Shown here: one piece after another, positions 1 to 14,762 of the stretch
Layout of the letters: the number at the start of each line of letters is the position of its first letter
Position numbering within the stretch: the stretch's first letter is position 1
DNA from: a virus
Taxonomy: Duplodnaviria; Heunggongvirae; Uroviricota; Caudoviricetes
Length of the DNA stretch: 14,762 nt
Direction: 5' to 3' (one strand)
Virus record (IMG/VR): IMGVR_UViG_2684622581_000004
Coordinates: 1-14,762 of that record
Translations under genes and position numbers: made by a program
Notes under the pieces: model-generated
Seen by the model: the letters and a program-made list of their open reading frames with translations, nothing else
What the model was told of the DNA's origin: nothing
Database searches by the model: none

Positions 1-1248
1 ATGGCACTGAATATTCCATTCAGAAATGCGTACTATCGTTTTGCATCCAGTTACTCATTTCTCTTTTTTATTTCCTGGTCGCTGTGGTGGTCGTTATACG
101 CTATTTGGCTGAAAGGACATCTAGGGTTGACAGGGACGGAATTAGGTACACTTTATTCGGTCAACCAGTTTACCAGCATTCTATTTATGATGTTCTACGG
201 CATCGTTCAGGATAAACTCGGTCTGAAGAAACCGCTCATCTGGTGTATGAGTTTCATCCTGGTCTTGACCGGACCGTTTATGATTTACGTTTATGAACCG
301 TTACTGCAAAGCAATTTTTCTGTAGGTCTAATTCTGGGGGCGCTCTTTTTTGGCCTGGGGTATCTGGCGGGATGCGGTTTGCTTGACAGCTTCACCGAAA
401 AAATGGCGCGAAATTTTCATTTCGAATATGGAACAGCGCGCGCCTGGGGATCTTTTGGCTATGCTATTGGCGCGTTCTTTGCCGGCATATTTTTTAGTAT
501 CAGTCCCCATATCAACTTCTGGTTGGTCTCGCTATTTGGCGCTGTATTTATGATGATCAACATGTGTTTTAAAGATAAGGATCACCAGTGCGTAGCGGCG
601 GATGCGGGAGGGGTAAAAAAAGAGGATTTTATCGCAGTTTTCAAGGATCGAAACTTCTGGGTTTTCGTCATATTTATTGTGGGGACGTGGTCTTTCTATA
701 ACATTTTTGATCAACAACTTTTTCCTGTCTTTTATGCAGGTTTATTCGAATCACACGATGTAGGAACGCGCCTGTATGGTTATCTCAACTCATTCCAGGT
801 GGTACTCGAAGCGCTATGCATGGCGATTATTCCTTTCTTTGTGAATCGGGTAGGGCCAAAAAATGCATTACTTATCGGTGTTGTGATTATGGCGTTGCGT
901 ATCCTTTCCTGCGCGCTGTTCGTTAACCCCTGGATTATTTCATTAGTGAAGCTGTTACATGCTATTGAGGTTCCACTTTGTGTCATATCCGTCTTCAAAT
1001 ACAGCGTGGCAAATTTTGATAAGCGCCTGTCGTCGACGATCTTTCTGATTGGTTTTCAAATTGCCAGTTCGCTTGGGATTGTGCTGCTTTCAACGCCGAC
1101 TGGGATACTCTTTGACCACGCAGGCTACCAGACAGTTTTCTTCGCAATTTCGGGTATTGTCTGCCTGATGTTGCTATTTGGTATTTTCTTCTTGAGTAAA
1201 AAACGCGAGCAAATAGTTATGGAAACGCCTGTACCTTCAGCAATATAG
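1..1248 (+). CDS. cscB: Sucrose:H+ symporter (oligosaccharide:H+ symporter, LacY family, MFS)
   Basis: 415-aa ORF, highly hydrophobic with 12-TM-like pattern; N-terminus MALNIPFRNAYYRF... matches my recollection of E. coli CscB; clear LacY-family resemblance. Stop TAG at 1246-1248. Confidence 0.85.
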   Translation: MALNIPFRNAYYRFASSYSFLFFISWSLWWSLYAIWLKGHLGLTGTELGTLYSVNQFTSILFMMFYGIVQDKLGLKKPLIWCMSFILVLTGPFMIYVYEPLLQSNFSVGLILGALFFGLGYLAGCGLLDSFTEKMARNFHFEYGTARAWGSFGYAIGAFFAGIFFSISPHINFWLVSLFGAVFMMINMCFKDKDHQCVAADAGGVKKEDFIAVFKDRNFWVFVIFIVGTWSFYNIFDQQLFPVFYAGLFESHDVGTRLYGYLNSFQVVLEALCMAIIPFFVNRVGPKNALLIGVVIMALRILSCALFVNPWIISLVKLLHAIEVPLCVISVFKYSVANFDKRLSSTIFLIGFQIASSLGIVLLSTPTGILFDHAGYQTVFFAISGIVCLMLLFGIFFLSKKREQIVMETPVPSAI

Positions 1249-1256
1249 ACGTAAAC

Positions 1257-1300
1257 TTTTCCGGTTGTTGTCGATATCTCCCTATCCCTCAACCGGAAAA
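1257..1300. repeat. 11-bp perfect inverted repeat (TTTTCCGGTTG / CAACCGGAAAA) with 22-nt loop just after cscB stop
   Basis: Read directly; no U-tract follows on either strand, so not a canonical intrinsic terminator. Confidence 0.3.
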
Positions 1301-1687
1301 TAATAATACTAAAGTGCTTAGCCCTGCTAATAATCACCTAATCCAAACGCCTCATTCATGTTCTGGTACAGTCGCTCAAATGTACTTCAGATGCGCGGTT
1401 CGCTGATTTCCAGGACATTGTCGTCATTCAGCGACCTGTCCCGTGTATCACGGTCCTGCGAATTCATCAAGGAATGCATTGCGGAGTGAAGTATCGAGTC
1501 ACGCCATATTTGCTATCAGGATTCTGTGTGATGGTTACATCGCCCGGCCCAGGGCTGTTTAGTCATCAGCGCTTTCTGACAGTGCTGAGATTTCAACCTG
1601 TTGCAGTAAAAATGAGTAGATATAAGGCAAGTGTGCTGCCAAACCTATCTTTTACGGGGTGAAGGTAGATTTCGTTTGAAGGGTATC

Positions 1688-1702
1688 TGGTGTCCCCTGC
1701 AG
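1688..1702 (-). other. Prophage attR core: copy of argW tRNA-Arg 3' end (CTGCAGGGGACACCA on minus strand)
   Basis: Minus-strand 15-mer is identical to the 3' terminal sequence of argW as I recall it; lies 73 nt beyond the torI stop; core sits inside a 7-bp inverted repeat CCCCTGC...GCAGGGG (1694-1726). Confidence 0.65.
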
Positions 1703-1759
1703 ACATCTACTTGACGCGGCAGGGGATTGATTAGAATGGTGTTTTTTAGGTGTGAGAAA

Positions 1760-1781
1760 TATTTTACCCGCTATTTTACCC
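1760..1781. repeat. Tandem direct repeat TATTTTACCC x2 (12-bp period) overlapping torI 3' end, adjacent to attR
   Basis: Read directly; position between RDF gene and att core fits arm-type/RDF binding sites (inference). Confidence 0.3.
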
Positions 1782-1976
1782 ATTGGCGCGGCTTAAGAGC
1801 TTATTTTTGAATTCACAATGGTCACGATATAACCATCTTGCTCGCCCGTGGATAACTTTGGCTTTTGGCAGGTCGCCGGACTTAATCCGGTCATAGATGA
1901 AGGTTTTACCAAAGCCAGTATCAGCCATGATGAATTTCAAATCAACTAGGGAATCAGGCTGTAGTTCGTGTTGCAT
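1776..1976 (-). CDS. torI: Excisionase-like recombination directionality factor / Tor inhibitor (AlpA-Xis family winged helix)
   Basis: 66-aa ORF MQHELQPDSLVDLKFIMADTGFGKTFIYDRIKSGDLPKAKVIHGRARWLYRDH...; matches my recollection of E. coli TorI; RBS GGAG about 9 nt upstream; last gene before attR. Confidence 0.8.
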   Translation of the reverse strand: MQHELQPDSLVDLKFIMADTGFGKTFIYDRIKSGDLPKAKVIHGRARWLYRDHCEFKNKLLSRANG

Positions 1977-1995
1977 GAGTGCTATCTCCGAATAG

Positions 1996-2011
1996 GGAAT
2001 CGAACCTGCAA
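1996..2011 (-). other. 16-nt tRNA T-arm fragment (TTGCAGGTTCGATTCC) identical to the argW segment immediately 5' of the att core
   Basis: Minus-strand 16-mer in the torI promoter region; similarity does not extend into the rest of a tRNA, so this is a fragment, not a gene. Confidence 0.4.
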
Positions 2012-2107
2012 ATCAGGTAATAAAAATACGCTCAATGACGGCGATGGTAGATCAGGATATTTTAAGAAACTGACAGGCCTCATCGAGTGTGAGGCTGTAT
2101 GGCTCTA

Positions 2108-2413
2108 TTATTTCACCTCTTGTTGTGACATTGTTGAAAAATGGATACCAGCTCGTTGCTGCCAGACGATCCAACCGAGAGTCATATCCCATGCCATGTA
2201 TTCGTTATCGCCGTTTTTTGCTCTCCGACGATCTACTAAGTCACCGAAACGCTTTTCCATGAATAATTCATAAGCTTCGCGTTCATCTAGTTCTACTTCC
2301 AGAGATAGGAGTGCGATTTCATAAGCACGGCGCTCAATATCGTCTCGCACGTCAAGGCTGCTGATACGCTCTTTAATTTCTTTAATCAGTTCTTTGTCGG
2401 TAAAAGTGGTCAT
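2108..2413 (-). CDS. yfdT: Hypothetical prophage protein (YfdT-like, 101 aa)
   Basis: ORF with GGAGG RBS; start overlaps upstream stop (TAATG); size and position match K-12 CPS-53 yfdT as I recall it. Confidence 0.55.
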   Translation of the reverse strand: MTTFTDKELIKEIKERISSLDVRDDIERRAYEIALLSLEVELDEREAYELFMEKRFGDLVDRRRAKNGDNEYMAWDMTLGWIVWQQRAGIHFSTMSQQEVK

Positions 2414-2775
2414 TATGCTCCAGCCTCCGGTGCTTTTGGCATTACTGCCCAGTGAGTGATATTGACGTTTTCAAGGTCCCCGACCTGAAATGTCCACTGC
2501 CATTCTCCGGTTTCTTTTTGCCCCCAGGTGTACCAGAGAGAACGCCAGCCAATTAGCCAGCCTTCTCCGTTAGCATCGAATAACAAAACACTTTCATTTG
2601 CTGGTGGCAGTTCAGTTGACACTGGTATTGCTTTGTTTTCCTGTGCTGCACATTTAGCTTCAAGCGCATCGAATTTGCGCACCAGGTATTCAGCATCTGT
2701 TTCATTCACTTTCAGATCTCGCGGTACACATCTCCCACGAAGAAACCCTTCCATTTCGAAAACATTCATGCGCAT
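2413..2775 (-). CDS. yfdS: DUF551-family phage protein (YfdS-like, 120 aa)
   Basis: C-terminal W-rich motif ...GWLIGWRSLWYTWGQ...NITHWAVMP typical of DUF551; GGAG RBS; overlaps upstream gene by 10 nt. Confidence 0.6.
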   Translation of the reverse strand: MRMNVFEMEGFLRGRCVPRDLKVNETDAEYLVRKFDALEAKCAAQENKAIPVSTELPPANESVLLFDANGEGWLIGWRSLWYTWGQKETGEWQWTFQVGDLENVNITHWAVMPKAPEAGA

Positions 2776-3302
2776 TTGCGTAACTCCGATAACTCGTTAA
2801 AACGTTCCATAAACATCCCGTAGGCATGGCCCGGTGCCAGTGGAATCACGTTGAACATCTCTGTTGCCGGGATGCCTTCCAGTACAGGCCAGAAAGAGCC
2901 ATCATCAAGCCCGAGATCGCGGCGTTCGGTTGCCAGCATGATGAGATCGGCATATTTCACAGGCGTGCTCATAACCGGGGGTAACCCGTATTTCTCACGG
3001 ATTACGGCGTCTATTTTTTCTTCCATCCGTTTATAGTCAGGAAGAAGGCGTTTCAGTGGCGCGGGGATGTCCTGACAATAAGCTTCTGTTGCATCATGCA
3101 TTAACGCTTCAAAAGCAAATTCCTGCGGTACCAGCTGGCTGCAAAGCACCGCATGTTGGGCGACGCTGTAGAAGTGTGAAAGATGTCCTGCAAAGCGACA
3201 GATATTTGAAAGGGAAACCGCGATATCGTTAATATCGATGTTGTCTTTATTTATCCTGTCATAATAAAAATGCTTCCCGGAAAAAGTTTTAATAAATGAC
3301 AT
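2766..3302 (-). CDS. yfdR: HD-domain phosphohydrolase (5'-deoxynucleotidase, YfdR/YfbR-like)
   Basis: HD motifs (AQHAVL...ALMHDATEAY); start chosen at internal ATG 3302-3300 with GGAGAA RBS 5 nt upstream, giving 178 aa; the longer ORF to 3365 has no RBS. Confidence 0.7.
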   Translation of the reverse strand: MSFIKTFSGKHFYYDRINKDNIDINDIAVSLSNICRFAGHLSHFYSVAQHAVLCSQLVPQEFAFEALMHDATEAYCQDIPAPLKRLLPDYKRMEEKIDAVIREKYGLPPVMSTPVKYADLIMLATERRDLGLDDGSFWPVLEGIPATEMFNVIPLAPGHAYGMFMERFNELSELRKCA

Positions 3303-3396
3303 TTTGTTCTCCACGTTATATGCGCTGCACCGCGCTGAAATTTGGTTAAAGAAAAACCTCGCCATCAGGCGATTATTGAGTCAATTACGTTTCCAT

Positions 3397-3418
3397 AAAT
3401 GCCCCCGCAGGGGCATTT
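3397..3418 (-). terminator. Perfect 9-bp stem hairpin (AAATGCCCC-cgca-GGGGCATTT) 11 nt downstream of the yfdQ-like stop
   Basis: Read directly; weak U-tract, so a terminator or RNA-processing role is uncertain. Confidence 0.25.
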
Positions 3419-3430
3419 GCAGTAATGAAA

Positions 3431-4255
3431 TCAGGCGGTGAAAGTACCAATAAAGGTTTCTACTTTGCTGTCTTTGAACTTCTCAACAAGCAGATCACGA
3501 AATTCGTTAGCCATTTCCTCCTGCACTGCTTCCAGCTGAATAATGCGTAGTACCAGTACAGGACGATCGCCAGTGATAATGCTGAGGCGTAATTTAAACG
3601 GACGTTCTTTCAGACCTTCAAACGGAACGCATTTAAATTCAAATGCCACTGGCATAATGTCTTTGGTCTTCGCTTCGACAGACTCCATCAGGGAGCGTTT
3701 GCCGCTGAAGTCATTATCTTCAAAATCAGCTGTCTGGTTCGCTTCAATTGTGATTTTACGGATCGCCGCAGCCGCTTTGGTTGCCTGAATGGCGTCACCA
3801 TTAGCATCAAAGCCCACAAGGTAGTCGGCCCAGTCTTCAATCCATTCTGCCAGTGACTTCTGGGAGTTACGCTCGCCGTTAACAGACAACAGGGCAGAGA
3901 ACGGTGCTGTCTTTTTCAGTTTGAGAGTGGCGGTGTTATCTGCGTGACCTGGTTCATCAATAGTACCCAGGTTAAGCACACTGACGGCTCGCATATTATC
4001 GGCATCGATAAAGCAGCGGGTGCCTTCATCTGCAAGATCTTTAGAATAACGGGTAAAGTCATCGATGCTGGCAGTGGAAAGCGCACCACGGAAACGGAAG
4101 CGATTTAAATTAAATTTTTCCAGATCATGAATGCGGAAATTCTCAGGCAATGCCACAGCATCGGCACCAATCTTACTGATAATTTCATTAACACCCTGAG
4201 CAGAAATAAGGGCATGGATTTGATTAATTGTGGTTGCGTCTAAGTTCTGAGACAT
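3431..4255 (-). CDS. yfdQ: DUF2303-family prophage protein (YfdQ-like, 274 aa)
   Basis: 274-aa ORF with GAGGA RBS; size and neighbourhood match K-12 yfdQ as I recall it. Confidence 0.6.
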
Positions 4256-4320
4256 AATAAGTCCTCACTATATAAAGATATTCAGTGATGAGATAAATAA
4301 TCAGTTTATTAAGAACGATA

Positions 4321-4683
4321 TTAACGACCTGCTGCGCGGAGTTTTCCGTCAGGCTCACCGGCAAGAGTCAGTAATTGTCCCTGGTCTTCCTGCAGAATAG
4401 TCAGGCGACCACCGCGATTGACATACATCGGCGTTTCGGTGGTGTCTTCTTCGGAAATTTTCCCGCGGTTAGTCGGGCGAACATATGAGAGTTTGTGTTT
4501 GATTTTCACTCGGTTCTCATCAAACGGTTCGATTTCTAGGTTGAGCGAGACCTTACCTTTGGTTCTCGTGTTCATCACACCGGAAGCGACTTCACTGAGA
4601 ACTGCGCCGATTTTGGTTTCAAATACGCCGCCGTCCAGCTCCCCGATAAATGCCTGCACATCAGTACTGCGTTCGCTAGCCAT
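4321..4683 (-). CDS. yfdP: Hypothetical prophage protein (YfdP-like, 120 aa)
   Basis: Start at ATG 4683-4681 with GAGGAG RBS 7 nt upstream; the 226-aa extension to 5001 runs through GC-rich Pro/Arg-rich sequence and is rejected. Confidence 0.55.
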   Translation of the reverse strand: MASERSTDVQAFIGELDGGVFETKIGAVLSEVASGVMNTRTKGKVSLNLEIEPFDENRVKIKHKLSYVRPTNRGKISEEDTTETPMYVNRGGRLTILQEDQGQLLTLAGEPDGKLRAAGR

Positions 4684-5151
4684 TTTGCTGCTCCTCATCA
4701 TATCGACCCTGCAAGGTCGGTTAGTTTCTCCACAAAACAGAGAAGAACACCTGCGGTGACTGCCGCCCGGATGGATTGGGTTATGAGCCCGTCGTCCGGT
4801 GATGCTCTTCTCTGTTTTGTAAAAAGGACGGTACCAGCCGGAAGCAAGGGTACAAGCTGGTACCGCCAAGACTACACACAGCATAAAGTTGTGGTGCCGG
4901 GTGCCTCCCGGTGCCTGGCGAAGGTTGCACACCAGGCGGGTGGGTATCCACAGAAGGTCGACTGTCAGCCTCAACCTTAACCCGCGTGCGCTGAGCCGCA
5001 TTCACCACAACGCTAAGGATTCTCTCTGGTTGAAAATACTTAGCTGTTATGTGCCTGCTTTTAGCCACATCAGGCGAGGTGGACCTAGTTATTCCCCAAC
5101 AACAAGGATTCGGTTAATCTGGTTATCCCCAACAACGCAAAAGGAAAAGAA
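4684..5151. other. GC-rich, hairpin-dense noncoding island (candidate structured ncRNA or cis-regulatory leader)
   Basis: No credible ORF in six frames; 15-bp perfect inverted repeat 4732-4746/4806-4820; 10-bp stem 4829-4838/4856-4865; further stems 4897-4911 and 4913-4938; direct repeats GTTATYCCCCAACAAC at 5088-5103 and 5121-5136; GC far higher than the flanking AT-rich genes. Confidence 0.45.
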
Positions 5152-5586
5152 ATGTCCGGTAATATCTATACGCTGTACAAATCCCACTGTGAAAATGTTG
5201 GAAAGTATCGGGGCATTGAAATCAGTGGGGTAGTGTCATCAGTCGAAATAAGCAAAGTTGAATCAAGGGCAACATTACTTACTCTTCTGGACCTTGTCTT
5301 ACATGAGCACCGGAAGAAATTCGGCACTCCCTATAATCAGTTGAATGGGAAAAAGGCTCTGGTTCACCTTATTCTGATGAAGCATCACTGGATGCCAAAA
5401 CAGATTAATGAGATGAAATTTGATGAACTTCTTCTTTCAATTCAGGATGAACTCACACTTGATAAAATAAGCGTAACCGCCCAGAAATTTTTAGATTATC
5501 GAGACTGGAGATCACAAATTCATCACTTTGATGATTTTGACGAAAATGAATGGGATCCTAATTTGTCTGCACAATATCTAAAGTAA
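5152..5586 (+). CDS. Orphan hypothetical protein (144 aa), AT-rich, opposite strand to the early-left operon
   Basis: ATG with AAGGA RBS 6 nt upstream; protein-like composition; no family recognised; markedly lower GC than neighbours. Confidence 0.55.
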   Translation: MSGNIYTLYKSHCENVGKYRGIEISGVVSSVEISKVESRATLLTLLDLVLHEHRKKFGTPYNQLNGKKALVHLILMKHHWMPKQINEMKFDELLLSIQDELTLDKISVTAQKFLDYRDWRSQIHHFDDFDENEWDPNLSAQYLK

Positions 5587-5764
5587 CATCCTGTGATAAA
5601 ACCGTGATTTCCTGATCCAGTTTTTTTAAGGAGTCTATTGTTTCCTGTCGATAAGACAGCACTTCACGAAGCTGGTTTATAGCTGCCAGCTTCTTTGTCA
5701 TCCACTCATAAATTTCCTCATCTGTGTAGCCAGGCGCGACGATTTTGGGTTCTGTTTTGTGCAT
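5558..5764 (-). CDS. Small acidic hypothetical protein (68 aa), first ORF downstream of PL
   Basis: ATG 5764-5762 with GAGGAG RBS at 7-nt spacing; overlaps the 3' end of the convergent 144-aa ORF by 29 nt; not Arg-rich, so not N-like. Confidence 0.5.
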   Translation of the reverse strand: MHKTEPKIVAPGYTDEEIYEWMTKKLAAINQLREVLSYRQETIDSLKKLDQEITVLSQDVTLDIVQTN

Positions 5765-5809
5765 TTCACATCTCCTCAAGTTATCAGTTACTTGTTGATG
5801 GGGACCAGA

Positions 5810-5821
5810 TTGTTAAAGAGC
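5810..5821 (-). promoter_or_regulatory. rrn-type boxA (GCTCTTTAACAA) in the PL leader; nut-like antitermination element
   Basis: Minus-strand 12-mer matches the rrn boxA core as I recall it (TGCTCTTTAACAATTTATCA); flanked by hairpins at 5824-5841 and 5776-5793. Confidence 0.5.
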
Positions 5822-5823
5822 TA

Positions 5824-5846
5824 AGCGTCCTGTAGGGCGCTTTTTT
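5824..5846 (+). terminator. Stem-loop (AGCGTCC-tgta-GGGCGCT) followed by T6: intrinsic terminator on the plus strand, or boxB-like hairpin on the leftward transcript
   Basis: 7-bp stem with one G-U pair, 4-nt loop, U-run only on the plus strand; would end the transcript of the 144-aa gene. Confidence 0.5.
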
Positions 5847-5930
5847 GTTGCTAACGAATCATCCTGGACTTCATATGCCCCAGGCGGCTACTTCGTGGGC
5901 GTCCTGCCTGTTTGTTGTTTCTCTTGGGTA

Positions 5931-5959
5931 CATTATGTATCTCAAAGGTACATTGTCAA
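5931..5959 (-). promoter_or_regulatory. Leftward early promoter PL (-35 TTGACA, 16-17 bp spacer, -10 CATAAT) overlapped by GGTACA operator half-sites
   Basis: Minus-strand hexamers read directly; GGTACA at 5927-5932 and 5947-5952 resemble the OR half-sites. Confidence 0.55.
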
Positions 5960-5998
5960 GTATAAAAAAACCTGCCGAAGCAGGTTCATAAACATTGA

Positions 5999-6673
5999 TT
6001 AGGCTTTGATTTTGTATCTTCTTGGTTTTCCTGAGAAAATCACAGTACCAATTATAGAGCAATTACCGTTGATCTTGATGTAAGGCTCAGGCCAGTTTGG
6101 GTTTAACGCTTTGAGATAACGCTGTGTCCCATCTTCTATCAACCTTTTGAAGGTGGTTTCACCTGTATCGTGCATCAATGCAATAACGTCGTCACCGTGG
6201 CAGGCAGGTACTTCAGGATCGACAAAAATCATGTCTCCCGGGCGGTACTCATCAATCATTGAATCACCTATCACCCGCAAGATATAAGTCATTTCCCCAC
6301 AGGGTACAGGGCAGGGATACGTTTCTGCTGTGCTCAAATCAACCTCAGAATATCCAACTTCTTTCCATGCTCCGGCCTGTACCCATGATATGACAGGGAC
6401 TAATGTGATTTGTTTATTAGTGATTGAAACATCAGGTTTTTTTGTGATGTTCGTTGTCTGGTGTTCTTGATCGAGCCATCCGACAGGCAGGTCGAAACAT
6501 TTTTCGATGTGTCGTGCCATGCTGTCACCGATATTTTTAGTAGCACCATCTCCCATAAACCTGCTGGTCTGGGTTGGCTCGCGATCAATCATAGTGGCAA
6601 AGGAAGAATTCCCGCCAACACCATCTCTCAGTTTTCTGGCGTTAGACCGCCGGATGTCATGGATTGTTTTCAT
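5999..6673 (-). CDS. cI: CI-like prophage repressor (N-terminal HTH, C-terminal S24 LexA-type autopeptidase)
   Basis: 224 aa; S24 catalytic Ser in VIGDSM and Lys in TFKRL; Ala-Gly candidate cleavage site (VQAGAW); divergent from a cro-like gene. Confidence 0.85.
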   Translation of the reverse strand: MKTIHDIRRSNARKLRDGVGGNSSFATMIDREPTQTSRFMGDGATKNIGDSMARHIEKCFDLPVGWLDQEHQTTNITKKPDVSITNKQITLVPVISWVQAGAWKEVGYSEVDLSTAETYPCPVPCGEMTYILRVIGDSMIDEYRPGDMIFVDPEVPACHGDDVIALMHDTGETTFKRLIEDGTQRYLKALNPNWPEPYIKINGNCSIIGTVIFSGKPRRYKIKA

Positions 6674-6688
6674 AACGAAATTAAAACC

Positions 6689-6757
6689 CTTGTACCGTTA
6701 AGGTACAAGTATCTTGAAGGTTCATTTCAATCATGTAATATGTACACCGGAGGTACA
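6689..6757. promoter_or_regulatory. OR operator region: palindrome CTTGTACC-N5-GGTACAAG (6689-6709) and palindrome TGTACA-N5-GGTACA (6741-6757)
   Basis: Perfect inverted repeats read directly, flanking and overlapping the PR hexamers. Confidence 0.6.
6714..6741 (+). promoter_or_regulatory. Rightward early promoter PR (-35 TTGAAG, 16-bp spacer, -10 TAATAT)
   Basis: Hexamers read directly, 23 nt upstream of the cro ATG; second operator overlaps -10/+1. Confidence 0.55.
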
Positions 6758-6763
6758 TATCGT

Positions 6764-6964
6764 ATGAAAGCGTATTGGGACTCTTTAACCAAAGAACAGC
6801 AGGGCGAGTTGGCCGGAAAAGTTGGCTCAACACCTGGCTACTTACGGCTGGTTTTCAATGGCTATAAAAAAGCCAGTTTTGTGCTGGCTAAAAAACTTGA
6901 GCAATGCACGTCAGGTGCAATTACGAAATCTGACTTAAGACCGGATATCTATCCGAAAGATTAG
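6764..6964 (+). CDS. cro: Cro-like small HTH regulator (66 aa)
   Basis: Divergent from cI across the operator region; GGAGG upstream; the 167-aa ORF-track version is an antisense extension into cI and is rejected. Confidence 0.6.
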   Translation: MKAYWDSLTKEQQGELAGKVGSTPGYLRLVFNGYKKASFVLAKKLEQCTSGAITKSDLRPDIYPKD

Positions 6965-6995
6965 CAGAACACTTTCAATTTTTAACCACAGAACG

Positions 6996-7559
6996 ATGAG
7001 GCTAATCGTGGGTAAGCATCACTGGAAAATAGAAAAACAGCCTGAGTGGTACGTGAAAGCTGTCAGAAAAATTATCGCGGCGTTGCCGGGTGGTTACGCT
7101 GAAGCGGCTGACTGGCTCGATGTAACAGAAAACGCTTTATTCAACCGCCTTCGTGCAGATGGCGATCAGATTTTCCCGCTGGGATGGGCAATGGTTTTAC
7201 AGCGTGCTGGTGGCACTCACTTCATTGCTGATGCTGTGGCGCAGTCTGCAAATGGCGTCTTTGTGTCTCTTCCTGACGTCGAGGATGTGGACAACGCCGA
7301 TATTAACCAGCGTCTGCTGGAAGTCATTGAACAGATCGGCAGTTATTCAAAACAGATTCGTTCAGCAATCGAAGACGGTGTAGTGGAACCGCATGAGAAG
7401 ACAGCAATTAACGACGAGTTGTACCTCTCAATTTCGAAGCTGCAGGAGCATGCAGCACTGGTCTACAAAATTTTTTGCATTTCAGAAAGTAATGACGCCC
7501 GCGAGTGTGCAGCTCCGGGCGCCGTGGCGTGTCGTGACTGTGGAGAAACTAACGCATGA
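6996..7559 (+). CDS. CII-like phage regulatory protein (putative; YdaT/CP76-like)
   Basis: Position immediately after cro; 187-aa ORF; alternative GTG start at 7008 has a better RBS (GAGG); family assignment is from weak recollection. Confidence 0.4.
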
Positions 7560-7894
7560 ACAGTTTAACAACACACTACCGTCGCTCGCAACTGATTGCG
7601 CTTCCTGTACCGGGTGGAAAAGCGAAGGTGGAGTATTGCTATGCAGTGAATGTACCAGGTGACAGGGAAATTGTAACCCACAGCTTTGCAGAGTGGGCTG
7701 TGGGTGATTTCAACCGGCAGAAGGAGACAGTCCTTTGCGACAAGTTAACCGCTGGTTCAAAGATCACTACGGAGTGCCCGTCAGAGTCATTCGTTGGGAG
7801 CCGGAAACACAACGGGTTATCTACCTCCGTGAAGGCTATGAGCATGAGTGCTTCAGCCCGCTCGAACAGTTTCGTCGTAAATTCAGGGAAATAG
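7556..7894 (+). CDS. Hypothetical protein, apparently frame-disrupted (frame changes at about 7705-7740)
   Basis: ATG overlaps upstream stop (ATGA) with GGAGAA RBS; N-terminal 60 aa look protein-like, the C-terminal part is Ser-rich junk, while the -1 frame from TTG 7734 (AAGGAG RBS) to 7914 gives a good globular sequence. Confidence 0.3.
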
Positions 7895-7903
7895 AGGTCG
7901 GTC

Positions 7904-8845
7904 ATGAGCACTAAATTAACCGGCTATGTATGGGATGGTTGCGCTGCGTCAGGCATGAAATTATCCAGCGTGGCAATTATGGCCCGCCTGGCTGATTTCA
8001 GTAATGACGAAGGTGTGTGCTGGCCATCAATTGAAACCATTGCCCGTCAGATTGGCGCGGGGATGAGTACCGTCAGAACGGCTATCGCACGGCTGGAAGC
8101 AGAAGGCTGGTTAACGCGTAAGGCGCGTCGCCAGGGTAACCGCAATGCGTCGAATGTTTATCAGCTTAACGTTGCGAAGCTTCAGGCAGCGGCATTTTCT
8201 CAACTGTCAGATTCTGACCCGTCAAAATCTGATGCATCAAAATCTGACCCGTCAAAATTTGATGCGTCGAAATCTGGCAAAAAAGCGGGTTTTCACCCGT
8301 CAGAATCTGGCGGGGATCCGTCAGTAAAATCAAAACATGATCCGTCAGATAAAAAAACTTCTCGTCCGGACGCTTCGCAACCGGACACGCAGACGGCTGA
8401 ACAGGAGTTTTTAACTCGCCATCCTGATGCGGTTGTATTCAGCCCTAAAAAGCGCCAGTGGGGAACGCAGGATGATTTGACCTGCGCACAGTGGCTCTGG
8501 AAAAAAATCATCGCCCTGTACGAGCAGGCCGCCGAATGTGACGGCGAGGTGGTTCGTCCCAAAGAACCGAACTGGACAGCCTGGGCAAACGAAATTCGCC
8601 TGATGTGTGTGCAGGATGGTCGTACTCACAAACAAATCTGCGAGATGTACAGCCGCGTCAGCCGCGATCCGTTCTGGTGCCGTAACGTGCTCAGCCCGTC
8701 GAAGCTGCGGGAAAAATGGGATGAGCTTTCCCTGCGCTTATCGCCGTCCGTCAGCACGCACACAGAAAAACGTGAAGACCCGTACTTCAAAGCCAGTTAC
8801 GACAATGTGGACTACAGCCAGATCCCGGCAGGATTCAGGGGGTGA
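7904..8845 (+). CDS. Replication initiator (lambda O-like, N-terminal winged HTH) with internal iteron origin
   Basis: 313 aa; AGAGG RBS; N-terminal HTH-like region; central low-complexity DPSKSDASKS repeats encoded by DNA iterons. Confidence 0.65.
   Translation: MSTKLTGYVWDGCAASGMKLSSVAIMARLADFSNDEGVCWPSIETIARQIGAGMSTVRTAIARLEAEGWLTRKARRQGNRNASNVYQLNVAKLQAAAFSQLSDSDPSKSDASKSDPSKFDASKSGKKAGFHPSESGGDPSVKSKHDPSDKKTSRPDASQPDTQTAEQEFLTRHPDAVVFSPKKRQWGTQDDLTCAQWLWKKIIALYEQAAECDGEVVRPKEPNWTAWANEIRLMCVQDGRTHKQICEMYSRVSRDPFWCRNVLSPSKLREKWDELSLRLSPSVSTHTEKREDPYFKASYDNVDYSQIPAGFRG
8213..8357 (+). repeat. Iteron array (candidate ori): two 30-bp tandem repeats plus further CCGTCAG copies, followed by an A-rich tract
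   Basis: TCTGACCCGTCAAAATCTGATGCATCAAAA at 8213-8242 and near-identical copy at 8243-8272; CCGTCA core at 8219, 8249, 8296, 8318, 8342. Confidence 0.6.
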
Positions 8846-9336
8846 TTATGAGTCTTTTGAATGAAGTTCAGAAATTCATTGAAGCCCATCCTGGGTGTAC
8901 TTCCGGAGACATTGCTGATGCTTTTGCAGGTTACTCACGGCAGCGCGTTCTGCAGTCAGCAAGCAAGTTACGTCAGAGTGGGCGTGTGGCTCACCGTTGT
9001 GAAGGGGATACACGCAGACATTTCCCGCGCCAGACAAAGATATCGCCGGAGGCGGAACGGCAACCAGTTCGTGAAACCAGACCTGTGCGCAATTTCTATG
9101 TCGGCACTAACGATCACCGGGTGATTTTGTGCCTGACCCGCCAGGCTGAAGAACTGGAGTCAAGGGGCTTATACCGTCGTGCTGCAACCGTGTGGATGGC
9201 GGCATTCCGTGAAAGCCACTCCCAGCCAGAACGAAACAATTTTCTGGCGCGTCGTGAGCGGTGCTTACGGAAAAGCAGCAAGCGCGCTGCATCGGGTGAA
9301 GAGTGGTATCTGTCAGGGAATTACGTGGGGGCTTAA
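8842..9336 (+). CDS. yfdN: PerC-family-like transcriptional regulator (YfdN-like, 164 aa from GTG; alternative ATG at 8848)
   Basis: Motif RQAEELESRGLYRRAATVWMAA resembles the PerC/Pch signature; overlaps the upstream stop; size matches K-12 yfdN as I recall it. Confidence 0.5.
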   Translation: MIMSLLNEVQKFIEAHPGCTSGDIADAFAGYSRQRVLQSASKLRQSGRVAHRCEGDTRRHFPRQTKISPEAERQPVRETRPVRNFYVGTNDHRVILCLTRQAEELESRGLYRRAATVWMAAFRESHSQPERNNFLARRERCLRKSSKRAASGEEWYLSGNYVGA

Positions 9337-9989
9337 TGAGTAATAAATATTGTCAGGCGCTGGTGGAACTGCGGAACAAACCAGCCCATGAACTGAAGGA
9401 AGTGGGCGATCAGTGGCGCACGCCGGATAACATTTTCTGGGGAATTAACACCCTGTTTGGTCCGTTTGTTCTGGATCTGTTCACTGACGGTGATAACGCC
9501 AAATGTGCCGCGTATTACACGGCGGAAGACAACGCGCTGGCGCATGACTGGTCAGAACGTCTTGCGGAGCTTAAAGGTGCTGCCTTTGGTAATCCCCCAT
9601 ACAGCCGCGCCAGTCAGCATGAGGGGCAATACATCACCGGCATGCGTTACATCATGAAGCATGCCAGTGCCATGCGTGATAAAGGCGGGCGCTATGTTTT
9701 CCTGATCAAAGCTGCCACCAGCGAAGTGTGGTGGCCGGAAGATGCAGATCATATTGCTTTTATTCGCGGGCGTATTGGTTTTGAACTGCCTGCCTGGTTT
9801 ATCCCGAAGGATGAGAAGCAGGTGCCGACAGGCGCTTTCTTCGCTGGTGCTATTGCTGTTTTCGACAAGACCTGGAAGGGACCGGCAATCAGCTACATCG
9901 GGCGCGATGAACTTGAGGCATGTGGTGAGGCGTTTCTGGCGCAGGTTCGCCAGCAGGCGGAAAAACTGGTCAGGGAGATGGCGGCATGA
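9336..9989 (+). CDS. Phage N6-adenine DNA methyltransferase (Dam-like, orphan)
   Basis: Catalytic NPPY motif (FGNPPYSR); start at ATG 9336 overlapping the upstream stop (TAATG); no adjacent restriction endonuclease. Confidence 0.8.
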   Translation: MSNKYCQALVELRNKPAHELKEVGDQWRTPDNIFWGINTLFGPFVLDLFTDGDNAKCAAYYTAEDNALAHDWSERLAELKGAAFGNPPYSRASQHEGQYITGMRYIMKHASAMRDKGGRYVFLIKAATSEVWWPEDADHIAFIRGRIGFELPAWFIPKDEKQVPTGAFFAGAIAVFDKTWKGPAISYIGRDELEACGEAFLAQVRQQAEKLVREMAA

Positions 9990-10312
9990 CGACGTTAACT
10001 CAATGCCAGCAGCAGGTGCTGGATATGCTGATTTCTTACCAGAAAGAACGTGGCTTTCCGCCAACCAATCAGGAGGTGGCAACCATGCTGGGATACCGTT
10101 CAGTGAATGCAGCAGTGGAGCATCTTCGCGCACTGGAGAAAAAAGGCGTCATCACGATAAAGCGTGGCGTGGCCCGGGGGATAACGCTTCATACCGCGGT
10201 GAAGGCCGACGACAGCGAGGCGGTCGAGATTATCCGCGCACTGCTTGCCGGTGAGGAAAACGGCAGGCTGCGTGCAGCCCACTGGTTACATGAGAGGGGC
10301 CTGAAAGTATGA
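9986..10312 (+). CDS. LexA N-terminal DNA-binding-domain-like protein (no S24 peptidase domain)
   Basis: 108 aa; strong resemblance to the LexA winged-helix DBD (QQQVLDMLISYQKERGFPPT...LRALEKKGVI); ATGA overlap with the MTase stop. Confidence 0.6.
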   Translation: MTTLTQCQQQVLDMLISYQKERGFPPTNQEVATMLGYRSVNAAVEHLRALEKKGVITIKRGVARGITLHTAVKADDSEAVEIIRALLAGEENGRLRAAHWLHERGLKV

Positions 10313-10698
10313 AGCTGAACCTGCCTTTTCCGCCCAGCGTGAACACGTACTGGCGACACCCCAACAAAGGGGCGTTTGCTGGTAAGAGCCTGATAAGCGC
10401 GGCGGGGCGAAAATTCCAGAGCGCGGCGTGCGCAGCAATAGTTGAGCAGTTACGTCGTCTGCCGAAACCAACGTCGGCACCTGCTTCAGTGGAGATCGTG
10501 TTGTTTCCTCCGGATAACCGGATCCGCGATCTGGACAACTATAACAAGGCGCTGTTTGACGCCCTGACCCACGCGGGTGTGTGGGAAGACGACAGTCAGG
10601 TGAAAAGAATGCTGGTGGAGTGGGGACCGGTTATCCCGGAAGGGAAGGTCGAGATCACTATCAGTAAGTACGAGAAAACGGCGGGTGCAGCCGCCTGA
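10309..10698 (+). CDS. rusA: Holliday junction resolvase RusA
   Basis: 129 aa with RusA-like N-terminus (LPFPPSVNTYWRH) and DLDNYNKALFDALT motif; ATGA overlap with upstream gene. Confidence 0.8.
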   Translation: MKLNLPFPPSVNTYWRHPNKGAFAGKSLISAAGRKFQSAACAAIVEQLRRLPKPTSAPASVEIVLFPPDNRIRDLDNYNKALFDALTHAGVWEDDSQVKRMLVEWGPVIPEGKVEITISKYEKTAGAAA

Positions 10699-10717
10699 TC
10701 AAGAGGAGAAACGAAGT

Positions 10718-11515
10718 ATGAATAATCTGATGGTCATTGATGGTATTGAAGTTCGTCGTGATGCTTTTGGGCGTTACAGCCTGAACGATCTGCACAGGGC
10801 TGCCGGTTCTCTGGATAAGCATAAGCCTGCATTCTGGCTCCGCAATGAGCAAACTGAACGTTTAATAAGCGAGTTGCAGATTTGCAACTCGGTCAATATA
10901 GAGCCAGTTAACGTTATTCGTGGCGGAAATAACCAGGGGACGTATGTCTGCAAAGAACTGGTGTATGCCTATGCAATGTGGATCAGCCCGTCATTCCATC
11001 TGAAGGTGATCCGTACTTTCGACATGGTAACCAGTGCACCGGAAAAATTATCCGGACAGGCTGCTGACAAGATGCAGGCTGGTGTGATTCTGCTGGACTT
11101 TATGCGCCGGGAATTAAACCTGTCTAACTCTTCAGTGCTTGGTGCCTGTCAGAAACTCCAGGAGGCTGTTGGCTTACCGAATCTGGCACCGCGCTATGCC
11201 ATTGATGCTCCTGCTGACGCGCCTGATGGCTCAAGCCGCCCCACGCTGTCACTGAGTGCACTGCTGAAGCAGTATGGTATCCGCCTGACAGCTAATCAGG
11301 CATATCACCAGATGGTGAAGCTGGGGATCGTCGAGCAGCGAGAACGGTACAGCCGTACCACGATTAACAACATCAAAAAATTCTGGTCGCTGACAGCGAA
11401 AGGCTGCATGTTCGGCAAGAATATCACCAGTCCCGCAAATCCGCGCGAGACGCAGCCGCATTTCTTCGAATCCCGATTCCCTGAGCTGTTAAAGCTGCTC
11501 GATACCGTTCATTGA
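10718..11515 (+). CDS. KilA-N domain protein (antirepressor-like)
   Basis: N-terminal KilA-N signature (IDGIEVRRDAFGRYSLNDLHRAAG...FWLRN); start at ATG 10718 with AGGAG RBS rather than the RBS-less 10685. Confidence 0.7.
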   Translation: MNNLMVIDGIEVRRDAFGRYSLNDLHRAAGSLDKHKPAFWLRNEQTERLISELQICNSVNIEPVNVIRGGNNQGTYVCKELVYAYAMWISPSFHLKVIRTFDMVTSAPEKLSGQAADKMQAGVILLDFMRRELNLSNSSVLGACQKLQEAVGLPNLAPRYAIDAPADAPDGSSRPTLSLSALLKQYGIRLTANQAYHQMVKLGIVEQRERYSRTTINNIKKFWSLTAKGCMFGKNITSPANPRETQPHFFESRFPELLKLLDTVH

Positions 11516-11516
11516 G

Positions 11517-12512
11517 GTGACCGTGAGAGCACTACTGACCCCTGAAATTGCCCCGCGTATGGGGATCGTATTGTTCAGGCCAGGTTCAGAGTTGATGCCC
11601 CTGTTTATGCAGAGGCGTGTCCTGCTGGAGCCTGAGCCGGAACGTTATTCATCTTTCGCCAGTGGTGCCGTTCCGGCGGCATCACAACCGCTGGCGGATG
11701 ATCCTGCCGTTCGGGCCGTGTTCCGCAATGAGGCAGTGATCCGTCGTGCTGGTGGCGTGGAATGTCTTGAAAGCTGGTTACTTCGTGAAAAAGGCTGCCA
11801 GTGGCCTCATTCCGACTGGCACAGCGAGAACATGACAACAATGCGACACGCTCCGGGCGCAATCCGTTTGTGCTGGCACTGCGATAACCAGCTGCGCGAT
11901 CAGTTCACGGAACGGCTGGAATCAATGGCAACGGATAACTGTGCCCGCTGGGTGTTGTCTGTTGTGCGTCGGGATCTCGGTTTTGATGATAGTCACGTTG
12001 TGACAATGCCGGAACTGTGCTGGTGGCTGATTCGTAATGACCTGGCGGATGCCTTACCGGAAAGTGCAGCCCGTAAGGCACTGAGATTACCGAAGCCTGT
12101 TGTGCAGGCGGTCACCCGGGAAAGTGACCTTGTGCCTTCGGTTCCTGCCACCAGCATTATCCAGGATAAAGCGAAAAAGGTGCTGGCGCTGAAAGTGGAT
12201 CCGGAGTCGCCGGAGTCTTTTATGTTACGCCCAAAACGTCGCCGCTGGGTTAATGAAAAGTACACGCGCTGGGTTAAGACACAGCCGTGTGCATGTTGTG
12301 GAAAGCTTGCTGATGATCCCCACCACCTGATAGGTCACGGTCAGGGTGGAATGGGAACAAAAGCGCATGACCTCTTTGTGTTGCCTTTGTGCAGAAAGCA
12401 TCACGACGAGCTGCATGCGGATACCGTGGCATTTGAAGAGAAGTATGGCTCCCAGCTGGAGCTGATATTTCGTTTTATCGATCGTGCGCTGGCAATAGGC
12501 GTACTGGCGTAA
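11517..12512 (+). CDS. DUF968-family protein with C-terminal Cys/His (HNH-like) motif
   Basis: C-terminal CACCG...HHLIGHGQGGMGTKAHD...LPLCRKHHDELH; GTG start with overlapping GAGG; start codon uncertain. Confidence 0.55.
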   Translation: MTVRALLTPEIAPRMGIVLFRPGSELMPLFMQRRVLLEPEPERYSSFASGAVPAASQPLADDPAVRAVFRNEAVIRRAGGVECLESWLLREKGCQWPHSDWHSENMTTMRHAPGAIRLCWHCDNQLRDQFTERLESMATDNCARWVLSVVRRDLGFDDSHVVTMPELCWWLIRNDLADALPESAARKALRLPKPVVQAVTRESDLVPSVPATSIIQDKAKKVLALKVDPESPESFMLRPKRRRWVNEKYTRWVKTQPCACCGKLADDPHHLIGHGQGGMGTKAHDLFVLPLCRKHHDELHADTVAFEEKYGSQLELIFRFIDRALAIGVLA

Positions 12513-12525
12513 GTGGAGAACGAGC

Positions 12526-13278
12526 ATGAACCTTGAAGCCTTACCGAAATATTACTCCCCAAAATCTCCAAAATTGAGTGATGACGCACCGGCGACAGGC
12601 TCTGGTGGTTTAACAATTACGGATGTGATTGCTGCGCAGGGGATGGTGCAGTCGAAAGCACCGCTTGGGTTTGCCTTATTCCTGGCAAAAGTTGGTGTTC
12701 AGGATCCTCAGTTTGCGATTGAAGGTCTGCTCAATTACGCGATGGCACTGGATAACCCGACATTGAATAAATTGAGTGAAGAAACCCGGCTACAGATTAT
12801 TCCTTACCTTGTGAATTTTGCCTTTGCTGATTATTCCAGGTCTGCGGCAAGTAAGGCTCGCTGTGAGCATTGTGCTGGTAATGGATTTCATAATGTATTG
12901 CGCGAAGTGGTGAAACACTCCAGAAGCGGGGAATCTGTTATCAAGGAAGAGTGGGTGAAGGAACTATGTCAGCATTGTCATGGTAAGGGAGAAGTCAGCA
13001 CAGCGTGCAGAGGGTGTAAGGGTAAAGGTATTGTCCTGGATGAAAAAAGGACCCGGCTTCATGGCACGCCTGTTTATAAGATTTGTGGGCGTTGCAATGG
13101 AAACCGGTTTAGCCGTTTACCAACCACACTGGCGCGGCATCATGTCCAGAAGCTGGTACCAGATCTGACGGATTATCAGTGGTACAAAGGATATGCAGAT
13201 GTCATTGATAAACTGGTGACAAAGTGCTGGCAGGAAGAAGCATATGCTGAGGCGCAATTAAGAAAAGTGACGAGATAA
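12526..13278 (+). CDS. Late-gene antitermination protein Q
   Basis: 250 aa with multiple CxxC zinc-binding pairs (CEHCAGNG, CQHCHGKG, CRGCKGKG, CGRCNGN); sits directly upstream of a late promoter/terminator and the lysis genes; GGAGAA RBS. Confidence 0.7.
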   Translation: MNLEALPKYYSPKSPKLSDDAPATGSGGLTITDVIAAQGMVQSKAPLGFALFLAKVGVQDPQFAIEGLLNYAMALDNPTLNKLSEETRLQIIPYLVNFAFADYSRSAASKARCEHCAGNGFHNVLREVVKHSRSGESVIKEEWVKELCQHCHGKGEVSTACRGCKGKGIVLDEKRTRLHGTPVYKICGRCNGNRFSRLPTTLARHHVQKLVPDLTDYQWYKGYADVIDKLVTKCWQEEAYAEAQLRKVTR

Positions 13279-13309
13279 ATGATTTTCGCCGAAGATAGTG
13301 ACATGATTC

Positions 13310-13338
13310 TTGCATTTTTCAAAAGATCTGGTTAGGAT
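13310..13338 (+). promoter_or_regulatory. Candidate late promoter PR' (-35 TTGCAT, 17-bp spacer, -10 TAGGAT)
   Basis: Hexamers read directly, 32 nt after the Q stop and upstream of a terminator. Confidence 0.4.
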
Positions 13339-13384
13339 TCTCCTAACGATGGGCTTTGTGTGTCTACCATTGATAATCTTCAAG

Positions 13385-13408
13385 AAACCGCCACCGAGCG
13401 GTTTTTTA
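13385..13408 (+). terminator. Candidate tR' intrinsic terminator (AAACCGC-caccga-GCGGTTT + T-run)
   Basis: 7-bp stem followed by TTTTTTATT; placed where Q-dependent antitermination would act. Confidence 0.45.
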
Positions 13409-13566
13409 TTGATGTCAATTGTGTTTTTAAGGCTCTCCTTCCTTAAAGTGTGTTGTACAAAAAACTGGCAGCCAGCTACGCTCATTTTGAAAAAGTGACA
13501 CCCTTCAATGTTTCTTTTGAATGGAATTGCTACCCATAAATCTCTATCAAAAACAGGAGAGCATAT

Positions 13567-13809
13567 ATGGTGGAGCGTTGTTCTGTTTGTGAGCAGTCAT
13601 TAAGTTATTCACGAGAAGTTGAACAAGATGGCGTTGAATATAAATCTTGCCCAAAATGTTCTGCTGATGCCGGAGTGCACGTTTTTTATAAAACAATAGA
13701 CTTTGGTTATAGGGATATGGGAGACGGAAGGCATATCGTTCAGTCATGGTGTCCGGCTTGTCGTTCTGGTGAAAAACCTTCTATACCACCAGCATTTAAA
13801 TGTTGTTAA
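13567..13809 (+). CDS. Small zinc-ribbon protein (80 aa, CxxC pairs); moron between tR' and the lysis cassette
   Basis: AGGAGA RBS 7 nt upstream of ATG; CSVC...CPKC...CPAC motifs; own terminator downstream. Confidence 0.55.
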   Translation: MVERCSVCEQSLSYSREVEQDGVEYKSCPKCSADAGVHVFYKTIDFGYRDMGDGRHIVQSWCPACRSGEKPSIPPAFKCC

Positions 13810-13828
13810 CTCAATGAATTATAAAAAG

Positions 13829-13853
13829 AGGCTGCCTGTGGGCGGCCTTTTTT
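13829..13853 (+). terminator. Intrinsic terminator (AGGCTGCC-tgtg-GGCGGCCT + T6)
   Basis: 8-bp stem with one G-U pair, followed by TTTTTTG; directly after the zinc-ribbon ORF. Confidence 0.6.
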
Positions 13854-13940
13854 GTGCACTACGCAACTTTTGCGACTCAGCGCTATAACCAGCTTCTTTC
13901 CCTTCACTCGTTGCACTTCCGATAACCGGAGGTGGGAATT

Positions 13941-14282
13941 ATGAAAATGCATAACGATCCTCATTCCTGGTCTGACTTACTTGAATTGTTACAGAGCTGG
14001 TGGCGTGGAGACACACCGTTGGGCGCAGTAATTATGTCGATCGTTATGGCTGGCTTGCGCATTGCCTATTTTGGCGGTGGTGGTGGCTGGAAGCGAAAAA
14101 CGCTCGAGATTTTGCTCTGTGGCGCTCTGACTCTGACTTTTGCATCCGCTCTTGAGTATGTCGGATGGCCTAAATCTCTTTCTGTTGCCATTGGTGGCGG
14201 CGTTGGGCTGATCGGGGTCGATGCTATTCGTGGGGCTGCAATGCGAGTAATCGGTAACAAATTTGGTAGCTCGAAGGAGTAA
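13941..14282 (+). CDS. S: Holin (lambda S-like class I, dual-start MKM)
   Basis: GGAGGTGGG RBS then ATG-AAA-ATG; hydrophobic TM-like segments; immediately upstream of endolysin; the GTG at 13932 from the ORF track is rejected. Confidence 0.75.
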   Translation: MKMHNDPHSWSDLLELLQSWWRGDTPLGAVIMSIVMAGLRIAYFGGGGGWKRKTLEILLCGALTLTFASALEYVGWPKSLSVAIGGGVGLIGVDAIRGAAMRVIGNKFGSSKE

Positions 14283-14285
14283 TTT

Positions 14286-14762
14286 ATGCAGGAACTAAAT
14301 CCTCAGCGTAAAGCTTTCCTTGATATGGTGGCCTGGTCAGAAGGAACGGATAACGGGCGACAACCGACACGTAACCACGGTTATGACGTTATTGTCGGTG
14401 GAGAACTCTTCACTGATTACTCCGATCATCCTCGCAAACTTGTCACGCTAAACCCCAAACTCAAATCAACAGCCGCCGGACGTTACCAGCTTCTTTCACG
14501 TTGGTGGGATGCTTACCGTAAACAGCTTGGTTTGAAAGACTTCTCCCCCAAAAGCCAGGACGCTGTGGCATTGCAGCAGATTAAAGAACGTGGCGCTTTA
14601 CCGATGATTGATCGTGGTGATATTCGTCAGGCTATCGACCGTTGCAGCAATATCTGGGCTTCGTTGCCGGGCGCTGGTTACGGTCAGTATGAACATAAAA
14701 TTGGTGACCTGATTGCCAGGTTTAAAGAGGTTGGCGGGGTGGTAAATGAAGTTGAGCTATAA
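14286..14762 (+). CDS. R: Endolysin R (lambda-type lytic transglycosylase, 158 aa)
   Basis: Near-identical to my recollection of lambda R (QRKAFLDM.AWSEGTDNGRQ.TRNHGYDVIVGGELFTDYSDHPRKLVTLNPKLKST.AGRYQLLSRWWDAYRKQLGLKDFSP...); stop TAA at window end. Confidence 0.9.
   Translation: MQELNPQRKAFLDMVAWSEGTDNGRQPTRNHGYDVIVGGELFTDYSDHPRKLVTLNPKLKSTAAGRYQLLSRWWDAYRKQLGLKDFSPKSQDAVALQQIKERGALPMIDRGDIRQAIDRCSNIWASLPGAGYGQYEHKIGDLIARFKEVGGVVNEVEL

Follow-up and report, generated by a model that had tools for sequence, protein, structure and literature searches.

The window, meaning the whole 14,762-nucleotide stretch of DNA analysed here, contains the junction of an argW prophage with the bacterial chromosome, followed by the torI gene and its upstream leader. 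The features of this region are listed below together with the basis for each assignment.

1250–1687, minus strand: bacterial side of attR, host chromosomal sequence 3' of argW (match to E. coli genomes with an unoccupied site).
1688–1702, minus strand: attR core, the displaced last 15 nucleotides of argW, CTGCAGGGGACACCA (identity to argW; attP core of HK620 and Sf6).
1702–1710, minus strand: candidate phage-side core half-site C, GTAGATGTC, dyad partner of GACACC (co-variation with the C'/B' half-site GAC(A/G)CC).
1719–1726, unstranded: inner arm of the 8-nt inverted repeat TCCCCTGC/GCAGGGGA (partner at 1693–1700 in the core).
1760–1781, minus strand: two tandem copies of GGGTAAAAT(A), putative IntS arm-type sites of the P arm (HK620 annotation).
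1776–1976, minus strand: torI (hkaC homologue), encoding a recombination directionality factor (RDF) of 66 amino acids (open reading frame; RefSeq relatives annotated as TorI).
1986–1989, minus strand: Shine-Dalgarno sequence GGAG of torI (read from the sequence).
1996–2011, minus strand: displaced T-arm fragment, TTGCAGGTTCGATTCC (argW nucleotides 46–61; conserved island).
2019–2043, minus strand: decayed hairpin and T-tract immediately 5' of the T-arm motif (homologue in HK620; module edge at about 2026).

Read directly from the window, the minus strand of 1688–1702 is CTGCAGGGGACACCA (plus strand TGGTGTCCCCTGCAG) and that of 1996–2011 is TTGCAGGTTCGATTCC (plus strand GGAATCGAACCTGCAA). As a reference for argW we used positions 1941–2015 of L003, a genome with an unoccupied site, which ARAGORN calls as tRNA-Arg (CCT) and which end in ...GGGCTAATTGCAGGTTCGATTCCTGCAGGGGACACCA. 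The string at 1688–1702 is identical to the 3' end of this gene at 15 of 15 nucleotides, and the fragment at 1996–2011 corresponds to argW nucleotides 46–61, the 16 nucleotides just 5' of the last 15, the two pieces sharing one C. An earlier sequence-only reading of this DNA had taken the former for the tRNA 3' end at an attR core and the latter for the segment directly 5' of it; the argW sequence that it assumed and both identifications agree with argW of L003. The two pieces are on the same strand and in tRNA order, 293 nt apart (1703–1995) with torI in between, and, adjacent as they are in argW with an overlap of one nucleotide, they do rebuild the 3' part of the tRNA around that gene as had been proposed. 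Both strings occur once in the window; with up to three mismatches allowed, shuffled sequences contained on average 0.17 and 0.29 matches, and by our own arithmetic the chance expectation for an exact 16-mer in 2 x 14.8 kb is about 7e-6.

The native flank adjoins the core. Positions 1250–1702 are about 98% identical to, and collinear with, unoccupied-site genomes in which a tRNA-Arg is annotated at the end of the match, and the flank is in the same register as the L003 sequence downstream of argW. The homologous 16 bp are annotated as attP core in the HK620 and Sf6 records, and the core of KplE1 has been given as CTGCAGGGGACACCAT (PMC2951348). Positions 1688–1702 are the attR core of an argW prophage, the already known right-hand junction of a KplE1/HK620-type element.

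The gene next to the core had been named as that of the directionality factor TorI, and its 66-residue product is indeed 100% identical to TorI of the E. coli copies of the module. torI is located just inside attR and is oriented like the tRNA. Similarity to HK620, Sf6 and many E. coli prophages spans exactly 1688–2026, and similarity to KplE1 of E. coli K-12 reaches further, covering 1688–2450. The HK620 and Sf6 records label the homologous stretch as attP core, attP repeats and hkaC/gene 18 (that is, TorI), and the module is conserved in HK620, Sf6 and CUS-3 (PMC2951348). Leader, torI and P arm of K-12 KplE1 are nearly base-for-base as in the window, the 16-mer included. Positions 1688–2026, comprising attR, the P arm and the RDF gene, form the right-hand portion of the IntS/TorI module known from KplE1, HK620 and Sf6. 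The remainder of the window is a lambdoid early region encoding a CI-like repressor, a CII-like activator (at 6996–7559; phrog_101) and an O-like replication protein. The closest relative with full context is a prophage of E. coli C7, about 41 kb in length, with 98% identity and the same csc flank. The attL end of the prophage lies outside the window; in C7 argW is intact at this far end and is accompanied by intS and by five TorI-type sites on the P' arm, in the orientation of torI throughout.

In comparison to KplE1 (CPS-53), HK620 and Sf6, the recombination module itself shows no difference: the core and repeats are the same, the TorI protein is that of the E. coli copies, the leader is identical to that of K-12, and torI and attR lie at one end, with argW, attL and intS at the other end in the C7 relative, in one orientation. 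The surroundings differ from those of KplE1, which is a 10-kb remnant next to dsdC, whereas the backbone here is lambdoid with CI-, CII- and O-like genes, and csc, the sucrose locus, forms the host flank. Nothing new comes from the attR core, torI and the arm repeats, which make up a textbook KplE1/HK620 module. As at other attachment sites of tyrosine integrases in tRNA 3' ends, the core is the end of the tRNA, the tRNA is regenerated at attL (seen in the C7 relative) and the phage-side half-site is in most lineages T-loop-like, TTCGATGTA. Unlike at such sites, a second, non-contiguous tRNA piece is present 293 nt inside the element, beyond the RDF gene, and this piece is conserved independently of the crossover site.

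Comparison of 93 unique core regions, reduced to 57 representatives, was used to dissect the core. In these cores TGCAGGG is invariant, with GA(T/C)GT(C/A) flanking it on the phage side and GAC(A/G)CC opposite. An association is seen between the two variable half-site positions (T/A 65, C/G 14, C/A 7, T/G 3), and the Edwardsiella core is changed in both arms (GGCGTA...AACGCC). Because the half-site positions co-vary across the representative cores, we read TGCAGGG at 1695–1701 as a probable 7-bp overlap with imperfect inverted half-sites around it, which is the usual layout of tyrosine recombinase sites. GACACC at 1689–1694 would then be the host-side half-site and GTAGATGTC its dyad partner on the phage side, where other lineages mostly have the T-loop-like TTCGATGTA. 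From the same dyad co-variation, the tRNA-side half-site B of attB would be TTCGATTCC, consisting of the T-loop plus CC. An inverted repeat around the core, which had been noticed before, is present as TCCCCTGC/GCAGGGGA at 1693–1700 and 1719–1726. The columns of its inner arm are invariant in an alignment of 7 phages, and the arm co-varies with the core, reading CCCCTAC/GTAGGGG in Rouxiella and TCCCTGC/GCAGGGA in Edwardsiella.

The TATTTTACCC pair of the P arm, located at 1760–1769 and 1772–1781, is unchanged across the 7 phages, and the HK620 record labels the homologous stretches as attP repeats on both arms. Repeats of the GGGTAAAA/TTTTACCC type recur on the P' arm beside int, and GGGTAAAA-type repeats are present between the RDF stop codon and the core, as is usual for the module. 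Five TorI sites have been described, on attL (P' arm), with the cores GTTCG, GATCG and GTCCG (PMC2951348), and we located equivalents of these five in HK620 and C7 with spacings of 20 nt and 10 nt, as published. Given this location of TorI sites on attL, the TATTTTACCC repeats are probably arm-type sites of IntS and not RDF sites. The repeats had been put forward as candidate binding sites for either protein; the repeats themselves are real, and, by way of the HK620 attP annotation, the integrase part of that proposal probably holds and the RDF part probably does not.

The displaced fragment comprises the 5' T-stem plus T-loop of the tRNA and lies some 30 nt 5' of the start codon of torI. Its conserved core of 11–13 nt can be written as (CA)GGTTCGATT(C/T)CC; in the window CAGGTTCGATTCC occupies 1996–2008 and TTCGATTCC occupies 1996–2004. 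The 16-mer is unchanged in K-12 KplE1, HK620 and Sf6, and the RefSeq record of K-12 KplE1 carries no annotation at this position. The exact 16-mer is kept in 174 of the 187 E. coli-type copies sampled; five distinct point variants fall within the motif in the E. coli population and the constraint is therefore not absolute.

To look beyond E. coli, loci with TorI homologues were gathered from one genome per species plus viral contigs, using queries of varied divergence, which gave 286 torI-like open reading frames and 106 unique upstream regions. Of the latter, 71 contain GGTTCGATTCC or a version of it with up to 2 mismatches, placed at about -30 relative to the start codon, and the lineages bearing it include those of E. 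coli, Serratia, Citrobacter-type, Pantoea, Edwardsiella and Erwinia phages. Related prophages thus carry the same T-arm fragment upstream of torI, in K-12, HK620, Sf6 and many genera, which the sequence-only reading had asked to be checked. Across 17 lineage representatives, which are related and so not independent observations, the motif columns are 80–100% identical as against 30–50% in the flanks, and the Shine-Dalgarno block is the sole other conserved block of the leader. The layout is constant, with a hairpin plus T-tract, ATTGCCTG..., the motif, 4–14 nt, GGAG and the start codon, and the motif is invariably found between the terminator and the ribosome-binding site. The hairpin of HK620 is a strong terminator (-13 kcal/mol, z -3.6), whereas in the window and in K-12 it is at chance level (-2.8 kcal/mol).

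In Midgardsormr-like phages the motif is present twice in tandem with a period of 16 nt, locus L124 has two copies with a 13-nt period, and in L125 and L126 the motif is one G shorter. Several lineages have GATTTCC, which is the form of a large clade and differs from the tRNA at C61, an invariant tRNA position. Among the 106 upstream regions, the motif is absent from many related modules (Chronis, EhrS49 and MELREDT/MEIREDT types), and in L015, L233, L234 and L237 it seems to have been deleted cleanly. L419 has the same leader of terminator, motif and Shine-Dalgarno sequence in front of a very different RDF with different arm repeats, which shows that exchange takes in the entire leader, with its joint at the start codon. 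The motif accompanies the module across unrelated phage backbones, and one would therefore expect its partner to be a product of the module or of the host. Judged by these comparisons, the T-arm fragment is real and old, and it belongs to the IntS/TorI module as a conserved part instead of being peculiar to this DNA. In 11 of the 17 lineages, as counted from the representative sequences, 7 nt separate the motif from GAG(A/G)T, which equals the overlap length; we give this spacing no weight, since the ribosome-binding site explains the same block. A 9-nt repeat, TAGGGAATC, at 1947–1955 and 1993–2001 was set aside as being at chance level and tied to the synonymous codons of this window.

The fragment is not very specific to argW. 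Among the viral-contig matches listed, 63 of 152 exact copies of the 16-mer lie upstream of torI-like genes, and copies elsewhere in the same list are mostly T arms of tRNAs, chiefly Arg-CCT (17), Arg-TCT (12) and Thr-TGT (9), with Arg-ACG (7), Met (6), Lys (5) and others, some of the listed copies being located within tRNA-end fragments. On this sequence evidence the 16-mer is a common T-arm variant and not diagnostic of argW, and its descent from argW is read from context, namely the argW core nearby and a target tRNA with the same T arm. The earlier claim that both pieces stem from the same tRNA therefore stands as regards identity to argW and is in part weakened as regards specificity. We also compared the motif with the tRNA of the host; the Edwardsiella-type tRNA-Arg(CCU) retains the same T arm, which makes the question of whether the motif tracks the host tRNA uninformative there.

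Identity to argW runs on in the 3' direction by TG in Serratia and Pantoea, and in the 5' direction to TTG only in the E. coli lineage. Since different lineages extend the identity at opposite ends, the alignment suggests an ancestral tRNA-like stretch of at least 18 nt whose edges may later have eroded. How this stretch came to lie beside the RDF gene is less straightforward. A plain attachment-site scar is awkward because integration always puts the tRNA-side half-site by intS; by this reasoning tandem integration, a displaced or phage-borne tRNA target and aberrant excision all leave the B half-site beside intS and not beside torI, and these simple models were rejected. A multi-step history of the fragment is possible. 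The suggestion that the split arrangement reflects an older att remnant is thus reasonable as to origin, but simple integration geometry fails to produce it and the long-term conservation exceeds that of a mere scar. A T-arm fragment followed by a Shine-Dalgarno sequence and ATG was also found in L310 and L317; these are large phages with tRNA arrays in which the fragment is probably a tRNA pseudogene, and a generalisation to unrelated elements was rejected.

A decayed tRNA gene or pseudogene in the window was rejected: ARAGORN finds no tRNA gene in it, and in the window plus 13 lineage loci (14 sources) no match to the Rfam tRNA model is obtained at E-values up to 10. The fragment is also no part of the functional attR. 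An attR of 135 bp that is active in vitro ends at the primer CTCTTAAGCCGCGCCAATGG, corresponding to about 1779–1798 of the window (PMC3509656), and the motif is therefore not required for recombination: an attR without it suffices for in-vitro excision.

Four other explanations of the conserved motif were weighed against a role as a DNA element controlling torI. The 16-mer could belong to a CII-activated pI promoter, in which CII binds TTGC repeats, the second being the TTGC of the 16-mer, and transcription starting near the torI start codon would supply integrase without RDF during the establishment of lysogeny. This reading follows the annotations: HK620 has a 'phage integration' promoter (1664–1702) plus a cII protein-binding site, TTGCCTGATTTGC, Sf6 has a 'possible integrase expression promoter' in the homologous stretch, the prophage of the window encodes the CII-like activator described above, and the place at the start of an xis-like gene is comparable to that of lambda pI. 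The repeats themselves are poorly suited to it. They read TTGC-N5-TTGC in HK620 and TTAC-N5-TTGC in the window and K-12, so that the spacing is N5 and not the N6 of lambda-type CII sites, and the first repeat is TTAC also in about a quarter of the E. coli copies. Moreover, the Edwardsiella, Pantoea, Erwinia and Serratia lineages keep the motif while lacking the TTGC repeats, which are missing from most lineages bearing the motif and are not conserved beyond E. coli-like ones, and on this reading conservation would fall on the spacer of the promoter, where sequence can normally drift. In contrast to lambda pI, no recognisable hexamers accompany the mis-spaced repeats, a scan having found no sigma-70-like pair in the window or HK620; by eye and by our own reasoning no match to the sigma-54 or sigma-E consensus was seen either. 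In the prophage int is 40 kb from torI, and such a promoter could act only in the circular form of the phage. We regard this reading as improbable. Still less probable, to the point of being very doubtful, is an operator at which TorI binds the GTTCG of the T-loop and autoregulates its own gene. The pentamer is among the published cores of TorI sites (PMC2951348), TorI is already a repressor of intS, direct repeats are typical of RDF sites and some phages have the motif in duplicate, and L125 and L126 have CAGTTCGAT, which is nearer to the site consensus. However, in a position weight matrix built from 34 TorI sites of 7 lineages GTTCG is always followed by a pyrimidine (C in 26, T in 8 and A in none) and mostly preceded by A, whereas in the motif G precedes and A follows it invariantly. 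The score of the motif is -4 to 0 bits as against at least 9 for real sites, below many chance occurrences of GTTCG in the window. The tandem copies are 16 or 13 nt apart instead of the 10 or 20 nt seen on attL, and the conserved ATTYCC part would be left unexplained.

The motif might otherwise act in RNA, its 3' half AUUYCC pairing with the Shine-Dalgarno sequence GGAGRU and lowering torI translation, or the whole acting as a T-arm mimic. AUUYCC/GGAGRU is the only consensus helix returned by RNAalifold, lineages with GAUUUCC form a clean 6-bp hairpin in which the probability of an unpaired Shine-Dalgarno sequence is 0.00–0.03, this sequence is generally less accessible in motif-bearing than in motif-less leaders, and a full T-arm-like hairpin is possible in Edwardsiella and Serratia. 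The consensus amounts to only -3.4 kcal/mol, essentially without covariation, and no lineage surpasses composition-matched shuffles, accessibility of the Shine-Dalgarno sequence never differing from that of these controls; the leader of the window itself folds no more stably than its shuffles (z = +1.1). Accessibility is inconsistent between lineages: the E. coli motif does not pair with the Shine-Dalgarno sequence, and that of Edwardsiella folds on itself and leaves it open (0.88). Together with the ARAGORN result and the lack of a tRNA-model match in any of the lineages searched, these observations led us to reject a T-arm mimic or shared RNA fold, and we consider action in RNA to be quite unlikely. 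Alternatively, the fragment could be a functionless scar, either of an old attachment site or of a joint made at a generic T-loop, kept by kinship of the lineages and by its shortness. It lies at the edge of an exchangeable module, in an area that Sf6 labels 'boundary sequence', such T-arm strings are common in tRNAs and attachment sites generally, the L419 leader was exchanged as a unit at the start codon, and the fragment is dispensable in many lineages and for excision in vitro (PMC3509656). What a scar does not account for is the contrast in column identity between motif and leader flanks in 17 lineages of several genera, the fixed distance to the Shine-Dalgarno sequence and start codon, tandem duplication at least twice and independently, and a position by the RDF gene where simple integration or excision does not put a B half-site. 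A scar is, in our judgement, rather improbable.

We favour, at about even confidence, the reading that the fragment is a tRNA-derived fixed element within the known argW module, kept as an element that acts in cis at the DNA level and adjusts how much RDF is made. Strand exchange takes place within the last 15 nucleotides of argW and leaves the displaced original end of the tRNA at 1688–1702 by the host flank. In this proposal the second piece at 1996–2011 would descend from the T arm of a tRNA-Arg(CCU)-type gene, and selection would keep it about 30 nt upstream of the torI start as an element tuning RDF expression. The group studying these phages holds that RDF expression decides excision and has proposed that the main control acts at the RDF gene, the promoter of which, PtorI, was called 'non-characterized' (PMC2951348).

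As for the binding partner, the leading candidate, though a speculative one, is the core-binding domain of IntS, for which the motif could mimic the B half-site. TTCGATTCC and GGTTCGATTCC are identical, at 9 of 9 and 11 of 11 positions, to the inferred tRNA-side half-site region of attB, and we consider IntS because it is the only protein expected to recognise this sequence. Homology to the overlap region is absent beside the motif, which would therefore be a lone half-site, and isolated core half-sites are bound weakly by tyrosine integrases. Binding of IntS would couple integrase occupancy to RDF output. That the T-loop half-site is a working operator through which a module protein, most plausibly IntS, gates RDF expression is a tentative extension that we hold to be unlikely as a whole. 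Rho control of torI is reported, in citations by other papers, to be the subject of work by Menouni et al. (PNAS, 2013). Sites of recombination proteins that double as operators are found in the autoregulation of PintS at attL (PMC2951348), and the logic proposed here for the torI leader is the same; the sites at PintS, however, are mapped arm-type and TorI sites, while the torI leader has a lone candidate core-type half-site.

The only new point of this analysis is the displaced T-arm motif, a modest observation made on a module that is itself known; in the literature searched we found no record of its characterisation. Upstream of the RDF gene, no non-coding block other than the motif and the ribosome-binding site is conserved from genus to genus. 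Since the torI promoter is non-characterised and the control of excision has been placed at RDF expression, the motif is a sensible target for mutagenesis, and in E. coli K-12 a concrete and cheap one. If it has no function, it would be a harmless evolutionary relic. If it is functional, DNA of the target tRNA gene would have been captured by the phage and re-used as a regulatory site, and, should the operator reading be true, the motif would be the missing control point of excision for a large family of argW-type prophages.

The leader of torI, the gene for the recombination directionality factor (RDF; window 1776-1976, minus strand), contains the 16-nucleotide motif matching the T arm of argW. 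The following features lie in the leader or extend from it into the gene:

2019-2043, minus strand: hairpin with a T-tract, directly upstream of the T-arm motif
1947-1955 and 1993-2001: 9-nt direct repeat TAGGGAATC

The counterpart of this hairpin in HK620 and Sf6 is a strong intrinsic terminator (-13 kcal/mol, z -3.6), and in the window and K-12 it lies at chance level (-2.8 kcal/mol), that is, it has decayed. Therefore, silencing of torI in the window/K-12 lineage may rely more on other means. Other papers cite termination by Rho for KplE1 transcripts.

The leader as a whole, consisting of terminator, motif and Shine-Dalgarno sequence, appears to be swapped as one unit with its joint at the start codon, because one viral contig (L419) combines the same leader as the loci L205 and L206 and the same argW-type core with a very divergent RDF (MRELRDDSLIDMKFMIEDAGF...) and different arm repeats (GGGCATA). 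Tandem duplication of the T-loop motif is seen in the Midgardsormr-like loci L004, L127, L128 and L131 as well as in L124, with a period of 16 or 13 nt; TorI sites, in contrast, are phased at 10 or 20 nt.

One copy of TAGGGAATC (1993-2001) forms the motif's 3' end, while the other (1947-1955) corresponds to torI codons 8-10 and carries synonymous changes specific to the window; K-12 and HK620 differ there. About 0.4 such 9-nt repeat pairs are expected by chance. A T-loop-like 11-mer with one mismatch, GGTTCGATTTC, is also present within an ORF at 4526-4536 (plus strand), at chance level (0.72 expected).

Three further features lie at or beside the attR core:

1719-1726 paired with 1693-1700: inverted repeat around the core
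1652-1783, minus strand: small hkaB-like ORF of 43 aa (phrog_18701, function unknown)
1-1248 (plus strand) and 1250-1687: host side of attR, csc (sucrose) locus with a cscB-like oligosaccharide MFS permease

In the core regions of L018 and L019, the arms of the inverted repeat co-vary with the sequence of the target tRNA, being CCCCTAC/GTAGGGG in Rouxiella and TCCCTGC/GCAGGGA in Edwardsiella, which suggests that the repeat is functional, although the 18-bp spacing of its arms is not compatible with a simple core dyad. The hkaB-like ORF starts within the 3' end of torI, passes through the arm sites and then the attR core, and ends in host DNA. In the circular phage form attP would fall inside this ORF, and therefore its C-terminus would be altered by integration. 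The K-12 flank at the same attB is dsdC, as compared to the csc locus in the window; thus, one attB has differing downstream neighbours across E. coli lineages.

Follow-up and report, generated by a model that had tools for sequence, protein, structure and literature searches.

Several described prophage RNAs resemble parts of the locus reported here. STnc100 (RF02076) overlaps the Hfq-bound EcOnc27/sRNA103 (PMC12711010), and its copies in EDL933 are transcribed, one of them with Northern confirmation (PMC5331693). Canonical STnc100 lies downstream of stx2B, between stxB2 and an esterase gene, in the late region from Q/stx to the lysis genes. PasD1 and PasD2 of EPEC E2348/69, homologues of EcOnc13, are encoded in the late region near a holin gene. 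They are Hfq-dependent sRNAs of ~172 nt on Northern blots, and both the seed and the RIL-seq chimeras fall within the last ~50 nt at the 3′ end, before the terminator (PMC8550237); the link between PasD and STnc100 was made previously (Zhu, Shabalina, Storz, bioRxiv 10.64898/2026.05.13.724894). DicF (RF00039) of the Qin dicB operon has a short single-stranded 5′ seed (UUUCUGGUGACGUUU), a hairpin of the form UUGGCGGUA(U/C)CAG...CCGCC and a U tail, and is encoded ahead of early genes within a lambdoid prophage operon that is expressed early and controlled by the repressor. A fourth RNA, HK022 put, has ~70 nt and two stems and directly follows PL or PR (PMC9378689).

The locus studied here is an island at 4684-5151 of the window, by which we mean the whole 14,762-nucleotide stretch of IMG/VR record IMGVR_UViG_2684622581_000004. 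The earlier note had proposed a single undescribed structured RNA or regulatory element and named no strand. The region does encode structured RNA, but instead of one element we found three separable modules, ordered differently in other phages, each of which reads on the minus strand. This is the sense of all the inverted repeats and the strand of the prophage early-left operon. Two modules are relatives of known prophage sRNAs, and for the third we found no description. Thus, the term "undescribed" suits the third module (the Y element) and a pseudoknot in the first, and does not suit the first module itself, which is a relative of STnc100/PasD/EcOnc27, or the second, which is DicF-like. We consider it probable that the island is a non-coding minus-strand leader of the early-left operon in which three conserved, independent RNA modules occur in tandem, modules 1 and 2 forming a composite sRNA and module 3 a Y-shaped leader. 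The features are as follows.

5088-5103 and 5122-5136, no strand assigned: imperfect direct repeats, GTTATTCCCCAACAAC and GTTAT-CCCCAACAAC, with a 1-nt indel; not parts of the RNA
5012-5044, minus: P0 hairpin, GCUAAGUAUUUUC/GAGAAUCCUUAGC, directly 5′ of the core, from an inverted repeat and the MFE fold
4889-5010, minus: type-B STnc100-like core (module 1), a multi-helix junction with a pseudoknot
5003-5010 with 4889-4896, minus: helix P1
4984-4999, minus: helix P2
4980-4983 with 4938-4941, minus: helix Pc
4972-4978 (AAGGUUG) with the P4 loop at 4921-4927 (CAACCUU), minus: core pseudoknot
4913-4937, minus: helix P4
4897-4911, minus: helix P5
4892-4913, minus: invariant 22-mer CACCGGGAGGCACCCGGCACCA, made up of the P5 hairpin CCGGG-AGGCA-CCCGG and the first part of the 3′ strand of P1
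4821-4888, minus: DicF-like sRNA module (module 2), with seed, terminator hairpin and U tract
4868-4883, minus: conserved single-stranded seed UGCUGUGUGUAGUCUU
4827-4867, minus: intrinsic terminator hairpin with a perfect 10-bp stem
4821-4825, minus: U tract, UUUUU, which follows the hairpin on the minus strand only
4732-4820, minus: Y-shaped leader (module 3), with an 18-bp outer stem, an arm tipped by the anticodon-arm mimic and a variable arm GCGG/CCGC
4778-4790, minus: anticodon-arm mimic GGGCUCAUAACCC, a stem of three G:C pairs with the 7-nt loop CUCAUAA
4684-4731, minus: remainder of the yfdP 5′ UTR, with conserved GUGGAGAAAC, a small hairpin at ~4703-4719 and the Shine-Dalgarno sequence GAGGAG at 4691-4696
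4681-4683, minus: ATG of yfdP

All the inverted repeats reported in the earlier note are present. The longest (4732-4756/4796-4820) spans 25 nt with 84% complementarity, the outer 15 nt being perfect on direct reading, and two others are perfect over 10 nt (4829-4838/4856-4865) and 9 nt (4888-4896/5003-5011); the stems at 4897-4911 and 4913-4937 are the RNA helices P5 and P4. The minus-strand RNA of 4818-5041 folds with z = -2.84 (3 of 200 shuffles were as stable), and that of 4684-4830 with z = -5.84 (0 of 200), the MFE reported for the Y element being -60.6 kcal/mol. The GC content of the island is indeed above that of the flanking genes (0.54-0.56 vs. 0.36-0.44), and values as high occur elsewhere in the window. 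The separate origin proposed on this basis is unneeded because the G+C-rich helices suffice. A retron, a type III toxin-antitoxin array (both already dismissed in the earlier note) and a CRISPR-like array were rejected, as there are neither tandem repeats nor a reverse transcriptase, and a search of the window for tRNA and tmRNA using ARAGORN returned nothing. Only in position does the island resemble HK022 put, each being a cis RNA of early operons in a lambdoid phage that lacks N; its fold differs and it begins ~870 nt from PL. Comparison of the conserved leader after PL (5851-5919) with the HK022 immunity region showed no sequence similarity.

The STnc100-like core and the DicF-like module

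The checks named in the earlier note included an Rfam covariance-model search and a search for compensatory base changes in homologues. At gathering thresholds the window has no Rfam match, and matches emerged only in E-value mode. Positions 4818-5041 of the minus strand align to the entire STnc100 model (1-206 of 206) with 43.4 bits (E = 5e-8); the gathering score, 47 bits, is not reached, and the 933W copy scores 207.7 bits. P0 is covered by the 5′ portion of this Rfam alignment; ST64B has another hairpin at this site (UAAGAG/CUCUUA). An equally sub-threshold match occurs in SfIV, ST64B, phiES15, 118970_sal3, the P1-like SJ46 and K-12 Qin, in the last of these between dicF and dicB.

The core and the RNAs of Rfam STnc100/PasD/EcOnc27 are relatives that have diverged. 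As in STnc100, the order is P1, UGGUGAAU, P2, P4, P5, linker and terminator, and both share the 22-mer CACCGGGAGGCACCCGGCACCA and the pseudoknot that joins the P4 loop to the segment behind P2. The 22-mer occurs exactly in at least 120 viral contigs from at least 20 sequence clusters. The two differ in P2, as the STnc100 hairpin CCCCU-GUGCGG-AGGGG is absent and the window has GCGGC-UCAGC-GCaCGC instead ("type B"), and the core has the extra 4-bp Pc. They also differ in location, the window copy being in the early-left operon between repressor/PL and yfdP, and in the 3′ module, which in the window is DicF-like. We assign the core to a "type-B" subfamily that is shared with ST64B, phiES15, P1-like phages and the dicF-dicB spacer of E. 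coli K-12. PasD1 is at a similar distance from the STnc100 model (37.7 bits). It resembles the window in keeping the pseudoknot of the structured 5′ core (AAUGAUC/GAUCAUU) and in having its seed in the 3′ linker before the terminator. Unlike the window, PasD1 lacks the P5 3′ strand and has its own promoter, with a transcript start 2 nt before P1. The window does not have the PasD seed UGUGAG in its linker before the terminator, which reads CUUUAUGCUGUGUGUAGUCUU.

Homologues show covariation in support of each helix, with compensatory changes in the Y stem, in the pseudoknot and in the core helices P1, P4 and P5. Among 40 diverse members, P1 is 93%, P2 99% and P5 100% paired, with compensatory changes in P1 and P5; one of these is the CCUGG/CCAGG form of P5 in the Qin/dicB group. 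The outer three pair columns of P2 switch from C-G to G-C in 9-10 of the 40 sequences, and its loop keeps GCG. P4 is highly variable (42 different 5′ strands among 50 representatives). In the MAFFT alignment of full-length type-B cores the variable middle was misaligned and RNAalifold recovered only P1, P2 and P5, and counts over fixed columns of the trimmed alignment underestimate Pc, P4 and the pseudoknot as loop lengths vary. We used instead a register-free test with permuted partners. For the 50 representatives, pseudoknot complementarity was 6.17 with the own partner and 4.29 ± 0.14 with permuted ones, and none of 20,000 permutations reached the observed value. The pseudoknot is thus a family-wide feature as derived in the present analysis, rather than a curated one, and is apparently undescribed. 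A scan of 596 Gb of genome contigs with the 14-mer GTGGTGAATGCGGC gave chance matches in unrelated GC-rich genomes.

With its pseudoknotted junction and invariant P5 loop, the core may be a ligand- or protein-binding domain and not a passive 5′ structure. A pseudoknotted junction of 120 nt is unusual baggage for a simple base-pairing sRNA, and another main function for the core is possible.

Module 2 has the architecture of DicF, with a single-stranded 5′ seed, a terminator hairpin of the GGCGGUAUCAG type, a U tail and a location in a repressor-controlled early operon. The Rfam match to DicF itself (4826-4880, minus strand) is weak and not significant alone (19.4 bits, E = 0.14; gathering score 48). 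The assignment is bridged by two intermediates, L144 (41.1 bits) and L191 (38.1 bits), which have the seed and hairpin of the window at the position of DicF, followed by a core and then by kilR or a different gene. Qin likewise has a type-B core alongside DicF; the order there is sRNA then core, whereas in the window it is core then sRNA, and the seeds differ (UUUCUGGUGACGUUU vs. UGCUGUGUGUAGUCUU). The seed UGCUGUGUGUAGUCUU is kept in phages of E. coli, Salmonella and Cronobacter that have differing terminators and upstream sequences. No trans target was predicted for the module. In a duplex comparison with ftsZ (RNAduplex, -70 to +40) it performed no better than shuffled sequences (fraction 0.53), in an assay that did not separate DicF itself (0.15).

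The Y-shaped leader and its initiator-tRNA mimic

The Y element always comes after a DicF-like terminator, and the first genes behind it are YfdP-like, RdgC-like or YfdR-like. The RNAalifold consensus of 14 diverse homologues gives the Y fold. In this fold 97.1% of cells are paired and 8 pairs have changed on both sides, values reached by 0 of 500 shuffles, and slid controls are 36-52% paired. [quoted passage not shown] Its three G:C pairs never vary, so covariation cannot confirm this small stem. The anticodon arm is all that the Y element and metY have in common, and ARAGORN found no cloverleaf.

Searching Rfam with the Y element up to E = 10 gave noise only (Hairpin ribozyme, 14.5 bits, E = 6.2), a motif scan gave many 14-mer matches attributable to chance, and literature searches on initiator-tRNA mimics in phage leaders returned nothing relevant. 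The element is therefore apparently undescribed, and we know of no described mimic of initiator tRNA. The textbook case of a tRNA anticodon-arm mimic in an mRNA leader is the thrS operator, which is bound by ThrRS. The Y element is like such mimics in presenting an exact copy of an anticodon stem-loop in a hairpin just upstream of a ribosome-binding site. It is unlike them in that it precedes unrelated genes, so it is not an autoregulator of a synthetase gene.

As the tip is an exact initiator-tRNA anticodon arm, recognition by a usual reader of that arm is implied, namely MetRS, the 30S P site or a VapC-like anticodon-arm nuclease. VapC toxins cleave tRNA-fMet within its anticodon arm (PMC5408214). 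Such toxins are known from Shigella and Salmonella, the hosts of SfII/SfIV/SfV and of ST64B. The Y element may be a decoy or sensor for host readers of the arm such as these toxins; were the decoy reading true, the Y RNA would be an anti-defence device. Alternatively, it may dock in the 30S P site or on MetRS and so control initiation on the first early gene. We only tentatively regard the Y leader as an undescribed class of phage RNA that presents an exact copy of the anticodon arm of initiator tRNA where the early-left operon begins and serves as a decoy, sensor or docking site, with the core perhaps as a binding domain.

Proposed expression of the cassette and competing readings

In the reading that we prefer, the early-left operon would be transcribed from right to left on the minus strand, toward yfdP-yfdQ-...-xis/int. 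By analogy with their relatives, modules 1 and 2 are most likely a DicF/PasD-style Hfq-dependent sRNA that derives from the early-left transcript and ends at the terminator. This composite RNA would have about 190-225 nt. Its 5′ part would be a compact STnc100/PasD-type core in which a multi-helix junction is locked by the loop-to-junction pseudoknot, a folded domain that may stabilize the RNA or bind a partner. Its 3′ part, with the DicF-like seed UGCUGUGUGUAGUCUU and the intrinsic terminator with U tail, would bind Hfq and base-pair in trans with host or phage mRNAs, as is suggested by PasD1/2, EcOnc27 and DicF. A promoter scan gave no sigma-70 site just upstream of the core in the window, and none was seen there in ST64B; the RNA is therefore probably cut from, or terminated from, the repressor-controlled PL transcript. 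Module 3 would be carried on transcripts that read through the terminator, as the 5′ UTR of whichever gene comes first in the operon, and RNase III could plausibly act on its long stem. The analysis itself shows the strand, the non-coding nature, the covarying secondary structures, the family relationships and distribution and the modularity, whereas function, including transcription, processing, Hfq dependence, targets and the binding partner of the mimic, is inferred.

The core lies ~900 nt downstream of PL (5925-5958). A transcript from PL would have to pass a small ORF on the minus strand, a plus-strand gene in convergent orientation and a terminator-like hairpin at ~5836-5858 that was called a terminator by SfV's annotators, and the route from PL to the core is thus not simple. 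By eye we noted GAGAAT, CATAAC and TTAACC-18-AATAAC as promoter candidates, all too weak to claim. Some type-A clusters and PasD1 have a promoter directly upstream of the core, unlike the window.

A function in cis is conceivable but doubtful. The core, perhaps with the Y element, would then be an attenuator, a riboswitch-like sensor or an antitermination/processing platform that gates the 4827-4867 terminator, and the sRNA would be a by-product. The element is always oriented as the downstream operon is and occupies the spacer or 5′ UTR ahead of kil, kilR, dicB, tciA or yfdP, and some clusters (including L158 and L199) consist of a core with its own promoter and no obvious terminator, followed by an RBS and a gene. 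The pseudoknotted junction with its invariant nucleotides resembles a ligand- or protein-binding fold, and type-A P2 (CCCCU-GUGCGG-AGGGG) and the terminator (CCCCU-CUCC-GGAGGGG) use nearly the same strands, so that swapping is possible. However, inspection of the window revealed no mutually exclusive terminator/antiterminator pairing of the core with its terminator, there is no Rfam riboswitch match, and the related RNAs build up as separate sRNA species that are bound by Hfq and have targets in trans. The downstream genes have no common functional theme, for which reason a metabolite riboswitch was rejected.

It is improbable that the cassette is a decaying relic, inherited by recombination and unexpressed in this prophage, as might be supposed from the absence of an upstream promoter and the presence of a moron between the core and PL. 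This moron is the plus-strand ECs1072-family gene (ATG at 5152). The direct repeats upstream of it are present as the earlier note had described, except that the second copy occupies 5122-5136 and has a 1-nt indel relative to the first. They occur only in phages with an ECs1072-family gene and belong to the module of that gene, and not to the RNA element in which they had been included. On the minus strand they read GUUGUUGGGGA(A)UAAC and look like incomplete copies of the 5′ end of the core itself, GUUGUGGUGAAU; a repeat search links 5000-5022 with 5094-5111 and 5125-5141 (two families). Such partial copies and the ECs1072-family gene do suggest rearrangement scars. Homology to SfV and SfII ends at 5082, and SfV, SfII and ST64B, which lack the moron, keep the same cassette. 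The helices and invariant motifs are all intact, and more than 2,300 of the 2,792 E. coli records that match the 468-nt stretch do so with 95% identity or more. Of 5,426 complete E. coli genomes, 2,782 (about half) contain the cassette or parts of it, as do phages of Shigella, Salmonella and Cronobacter and P1-like phage-plasmids. Its present annotation, if there is any, is as hypothetical or frameshifted proteins.

A DNA-level element, in which the repeats would be protein-binding sites (operators, or sites for recombination or replication) and not RNA structure, is very unlikely. The 8-mer GGTACAAG in the terminator loop (4849-4856) is, as had been noticed, identical to an operator half-site, that of the palindrome CTTGTACC-N4-GGTACAAG between the repressor and cro genes, and the direct repeats are 33-34 bp apart upstream of the ECs1072-family gene. 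The 8-mer is a lone half-site, however, and homologous terminators carry other loops. The compensatory changes in P1, P4, P5, the pseudoknot and the Y stem keep pairing and not sequence. G-U pairs in P1, P4 and the Y stem, which would be A-C mismatches on the opposite strand, are strand-specific, and a pseudoknot is meaningless in duplex DNA. GGTACC palindromes, which could also serve as binding sites, are seen inside the stem.

Hardly credible is a protein-coding island, whether as an extended YfdP (681 nt; SfIV gp34), as this plus ORF 4889-5233 (SfIV gp35) or as the PGAP "frameshifted hypothetical protein" at 4698-5008, for despite long stop-free stretches in several frames and these annotations by depositors and PGAP, PGAP itself needs a frameshift, and the homologue comparison revealed no conserved reading frame across the island. 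In the comparison with ST64B (331 nt, 78% identity), none of the six indels (1, 1, 20, 1, 1 and 2 nt) is a multiple of three, and substitutions per codon position number 16/14/18, without codon periodicity. Most indels relative to phiES15, SJ46 and Qin break the frame as well, and the ORFs of this region are thus shadows, in agreement with the earlier note. K-12 yfdP starts at the ATG at 4681-4683, and homology to K-12 begins only at AUGAUGAGGAGCAGCAAAAUG, ~20 nt upstream of it. The K-12 sequence beyond this point is unrelated and has replication-gene iterons, and the stretch is therefore absent from CPS-53 of K-12, as had been supposed.

Possible meaning for prophage sRNAs and translation initiation

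The Rfam thresholds for STnc100 and DicF miss diverged members such as these two modules. STnc100/PasD RNAs are abundant Hfq-bound sRNAs of EHEC and EPEC without an established function, and the pseudoknotted core provides a defined fold that is testable by mutation. The core also connects the STnc100/PasD family with the classic K-12 locus dicF-dicB, which is readily accessible to genetics. The initiator-tRNA mimic is relevant to the control or protection of translation initiation by temperate phages at induction.

Prophage setting and non-coding character of the island

The window comes from an SfV/SfIV/ST64B-like lambdoid prophage, of which it covers the integration-proximal early-left, immunity and replication region. 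E. coli APEC O78 has an identical copy, adjoining a tRNA-Thr and an integrase. The island is 97.7% identical to phage SfIV, and matches to it occur in 2,782 of the 5,426 complete genomes of E. coli. The features of the region are:

5999-6673, minus strand: LexA-family repressor
~5925-5958, minus strand: terminator of the repressor gene, then PL (TTGACA-17-ATAATG, TGTACC-type operators on both sides)
5558-5779, minus strand: small ORF of 73 codons, after PL
5152-5586, plus strand: ECs1072-family gene
4684-5151, minus strand: the island
4321-4683, minus strand: yfdP
3431-4255, minus strand: yfdQ

As the yfdP ATG lies at 4681-4683, the island starts at the first base upstream of this gene. At its left end the window has a 415-codon ORF (1-1248, plus strand; counterpart at 1537-2655 of the APEC O78 prophage, L001). 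The APEC O78 prophage, otherwise identical, has a minus-strand integrase adjoining tRNA-Thr at that position, so that the integration or O-antigen-modification modules of the two are not the same. Operator palindromes of the types CTTGTACC-TTAA-GGTACAAG and ATATGTACC-TCCG-GTGTACATAT occur in the repressor/cro gap (6690-6770), and PL is likewise flanked by TGTACC half-sites.

The earlier note described a GC-rich, non-coding island dense in inverted repeats. The G+C content is ~55%, compared with 36-44% in the neighbours, and every inverted repeat listed is present. The alignment with ST64B (331 nt, 78% identity) contains six indels, all of lengths indivisible by three, and the substitutions, distributed 16/14/18 over the codon positions, have no codon periodicity; the pattern is similar in more distant homologues. 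Because the region is not coding, three annotations in the databases are artefacts: SfIV gp34 (locus L002), a 681-nt yfdP with an N-terminal “extension”; SfIV gp35, a plus-strand ORF overlapping the RNA; and a PGAP “frameshifted hypothetical protein” (L001, 5515-5825). As the note had supposed, the whole island is missing from CPS-53 of K-12.

The STnc100-like core and its pseudoknot

The RNA is on the minus strand. No match was found in Rfam at curated thresholds. In E-value mode, the whole STnc100 model (RF02076) aligned to 4818-5041 (minus strand) with 43.4 bits (E = 5e-8), below the gathering score of 47. Equally sub-threshold are P1-like SJ46 (41.9 bits), phiES15 (40.6), SfIV (38.4), 118970_sal3 (37.5), ST64B (35.1) and PasD1 of EPEC (37.7); the canonical copy of 933W, downstream of stx2B, scores 207.7 bits. 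The 22-mer CACCGGGAGGCACCCGGCACCA occurs exactly in at least 120 IMG/VR contigs, which comprise at least 20 strongly differing sequence clusters. These share one plan: P1, AAU, P2, a short strand and a variable region, then P4, 1-2 nt, P5 and the return strand of P1. In the window (core at 4889-5010), the GTGGTG/CACCAC pair noted earlier is a real helix, the closing helix P1, and P5 and P4 correspond to the stems at 4897-4911 and 4913-4937, respectively. P2 occurs in two forms, the canonical type A and a type B (sampled as 30 distinct sequences) to which the window copy, ST64B, phiES15, P1-like phages and others belong.

Covariation was scored on a trimmed alignment of 40 sequences. Pairing is 93% in P1, which has four covarying pairs; the outer pairs of P2 are 99% paired and switch between C-G and G-C from type A to type B; and P5 is 100% paired, with CCGGG/CCCGG replaced by CCUGG/CCAGG in one group. 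P4 has 42 different 5′ strands in 50 representatives, and the GCG of the P2 loop is invariant in both types. The strand following P2 and the P4 loop are complementary in nearly all members and form a pseudoknot (AAGGUUG/CAACCUU in the window; GACUGACAAA/UUUGUCAGUC, CAGUUAA/UUAACUG, AAGGCUG/CAGCCUU, UGGUUAU/AUAACCA and CCAGUC/GACUGG in others). Its mean score is 6.17 with the own partner versus 4.29 ± 0.14 with permuted partners, and none of 20,000 permutations reached 6.17. The pairing is conserved in type A, type B and PasD1 (loci L008-L127), with 40 different 5′ strands in 50 representatives. It was not seen in the Rfam structure line or in the RNAalifold-based PasD/STnc100 preprint. Taken together, P1, P2, a short helix Pc, P4 and P5 meet in a compact junction, which the pseudoknot locks. 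Pc was read from representative sequences; its fixed-column count is low (~40% paired) because the register varies from cluster to cluster.

Some viral contigs (L015, L022, L039, L053, L062, L073, L078) encode two family members, 267-4,027 nt and often ~484 nt apart, in agreement with reports of multiple, linked PasA/PasD/STnc100 copies.

The DicF-like end and the dicF-dicB spacer of K-12

The core is followed by a DicF-like part (4821-4888). The perfect 10-bp hairpin of the earlier note, with a UUUUU tract behind it that exists solely on the minus strand, constitutes an intrinsic terminator, and the Rfam DicF model matches weakly at 4826-4880 (19.4 bits, E = 0.14). The match to an operator half-site reported in the loop of this hairpin was confirmed: the 8-mer GGTACAAG recurs in the sRNA terminator loop at 4849-4856. 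In two compared loci, L144 and L191, the DicF position is taken by an sRNA with DicF scores of 41.1 and 38.1 bits. It combines the 5′ sequence of the window module, GCUGUGUGUAGUCUU, with a GGCGG(U/C)A(U/C)CAG hairpin, and precedes a core and then a protein-coding gene, which in L144 is putatively kilR-like. This seed is also present in phiES15, in ST64B and in numerous viral contigs with other terminators and other upstream sequence. In PasD, the seed and RIL-seq chimeras map to the stretch directly before the terminator (PMC8550237, supplement). The window has a conserved single-stranded stretch at the same place, and we therefore infer an STnc100-type core joined to a DicF-type effector end.

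More diverged cores seem to exist upstream of DicF-like modules in L437 and L365 (mEp460-type). L437 has GGUGG-AGGCA-CCACC followed by GCCACAAC, a fully covaried P5, and mEp460-type phages have CCGG-AGAUCAGCA-CCGG followed by UCACCACAAC. By BLAST, the terminator and the Y-shaped leader described below are the sole parts that these loci share with the window.

No promoter is recognisable right before P1 in the window or ST64B, unlike PasD1 (TTGACT-17-TTAAAA) and several type-A clusters, which have one there. The core and DicF-like end would be made from the early-left transcript as an Hfq-dependent trans-acting sRNA. The main rival explanation is a cis action of the core on read-through.

Genuine DicF has a type-B core directly behind it, with dicB next, both in E. 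coli K-12 and in viral contig L130. The K-12 copies score 76.7 bits (DicF) and 34.4 bits (STnc100), and the core is complete (L353 1136-1309; MG1655 NC_000913.3 1649435-1649608). Its P1 is ~12 bp longer, ~20 bp in total (GUGAAUUUUGUGAUGUGGUG / CACUGCAUCACAAAAUUCAU), and the added pairs covary in L191. The dicB Shine-Dalgarno lies 6 nt past the end of the core. This core is not annotated in the K-12 record, and the searched passages of a recent paper on dicBF regulation do not mention it.

The Y-shaped leader and the flanking region

The 15-bp stem enclosing 59 nt, also listed in the earlier note, is a structure (Y element, 4732-4820) conserved in many prophage contigs, always with a DicF-like terminator directly before it. 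In three loci (L131, L354, L417) it precedes a core rather than following an sRNA, and therefore the three modules shuffle. The consensus, obtained with RNAalifold from 14 diverse copies, has an 18-bp outer stem, an arm CCGGG...CCCGG with a small hairpin at its tip, and a variable arm. In it, pairing reaches 97.1% of cells and both sides have changed in eight pairs, values somewhat favoured by deriving structure and score from one alignment; none of 500 shuffles reached them, and slid partners gave 36-52% pairing. The window copy folds with -60.6 kcal/mol (z = -5.84). We found neither an Rfam match nor a description in the literature for this element.

The small hairpin, GGGCUCAUAACCC, combines the loop CUCAUAA with a stem of three G:C pairs and is almost invariant in homologues. 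Comparison with K-12 metY showed that it matches the anticodon stem-loop of initiator tRNA-fMet exactly; a run of three G:C pairs is the hallmark of initiator tRNAs. The gene right after the Y element is YfdP-like, RdgC-like or YfdR-like, and given this variety we regard the element as a general operon leader that is not yfdP-specific. It may serve processing and translation control. As VapC of S. flexneri and S. enterica cleaves exactly the tRNA-fMet anticodon arm (PMC5408214), a role as a VapC decoy is also conceivable.

The two direct repeats upstream of the ECs1072-family gene are present (5088-5103, 5122-5136), but differ by a 1-nt indel and are not exact copies. They sit past the end of SfV/SfII homology (5082), occur only in phages with this gene and, read on the minus strand, resemble the 5′ end of the core (GUUGUUGGGGAAUAAC vs GUUGUGGUGAAUGCGG; repeat families D1 and D2). 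In our reading they are recombination scars or belong to the upstream region of the inserted gene, outside the RNA proper. Six phages have the gene at 100% identity, its only other relatives (~30% identical) being in ST64B and Klebsiella phages, and it is convergent with the minus-strand ORF at 5558-5779 (29-nt overlap). It looks like a recent moron insertion into a PL leader that is intact in ST64B.

Right after PL is a ~65-nt leader (ACAGGCAGGACGCCCACGAAGUAGCCGCCUGGGGCAUAUGAAGUCCAGGAUGAUUCG; 5851-5919, minus strand) that is 80-98% conserved in Escherichia, Shigella, Salmonella, Citrobacter, Pantoea, Yersinia, Pectobacterium and Klebsiella phages, with shorter matches in phages of Aeromonas and Providencia. 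No Rfam family covers it. In position and size it is like HK022 putL, but without sequence similarity to the HK022 immunity region. Between it and the small ORF (~5836-5858) is a plus-strand hairpin, GCGTCC-TGTA-GGGCGC then TTTTTTG, annotated as a terminator by the SfV depositors. It would terminate transcripts of the ECs1072-family gene, and on the minus strand is a weak attenuator candidate.

In combination, the suggestion of an undescribed structured RNA holds for structure, for the Y element and for the pseudoknot, and otherwise fails for the core and DicF-like end, which have relatives in STnc100/PasD and DicF. Apparently new here are the Y element, for which the literature yielded no description, and a diverged, differently placed member of the STnc100/PasD family fused to a DicF-like end.

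Follow-up and report, generated by a model that had tools for sequence, protein, structure and literature searches.

Positions 4703-8138 of the window, the 14,762-nucleotide stretch of IMG/VR record IMGVR_UViG_2684622581_000004 analyzed here, very probably form the control region for the lysis-lysogeny decision and the start of replication in an SfV/e14-like lambdoid prophage at an argW-type site. The corresponding DNA was very probably lost from the K-12 cryptic prophage CPS-53 (KplE1) through one 3,436-bp deletion, whose right end lies at a recurrent breakpoint, the central TA of GGGTAACC. What CPS-53 lacks is an ordinary immunity region, of which more than 100 sequenced E. coli genomes carry a copy at 99% identity or above, and the original observation by itself amounts to deletion coordinates in a well-studied cryptic prophage. 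The rule followed by the breakpoints is of greater interest.

Extent of the DNA absent from CPS-53

The window was compared by blastn with K-12 MG1655 (NC_000913). Window 1688-4702 matched CPS-53 from attR to yfdP at 96.6% identity over 3015 bp, and window 8137-9602 matched yfdO'-yfdN-yfdM' at 96.9% over 1466 bp, which bears out the initial annotation in its claim that the flanking genes are orthologous. The two blocks abut directly in K-12 at NC_000913 2473585/2473586. The pairwise alignment proposed with that annotation placed the deletion endpoints to the base: a segment of 3,436 bp, window 4703-8138, has no counterpart in CPS-53. The junction is clean and internal, and the interval first assigned to the deletion, 4684-7903, is replaced by the aligned one. 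Since a TA occurs at both ends, 4701-8136 is an equally valid placement (a 2-bp ambiguity), and this dinucleotide is all that the two ends have in common. The left end is 19 nt past the start codon of yfdP, and the right end is 234 nt into the O-like gene (7904-8845). The left TA of the junction (4701-4702, CATCATA/TCGACC) lies at the base of a short hairpin (4702-4721), and the stop codon of a ymfH-like ORF is 1-2 nt away.

The left arm (1688-4702, minus strand) was assigned as orthologous to CPS-53 from blastn, ORF sizes, and the K-12 annotation. It comprises torI (1776-1976, 66 aa), yfdT (2108-2413, 101 aa), yfdS (2413-2775, 120 aa), yfdR (about 2766-3302), yfdQ (3431-4255, 274 aa), and yfdP (4321-4683, 120 aa), all on the minus strand. 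These sizes match K-12 as first noted, except that the yfdR ORF of the window has 199 aa, and 178 aa if the start used in K-12 is taken. An attR core on the minus strand (1687-1702) agrees at 15 of 16 bases with CTGCAGGGGACACCAT, the 16-nt att core of KplE1 (PMC2951348), and together with the torI orthologue at the right end it identifies an argW-type integration module of the CPS-53/KplE1 type. The right arm (8137-9602, plus strand) contains yfdO', the PerC-like yfdN (8842-9336, plus strand, 164 aa), and an N6-adenine methyltransferase gene on the plus strand, whose full length ends at 9989 and whose first third is the K-12 yfdM'. All three genes had been described as fragments in K-12; this is true for O and the methyltransferase, while yfdN is intact and full length there. 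CPS-53 and the window have in common the attR core and the blocks torI-yfdP and yfdO'-yfdN-yfdM', which are orthologous and about 97% identical, whereas CPS-53 lacks 4703-8138 and has tail-fibre remnants in place of everything past 9602. The neighboring gene also differs, being a LacY-family (cscB-like) permease gene in the window and dsdC for CPS-53.

Among 2,827 genomes with any match to window 4684-7903, 146 carry at least 80% of it. Other relatives include different repressor/cro cassettes, or the e14-type ymfI/ymfJ, between yfdP and O, and the interval between these two genes is mosaic in this phage group. Because of this mosaicism, the window represents one possible counterpart of the lost DNA rather than its demonstrated ancestor, and the lost segment need not have borne the alleles of the window. 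The proposed use of the window as a reference for what K-12 lost holds in a restricted sense, as an example of the kind of DNA that intact relatives have where K-12 joins yfdP to the O fragment.

Genes and signals of the absent segment

The segment is organized around a CI-type repressor gene on the minus strand (5999-6673), an allele of ymfK/cohE with 98.4% nucleotide identity to e14 ymfK. Its product contains a LexA-like S24 self-cleavage domain (Pfam Peptidase_S24, residues 93-212, 92.8 bits against a cut-off of 23.3) and belongs to the transcriptional repressor family phrog_4. The divergent control region that follows (6674-6763) includes the palindromes CTTGTACCGTTAAGGTACAAG (6689-6709) and TGTACACCGGAGGTACA (about 6742-6758), which are presumed from their sequence to be operators. 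On the plus strand, it is followed by a Cro-like helix-turn-helix protein of 66 aa (6764-6964, a ymfT allele), assigned from phrog_35 (57.7 bits), with the Pfam matches to YdaS_toxin and HTH_3 each falling short of the cut-off (25.1 bits, where 30 is required). Next are a CII-like regulator of 187 aa (6996-7559, plus strand, a ymfL allele; Pfam Phage_CP76 50.4 bits with a cut-off of 26, NCBIfam YmfL 169.8 bits) and a YmfM-type protein of 112 aa (7556-7894, plus strand; phrog_1170, 98.4% nucleotide identity to e14). The e14 homologue of the latter is SfiC, an SOS-inducible division inhibitor (bioRxiv 10.1101/2020.11.19.390815). The O-like replication initiator of 313 aa (7904-8845, plus strand; phrog_391 452 bits, Pfam HTH_36 42.9 bits) combines an N-terminal winged-helix domain with six origin iterons of 15-nt spacing inside its gene (8192-8314), as expected of an O-type protein, and its first 78 codons fall within the DNA absent from CPS-53.

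A repressor gene with a divergent Cro-like gene and then a CII-like activator gene constitutes a lambdoid immunity arrangement, and homology to e14 and lambda suggests that the control region would direct the repressor leftward and an operon of the Cro-like, CII-like, YmfM-like, and O genes rightward. Lambda is built similarly, with a repressor transcribed leftward whose self-cleavage is stimulated by RecA, a cro-cII-O operon running divergently, and iterons within the initiator gene, although most genes of the two have no detectable sequence relationship. In contrast to lambda, the window includes a division inhibitor gene between cII and O, has a PerC-like gene and a methyltransferase gene after O, and lacks a separate gene for a P-type helicase loader.

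Leftward of the repressor, a promoter scan predicted a PL-like promoter on the minus strand (5932-5959, TTGACA-16-CATAAT, 11/12), which is overlapped by GGTACA operator-like repeats. Terminator-like hairpins are located at 5823-5842 (plus) and 5968-5987 (minus). The first gene after this promoter is a 68-aa ORF (5558-5764, minus strand; phrog_1744 in PHROGs). The structured island of the initial annotation (4818-5041, minus strand) appeared from Rfam comparison and folding to be an STnc100-like RNA that weakly resembles DicF in its 3' part and has an intrinsic terminator. The minus-strand fold of 4695-5090 has an energy of -167.6 kcal/mol (z -6.5), and the STnc100 model (RF02076) is matched over its full length at 43.4 bits (E 1e-7), below the gathering score of 47. 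Against DicF (RF00039), the window reached 19.4 bits and e14 28.5 bits, both below the gathering score of 48, and the e14 copy of the RNA scored 29.2 bits against STnc100. At gathering thresholds Rfam returned no match in the window, and the RNA is accordingly described as resembling STnc100, short of family membership. The 'ymfH' ORF overlapping it is annotated as frameshifted in most relatives. A leftward early operon would run from the PL-like promoter through the small ORF and the STnc100/DicF-like RNA to the genes from yfdP to torI. The orphan gene of the initial annotation encodes a 144-aa phage-associated protein of the ECs1072 family (5152-5586, plus strand; NCBIfam NF033230 157.8 bits, phrog_5286). 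It is in a low-GC insert (39-41%) and would be an accessory gene inserted on the strand opposite to this operon; PADLOC found no defence-family match for the accessory genes.

With a single deletion of this segment, CPS-53 would have been left without the repressor and without either early promoter, and its O gene without the part for the DNA-binding domain. The loss of the repressor and early promoters fits the published state of KplE1, which has no repressor and is not SOS-inducible (PMC2951348).

Recurrent breakage within the O gene

The right end of the CPS-53 deletion is not random. It lies in the central TA (8137-8138) of GGGTAACC (8134-8141), a palindrome of the GGNTANCC type at O codons 78/79, and 8137 is also the last base of the e14 oweE' fragment. 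In a census of 119 short proteins with the O N-terminus, 45 clusters diverged after residue 78 and eight after residue 79, giving 51 distinct tails; the query ended at residue 78 and short proteins alone were returned, which makes this a biased sample. About 18 distinct tails diverged after residues 60/61, while the remaining positions from 44 to 124 pooled to 37. Neither the peak at residues 60/61 nor the scans of DNA depend on where the query ended.

In IMG/VR, 11 contigs with at least 10 different partners continue from CCAGGGTA directly into a partner, and six contigs with five different partners pass from a partner ending in TA into ACCGCAATG. These scans returned zero real junctions one base left of the TA crossover; only the K-12 e14 type breaks after T8137, and one junction falls after A8139. 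Junctions at the O sites were also present in the independent complete genomes NRZ100214 and CFSAN061772. The second recurrent breakpoint, GGCTATCG (8080-8087, O codons 60/61), was recognized from the protein census and the junction of strain CFSAN061772. Another perfect GGNTANCC site, GGATAACC in the RusA gene (10512-10519), is a partner of the O sites and also the anchor of its own deletions, found in seven contigs with six different partners. The 35 partner sites gave a logo of GGNTA followed by Y, C, and C/G, symmetric about the TA. Several GGNTANCC palindromes in these prophages have repeatedly become linked to other TA sites, and the majority of those sites are GGNTANCC-like themselves. 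Two K-12 ends follow the pattern less closely: at its left end, TCATATCG, the CPS-53 deletion resembles GGNTANCC poorly, and the e14 junction GGGT/GATGG has its crossover off the TA.

We regard it as an even call whether SfV/e14-like prophages of E. coli are repeatedly cut short at the 8-bp palindrome GGNTANCC by a sequence-specific reaction that cuts and rejoins DNA, exchange taking place within the central TA. The likely agent would be a putative nuclease leaving TA ends, or a recombinase, which would have made the CPS-53 deletion and, probably, the breaks from which e14 and other 'grounded' prophages took their shape. The reaction may proceed by a double-strand cut or strand exchange inside the TA, 2-nt or blunt, and subsequent rejoining. 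In Int-dependent deletions of lambda, one end is always at att and the other at a secondary site that varies. The breaks at GGNTANCC similarly join a fixed endpoint to many secondary sites with a short common core, but their fixed points are octamers inside coding genes instead of an attachment site, and the common core is only TA.

Competing accounts of the breaks and the e14 block

It is possible, though rather unlikely, that no sequence-specific enzyme took part, and that ends made fragile near the replication origin, or by polymerase pausing, were joined through short homology, with the motif merely reflecting pairing with the O sequence. The O sites are indeed close to the iterons, 55-110 nt to their left, and have small hairpins next to them, some junctions have longer overlaps (GGGTAAC with gpJ, GGT in K-12 e14), and selection would favor deletions that take out the origin and late genes. 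However, 2.4 kb away from the origin, the site in the RusA gene shows the behavior of the O sites, other TA positions in the same O stretch, including GGTTA at 8109, account for zero to two events, and partner sites are conserved on the discarded and kept sides alike, symmetrically about the TA. In every product, the base at -3 comes from the left partner and the base at +1 from the right one, and a GGHTA pattern, testing for the partner base at -3, had zero matches. Annealing across the octamer would not give such products and was rejected, as the partner-base products it predicts were not seen. Several known activities were rejected as well. A type II topoisomerase with a 4-nt stagger predicts that both variable bases come from one partner, and none such was seen. 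Cleavage of the BstEII type (G^GTNACC, 5-nt overhangs) fits the O and terminase sites, but most partners are not GGTNACC and the crossover is at the TA. Invertases of the Pin/Gin/Hin group cross over at the central dinucleotide of sites resembling CCTTCTCCCAAACC-NN-GGTTTGGGAGAAGG, whereas the breakpoints have the sequence GGNTANCC, with TA at the core, and are located elsewhere. Action of Pin at quasi-sites was likewise discarded, as the tail-fibre junction (L003 12564) is not a pix site and the pix sequence differs, the e14 pix sites being at L003 12786-12806 and 14604-14624 (sequence scan; PMC12529663).

The expectation that K-12 does not retain the region proved half right: CPS-53 lacks the segment, and e14 keeps a near-identical ymfK-ymfT-ymfL-ymfM-oweE' block. 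By blastn, K-12 e14 holds window 5850-8137 at 98.4% and 4694-5082 at 90%, and its copy ends at 8137, the base where the O fragment of CPS-53 begins. The e14 immunity region (ymfH-ymfK/cohE-ymfT/croE-ymfL-ymfM/sfiC-oweE') shares with the window its gene order and its repressor, cro, cII-like, and ymfM alleles. It differs in having ymfI/ymfJ in place of the ECs1072-family gene and the 68-aa ORF, and xisE-intE at the left join where the window has yfdP-torI. In e14, codon 78 is the last of O, and a terminase fragment is fused to it.

A single rearrangement in the K-12 lineage, cutting one O gene at 8137/8138, leaving or placing its left half in e14 joined to the terminase gene and its right half (yfdO'-yfdN-yfdM') beside yfdP in CPS-53, would make the CPS-53 middle block a captured e14 piece and not the native flank of a simple deletion. 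We consider this very improbable, although the O fragments, one ending and the other starting at 8137, rejoin into an in-frame protein of 313 aa, and the e14 homology starts at 4694 and the left arm of CPS-53 stops at 4702. The two junctions also appear confined to K-12-type genomes, as the first 60 listed of the 283 genomes with the e14 junction and of the 361 with the CPS-53 junction are K-12 laboratory derivatives or close look-alikes. Additionally, the thrW prophage of strain 2009C-3133 includes all the K-12 pieces in an interleaved, non-overlapping order, and the intact e14-family prophage JNE120442 continues directly from its ymfK-oweE' block into O-yfdN-methyltransferase. The latter prophage is 97.5% identical to K-12 e14 and equally to the CPS-53 yfdO'-yfdM' block, so that it favors neither origin of the middle block. 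Against the single rearrangement, the TA at 8137-8138 was used by dozens of independent events in both directions, so that no special link is required for one genome to be hit twice independently. Divergence from other references disagrees between the e14 and CPS-53 blocks, and the interleaved pattern has no further pieces in Qin, DLP12, or Rac. Furthermore, xisE beside ymfH is native to the e14 family (SZQ1, JNE120442), hence e14 did not receive the whole segment, and its cut-and-paste transfer from CPS-53 was rejected. A double inversion between the two oppositely oriented K-12 prophages was also dismissed, as each version worked out on paper needs reuse of an existing junction. The coincident break in e14 and CPS-53 is best explained by the recurrent breakpoint. 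Nothing was found in the literature on oweE/yfdO/ymfN about complementary O fragments or a breakpoint in O.

Of the small cryptic prophages in K-12, the two most familiar ones are broken in one and the same gene at an identical base. If sequence-specific breakage at GGNTANCC is correct, the decay of SfV/e14-like prophages would follow a simple site rule instead of random illegitimate recombination. A defined activity as the cause would account for the loss of replication and killing genes from prophages that keep their immunity, it would provide a predictive rule for prophage remnants, and it might reveal a new nuclease or recombinase.

Endpoints of the CPS-53 deletion

Alignment of the window with the argW-dsdC interval of K-12 MG1655 identified two blocks of the cryptic prophage CPS-53 (KplE1). 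The attR remnant and the genes torI, yfdT, yfdS, yfdR, yfdQ, and yfdP corresponded to positions 1688-4702 (96.6% identity over 3015 bp), and yfdO'-yfdN-yfdM', which includes fragments of the O-like initiator (yfdO') and methyltransferase (yfdM') genes, corresponded to positions 8137-9602 (96.9% over 1466 bp). Since these blocks abut directly in K-12, the alignment indicates that the flanks are orthologous, as the initial annotation had proposed, and that CPS-53 lacks the DNA between them. The gene sizes given in that annotation (66/101/120/178/274/120 aa) were also recovered: the minus-strand ORFs of the window measured 66, 101, 120, 199, 274, and 120 aa, where the 199-aa ORF (yfdR) has 178 aa when read from the K-12 start. 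The deletion itself had been placed at 4684-7903; it exists, but it removes 3,436 bp at 4703-8138, starting 19 nt past the yfdP start codon and ending 234 nt into the O-like gene (7904-8845, plus strand). Where K-12 reads ...CTCCTCATCATA|ACCGCAATG..., the window reads ...CATCATA|TCGACC... at 4702 and ...CCAGGGTA|ACCGC... at 8138, and the presence of TA at both ends allows three placements of the junction. Among the O-like, PerC-like, and methyltransferase genes, all three expected to be fragments in K-12, only O and the methyltransferase, whose gene spans 9336-9989 in the window, were fragmentary, as yfdN is 164 aa in both K-12 and the window.

The 16-nt KplE1 att core was found at 1687-1702. 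To the left of attR, a LacY-family sugar permease of 415 aa (1-1248; Pfam LacY_symp, 643 bits) occupies the place of dsdC in K-12, an arrangement compatible with strains in which the csc genes for sucrose use sit here. Upstream, the yfdP frame remains open as far as an ATG at 5001 (226 aa; 4321-5001, minus strand), but this longer ORF is probably meaningless because a GAGGAG ribosome-binding site precedes the K-12 start at 4683. A stretch in the window's right half (12195-13359), covering the last part of the DUF968 gene and a Q-like antiterminator, shared 89.7% identity with ydfU/ydfT of the K-12 prophage Qin, and DNA in common with any other K-12 prophage was not found in this half.

The missing segment and its copy in e14

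Judged by homology, the missing segment is a typical lambdoid region for lysis-lysogeny control and the start of replication. The immunity region expected between the flanks was found there. The segment includes a PL-like promoter with GGTACA repeats (5932-5959) and predicted terminators, the gene for a CI-type repressor bearing an S24 self-cleavage domain (5999-6673), palindromes within a divergent control region, a Cro-like gene (6764-6964), a CII-like gene (6996-7559), a YmfM-type gene (7556-7894), and the first 78 codons of the O-like initiator, whose six iterons lie at 8192-8314. The absence of this segment is consistent with published work (PMC2951348) describing KplE1 as lacking a repressor gene and as not inducible by SOS.

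The left part of the segment contains a small hairpin (4702-4721) and a strongly structured minus-strand stretch (4695-5090; fold -167.6 kcal/mol, z -6.5). This stretch matched Rfam STnc100 over its full length at 43.4 bits, just below the threshold of 47; its 3' part weakly resembles DicF and includes a hairpin and terminator. In most relatives, annotations show a frameshift in the overlapping ymfH ORF, so the ymfH protein annotated in K-12 e14 may not be real. The structured stretch is followed by a low-GC (39-41%) cassette at 5083-5849, composed of an ECs1072-family gene (plus strand) and a 68-aa ORF (minus strand), neither of which matched a defence family. In e14, ymfI/ymfJ are found at this position, and relatives carry other cassettes; the position is a swap site for accessory genes.

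The segment is a known, common prophage module. Among the genomes listed, the top 30 matches had the exact 3.2-kb interval at 98.8-99.4% identity, and 146 genomes contained 80% or more of it. The annotations of the best matches named ymfK, ymfT, and ymfL, which are genes of e14, another cryptic prophage of K-12. The e14 locus itself matched the window at 5850-8137 (98.4%) and 4694-5082 (90%). The initial observation was essentially right and its interpretation partly so. The segment is missing from CPS-53, and K-12 retains most of it in e14.

The e14 match runs from 4694, which is 8 nt away from where the CPS-53 deletion begins on the left, to 8137, the oweE'|aaaE' fusion point within ymfN (position 9404 of the e14 locus). 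The CPS-53 O fragment starts at this same base (yfdP|yfdO', 11586/11587 of the argW-dsdC interval), and both ends of the segment missing from CPS-53 coincide within a few bases with those of the segment shared by e14 and the window. The fragments oweE' and yfdO' are exactly complementary, and when rejoined they encode an in-frame O protein of 313 aa. The CPS-53 junction was found in 361 genomes and the e14 junction in 283; the first 60 listed for each were K-12 laboratory derivatives or close lookalikes, and both junctions appear confined to K-12-type genomes.

Recurrent breakpoints and their site

A 241-bp probe centred on 8137 recovered the intact site in 1,579 records. The few partial matches sampled outside K-12 included two independent deletions: O was joined to gpJ at 8140 through GGGTAAC in NRZ100214, and at 8086 to the tail-fibre/pinE region in an e14-family element at icd in CFSAN061772. 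Searching protein sequences with residues 1-78 of O identified 119 short proteins in which the O N-terminus was followed by foreign tails. Divergence occurred after residue 78 in 45 clusters and after residue 79 in eight (51 distinct tails), and after residues 60/61 with about 18 distinct tails, while every other position from 44 to 124 combined accounted for 37. For tails mapped to DNA, the O side was always ...CAGGGTA| or ...ACGGCTA| and the partner side nearly always ended in TA, whereas other TA positions in the same stretch, including GGTTA at 8109, had zero to two events.

The IMG/VR contigs included the intact site in at least 120 cases, rightward junctions (...CCAGGGTA|partner) in 11 with at least 10 different partners, and leftward junctions (partner-TA|ACCGCAATG) in six with five different left partners, one of them the K-12 type. 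Among these contigs, no real junction followed G8136, only the K-12 e14 type followed T8137, and one followed A8139. The partner's base at position -3 was found in no product. These positions place the exchange within the TA on both strands.

Across 35 distinct partner sites, the logo G(46%) G(66%) N T A | Y C(63%) C/G described a palindrome, GGNTANCC, centred on TA. The O78 site (8134-8141, GGGTAACC) and the ymfH breakpoint of SZQ1 (GGGTATCC) match it perfectly, and the O60 site (8080-8087, GGCTATCG) matches at seven of eight positions. Seven perfect sites occur in the window, and two, both in the RusA gene, serve as partners. One of them (10512-10519) was the anchor in seven IMG/VR contigs with six different partners, so the phenomenon is not tied to the origin. 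Three exceptions were observed, namely the left site of the CPS-53 deletion (TCATATCG), which is a poor match, the K-12 e14 junction with its GGT overlap, and a tail-fibre site, TTTTA|CCC, common to CPS-53 (yfdM'|yfdL') and SZQ1. At the last site, CPS-53 (10122-10124 of the argW-dsdC interval) and SZQ1 (ymfH'|tail fibre, 14312 of its locus) are joined at the same base, TTTTA|CCCGTGGTAACC (12564 of the e14 locus), through unrelated deletions; this base is not the Pin crossover site.

Origin of the K-12 junctions

The complementarity of e14 and CPS-53 raises the question of a single shared break. Receipt of the whole segment by e14 was ruled out, as xisE lies beside ymfH in SZQ1, which has another downstream deletion, and in JNE120442, which has an intact early region, and this adjacency is therefore native to the e14 family. 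The CPS-53 middle block may derive from e14: in JNE120442, the prophage runs on past the oweE' point into O-yfdN-methyltransferase and is 97.5% identical to both K-12 e14 and the CPS-53 middle block, although other references gave unequal figures for the two blocks. The interleaved pattern was not continued in Qin, DLP12, or Rac, and a single shared event behind both K-12 junctions is considered quite improbable. Most simply, the complementarity represents two uses of one hot site. Separately, in the e14-family element of CFSAN061772 (2808-9747 of its locus), xisE is immediately followed by yfdR-yfdQ and a yfdP-like gene, which shows that the "e14" integration module and early genes of "CPS-53" co-occur in nature.

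Three features speak for a sequence-specific cut or strand exchange with subsequent joining: the sharp position, the symmetric conservation of partner sites on both sides, and an overlap limited to TA. DNA would be cut or exchanged within the TA of a GGNTANCC-type site, and the ends would then be joined to another TA site. Only one of about 40 mapped partners was on the opposite strand, and this predominance of deletions over inversions is compatible with cutting plus ligation or with selection. The junctions fit neither Pin nor BstEII-type sites, nor a topoisomerase with a 4-nt stagger. The phage DUF968 protein, encoded at 11517-12512, has a CxxHHxxxH motif, and its candidacy as the enzyme is only a guess. 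No published report of a recurrent palindromic TA-centred breakpoint was found in the accessible literature. The K-12 CPS-53 deletion is a leftward member of a deletion class anchored at the O78 site, and its end is a recurrent, palindromic, TA-centred breakpoint common to e14 and many other prophage remnants.

Follow-up and report, generated by a model that had tools for sequence, protein, structure and literature searches.

A conserved convergent gene pair of the ECs1072 and YdfC families at a sieB-equivalent prophage site, a candidate exclusion system

The open reading frame (ORF) at 5152-5586 of the window, by which we mean the whole 14,762-nt stretch of viral DNA analysed here, belongs to a catalogued yet uncharacterised phage protein family that now has a conserved two-gene architecture at a site equivalent to that of sieB in phage lambda. 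The gene converges on a gene of the YdfC superfamily and overlaps it at the 3' end, and the two very probably form a functional pair. This pairing, the operon positions in which it occurs and a predicted fold that finds no match are additions to the existing description of the family (NCBIfam NF033230). Relatives of the cassette reside in prophages of Shigella, Salmonella (ST64B), Klebsiella, Enterobacter, Serratia and Xenorhabdus. We regard the pair as a solid candidate for a defence system, not as a demonstrated one.

The ECs1072-family gene and its prophage setting

The DNA of the window is of an E. coli-type chromosome and includes the end of a KplE1/CPS-53/SfV-like prophage (Table 1). It begins with an ORF for a LacY-type permease (1-1248), which from inspection by eye we take to be the sucrose permease CscB. 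A 66-aa ORF on the minus strand (1776-1976), also read by eye, is presumably the excisionase TorI; it gave only a weak HTH_17 match in Pfam, and SfIV annotates an excisionase at the equivalent place. Next come minus-strand homologues of YfdT, YfdS, YfdR, YfdQ and YfdP, named from related phage records. At the far end, beyond the repressor and the cro-like gene, lie replication genes, a Q-like gene and lysis genes. The operator repeats at pL belong to a family that is also found in the OR region (6691-6757), and over 4300-6100 the window shares 97.9% identity with Shigella phage SfIV. Since pL and its operators are on the minus strand, the ORF at 5152-5586 does run opposite to the early-left operon, as the initial annotation had stated.

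Table 1. Coordinates of the features in and around the gene pair, in positions of the window.
Feature	Position	Strand	Details
STnc100/PasD-like sRNA	4818-5041	-	Own terminator; follows the cassette on the pL transcript
Variable cassette relative to SfV	5083-5852		blastn breakpoints 5082/5853
Replaced stretch relative to PhiR29_1	5137-5804		blastn breakpoints 5136/5805
Duplicated leader	5088-5145	+	GTTATTCCCCAACAACAAGGA at 5088-5108; GTTATCCCCAACAAC..AAGGA at 5122-5145
Shine-Dalgarno sequence AAGGA	5141-5145	+	6 nt ahead of the ATG
ECs1072-family gene	5152-5586	+	144 aa; ATG start; stop codon within the coordinates
3'-3' overlap of the two genes	5558-5586		29 nt; adjoins the conserved W134-D-P codons (TGGGATCC)
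YdfC-superfamily partner	5558-5764	-	68 aa when started at the ATG (5764); heads the pL operon
Terminator-like hairpin inside the partner coding region	5668-5693	+	9-bp stem, then TTTGTCAT
Intrinsic-terminator-like hairpin and T-run	5823-5848	+	Right-hand end of the plus-strand slot
Two 17-nt operators overlapping pL	5916-5932, 5936-5952	-	
pL	TTGACA 5959-5954, CATAAT 5937-5932	-	16 nt between the hexamers; promoter scan, 11/12 matches
Terminator-like hairpin of the cI transcript	5968-5987	-	SfV annotates a putative rho-independent terminator there
cI repressor (Peptidase_S24)	5999-6673	-	Pfam E = 1.5e-26; annotated cI in SfIV
cro-like gene	6765-6964	+	

The ORF at 5152-5586 is almost certainly a real gene. 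The good ribosome-binding site that had been described for it, AAGGA at 5141-5145 with a spacing of 6 nt, was borne out, and so was the claim that its GC content drops sharply below that of its surroundings: the ORF has 38.2% GC, whereas the whole window has 48.2% and the preceding 467 nt (4685-5151) have 52.7%. Furthermore, comparison with a 72%-identical copy from E. albertii gave a dN/dS of 0.22, and the annotated frame had the lowest value of the six.

A tblastn search recovered the encoded protein with 100% identity in SfIV, as gp36, and in five other phage records. Its description as an orphan does not hold, because the gene is a member of a family catalogued as both NF033230 and phrog_5286. 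Against NF033230 (ECs1072 family phage-associated protein) the protein scored 157.8 bits, with a cut-off of 70, and residues 4-144 aligned to profile positions 2-142; phrog_5286 was matched at E = 1.5e-90 over residues 1-144 of 144. The former model is labelled 'hypoth_equivalog' and 'unknown function', and the latter is likewise labelled as function unknown. An exhaustive profile search gathered 76 sequences, each representing a cluster at 50% identity; with few exceptions they are 145-155 aa long. Members occur in Escherichia, Shigella, Salmonella, Klebsiella, Enterobacter, Serratia and Xenorhabdus, in Arsenophonus plasmid-prophages and in one Pseudomonas sp. The protein of the window conforms to the family pattern of a single domain of ~142-155 aa in a prophage context, and every locus that we examined was a prophage or a phage. 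In an alignment of 42 sequences, H72 and W134 were the only invariant residues, with L46, L50, R54, L64, G66, A69 and W80 being near-invariant.

An AlphaFold (AF2) model built from this 42-sequence alignment was all-helical and globular, with a pLDDT of 93.4 and a pTM of 0.88. The protein is predicted to be soluble (maximum 19-residue Kyte-Doolittle mean of 0.84, GRAVY of -0.47, pI of 6.4), and on the basis of that hydropathy maximum we dropped a membrane protein of the SieB or RexB type as a candidate. A structure-homology search had been suggested as a check on the gene; the AlphaFold model was confident, yet it had no match in the PDB, and the best hit of Foldseek against BFVD had an E of 1.5. 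Sequence searches of the PDB, with the single protein as well as with the 42-sequence profile, returned just myoglobin noise (E = 0.5). Among Pfam families none was matched by the protein, and in NCBIfam it matched nothing except the family's own model. No model of PADLOC-DB v2.0.0 was matched at E <= 0.1 by the gene, its YdfC-like partner or YfdP, and we found no functional data in the literature on ECs1072, YdfC and SfIV. The ECs1072-family protein is, by prediction, a soluble, all-helical protein of ~145 aa whose fold is not recognisable.

The YdfC-superfamily partner and the conserved pairing

The start codon of the convergent gene is preceded by GAGGAG, and the mechanical ORF extends further, to a TTG at 5779. 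Two lines of evidence place its product in the YdfC family: a profile match to phrog_1744 (E = 7.8e-35) and an identity of 39-41%, across 97% of its length, to the annotated YdfC of 19 Qin-type phage records.

A hidden Markov model of the partner identified a convergent, overlapping ORF at 168 of 171 hits in a redundant set of loci. When distinct lineages were counted, a convergent ORF was present in 10 of 12, with E-values from 1e-37 to 9.5e-4; this model did not detect a partner in lineages L004 and L180, the latter being a 1.2-kb contig. One more lineage, counted outside the 12 (no DNA), has a convergent overlapping gene of 125 aa. Paired loci were seen in E. albertii, ST64B, Klebsiella phage KPP5665-2, Serratia quinivorans, Sakai Sp4, an Enterobacter type, Serratia marcescens, Xenorhabdus stockiae and metagenomic contigs, and in another locus whose protein cluster also contains a Xenorhabdus poinarii protein. 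The two genes overlap in all paired lineages, by 14-317 nt.

The partners fall into two types, phrog_1744 and phrog_3501, which are remote homologues of each other (hhalign probability of 90.7%, E = 1.2e-6). In both types a coiled coil comes after a shared N-terminal motif, EP.i.a.G.t..E.l.eWm..K, and pI values of 4.7-5.9 mark the partners as acidic proteins. For the two members of the pair, the matrices of pairwise identity are correlated, with a Mantel r of 0.73 (p = 4e-4), to which two close pairs contribute, and a Spearman coefficient of 0.32 (p = 0.008). The two genes thus appear to have co-diverged.

In the versions with a phrog_3501 partner, the overlap crosses the near-palindrome TGGGATCC, so that W-D-P is read in both proteins. 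We considered whether the W134-D-P motif could be a mere by-product of the overlap and dropped this explanation, as the motif is retained at loci with an overlap of just 14-35 nt and at loci that have no partner. Because the motif persists under these circumstances, it is the tail of the partner that looks overprinted on the W134 motif. In the other direction, YdfC genes are common without an ECs1072-family gene, and therefore the partner has a life of its own.

Operon positions, cassette limits and expression signals

The pair was found in three positions of lambdoid operons, with the YdfC-like gene upstream and in the direction of the operon and the ECs1072-family gene antisense to it. In the window and in L005, L174, L175, L176 and L181 it lies directly after the repressor-controlled pL. 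In ST64B, the Klebsiella phage, Serratia and Xenorhabdus it lies between the late antiterminator Q and the holin gene, and in the Klebsiella phage a strong terminator separates Q from the partner, which therefore needs antitermination. The third position is the early-right/replication operon, as in Sakai Sp4, where the pair sits between a cII-like gene and O, and in L177.

SfV and PhiR29_1 have both flanks in common with the window and lack both genes. In the initial annotation, 4684-5850 had been taken for a self-contained cassette; comparison with these two phages instead delimits a mobile unit that runs from 5083/5137 to 5804/5852 and contains two genes. By these breakpoints, the pair is the unit of gain and loss. 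The slot of PhiR29_1 holds a different plus-strand gene, phrog_1244 (a coiled coil and a zinc ribbon), and the leader (TGGATATCCCCAACAAC) and plus-strand terminator that flank this cargo are those of the window. The presence of one leader and terminator around different cargo indicates that the phage backbone offers a slot for plus-strand expression in which cargo is swapped. Other cargo in the same or neighbouring slots included nothing recognisably defensive; one HTH protein gave a weak match to 'mad1' (mads_1) that overlaps its HTH_17 domain. The whole cassette is present in 407 of 5426 complete E. coli genomes (~7.5%). Counted among the 1406 genomes with a match to at least part of the 801-nt query, the same 407 hold it entire, and ~1000 further E. 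coli genomes match the pL/terminator flank only.

The structured island noted upstream of the gene is indeed strongly structured (z = -4.85 for 4810-5045, with a multi-stem core and a terminator), but the scoring structure is that of the minus strand and belongs to the phage backbone. On that strand it gives a full-length but sub-threshold match to Rfam RF02076 (STnc100), at 43.4 bits where the gathering score is 47 (E = 1e-6). STnc100-like sRNAs were also found in SfV, L005 and PhiR29_1, and the copy of the Klebsiella phage, which adjoins an ECs1072 homologue, reached 108 bits with RF02076. The suggestion that island and gene might co-occur across prophages was not sustained, as the island is present in SfV and PhiR29_1. 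Its retention in these two phages, both devoid of the gene, means that the sRNA is part of the phage backbone rather than of the cassette. The usual site of STnc100 and PasD sRNAs is the interval from Q to the holin/lysozyme operon (bioRxiv 10.64898/2026.05.13.724894); the sRNA of the window differs from these in being located in the pL operon, on the strand opposite to the ECs1072-family gene.

A hairpin with a T-run had been placed downstream of the gene on the plus strand, and our terminator scan recovered it, with the hairpin at 5823-5842 and the T-run extending to about 5848. It is kept in PhiR29_1 despite the different cargo. Plus-strand terminator-like hairpins 45-110 nt beyond the stop codon, inside the partner coding region, recur in several lineages; besides the one at 5668-5693 in the window, similarly placed hairpins were found in L005, ST64B, the Klebsiella phage, L098 and L101.

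Signals for initiation are less clear-cut. In the promoter scan, the plus strand of the window gave no sigma-70 match of at least 9/12. The second copy of the duplicated leader has a weak extended -10-like sequence, TGgTTATCC, at 5120-5128, and a similar leader precedes the 56%-identical homologue in L004. Across loci, TGnTAxxxT or a perfect TATAAT occurs 33-44 nt ahead of the start in 8 of 14. The leader at 5088-5145 may have a promoter role. The family member of Sakai showed a 2.1-fold, growth-phase-dependent microarray change in an uninduced lysogen (PMC2241611), a signal that we count as weak evidence for expression in the lysogen. Expression of the ECs1072-family gene would presumably be specific to the lysogen.

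Possible roles of the pair and comparison with known systems

In lambda, sieB (34482-35036, plus strand) abuts N (35037-35438, minus strand), the first gene of the pL operon. The ECs1072-family gene resembles sieB in being a plus-strand gene at the 3' end of the first pL gene, on which it converges, and in lying antisense within the pL operon, so that transcription from pL crosses it in the antisense direction. The pair occupies this lambda sieB spot and is nearly always tail-to-tail, and it is therefore a good candidate for phage exclusion. The two proteins are not detectably related: hhalign gave a probability of 0.4% against lambda SieB, and the ECs1072-family protein had no hit to PF14163, a model with which lambda SieB itself, our positive control, scored 103.5 bits. 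Unlike SieB, which is a membrane protein, the ECs1072-family protein is predicted to be soluble; its putative antagonist is a separate convergent gene and not an internal in-frame product; and its cassette is also found in late and early-right operons. Exclusion, too, is in this case a candidate role. As reported by Ranade & Poteete in 1993, P22 escapes its own SieB through an inhibitor protein, Esc, together with an antisense RNA (sas) that is processed out of the pL transcript. SieB/Esc/sas of P22 is the closest working parallel to the logic that we propose.

The position had initially been called rex/sieB-like. Place and orientation do match those of sieB, but the comparison with rex fails: rexAB is located between cI and OL/pL and runs in the direction of cI, with which it is co-transcribed, whereas the ECs1072-family gene is located beyond pL on the other strand. 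What the two share is a prophage accessory function in the immunity region beside cI. The ECs1072-family protein had no Pfam hit to RexA or RexB. Type II toxin-antitoxin systems, with co-directional genes in one autoregulated operon, have a different layout from that of these convergent genes with their 3' overlap. The type I toxin-antitoxin loci txpA/RatA and bsrG/SR4 have convergent transcripts that overlap at their 3' ends, and the pair is like them in being a prophage-borne convergent unit with such an overlap; unlike them, it has conserved proteins on both strands. BstA is reportedly a different and larger protein, with aba a DNA element within the bstA gene. The pair would share with BstA/aba (PMC8585504) the concept of a lysogen-expressed effector with an element that spares the resident phage, and differs from it in that a protein and antisense transcription are proposed here; no BstA model of PADLOC was matched. 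According to a preprint on the system, self-immunity operates during lytic replication of the BstA phage. The Gifsy defence protein GiPD474 was set aside as unrelated, judging solely from its description as an ATPase-domain protein.

The dicBF operon of Qin, which is controlled by dicA, consists of ydfA-ydfB-ydfC-dicF-dicB and includes the sRNA DicF with a terminator; YdfC has no known activity (PMC5069750). Both there and in the window, a repressor-controlled early operon contains a ydfC-type gene and, after it, an sRNA with a terminator. Qin-type operons differ in having no ECs1072-family gene, and DicF and the STnc100-like sRNA are unrelated.

Because no homology to SieB, Rex or PADLOC models was found and the promoter evidence is weak, an exclusion or abortive-infection function is something that we infer, and we propose the following mechanism in that sense. 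In a lysogen, with pL repressed, the ECs1072-family gene would be transcribed from its own weak promoter and leader, and the plus-strand transcript would end at the terminators at 5668-5693 or 5823-5842. When the resident operon fires, be it from pL, pR or pR', antisense transcription would pass through the whole gene and the YdfC-like protein would be made, and together these would shut down or neutralise the ECs1072-family protein. The latter would act as a lysogen-expressed exclusion or abortive-infection effector, with its cognate antagonist conferring self-immunity, and YdfC genes that other phages carry alone would be counter-defence genes. We put forward this whole chain, from a lysogen-expressed effector with an exclusion role to its silencing or neutralisation upon firing of the phage operon, as the reading that we favour, though a tentative one that is possible rather than probable. 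The antagonism between the two products is itself presumed, and a defence role of the pair, the likeliest purpose of those considered, is less probable than not. In its broadest form, a two-protein exclusion and self-immunity system with a new fold that any lytic operon switches off, and to which orphan ydfC genes, including that of Qin in K-12, serve as counter-defence, the proposal is rather unlikely.

The pairing and co-divergence data would also fit if the polarity were reversed, that is, if the YdfC-like protein were the active factor in the lytic phase, for instance in host take-over or counter-defence, and the ECs1072-family protein its antagonist in the lysogen, which would mop up leaky YdfC and block incoming phages that depend on a cognate YdfC. 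Such an arrangement agrees with YdfC-family genes being the more widespread of the two and often standing alone as promoter-proximal early genes, and with the partner always lying on the strand of the phage operon. Nevertheless, no activity is known for YdfC (PMC5069750), and a partner located between Q and the holin gene would be made late, which would be odd for a take-over factor; we consider this reversal unlikely. Alternatively, the gene could be a moron for lysogenic conversion or host fitness whose pairing with ydfC reflects a shared insertion or recombination module. Its low GC, its own RBS and terminators and its variable slot are what one would expect of a moron, the Sakai member is regulated by growth phase (PMC2241611), and PADLOC revealed no similarity to defence families. 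Yet the pair is kept down to ~25-35% identity, in three positions and several genera, always with the 3' overlap, and this persistence makes hitch-hiking unlikely and the moron a distinctly unlikely explanation.

That the 3' overlap is universal among paired lineages, that terminator-like hairpins are embedded in the partner coding region and that controlled lytic promoters are always found immediately upstream of the cassette might also point to a cis-regulatory device, in which convergent transcription brakes or insulates leaky read-through from pL, pR and pR' until lytic transcription overrides it, and the protein is a minor regulator of the lysis-lysogeny decision. Purifying selection, the invariant residues and the confidently predicted fold argue that the protein itself matters, and we hold a mainly regulatory device to be very unlikely. 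Most improbable of all is the reading from which the analysis started, namely that a single orphan gene and the upstream island (4684-5850) make up one rex/sieB-like exclusion cassette. The sieB-like position and orientation and the gene's own RBS and terminator speak for it, but the island is a minus-strand sRNA that is kept in phages without the gene, the gene is not an orphan and shares its unit with a second gene, and neither SieB nor Rex homology was found. The single-gene cassette was largely refuted by the breakpoints at 5082/5136 and 5805/5853.

If the exclusion and self-immunity roles that we propose for the pair are correct, the ECs1072-family protein would be a new effector fold for prophage-encoded defence, the y-gene family YdfC would receive its first function, and the cassette would exemplify a defence gene that fits into any lytic operon and that convergent transcription silences automatically. 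Should the pair have no part in defence, its conserved overlap still leads to corrected annotations for ST64B, Sakai Sp4 and SfIV. In ST64B, the ECs1072-family gene is unannotated and the partner is annotated as Sb50 in an over-extended form, and in Sakai Sp4 it is the partner gene that is unannotated. The initial annotation of the window had similarly omitted the 68-aa gene that converges on the ORF and shares 29 nt with its 3' end. In the annotation of SfIV, gp34 and gp35 run over the sRNA.

Variable cargo between yfdP and cI

The interval from yfdP to cI in SfV/KplE1-like phages is a hot spot for variable cargo. We compared the slot that carries the ECs1072-family gene and its convergent YdfC-like partner in the window with its equivalent in five other loci (L002, L003, L182, L183 and L184). 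SfV carries a 97-aa ORF (orf33) on the minus strand at this position, mEp460 a 121-aa HTH_17 protein, 720R4 small plus-strand ORFs, and PhiR29_1 a coiled-coil/zinc-ribbon protein, while in the cdtI phage the slot is nearly empty. No recognisable defence gene was found among the alternative cargo of these five phages. Directly upstream of yfdP, within the pL operon, lies the STnc100/PasD-like sRNA, whose usual site is Q-holin. The SfIV gp34 (226 aa) and gp35 annotations cross the sRNA region and are probably spurious extensions.

Features and their positions
Feature	Record or locus	Position
LacY-type permease ORF and prophage end	window	1-1976
Second long inverted repeat, ACAAAACAGAGAAGA...TCTTCTCTGTTTTGT, between sRNA terminator and yfdP start	window	about 4733-4820 (region 4700-4820)
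STnc100/PasD-like sRNA	window	4818-5041(-)
Slot compared	window	5083-5852
Duplicated leader	window	5088-5145
Leader copy	L003 (PhiR29_1)	2790-2840
Related leader	L004 (56%-identical homologue)	about 5960-6000
Short repeats	window	8205-8279
Replication gene	window	7904-8845
Shared upstream motif	L013 (Sakai Sp4)	about 9820-9890
Shared upstream motif	L177 (early-right/replication operon)	about 3925-4000
isrK and C4 antisense RNA matches	L005 (E. albertii)	3464-3652
Unannotated ECs1072-family gene and its partner Sb50	L009 (ST64B)	3281-3715 and 3645-4004
Likely pR' promoter	L009 (ST64B)	4038-4011
Region with the omitted YdfC-like ORF	L013 (Sakai Sp4)	about 9167-9677

Leaders and hairpins upstream of ECs1072-family genes

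The leader GGTTAT(T)CCCCAACAAC...AAGGA occurs as a tandem duplicate 5' of the ECs1072-family gene. In PhiR29_1 the same leader stands ahead of a different cargo gene. The homologue with 56% identity, which belongs to an unrelated prophage, has a related leader, TGGATATCCACAGCAATCACAAGGAAG. The duplicated leader could serve as a transferable promoter or leader sequence, or else, given its palindromic segment GGATATCC, as a site bound by a regulator.

Two distant family members, those of Sakai Sp4 and L177, share the upstream motif GGTGCCGAACCTTCC(T/C)CCGG...GGAGGTTCGACATG. Because the upstream CGAACCTTCCTCC is complementary to the Shine-Dalgarno region, a hairpin could possibly mask the ribosome-binding site and place the gene under translational control. 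A different hairpin lies immediately 5' of the Shine-Dalgarno sequence in L175 and L176, two of the loci with the pair after pL, with compensatory changes (CTTGG/CCAAG versus GCTGA/TCAGC).

Prophage end, repeats and reference annotations

At the prophage end lies an ORF read by eye as a torI-like excisionase, with only a weak HTH_17 match, and no integrase occurs within the window. About 530 bp separate this end from an ORF for a LacY-type permease, which we take, by eye, to be cscB; if so, the site would be the argW/dsdA-region integration site of KplE1-type prophages.

Weak 'mir-5880' matches on both strands (E = 0.012 and 0.047) fall where the replication gene contains a set of short repeats (..TCTGACCCGTCAAAATCTGATGCATCAAAATCTGAC..). 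These encode a repetitive SDPSKSDASKSD stretch of the replication protein and are most likely origin iterons. In the E. albertii relative, the Phage_ASH-region gene contains strong matches to isrK (64 bits) and to C4 antisense RNA (82 bits). Both are absent from the window.

The ST64B record leaves the ECs1072-family gene unannotated and gives its partner as Sb50, a 119-aa product whose N-terminal extension is implausible and overlies the likely pR' promoter. In the Sakai Sp4 record, ECs_5703 is annotated and the convergent YdfC-like ORF is left out.

Follow-up and report, generated by a model that had tools for sequence, protein, structure and literature searches.

A YdfC-family gene and its convergent neighbor at the start of the predicted PL operon of an SfIV-type prophage

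Related arrangements in lambdoid phages

In phage lambda, sieB (plus strand, 34482-35036) abuts N (minus strand, 35037-35438). In other words, a gene on the opposite strand lies inside the PL operon and ends against the first PL gene, so with a layout of this type, transcription from PL must run antisense through the accessory gene. In the Qin prophage of E. coli K-12, ydfC (b1573) belongs to a repressor-controlled leftward early operon (ydfA-ydfB-ydfC-dicF-dicB-ydfD). According to PMC5069750, YdfC is a small protein of unknown function that is encoded in the dicBF operon, and a literature search turned up no function for any of its family members. In prophage e14, ymfI (plus strand) and ymfJ (minus strand) overlap by 63 nt beside ymfK. 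For the leader of the PL operon, we compared our locus to put of phage HK022, which is described in PMC9378689.

The stretch of DNA that we analyzed (the window) is 14,762 nucleotides long and is from an SfIV/SfV/e14-type lambdoid prophage of E. coli or Shigella. Shigella phage SfIV is 98.3% identical to the region from 5100 to 6000, and this region is mostly present in 406 complete genomes of E. coli (at least 99.7% identity among the copies listed). In the RefSeq annotation of an identical copy, reading from right to left, the genes are the LexA-family repressor ymfK; WP_000549623.1, a "hypothetical protein" that corresponds to a 68-aa ORF; an "ECs1072 family phage-associated protein" on the opposite strand; early genes of the yfdP/yfdQ/yfdR types; an excisionase; and an integrase. 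The features around the small ORF are listed in Table 1. The terminator of the repressor gene has a counterpart in the record for SfV, where a terminator is annotated at the equivalent place.

Table 1. Features around the small gene (positions in the window; PL and its operon are predicted from sequence signals)
Feature	Position	Strand	Details
Next gene of the PL operon, 226 aa	4321..5001	-	ORF, annotation, and PHROG search
Conserved 5' block of the plus-strand cassette	5060..5151	+	kept in L172, L170, L171, and PhiR29_1
144-aa accessory gene	5152..5586	+	NCBIfam NF033230 "ECs1072 family", phrog_5286; antisense inside the PL operon
Tail-to-tail overlap of the 68-aa and 144-aa coding regions	5558..5586	both	29 nt
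68-aa YdfC-family gene, first of the PL operon	5558..5764	-	ATG at 5764, stop at 5560-5558
Shine-Dalgarno sequence GAGGAG (plus-strand CTCCTC)	5772..5777	-	7 nt upstream of the ATG of the 68-aa ORF
boxA-like sequence AGCTCTTTAACAA on the PL transcript	5810..5822	-	just 3' of the reversed terminator hairpin
Plus-strand intrinsic terminator	5823..5848	+	hairpin 5823-5842, 8 pairs (5 G-C), tetraloop, then T6
Conserved structured RNA in the PL leader	5848..5925	-	model R1, 97.6 bits
Two PL operators, TGTTTCTCTTGGGTACA and TGTATCTCAAAGGTACA	5916..5952	.	TGTAC-N7-GTACA type, motif search
PL promoter, TTGACA, 16-nt spacer, CATAAT	-35 5959-5954, -10 5937-5932	-	11/12 match to consensus
Terminator of the repressor gene	5961..5987	-	terminator scan
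LexA-family repressor, cI/YmfK-type	5999..6673	-	Peptidase_S24 match, E = 1.5e-26; annotated as ymfK or cI

An earlier note on this DNA had described a minus-strand ORF of 68 codons, preceded by GAGGAG, that overlaps a convergent 144-aa gene by 29 nt, and these features can be read directly from the sequence. The note had also placed a terminator beyond the small gene. There is indeed a hairpin followed by six T's, and the predicted folding energies give it the plus direction: as RNA, the plus strand folds with -14.1 kcal/mol, versus -8.0 kcal/mol for the minus strand, in which a C-A mismatch replaces a G-U pair. The gap in energy and the mismatch suggest that this terminator works in essentially the plus direction only. 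Given these coordinates, if plus-strand transcription of the 144-aa gene extends to the terminator, the RNA would be antisense to the whole small gene, as the note had proposed. Conversely, the PL transcript would be antisense to the entire 144-aa gene and not just to the overlap, and transcription from PL could reach the 226-aa gene only by passing antisense through the 144-aa gene. The note's placement of the small ORF as the first in the PL operon holds up as well: the leftward promoter is strong, with matches to the consensus at 11 of 12 positions, and it is overlapped by two operators that match the pair at PR.

As with sieB in lambda, an opposite-strand gene lies within the PL operon of the window and has its own terminator. 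The proteins of the window pair have no sequence relation to N or SieB, however; the coding regions overlap by 29 nt instead of abutting; and the small protein lacks an arginine-rich motif. Another difference from lambda is that the terminator of the accessory gene is upstream of the start of the first PL gene. Prophage e14 is from the same phage group and has the same family of repressor and the same PL-leader RNA, and its ymfI/ymfJ pair occupies the same slot. But the YmfI and YmfJ proteins are unrelated to the window pair (they belong to other PHROGs and other NCBIfam families), and e14 has no plus-strand terminator block between the leader and ymfJ. The small protein and YmfJ share an ...IVTN end, and we considered whether they might be related on that basis; there is no homology, so we treat the shared end as a coincidence. 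As judged from these sequence comparisons, the convergent geometry is a common lambdoid layout, and the finding is largely ordinary, because lambda N/sieB shows the same layout.

A small gene of the YdfC family

PGAP annotates the 68-aa ORF (as WP_000549623.1), and the encoded protein matches the profile of phrog_1744 over its full length (residues 1-68 of 68, E = 6e-35). When we searched E. coli genomes with the DNA of the small gene, there was an unexpected match to ydfC of the Qin prophage. By BLASTP, the 68-aa protein and YdfC of K-12 are identical at 27 of 66 positions (41%), with no gaps (E = 9e-18), and YdfC itself matches phrog_1744 (E = 1.6e-39). Besides homology and membership in phrog_1744, the two proteins share a similar isoelectric point and a place in a leftward early operon, and they are of similar size (72 aa for YdfC vs. 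68 aa). They differ in their surroundings. In Qin, ydfC is the third gene, with ydfA and ydfB before it and the small RNA dicF after it, while the gene in the window is the first after PL and overlaps a convergent gene. An exhaustive profile search for the YdfC family found 111 representatives at E ≤ 1e-3.

The pattern of substitutions also points to a protein-coding gene. A metagenomic contig (L172) contains a diverged copy with 58% DNA identity to the 68-aa ORF. Between the two, pN is 0.337 and pS is 0.693, which corresponds to an omega of about 0.23, and when all six frames are compared, the reading frame of the 68-aa ORF has the highest dS and the lowest dN/dS. A 13-nt core of the overlap between the two genes (ACTTTAGATATTG, as read on the minus strand) is unchanged in the diverged copy. 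This core codes for TLDI on the minus strand and for QYLK on the plus strand. In the close E. coli subfamily (P0022 and P0024), the differences are few and mostly change amino acids, so the C-terminal helix may be only weakly constrained. Four other candidates for diverged homologs (P0040, P0050, P0053, and P0054) were rejected; these are frameshifted copies and are probably assembly errors. Two scans of IMG/VR proteins kept only the 100%-identical copies, so they are uninformative for dN/dS, and we used them for co-occurrence instead.

The small gene is not found in all relatives. The copy in E. albertii is frameshifted, and the gene is absent from the related phages SfV, SfII, and PhiR29_1, so it is dispensable. 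The deposited record for SfIV (KC814930) does not call it. The homology and the substitution pattern nevertheless indicate that the 68-aa ORF is a genuine gene that encodes a YdfC-family protein. The earlier note had made conservation of the small ORF in related prophages a test of its proposal, and conservation is seen both across the YdfC family and in L172, where the gene pair is present in a diverged form.

The note had further described the protein as acidic, with coiled-coil character, and not N-like, and this description fits. The isoelectric point is 4.78, with 12 acidic residues (D+E) and 8 basic residues (K+R). The only arginine is R33, so there is none in residues 1-32, and there is no match to the Pfam family for N. 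With the family alignment as input, AlphaFold2 predicts (pLDDT 89.7) that residues 1-14 are extended and that residues 15-67 form a single helix. In the model, the 14-residue N-terminal motif, which is conserved, is followed by one long acidic amphipathic helix. An alignment of 20 sequences shows that a motif at the N terminus of YdfC-family proteins is nearly invariant: MxKxEPxI(I/V)APxYT(D/N)(D/E)E(I/L)YEWM. It persists among family members whose overall identity is 31-46%. After the motif, there is a variable segment, with hydrophobic positions that are kept along the helix (alignments A1 and A2).

Searches of Pfam, NCBIfam, and PADLOC with the 68-aa protein found nothing beyond coiled-coil noise (CheZ and NICE-3). 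Similarly, a sequence search of the PDB found only coiled coils (GCN4 and designed ones), none with an E-value better than 0.009, and Foldseek found no match among viral structures. Some YdfC-family members are longer, and their C-terminal extensions contain no Pfam domain. Homologs of these extensions occur as separate first genes in other phages of the group. For example, the extension of P0237 is similar to the first ORF of SfII (E = 2e-14), and that of P0194 is similar to the first ORF of L224 (E = 1e-27). These homologies between extensions and first genes indicate modular shuffling of the small early proteins. The 68-aa protein itself is probably an accessory protein that acts early after induction and whose helix would bind a host or phage protein in a coiled-coil-like manner. 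Since it is acidic and helical and lacks an arginine-rich motif, it does not appear to be an N-type antiterminator.

The PL promoter and a conserved leader RNA

On the minus strand, PL comes directly after the repressor's terminator. Between PL and the 68-aa ORF, a promoter scan found no other promoter-like site on that strand. One of the two PL operators (5936-5952, with 1 mismatch) is between the -35 and -10 boxes, and the other (5916-5932, with 2 mismatches) covers the predicted start of transcription. Perfect copies of the same motif, TGTAC-N7-GTACA, are present at PR/PRM, between cI and cro (6691-6707 and 6741-6757). Other than weak scattered matches, the motif is confined to PL and PR. 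These sequence signals say that the 68-aa gene is the promoter-proximal gene of a leftward PL operon that is repressed by cI. Qin-type prophages have YdfC-family genes in the equivalent operon, which is leftward and next to the repressor (dicA, ydfA, ydfB, ydfC, and then dicB).

The leader of the PL transcript contains a conserved structured RNA, which is present once in the window (model R1). The leader RNA is common to phages with different repressors: SfII, SfV, e14, ST64B, mEp460, Pantoea phage AH07, and Citrobacter phage phiNP. Its outer helix surrounds three parts: a short helix of 3 bp, a single-stranded stretch that is invariant, and an inner hairpin. The nested structure is supported by 79 sequences (68 distinct), which were gathered by exact matching to a 17-mer of the invariant core and aligned by fitting to the model: in this alignment, 93.7% of cells are paired, versus 20-42% if the partners are slid. 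Compensatory changes occur in 9 of the 16 pairs. The covariation score is 0.489, as compared to 0.131 in shuffles, and none of 500 shuffles reached 0.489. No family in Rfam 15 matches this RNA.

The leader resembles putL of HK022 in that both are structured RNAs of about 70 nt, a few bases past the (predicted) start of PL transcription, in a phage without N. The resemblance is for the leader only. Model R1 does not match HK022 (or lambda, or Qin-type loci), there is no evident similarity in sequence, and put has two adjacent stems while the leader in the window is nested.

Further downstream, at 5822-5810, the PL transcript reads AGCUCUUUAACAA. This is identical at 12 of 13 positions to the boxA of rrn operons, whose consensus we take to be TGCTCTTTAACAA. 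The site includes the exact 12-mer GCTCTTTAACAA (5810-5821); with up to 1 mismatch allowed, about 0.10 matches per window would be expected by chance. The boxA-like site is kept in L172. The 12-mer is 46 nt upstream of the start codon of the small gene (45 intervening bases). We did not find a boxB-like or conserved hairpin 3' of the boxA-like site. The only G+C-rich hairpin nearby is on its 5' side, and that hairpin is mismatched on the minus strand.

The authors of the SfIV study found no homologs of N, cII, or cIII in SfII, SfIV, or SfV (PMC3851460). Because the leader RNA is conserved, a boxA-like site follows it, and these phages lack N, it is a reasonable hypothesis that the leader has a putative cis-acting role in N-independent antitermination. 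The leader RNA is unannotated. It is the more interesting by-product of our analysis and the lead most worth following.

An exchangeable gene pair and how it may work

In IMG/VR, every locus that we fetched with either the small gene or the 144-aa gene intact has the other gene and the leader as well. At least two types of neighboring immunity region and two kinds of downstream context are represented among these loci. L172 has a counterpart of the 144-aa gene (52% protein identity) and a convergent 66-aa YdfC-family ORF (MHKTEPKIIAPGYSDEEIIEWISRK...), which overlap by 44 nt. In L172, both of the non-coding flanks are far better conserved than the two genes are. The flank at the 5' end of the plus-strand cassette includes direct repeats, TATTCCCCAACAAC (5090-5103) and TTATCCCCAACAAC (5123-5136). 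At the other end, the terminator is kept in L172, although its loop differs. PhiR29_1 retains the 5' block and the terminator block despite having a different cargo gene on the plus strand and no small ORF; there, the terminator comes directly after the plus-strand gene. The conservation of the flanks in L172 and in PhiR29_1 suggests that the flanks form a slot and that the ECs1072-type and YdfC-type genes are one kind of cargo.

Either family can also be found without the other. L171 encodes a 56%-identical homolog of the 144-aa protein with no small partner. The YdfC genes of Qin-type prophages have no ECs1072-type neighbor, and opposite-strand genes are often found slightly further downstream in those prophages. 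These sequences indicate that the two families travel together yet are separable. More broadly, the first gene after the conserved leader belongs to at least 30 unrelated families in 81 loci, and it is of the YdfC type in 11 of the 81. (The survey used a crude rule to choose the ORF, so we use it for the diversity of first genes and not for the frequency of convergent partners.)

The 144-aa protein is predicted to be all-helical (pLDDT 83.6). It has no match in Pfam or among the defense systems of PADLOC, no informative fold match, and no homology to SieB or to a known exclusion or defense protein. A scan of the plus strand upstream of the gene, including the 5' block, found no sigma-70 promoter that matches at 9 or more of 12 positions. 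We considered the entry "ECs1072" in a microarray study of strain Sakai (PMC2241611) as evidence of expression, but neither the 144-aa nor the 68-aa protein has a homolog in the Sakai region around ECs_1071-1073, so we rejected it. For the 144-aa gene, expression in the lysogen is only an inference.

We think it likely that the 68-aa ORF is a real YdfC-family gene, the first of the PL operon, that encodes an accessory early protein, and that it forms exchangeable cargo together with the convergent 144-aa gene, with possible mutual interference between the two. In the lysogen, PL would be repressed, and any transcript of the 144-aa gene would run antisense across the whole small gene and would be halted at the terminator before it enters PL or cI. 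Upon induction, PL transcripts would begin near 5925 and would carry the structured leader and the boxA-like site. They would read across the terminator in the direction in which it is weak, yield the small protein, and go on to the 226-aa gene and the remaining genes of the operon, with the 144-aa gene transcribed in antisense on the way. With convergent transcription on both strands, the two units should interfere with each other, as the layout predicts for lambda N/sieB. By this analogy, antisense interference between the two genes is plausible. The observations in the note are correct, and its interpretation is supported in part. A stronger version of this explanation is unlikely, in our judgment: an undescribed RNA system that does not depend on N (the leader structure, perhaps along with the boxA-like site) might make the polymerase from PL resistant to termination. 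The small gene would be expressed only by this means, the convergent gene would be silenced by collision or by antisense pairing, and the cassette would be a self-contained toggle between lysogeny and lysis, with a small coiled-coil protein that might also neutralize its partner.

The two proteins could also be a functional pair, in which the 144-aa protein is an exclusion or toxic factor that is expressed in the lysogen and the YdfC-like protein, as the first product of PL, is an antidote that allows the phage's own induction to escape, by analogy with SieB/Esc of P22 or with BstA/aba. The presence of both genes in every fetched locus of this type favors this idea, as does the retention of the convergent overlap at about 50% protein divergence, and the two genes together are the variable cargo between conserved flanks. 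But the families also occur apart, in the Qin-type YdfC genes and in the 56%-identical homolog in L171, and the 144-aa protein has neither a match to a defense model nor an informative fold match, so we give a toxin and antidote only a small chance. We put somewhat less weight still on the idea that convergent transcription itself ensures exclusive lysogenic or lytic expression and that the small region acts as an RNA target, so that the small protein matters little. Because the terminator is beyond the small gene, about 260 nt of antisense RNA would be obligate, and convergent overlaps recur with unrelated genes in e14 and lambda. Against this idea are the clear constraint on the protein (the motif persists at 31-46% identity, and omega is about 0.23), the YdfC homologs in other prophages that lack an antisense partner, and PhiR29_1, where no small ORF intervenes between the plus-strand gene and the terminator.

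It is far less probable that the 68-aa protein replaces N as a non-canonical antitermination factor that acts with the boxA-like site. The gene does occupy the position of N, with the boxA-like 12-mer 46 nt upstream of its start codon, and the SfIV authors found no N homolog (PMC3851460). However, the protein is acidic and has no arginine-rich motif, and no boxB-like hairpin follows the boxA-like site. Also, SfV, SfII, and PhiR29_1 share the leader and the early genes but not this protein, and across the 81 loci, the first gene after the leader comes from at least 30 unrelated families. Least probable of all is that the region is not a gene, but just the 144-aa gene's 3' UTR together with the 5' leader of the PL transcript. 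The annotation of SfIV (KC814930) omits the ORF, and the family is small and its sequences are short, but a strong Shine-Dalgarno sequence, the PGAP call, gap-free and full-length homology to YdfC, the 111 representatives, and frame-specific substitutions all argue for a gene.

Overall, the small gene is a new member of a known but functionally uncharacterized family, in a known type of arrangement. Our analysis assigns a family (YdfC) and a position in the operon to a gene that about 400 E. coli genomes list only as hypothetical and that the SfIV record lacks. The convergent overlap adds to the cases in which a lambdoid accessory gene is placed on the opposite strand against the first PL gene, and the finding would matter more if the pair is functionally coupled. 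If the antitermination hypothesis is true, then the leader RNA would be a new class of antiterminator for lambdoid phages without N (SfII, SfIV, SfV, e14, ST64B, and their relatives), and it would explain how these N-less phages express their early operons.

The PL leader and its surroundings

We found that the predicted PL transcript opens with a conserved RNA structure that shows strong covariation. This leader RNA is common to SfII, SfIV, SfV, e14, ST64B, mEp460, Pantoea AH07 and Citrobacter phiNP, and it is also present in at least 120 IMG/VR contigs. Its carriers have differing repressors, and no family in Rfam matches it. It is a candidate for an N-independent antiterminator or another kind of leader element. 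Farther along the PL transcript, between the reversed terminator hairpin and the small gene, is a boxA-like sequence that is kept in a diverged copy of the gene pair (L172, a metagenomic contig).

On the other side of the gene pair, a block of about 50-90 nt that lies 5' of the 144-aa gene is more conserved than the gene itself. In phage PhiR29_1, which has the same flanks, this block likewise precedes an unrelated cargo gene. The block contains direct repeats, and we did not recognise a consensus promoter in it (5060-5151).

Conserved sites near the gene pair, with the corresponding sites in other records
Feature	Position	Strand	Remarks
Structured leader RNA	5848-5925	-	Covariation; conserved across phages
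boxA-like sequence AGCTCTTTAACAA	5810-5822	-	Matches 12/13 positions of rrn boxA; conserved in L172
Conserved 5' block	window 5060-5151; L178 150-345; L172 430-540; L171 (144-aa homolog without small partner) 2930-3000	+ in window	
Direct repeat TATTCCCCAACAAC	5090-5103		Inside 5' block
Direct repeat TTATCCCCAACAAC	5123-5136		Inside 5' block
SfIV (L002, KC814930) sites with annotation problems	4790-5134 and 5459-5665		

Annotation of related copies

In the SfIV record, ORF SfIV_35 is annotated over the conserved non-coding 5' block, and the YdfC-like gene is left unannotated. SfIV_35 is probably a spurious call and the YdfC-like gene a missed one. In E. albertii (L170 1070-1312), the small ORF is frameshifted past about residue 48, which could reflect either a sequencing error or decay; the adjoining plus-strand gene is intact and 72% identical.

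The window's 144-aa protein belongs to the "ECs1072 family", but it has no homolog in the 40 kb that we examined around ECs_1071-ECs_1073 in prophage Sp4 of O157:H7 Sakai (L304). ECs_5703 (151 aa), which is now annotated between ECs_1071 and ECs_1073, is not homologous to it. The name used by NCBIfam therefore cannot be traced to that place.

Variable genes of the leftward operon

Prophage e14 of E. coli K-12 (L003 5998-6585) has an analogous convergent pair, ymfI (+) and ymfJ (-), which overlap by 63 nt, adjoin ymfK, and have the same leader RNA in front, as in the window. However, YmfI and YmfJ are unrelated to the window's 144-aa and 68-aa proteins.

In the Qin-type prophages L179, L181, L182 and L183, the stretch from the ydfC homolog to dicB commonly holds opposite-strand genes (74-211 aa), which suggests that the leftward operon contains a second accessory-gene hotspot here.

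Across 81 leader-bearing loci (L173-L263 and the window), the first ORF after the conserved leader belongs to at least 30 unrelated families by a crude ORF rule, so this slot is hypervariable. Some YdfC-family proteins are longer, at 130-190 aa (P0193, P0194, P0196, P0237, P0239 and others), and have extra C-terminal modules. Elsewhere in the SfIV/e14-type group of phages, the same modules stand on their own as the first gene of the PL operon (the first ORFs of L173 and L224). For example, P0237 matches the first ORF of SfII (E = 2e-14), and P0194 matches that of L224 (E = 1e-27). These matches indicate that the small early proteins are shuffled as modules.

Follow-up and report, generated by a model that had tools for sequence, protein, structure and literature searches.

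A candidate N-independent boxA and a conserved structured RNA in the PL leader of an SfIV/e14-like prophage

The described systems closest to the locus analyzed here include the nutL and nutR sites of lambda and P22, which likewise place a boxA on the early-left transcript soon after PL, but which are accompanied by a boxB, an N protein and a nutR that are absent here. The PL operons of both phages have the same topology as ours, with an inverted sieB gene just beyond N that is crossed by nut-modified polymerase, so the problem of transcribing backwards cargo is general. In rrn leaders (boxB-boxA-boxC; NusA/B/E/G, SuhB and S4), as is proposed for our site, boxA needs no phage factor and is placed before untranslated RNA. 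Antitermination of the rrn type is effective against Rho and poor against intrinsic terminators. Stand-alone boxA elements have also been described. Those located before CRISPR arrays of Salmonella and other bacteria shield long untranslated RNA from Rho via Nus factors (Stringer et al. 2020, PMC7665894), and the BoxA of the suhB 5′UTR lowers translation and favors termination by Rho (Baniulyte et al. 2017, PMC5725501). The put RNAs of HK022 and HK639 act in cis at the extreme 5′ end of the PL transcript, and their terminator read-through depends on the zinc-binding domain of the RNA polymerase β′ subunit.

The boxA of the PL leader

The window (the whole stretch of viral DNA analyzed, 14,762 nucleotides) is an SfIV/e14-like prophage. 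Its region 5400–7100 is 98.5% identical to Shigella phage SfIV, its immunity region is common to SfV, PhiR29/R49 and the K-12 cryptic prophage e14, and a LacY-like host permease is encoded at positions 1–1248. The cI gene (6673–5999, minus strand) is followed by a terminator (5987–5968) and then by PL (TTGACA-16-CATAAT, 5959–5932, minus strand), which matches the promoter consensus at 11/12 positions in a promoter scan and starts transcription at ∼5925. SfV, Ayreon and e14 are annotated with the same cI-terminator-PL order. The cro gene lies at 6764–6964 on the plus strand.

The PL transcript carries the boxA GCTCTTTAACAAT on its sense strand, ∼105 nt 3′ of PL (5821–5809, minus strand). The corresponding DNA, GCUCUUUAACAAU, fits the mutationally defined functional boxA consensus GYTCTTTAANA (PMC5725501) and is identical in all 13 nt to the boxA of the E. 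coli K-12 rrnH leader (...CAACTGCTCTTTAACAATTTATCAG). It is nearer to rrn than are the boxA sequences of lambda nutL (CGCTCTTAAAAATTAA) or nutR (CGCTCTTACACATTCC). The original prediction of a 12-mer of rrn type, closer to rrn than lambda's own boxA, was borne out, and the leader features that it described are present, with coordinates off by about 1 nt. Compared with nut sites, the window boxA plus spacer (GCTCTTTAACAATCTGG) is identical to that of P22 nutR at 16/19 positions. The PL-leader boxA is the only exact consensus match in the window; 0.07 matches are expected in shuffled windows, and 15 of 200 shuffles contained at least one. Taken alone, the match is therefore suggestive, and its significance comes from the comparative enrichment described below. 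A weaker boxA-like site had also been pointed out in the 5′ end of cro. The motif (GACTCTTTAACCAA / CTCTTTAACCAA; 6781–6792, plus strand, codons 6–10) exists, but it has two mismatches to the consensus, the first G among them, and matches with up to one mismatch number 5 in the window compared to 2.1 expected. We judge it to be a chance occurrence.

PHROGs and Pfam searches of more than 20 ORFs of the window identified no N-like protein, and tblastn with lambda N, P22 gp24, two Xenorhabdus N-like proteins and HK022 Nun gave E > 1 every time. SfIV, SfV and SfII are likewise reported to be without N, cII and cIII (PMC3851460). The first ORF of the PL operon (68 aa, phrog_1744; 5558–5764, minus strand, ATG at 5764) is preceded by the ribosome-binding site GAGGAG (5777–5772) and has homologues in other genera at 33–43% identity. 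Its product is indeed not N-like, as had been noted: it contains no arginine-rich motif and has no PHROGs, Pfam or tblastn similarity to N. The sole recognizable antitermination protein of the window is a Q-type late antiterminator (12526–13278, plus strand; Pfam PF03589 Antiterm, E = 2e-52). No boxB with a conserved loop is located 3′ of boxA, where the lone hairpin is A/U-rich and absent from all other variants of the leader module. The PR side of the window contains neither a nutR nor a second consensus boxA, and the 31-nt gap between cro and the cII-like gene has no boxA. Thus, among the elements of a lambda-type nut site, a boxA on an early transcript is present, whereas boxB, the N protein and nutR are not, and assignment of the site to this class was rejected. 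The features of an N-independent BoxA are found instead, namely the consensus match, a position on the sense strand before long untranslated RNA, and conservation of the motif. With a genuine boxA identical to that of rrn and no gene for an N-like protein, the site is best read as relying on host Nus factors.

Conservation of boxA and the transcript downstream

Homologous PL leaders were gathered from viral contigs and from one genome per species by means of an invariant 22-mer of the RNA upstream of boxA. A consensus boxA is present at +50 to +350 on the sense strand in 17 of 88 distinct species-level leaders, compared to none on the antisense strand or upstream among the same 88. The background elsewhere in these loci is 0.002 per 300 nt, corresponding to an enrichment of ∼100-fold in the leader. 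The boxA recurs in unrelated contexts: in a module with a hairpin immediately 5′ of it (Escherichia, Enterobacter, Kosakonia, Buttiauxella, Raoultella, Atlantibacter and Scandinavium), in leaders without the hairpin (Kluyvera and E. coli 0H24), and in true nutL sites of Xenorhabdus. In the Enterobacteriaceae relatives, the boxA is an orphan and is invariant save for the N position of the consensus. This strand-specific enrichment and the conservation across genera argue, from comparison of sequences, that the boxA is functional.

The hairpin module allows a more detailed view of this conservation. A hairpin pattern defined without reference to boxA gave 22 distinct matches, and boxA lies exactly 1 nt past the stem in 20 of them; the two exceptions are a false match in coding sequence (L172) and a leader with a degenerate boxA (L138). 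In these 20 variants, from at least seven genera, no change is found at the 10 specified consensus positions, although the variants are related by descent and recombination and their number overstates the independent evidence for purifying selection. Within boxA, substitutions are limited to C/A at the N position; variation is seen, by contrast, in the loop, in the stem and at the linker nucleotide. Conservation runs past boxA through UCUGG to 5804. The 17 nt conserved beyond the stem are unneeded for termination, and we count them in favor of a functional boxA. The expectation that the motif would be conserved among related prophages holds for the hairpin variants and fails for the close relatives SfV, e14 and SfII, which share the immunity region and PL but have no module. 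Three leaders with the same convergent pair of 68-aa and 144-aa ORFs do not carry it either. These absences indicate that the module is dispensable and accessory.

The strongest rival to a functional boxA is that the site is an inactive remnant of a P22-like nutL, in which boxB and N were replaced by recombination of cargo and a young module has been kept through linkage to a useful terminator. Xenorhabdus relatives with the same leader RNA possess boxA, boxB, a nutR and an N-like gene. 3′ of their boxA comes either GCGCUGAAAAAGCGC or a hairpin whose loop is GGCAUUCU. A nutR to match is located ∼1.1 kb away, beyond the repressor, and a downstream ORF encodes an N-type arginine-rich motif (AARRYERRAAFLAKK). 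Homology among module variants ends exactly where boxB would begin, and the likeness of boxA and spacer to P22 nutR was noted above. Judging by these sequences, a nut site that had its boxB and N replaced is the probable ancestor of the module. The dispensability of the module, and leader L138, which keeps the hairpin and the convergent gene with a decayed boxA, would also fit an inactive remnant; L138 is counted against a role of boxA in any case. However, decay without constraint does not readily account for 10 unchanged positions next to a varying loop, stem and linker, nor for the finding that the sole variable position of boxA is the one that the functional consensus leaves free. In leader L139, moreover, the hairpin is degenerate and the convergent gene is gone, and boxA is retained intact before an untranslated leader of ∼300 nt. 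We therefore regard an inactive remnant as unlikely, and put at about 60% the probability that this 13-mer functions in the PL transcript as an orphan boxA independent of N.

Downstream of boxA, the PL transcript of the window has a stretch of ∼556 nt without a plausible sense-strand ORF (5557–5002, minus strand), which is antisense to the convergent cargo gene (144 aa, phrog_5286, annotated SfIV_36; 5152–5586, plus strand). The 68-aa ORF has its 3′ end within the cargo ORF. We presume the untranslated stretch to be the Rho-sensitive RNA that boxA would protect; its C>G skew, an indicator of rut sites, is inconspicuous, and it is not markedly C-rich or G-poor. In PhiR29-type variants more than 800 nt after boxA are untranslated, and most module variants (PhiR29-type, L144, L152, L167, L177 and others) have no sense-strand ORF after boxA. 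Leader L185 also has long ORF-free RNA 3′ of boxA, common only to L155 and, in part, to L209. By a crude measure, the median of the longest untranslated stretch is 278 nt in leaders with hairpin and boxA compared to 218 nt in leaders lacking boxA; the difference is modest, and the test (p = 0.002) pooled all 30 boxA leaders. A strong PL-sense intrinsic terminator is present within 2 kb in 45 of 147 leaders.

These downstream regions bear on a second rival, in which boxA is a negative element as in suhB: Nus factors bound to it would tether the RNA and occlude the ribosome-binding site of the 68-aa ORF, 46 nt downstream, resulting in less translation, more Rho termination and an attenuated PL. 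The distance of boxA from the start codon is less than 50 nt, as for suhB-type targets (PMC5725501). Most module variants, however, offer no sense-strand ORF on which such repression could act, and the 68-aa gene family occurs also without boxA. Antitermination is thus the more plausible function, and we consider repression improbable.

The flanking hairpins and the convergent cargo gene

The hairpins on either side of boxA had been taken, together with it, for a nut-like site. The first, on the PL strand AAGCGCC-CUACA-GGACGCUU (5842–5823), has 8 pairs with one C·A mismatch and is separated from boxA by a single nucleotide (A, 5822). The same DNA is predicted to fold better on the opposite strand, where a G·U wobble replaces the C·A mismatch (minimum free energy of −11.5 kcal/mol for plus, compared to −7.5 for minus). 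The plus-strand stem is G+C-rich, with 8 bp, and is followed by a U6 tract (AAGCGUCCUGUAGGGCGCUU + UUUUUUGU, the tract being UUUUUUGU), as in an intrinsic terminator, and a terminator scan flags 5823–5850 on the plus strand only. The loop differs in nearly every variant (CUACA, CCGUA, AUC, CAAUGA, CGAUU and others), which disfavors a boxB-like protein-binding site. The second hairpin (CAAGU-N8-ACUUG; 5794–5777, minus strand) consists of 5 A/U-rich pairs and an 8-nt loop and folds at −5 kcal/mol. It is missing from every other module variant, where unrelated sequence is found, and the homology of the window with PhiR29-type and all other variants stops at ∼5804–5789. Thus, the 3′ hairpin is probably incidental, and the flanking hairpins do not make up a nut-like site.

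The position of the 5′ hairpin relative to convergent genes supports its assignment to the other strand. In a sample of 165 distinct homologous leaders, a convergent ORF of at least 140 aa lies within 700 nt in 24 of 25 leaders with hairpin and boxA, compared to 24 of 135 leaders lacking boxA (Fisher p = 3e-14); the latter 24 show that leaders without boxA also face convergent ORFs. In most variants these ORFs end 10–30 nt from the module, as in PhiR29, where the stop codon of a plus-strand gene lies ∼28 nt ahead of it. In the window itself, the stop codon of the cargo gene is 237 nt from the terminator at 5823–5850, and a second terminator-like site is located at 5668–5693. Given its stability on the plus strand, the U6 tract and its place past the convergent stop codon, the 5′ hairpin is most readily understood as an intrinsic terminator that serves the convergent cargo gene (5823–5850, plus strand). 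PADLOC and Pfam searches of the cargo genes returned no defense-system matches.

Assignment of the hairpin to the plus strand raises a third possibility, that the plus strand is also the one selected at boxA. The cargo mRNA would then end in ...CCAGAUUGUUAAAGAGC-N-terminator, that is, in an anti-boxA 13–17-mer with an Hfq-type terminator, and could serve in lysogens as an antisense RNA against the boxA of a superinfecting lambdoid phage, of rrn or of suhB. The motif would lie in the 3′UTR of the convergent ORF in 24 of 25 variants, and the terminator is clearly a plus-strand structure. On the other hand, a sense boxA without hairpin or convergent gene is found in L139, L185, L155 and the nutL sites of Xenorhabdus, all within the same leader family, and the PL-sense boxA is therefore the recurrent selected feature. 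Such an RNA would, moreover, be titrated by the abundant rrn transcripts. We give this proposal slightly less weight than repression of the suhB type.

Somewhat less probable again is a true N-type nut site with an unrecognized partner, in which one of the hairpins would be the boxB for a phage protein dissimilar to N. The context is lambdoid, the 5′ hairpin adjoins boxA (the boxB of rrn likewise lies 5′ of boxA), many early ORFs have no assigned function, and a 164-aa protein (8842–9336) contains an arginine-rich segment, LARRERCLRK. Against this stand the variable loop of the 5′ hairpin and its preference for the other strand, the restriction of the 3′ hairpin to the window, the lack of a nutR, the absence of tblastn or PHROG matches to N, gp24 or Nun, and the occurrence of the module in phages with unrelated neighboring genes. 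Finally, although some shuffled windows contain a consensus match, chance occurrence of the 11–13-mer is effectively refuted by the strand- and position-specific enrichment and the conservation across genera.

On the reading that we prefer, an orphan boxA served by host factors, loss of the repressor would allow PL to fire, and the polymerase would transcribe in turn the ∼65-nt structured leader RNA, the weak hairpin and, at ∼+105, boxA. By analogy with rrn operons and Salmonella CRISPR leaders, host NusB/NusE(S10) would bind the emerging boxA RNA, and NusA, NusG and SuhB would join, rendering the elongation complex resistant to Rho. PL transcription could then cross the ∼550 nt of untranslated RNA antisense to the inverted cargo and reach the early-left genes. 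In the opposite direction, the 5′ hairpin would stop the cargo transcript short of PL and cI. Hairpin and boxA would together form a junction module of 45–50 nt that has been spread by recombination among prophages of several enterobacterial genera. Both the binding of Nus factors and the effect on Rho are assigned to the PL boxA from its likeness to these systems, and the upstream RNA might itself antiterminate, which would make boxA redundant and is counted against its role.

If correct, this model would add the early transcription of phages to rRNA, suhB and CRISPR arrays as settings of N-independent Nus antitermination. It would explain how phages tolerate backwards cargo, such as defense or conversion genes, inside an operon: facing one way, a compact two-faced junction module would end the cargo transcript, and facing the other, it would render transcription of the operon resistant to Rho. 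Escherichia, Shigella and Salmonella very commonly carry lambdoid prophages without N (SfV, SfIV, SfII, e14, ST64B and relatives).

The upstream leader RNA and relation to known systems

A covarying RNA of ∼65 nt, which the original prediction had missed, lies directly upstream of the hairpin and boxA (5921–5845, minus strand). It has two nested helices, P1 (5916–5911/5858–5853) and P2 (5884–5880/5867–5863), and an invariant 22-nt core, GGCAGGACGCCCACGAAGUAGC (5908–5887). A covariance model scores the window element at 90.7 bits (E = 6e-27). In an alignment of 42 diverse copies, in which P1 encloses P2, 93.9% of cells are paired, far above slid controls, and 10 of 11 pairs show compensatory changes; mutual information over 176 distinct sequences recovered the same P1/P2 pairs. 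Comparative analysis alone is informative for this RNA and thermodynamic folding is not: the 168-nt leader is no more stable than shuffles (z = 0.23), and the minimum-free-energy fold of the window element differs from the fold supported by covariation. Counts of G·U versus C·A pairs are ambiguous as to strand, which is set instead by the fixed position of the RNA after PL promoters; it always begins 5–10 nt past a PL-type −10 element. Its first nucleotides resemble AUCAGCAGGACGC, the 5′ end common to the PL RNAs of lambda and P22.

The exact 22-mer is present in more than 120 viral contigs and 92 species-level genome stretches, and the RNA is found throughout Enterobacterales; its core and a number of nucleotides in the junctions and loops do not vary from Xenorhabdus and Pectobacterium to E. 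coli. Mosaic breakpoints delimit a leader part, 5919–5852, that is common to very different phages. Each phage has one copy, and the covariance model finds none in the PR operon. Among complete E. coli genomes, 1813 of 5426 contain the RNA, and ∼1000 of those have the hairpin and boxA too; the K-12 copy lies in e14, between ymfK (cohE) and ymfJ. Searches of Rfam with the window and its relatives, at gathering and at permissive thresholds, gave no match; HK022 put is also absent from Rfam, so this result says nothing on whether the RNA is put-like. A full-text literature search for the sequence also gave no match. Homology to put was rejected, as BLAST found only an 8-mer and the model misses HK022 putL/putR and HK639 putL.

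That the RNA is invariant from host to host points to a host component as its binding partner. Candidate actions are a put-like effect on RNA polymerase or binding of CsrA; the RNA contains two CAGGA(C/U)G-like motifs. As it is found together with N-type nut sites in Xenorhabdus, the RNA is not just a replacement for N. A bolder proposal is that leader RNA and orphan boxA constitute a protein-free early antitermination device dependent on host factors only, in which the RNA would be put-like in function, without relation to put in sequence, and represent a new class that binds polymerase or a host factor, and boxA would be an accessory that brings in Nus factors where inverted, untranslated cargo has to be crossed; we consider it possible, if doubtful. 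As a well-supported structured RNA that is absent from Rfam and present in the tractable prophage e14, the leader RNA is directly testable.

Comparison with put reveals similarities of placement and architecture. Both RNAs measure ∼65–70 nt and stand at the very start of the PL transcript, occur in lambdoid phages (N-less ones in Enterobacteriaceae), and combine covarying helices with invariant unpaired nucleotides, as expected of a ligand of the host machinery; a GGAUGA motif is common to both. They differ in having no sequence or covariance-model similarity, and the helices of put are arranged in tandem whereas those of the leader RNA are nested. Unlike put, the leader RNA has no counterpart in the PR operon and is found alongside N-type nut sites in Xenorhabdus.

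The boxA matches the full rrn consensus, in contrast to the lambda boxA CGCUCUUA, and its 13-mer is identical to that of an rrn leader. In rrnH, as in the window, a hairpin lies 5′ of boxA (GCGAC...GUCGC-AAC-UGCUCUUUAACAA). The window has no boxC-like sequence after boxA, however (UCUGGUCCCCAUCAAC, compared to ...UUUAUCAGACAAUCUGUGUGGG in rrn), its hairpin is a terminator of the opposite strand, and the context is a protein-coding phage early operon. The suhB BoxA is similar in being a consensus boxA less than 50 nt from a start codon that recruits Nus factors without N outside rRNA, but it differs from most variants of the module, which have no adjacent sense ORF. The boxA of CRISPR leaders, whose function has been established by experiment and is extended here by analogy to a different genetic context, is the mechanistic model that we adopt. 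Overall, the explanation that we favor for the boxA is an orphan site that loads Nus factors independently of N and is fused to a reverse terminator, a variant of a known mechanism. Of all the features of this locus, the upstream RNA is the most novel.

Structured leader RNA of the PL transcript

The 5′ end of the early-left (PL) transcript is a structured leader RNA of about 65 nt (5845–5921, minus strand), consisting of a 22-nt invariant core and two helices with covariation. It has no Rfam entry. A search of 5426 E. coli genomes found the element in 1813, and it occurs across Enterobacterales prophages; the copy in K-12 e14 is located at 3010–3075 of locus L135. The pair 5913/5856 of the outer helix, P1, is an A·C mismatch in the window and in the SfV-type and e14-type leaders, in which CAAAC replaces CGAAC. 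The equivalent position is a paired G-C in SfIV and a compensated A-U in one relative (L037).

Phage Ayreon (L003) has the same cI and PL as the window, with the leader RNA swapped out from the equivalent of window position 5902 onward. The replacement is a long, ORF-poor and apparently structured leader (about 2500–1950 of L003, minus strand), and is shared by the Stx2c, cdtI and 2H10 phages.

Sequences following the leader RNA and boxA

The same leader RNA as in the window precedes nutL in four Xenorhabdus genomes (L202, L206, L195 and L203), which contain complete nutL/nutR pairs. These sites consist of boxA and a boxB whose loop is GAAAA or GGCAUUCU, and N-like ORFs of the same loci contain RRxERRA motifs. 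In a Kluyvera and a Xenorhabdus prophage (L185 and L155), the sequence after boxA on the element-sense strand lacks ORFs for 450 nt or more, is rich in G+C and is partly conserved (about 3090–3650 in L185). This stretch, which has no Rfam match, may represent a long noncoding RNA under boxA protection.

In the window, the first ORF of the PL transcript (68 aa, phrog_1744; 5558–5764, minus strand) is convergent with a 144-aa ORF (phrog_5286; 5152–5586, plus strand), and their 3′ ends overlap. Neither has a match in Pfam or PADLOC. The pair is retained at 33–43% identity in Kluyvera, Superficieibacter and others, and is possibly a two-gene cargo module. The 144-aa gene may have its primary terminator in a second terminator-like hairpin of the plus strand (5668–5693), whose 9-bp stem is followed by UUUGU; this hairpin is situated within the 68-aa ORF, 82 nt beyond the gene's stop codon.

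Other features of the window

A LacY-like permease gene (1–1248) adjoins an excisionase-like ORF (1976–1776) with no integrase in between, and this end of the prophage (1–1976) appears truncated or rearranged compared to SfIV. A protein of 164 aa assigned to a “transcriptional activator” family (phrog_1324; 8842–9336, plus strand) contains an Arg-rich segment close to its C-terminus, RNNFLARRERCLRKSSKR, that loosely resembles N-type ARMs. The window has no matches to the isrK and C4 antisense RNA genes, unlike SfV (4564–4752 of L001), Ayreon (4514–4702 of L003) and ST64B (4631–4819 of L009), where they are located in the PR-side “immunity region”.

Comparison with lambdoid leaders and put RNAs

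The PL transcripts of lambda (L233, 680–640, minus strand) and P22 (L234, 2885–2850, minus strand) both start with AUCAGCAGGACGC, which is similar to the beginning of the conserved core in the window, CAGGCAGGACGC. In P22, GUAGCC follows soon after. This resemblance in sequence suggests a general 5′-leader motif of lambdoid PL transcripts. The leader RNA also contains two CsrB-repeat-like motifs on the minus strand, spaced about 40 nt apart: CAGGACG (5908–5898), which may lie in a GGC-AGGAC-GCC hairpin, and CAGGAUGA (5868–5859). The put RNAs of HK022 and HK639 likewise present CAGGAUG, AAGGAUG or CAGGAAG within a hairpin loop. The leader RNA is unlike put.

Follow-up and report, generated by a model that had tools for sequence, protein, structure and literature searches.

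A promoterless zinc-ribbon cassette in the late-operon leader of a lambdoid prophage and its possible link to DNA methylation and restriction

The window, the whole 14,762-nt stretch of viral DNA analysed here, carries a promoterless, horizontally mobile cassette in the leader of its late operon, downstream of pR' and tR' and directly upstream of the holin gene. The cassette is made up of a leader of ~75 nt, an RBS, an ORF for an 80-aa protein and a terminator. Because relatives of this protein travel with DNA-methylation and restriction genes, it is more likely an accessory of DNA defence than a lysis protein. The reading preferred here, in which the protein is expressed from pR' and acts as an accessory or counter-defence factor linked to methylation/restriction, is held to be possible, somewhat short of probable; as a functional assignment it is a best guess reached through guilt by association. 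The features of the window are as follows.

12526..13278, + strand: Q antiterminator gene of the lambda-Q family, 250 aa (PF03589 Antiterm, 2.3e-52; phrog_127, 1e-107)
13310..13353, + strand: presumed late promoter pR', read directly from the sequence
13382..13410, + strand: tR'-type intrinsic terminator of a short pR' leader (10-bp stem and U-run, by folding)
13411..13494, no strand assigned: junction DNA between tR' and the cassette, not alignable with relatives
13495..13566, + strand: conserved 5' cassette leader including the RBS, aligning with L006, L018, L019, L025 and L104
13567..13809, + strand: zinc-ribbon ORF, phrog_7682, 80 aa, predicted two-zinc protein (zinc-ribbon core)
13824..13854, + strand: intrinsic terminator travelling with the 80-aa gene (hairpin and U-run, by folding)
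13941..14282, + strand: lambda-S-family holin, first lysis gene (PF05106, 4.7e-28; phrog_126)
14286..14762, + strand: lambda-R-like endolysin (phrog_90, 1.8e-62)

The 80-aa gene and its predicted zinc-ribbon product

The initial annotation described an 80-aa ORF with three CxxC pairs and a good RBS, and both were found in place: 13567-13809 (+) encodes MVERCSVCEQSLSYSREVEQDGVEYKSCPKCSADAGVHVFYKTIDFGYRDMGDGRHIVQSWCPACRSGEKPSIPPAFKCC, and the RBS AGGAG lies at 13555-13559, 7 nt 5' of the ATG. Compared with L002 the ORF has a dN of 0.13 and a dS of ~2, and pS against nine other relatives is saturated (0.7-0.85); it is a genuine gene under strong purifying selection. The phrog_7682 profile is matched end to end (residues 1-80 against positions 1-80 of 80, E 7.2e-60). 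Conservation of the protein, the absence of which had been named as grounds for giving up the initial annotation, was thus found in both dN/dS and phrog_7682. This PHROG is an unnamed phage protein family without an assigned role. The identical 80-aa sequence is carried by at least 1000 contigs from E. coli, Salmonella and Morganella and is named 'hypothetical' in every case. The family is found in prophages and IMG/VR contigs, and tblastn of the protein against 50,697 GenBank phage records returned no homologue. A literature search found no paper mentioning the accession, the PHROG, the DUF6996/6997/7226 partner or the conserved promoter-block sequence.

The CxxC pairs are C5/C8, C28/C31 and C62/C65, with further cysteines at C79 and C80. 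Across the family, the conserved ligand candidates amount to seven Cys and one His, enough for two predicted Zn sites. Conservation is highest in the C4 zinc-ribbon core, CPxC...FGYRDMGDGRxIxQSWCxxCR; C28/C31 and C62/C65 show little or no variation across 46 diverse sequences and are the only cysteine pairs kept in short forms of 60 aa. The protein has two conserved CxxC pairs ~30 residues apart, as in a C4 zinc ribbon, where such knuckles sit on beta-hairpins, and its AF2 model (pLDDT 84) is beta-rich, mostly beta or coil with short helices only. No family of Pfam, the HTH families included, of NCBIfam or of PADLOC was matched above threshold, and no curated zinc-ribbon family or solved structure was matched significantly. 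A mini-HNH nuclease, suggested by a match to Hpy99I and by the CxxC...H...CxxC pattern, was rejected because the HNH profile with its catalytic His and Asn is not matched, and was also ruled out by the presence of a separate HNH domain in fusion proteins.

Late promoter, terminators and the slot of the cassette

The Q gene is labelled ydfT 'antitermination protein' by RefSeq in L001. Downstream of it, the presumed pR' comprises TTGCAT (13310-13315), a 17-nt spacer, TAGGAT (13333-13338), 6 nt and a -10-like pause element AACGATGGG (13345-13353), an arrangement resembling the TAAATT-N6-AACGATGGG geometry of lambda; a consensus promoter scan did not list the site at 13310-13353. The stretch 13279-13407 shares ~85% identity with the leader next to Q in SfV, mEp460, Ayreon and Stx2c phages, and homology of the window to the SfV, Stx2c and mEp460 phages stops at 13407. 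The tR' hairpin (dG -11.8, z -3.6) occupies the position homologous to an annotated rho-independent terminator in SfV and Ayreon, and homology to both phages ends there. Neither + strand terminator, tR' or that of the cassette, was listed by a consensus terminator scan, and both rest on folding.

The junction DNA that follows holds a palindrome, AACTGGCAGCCAGCT (13463-13477), and a minus-strand terminator-like site from the consensus scan. In E. coli genomes it is found only together with the 80-aa gene (24 genomes), and the stretch 13405-13570 always accompanies the gene in this species. The only upstream part in common with relatives is the ~75-nt leader, which shares GTGAC..TCA..TTGCTA..AGGAG with the proximal leader of the five loci listed above. 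An empty site, with an exact tR'-holin junction in place of the cassette, was not found in 5426 E. coli genomes.

At the 3' end, the cassette terminator has a dG of -19.6 kcal/mol (z -4.3), and none of 200 shuffles was as stable. Of 53 non-redundant relatives, 50 have a hairpin and T-run no more than 60 nt beyond the stop codon, compared with a rate of 3-8% at control positions. Compensatory changes affect four of the eight pairs of the stem, and similarity to relatives stops after the T-run. Taken together, purifying selection, the phrog_7682 match, conservation of the terminator and the compensatory stem changes place the 80-aa feature beyond chance. Rfam gave only sub-threshold sRNA matches, which overlap this terminator, the last barrier before the lysis genes. 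The holin gene beyond it has an MKM dual start (13941 and 13947), and the endolysin is annotated by RefSeq in L001 as 'glycoside hydrolase family 24' (GH24).

The relatives analysed were a non-redundant set of 53 prophage loci from enterobacteria. Q precedes the cassette in 47 of them, at a distance of 1-4 kb, and holin or endolysin genes follow it in 49, 0.3-2.7 kb downstream. Its neighbours include two Q families (PF06530 and PF03589) and at least four families each of holins and endolysins; the cassette keeps the same slot beside unrelated Q proteins, holins and endolysins. The earlier view of the Q-to-holin interval as a cargo site is borne out here. All PF06530-Q (Q21-type) loci have a conserved block, CTAACGCGTACGCAAAAACTATCGTAAnCTGTTAAGAGTGGTC, ahead of the 80-aa gene, presumed from its context to be the pR' of Q21-type Q. 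In a Stx1a phage (LC567819) and a Klebsiella phage (MK416021), both lacking the 80-aa gene, this block is followed by a terminator within ~45-60 nt; in LC567819 it lies ~480 nt upstream of stx1A. No terminator separates block and ORF in 27 of 31 gene-bearing loci, so the cassette terminator would itself be tR' there. The 'dedicated terminator' of the initial annotation therefore holds as a strong hairpin travelling with the gene, though in those 27 relatives it would double as tR'. A Sodalis locus (L023) has, in this order, a lambda-type pR' (TTGCAA-N17-TAATAT-N5-TAATGATGGG), an MT-A70 methylase, the zinc-ribbon gene and only then the first terminator.

The 80-aa gene would be transcribed from pR'. 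In the published scheme of pR', pause element, terminator and late genes, RNA polymerase terminates without Q (bioRxiv 10.1101/651190). Polymerase in the window would have to pass tR' to reach the 80-aa gene, from which we infer mainly Q-dependent, late expression; this is also what the position downstream of pR'/tR' would lead one to expect and what had been proposed at the outset. Q-modified polymerase would likewise read through the cassette terminator into the lysis genes. Expression in lysogens would require read-through of the upstream tR' in the window and is plausible, from the order of sites, in relatives without an intervening terminator. Lysogens of most relatives would express the gene constitutively from a terminated leader transcript, a putative protein-coding counterpart of lambda 6S RNA. 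The window resembles the lambda pR'-tR' (6S RNA) region in its Q gene, late promoter with sigma-dependent pause element, terminator and lysis genes, all in the same order. It differs in that the terminated leader of lambda is non-coding, whereas the window has a protein-coding cassette and a second terminator after tR'; most relatives have the ORF within the leader itself, ahead of the first terminator.

Cargo genes of lambdoid phages include stx in the Q-to-S interval of Stx phages, and bor and lom elsewhere in lambda. Like such morons, the cassette consists of a separate accessory gene that ends in a terminator, occupies a site prone to recombination and has a mosaic distribution among phages, but it differs in lacking a detected promoter of its own, in its orientation with the late operon and in being placed relative to pR' rather than at random. 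A classical moron would have its own, possibly non-consensus promoter in 13413-13566 and encode a Q-independent lysogenic-conversion or superinfection-exclusion factor. Consistent with this are the known cargo hotspot with defence-like genes adjoining in relatives, the constant company of 13405-13570 in E. coli and the conserved 75-nt leader. However, scan and inspection found no + strand sigma-70-like promoter in 13200-14000, 13413-13566 included, a result that covers sigma-70-type consensus sites and leaves room for non-consensus promoters, and no hexamer pair conserved across relatives was seen by eye in the aligned shared leader. Furthermore, the neighbouring defence genes lie on the opposite strand, whereas the 80-aa gene always points the same way as the late operon, and a soluble zinc protein of 80 aa would be an improbable defence effector by itself. 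A classical moron is unlikely, and the label of the initial annotation gave way to that of a promoterless cassette in the late-operon leader.

A lysis accessory or lysis-timing factor would fit the nearness of holin and endolysin genes in nearly all prophage loci, the holin being the next gene in many, the window among them. Against it, the protein has none of the marks of a lysis accessory (membrane segment, signal/lipobox or lysis-family homology): its maximum Kyte-Doolittle mean over 19 residues is 0.23, with no hydrophobic segment, and no lysis family in Pfam or PHROGs is matched. A clear match to a known lysis accessory protein, which would have spoken against the earlier view, was found in neither collection. 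A terminator stands between the gene and the holin, the cassette is indifferent to holin and endolysin family, and homologues are present in restriction-modification cassettes outside phages and in fusions to nucleases. A role in lysis is accordingly given only a slender chance.

Distant homologues and the restriction/methylation context

A profile search gave 277 representative proteins at E <= 0.001. Fusion partners of the domain are McrA-like HNH nucleases, a NOV_C/PD-T4-1-like (PD-(D/E)xK-type) nuclease, a DGQHR (DndB/DpdB-like) protein and DUF3553 tudor-like domains. The last are present in 9 of 48 longer homologues, one of them also matching the PcrA/UvrD tudor family, and the tudor-fusion proteins sit in defence-like neighbourhoods with HSDR_N_2, AAA_21/23 and N6_N4 methylase. 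A D12 (Dam-type) methylase directly precedes solo homologues in 11 of ~22 non-enterobacterial loci. Two cassette types recur, methylase (M) - 430-aa protein - Zn and M - Zn - DpnII - M2, and one of these methylase-Zn cassettes is located on an annotated Megamonas plasmid. The Zn gene comes just before the nuclease gene in L015 (M-Zn-DpnII) and L049, with stop and start overlapping, and follows a putative nuclease in L011, L042, L053 and L120 and on the Megamonas plasmid. The domain family thus has a link both to restriction-modification cassettes with N6-adenine methyltransferases and to defence nucleases, and the broad earlier suggestion of a 'regulator or anti-defence' factor is narrowed to that link. 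Two distant homologues (P0186 and P0198) are labelled 'phage FluMu protein Com' by JGI, these being the source's own names.

Among the 53 prophage loci, a methylase (MT-A70 or N6_N4) adjoins the 80-aa gene on the same strand in ~12, one of which also carries a Tad2-like anti-Thoeris gene. Orphan methyltransferases are often found together with the 80-aa gene in the late leader of prophages. The methylase may be upstream or downstream, and is absent from the slot in the window, whose prophage has a Dam-type methylase ~3.6 kb upstream by correspondence with L001. Since methylases are common in Q-to-lysis intervals even without the 80-aa gene, as in SfV and Ayreon, the association seen among prophages may be due in part to the site and not to the gene. 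In SfV (orf47-orf48) and Ayreon, a small winged-helix-like ORF and then a DNA methyltransferase occupy the same slot, downstream of tR' and after the same type of Q/pR'/tR' as in the window, and this methylase is 82% identical to the one following the zinc-ribbon gene in L025. The small protein of the pair is unrelated in sequence to the 80-aa protein, free of cysteines and helix-rich (MLKQQDMTETA...), and the slot in the window has no methylase.

These homologues bear on two further regulatory roles. The protein might bind RNA polymerase, Q or the leader and tune antitermination or termination at pR'/tR'. PcrA/UvrD tudor domains bind RNA polymerase and small zinc ribbons often contact it, so the DUF3553 fusions, with their one PcrA/UvrD match, count in favour of such a modulator of late transcription, as does the constant position of the gene within or just after the pR' leader. 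The cassette is nevertheless found beside two unrelated Q families, homologues occur in restriction-modification cassettes without Q, and the setting of the tudor-fusion proteins is defence-like, which makes such a modulator distinctly unlikely.

Alternatively, an RNA-binding zinc finger might control translation of adjacent genes in the manner of Mu Com, the methylase in relatives and the lysis genes in the window. Mu Com is small, cysteine-rich and expressed late, traits that the 80-aa protein would share; the JGI labels and the adjoining DNA-modification genes in ~12 loci point the same way. The protein further resembles Com and Lar/Ral-type proteins in being phage-encoded with a context link to DNA modification or restriction, but differs from them in Cys/His pattern and length. 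No Com model in Pfam or NCBIfam was matched, the Lar-like phrog_6422 gave E = 0.7, gene order relative to the methylase varies, with no methylase in the slot of the window, and a terminator separates the gene from those downstream. A Com-like post-transcriptional regulator is highly unlikely. Type II restriction-modification controller (C) proteins offer a partial likeness, confined to distant homologues: those in L015 and L049 are small ORFs inside M/R operons. C proteins are helix-turn-helix proteins, whereas the 80-aa protein is a predicted zinc ribbon, and some homologues follow a putative nuclease.

Preferred reading and significance

In the preferred reading, the small zinc module would bind DNA, or a methyltransferase or nuclease, and modulate restriction versus modification. 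Phages might employ it, in many cases together with orphan methyltransferases, to shield DNA during replication or once packaged, and the 80-aa protein would then be a counter-defence or restriction-modification-control factor, accessory to DNA N6-adenine methylation and restriction. Several points count against this: there is no characterised homologue, the slot in the window has no methylase beside the gene, and the acidic to neutral pI of the enterobacterial proteins (median 6.0) is unusual for a DNA binder. In addition, late expression comes at the wrong time for protecting incoming DNA, and in Photorhabdus the homologues are found outside a phage setting and have no terminator.

A broader version joins two proposals and, taken jointly, is doubtful. 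The zinc ribbon would be a domain with a regulatory or sensor role that has gone unnoticed in restriction and defence systems, for example by reading DNA-methylation state or controlling nuclease activity; cells would use it solo in Dam-type cassettes and fused to HNH, PD-(D/E)xK-type and DGQHR effectors, and lambdoid phages would have captured it for counter-defence. The segment from pR' to the first terminator would in turn be a general 'leader slot', in which the 80-aa gene, MT-A70 methylases and Tad2-like genes would be constitutive in lysogens and boosted by Q after induction.

Should none of these readings be true, the gene would be one more conserved small phage ORF at a known cargo site. 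The placement of the ORF between the late promoter and the first terminator in relatives suggests a simple means of constitutive and high late expression from a prophage, and as Stx phages express Shiga toxin from the same region, this bears on how the region is read. If the link to restriction and methylation is true, the protein would be a new small zinc-binding player in restriction-modification control or phage counter-defence, and would explain a recurrent accessory domain on HNH, PD-(D/E)xK-type and DGQHR defence proteins.

A mobile cassette in a fixed slot

The Zn gene, an 80-codon ORF, lies 288 bp downstream of the antiterminator gene Q and 131 bp ahead of the holin gene. The ORF, ribosome-binding site (RBS), CxxC pairs, terminators and flanking genes listed in the initial annotation were all recovered where it had placed them.

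Features surrounding the Zn gene
12526-13278, plus strand: Q antiterminator gene, lambda-Q family (Pfam Antiterm, 2e-52)
13382-13410, plus strand: intrinsic-terminator hairpin upstream of the ORF (folding, dG -11.8, z -3.6)
13567-13809, plus strand: Zn gene, AGGAG 7 nt ahead of the ATG
13824-13853, plus strand: intrinsic-terminator hairpin downstream of the ORF (folding, dG -19.6, z -4.3)
13941-14282, plus strand: holin, lambda-S family, with an MKM dual start
14286-14762, plus strand: endolysin

Both terminators were assigned by folding and comparison, and neither hairpin was present in the output of a consensus terminator scan. Immediately 5' of Q, at 11517-12512, is a gene of the DUF968 family whose product has an HNH-like Cys/His motif at its C-terminus; many relatives, whichever of the two Q families they carry, show the same pairing with Q.

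The Zn gene is a real gene. Comparison with ten relatives gave 0.12-0.40 non-synonymous differences per site with synonymous sites saturated (0.70-0.85); against the related locus L002, dN was 0.13 and dS about 2. The pattern is one of purifying selection, and the protein matches phrog_7682 over its full length (7e-60). A word-indexed protein search returned only 20 clusters of ~79 aa each, 55-99% identical, and an exhaustive profile search returned 277 representative proteins at E <= 0.001. The identical protein occurs on at least 1000 contigs from E. coli, Salmonella and Morganella, with the name 'hypothetical' on all matches listed. Of 5426 complete E. coli genomes 23 carry it, in a prophage that combines an early region of lambdoid type with a P27-type terminase, an HK97-type head and a contractile tail.

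Loci were sampled from reference genomes (39), from IMG/VR (59) and from the places given by exact protein look-up, with a non-redundant subset of 53 enterobacterial or viral loci. The order in this subset is Q, Zn gene, holins/endolysins: Q precedes the Zn gene in 47 loci, by 1-4 kb and on the same strand, and lysis genes follow it at 0.3-2.7 kb in 49. Q belongs to PF06530 (Q21-type) in most loci and to PF03589 (lambda-Q type) in the window, L008, L022 and L023; the holins belong to PF05106, PF16931 with PF05449, PF04971 or PF16083, and the endolysins to Phage_lysozyme, GH19, GH108 or GH24. The part common to the relatives at the DNA level consists of the RBS, the ORF, the terminator hairpin and ~75 nt of leader. 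A terminator lies within 60 nt of the stop codon in 50/53 loci (3.4% at random positions, 8% after other ORFs), and in its stem 4 of 8 pairs have changed in a compensatory manner. Upstream, 13279-13407 resembles SfV, mEp460, Ayreon and Stx2c phages, a similarity that stops at the end of tR', the terminator of the short late leader; similarity to Zn-gene relatives starts at ~13495 and stops past the T-run at 13853. The junction between them (13411-13494) is unique and was found only together with the Zn gene, and an exact empty site, with tR' joined to the holin, was not found in the 5426 E. coli genomes. The cassette is mobile and apparently promoterless, encodes a conserved protein with two predicted zinc sites, and keeps one place within the leader of the late operon, in front of the lysis genes, whatever the type of Q, holin and endolysin.

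Several further features were also observed. A palindrome at 13463-13477 (AACTGGCAGCCAGCT), followed by a T-run on the minus strand, may be the relic of a minus-strand terminator from cargo lost from the tR'-cassette junction. Most of the 2620/5426 complete E. coli genomes that matched a composite query, laboratory K-12-derived strains among them, carry the opening ~80-130 nt of this Q type's pR'-tR' leader (13279-13407, with 13279-13360 included) at ~80-87% identity, with varying downstream partners. In Photorhabdus (L028-L035, L039) a homologue ~50-60% identical, without a terminator, adjoins SMR-family transporter genes rather than lysis genes and may be a domesticated or relocated copy.

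Architecture of the protein

The protein contains the pairs C5xxC8, C28xxC31 and C62xxC65, with C79 and C80 at its end. Among 46 diverse sequences C5, C8, K26, S27, C28, P29, C31, S32, H38, F46, G47, Q59, S60, C62, C65, R66 and C79 are invariant or nearly so, and the seven conserved cysteines and one histidine are compatible with two zinc sites. Because Firmicutes short forms of ~60 aa retain only CPxC...FG(Y/F)R.M....QS(W/Y)CxxCR, the core is assigned from sequence as a C4 zinc ribbon (C28, C31, C62, C65), and we infer that C5, C8, H38 and C79 form an accessory site. An AF2 model predicted with confidence (pLDDT 84, pTM 0.69) is dominated by beta structure. The enterobacterial proteins range from acidic to neutral, with a median pI of 6.0.

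The protein bears the hallmarks of a zinc ribbon without falling into any curated zinc-ribbon family; searches of Pfam, NCBIfam and PADLOC yielded no family that reached threshold, and phrog_7682 is a family without assigned function. Membership tests failed for HNH nucleases and for the C proteins that control restriction-modification. They failed also for Com or Lar-type proteins, and a role as a Com-like RNA-binding regulator is very unlikely. The lysis membership test failed too, and the match to a known lysis accessory protein anticipated as a possible refutation did not appear; a search for a hydrophobic segment found none, and a lysis accessory is highly improbable.

Transcription of the cassette

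Directly after Q, TTGCAT(13310)-N17-TAGGAT(13333)-N6-AACGATGGG precedes the terminator at 13382-13410, a geometry which we take to be that of lambda pR', the late promoter, and its sigma-dependent pause element. The stretch equivalent to 13382-13410 is annotated as a terminator in SfV and Ayreon. A consensus scan found no plus-strand promoter-like site between tR' and the ORF, so transcription from pR' is the simplest reading and is held with fair confidence. The leader common to the relatives likewise has no conserved -35/-10 pair. For want of a promoter the gene does not qualify as a classical moron, although moron was the term first applied to it, and a moron or lysogenic-conversion factor with its own promoter is unlikely. 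Since the ORF sits between two terminators, its expression in this phage is, with fair confidence, probably mainly Q-dependent; Q-modified polymerase would pass the cassette terminator and carry on into the lysis genes. That the protein itself modulates late transcription is quite unlikely.

Relatives with a Q21-type Q have a different arrangement. A 45-nt block (CTAACGCGTACGCAAAAACTATCGTAAnCTGTTAAGAGTGGTC) lies ~130-150 nt 5' of the ORF in every such locus, kept apart from Q by variable minus-strand cargo. Two phages that lack the Zn gene also carry the block, an Stx1a phage, where it lies upstream of stx1A, and a Klebsiella phage. Because a terminator follows within ~45-60 nt in both, we presume from context that it is the pR'/Q-loading region of Q21-type Q. 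In 27/31 Zn-gene loci with the block, no hairpin with a T-run lies between block and ORF; the other four (L017, L025, L104, L108) have a terminator-like hairpin there. Where none precedes the ORF, the 'dedicated' terminator would be tR' itself, and the ORF would belong to a transcript made and terminated without Q. A scheme in which the pR' leader is made and terminated without Q appears in 10.1101/651190. The ORF would then be a coding analogue of the lambda 6S RNA, present in lysogens and more strongly expressed after induction, and constitutive leader expression in most relatives is proposed with fair confidence. In the Sodalis locus L023, an MT-A70 methylase and then the Zn gene lie between a lambda-type pR' and the first terminator behind it.

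L104, L105-L109, L017 and L025 share a conserved hairpin in the leader (GTTAAG...CTTAAC), ~60-70 nt from where the pR'-like block starts, and L009 and L010 have it as well. With its T-run in L104 and L108 it resembles a terminator upstream of the Zn gene; the Stx1a phage (L009) has a separate strong terminator after it. The minus-strand cargo slot between Q21-type Q and the block (L002:2478-3705, L004:1949-3800, L006:1732-3830; similarly L017-L020 and L079-L109, with the same layout in Stx1a phage LC567819, L009:340-2447) holds the defence-like GmrSD_N with HEPN, RelA_SpoT with NA37, Peptidase_M78 with HTH, KAP NTPase and DUF6731 modules, and looks like a defence-gene hotspot parting Q from its own promoter.

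Association with methylases and nucleases

An MT-A70 or N6_N4 methylase is adjacent on the same strand in ~12/53 prophage loci. Outside Enterobacterales, 11 of ~22 loci have the solo homologue directly behind an N6-adenine methylase of the D12 (Dam-type) family.

Partners of the Zn domain (M, methylase)
Fusion, Zn domain N-terminal: McrA-like HNH nucleases, ~350 aa, six listed
Fusion, Zn domain N-terminal: NOV_C nuclease resembling PD-T4-1 / PDC-S36
Fusion, Zn domain C-terminal: DGQHR (DndB/DpdB-like) protein
Fusion, Zn domain C-terminal: DUF3553 tudor-like domain, nine proteins, ~165-213 aa
Recurrent cassette: M(D12) - 430-aa DUF6996/6997/7226 protein - Zn, often with a second N6_N4 methylase
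Recurrent cassette: M(D12) - Zn - DpnII - M2
One locus (L047): Zn-X-HNH fusion right behind a 362-aa protein 43% identical to the L011 D12 methylase
Orphan MT-A70/N6_N4 methyltransferases directly beside the Zn gene, same strand, in the late leader: L023:3175-3942, L022:2661-3263, L024:3369-3944, L100:3371-3946
Further orphan methyltransferases beside the Zn gene: L021:2847-3866, L025:4435-5478, L026, L091, L104, L111-L113

Defence-like neighbourhoods surround two of the tudor-like fusions, and a Megamonas plasmid is annotated with 'DNA adenine methylase', a 423-aa protein and a 59-aa Zn ribbon in succession. The association is strong, yet not universal, since other distant homologues adjoin housekeeping genes (ParB, Ldh, GroEL, MalQ) and the Photorhabdus copies adjoin transporter genes.

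The neighbours include three unrelated methylase families, the fusion or operon partners include nucleases of three different types, and the gene is presumably co-transcribed with known anti-defence genes. On this basis we tentatively suggest that the protein is an accessory in N6-adenine methylation and restriction, acting either in counter-defence or in the control of restriction-modification. Against it, the window has no methylase beside the Zn gene, the Q-to-S site is methylase-rich in any case, the proteins are not basic, and late timing gives no protection to incoming DNA.

Some neighbours merit separate description. In a Xenorhabdus prophage a Tad2-like (Thoeris anti-defence 2) / DUF7823 gene (L024:2574-3311) forms a late-leader string with an MT-A70 methylase and the Zn gene. 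The ~60-aa short form, comprising the zinc-ribbon core only (CPxC..FGYRDMGDGRIIPQSYC..CR; L049:1841-2020, L050:3989-4168, L045:3986-4171, L043:4001-4189, L120:3796-3975), sits between a D12 methylase and DpnII, or behind a D12 methylase and the 423-430-aa DUF6996/6997/7226 protein; one is carried by the Megamonas plasmid. The 423-432-aa DUF6996/DUF6997/DUF7226 protein (L011:3592-4884; homologues in L041, L042, L051, L053, L054 and L120:2492-3763) is always behind a Dam-type methylase, is present on Firmicute plasmids, bears annotations as different as 'hypothetical', 'translation elongation factor' and 'AAA-associated', has no PDB homologue, and is probably an unrecognised restriction endonuclease. 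The methylase behind the Zn gene in L025 shares 82% identity with SfV orf48; in SfV, an unrelated small winged-helix-like ORF precedes orf48 in the slot of the Zn gene. This ORF (orf47, L118:1750-1944) and its Ayreon counterpart (L119:2430-2633) encode 64-67 aa (MLKQQDMTETA..., winged-helix-like by eye), follow a tR' of the window's type, precede a methylase 82% identical to that of L025, and may be an analogous small partner.

The regulatory frame of the window is a textbook Q/pR'/tR' cassette and the site of the Zn gene a textbook cargo site. Within this frame the Zn gene is a leader-embedded cargo with an unclassified domain apparently linked to restriction-modification. It is a common, conserved gene that leads to two ideas open to test, and nothing about it contradicts current understanding.
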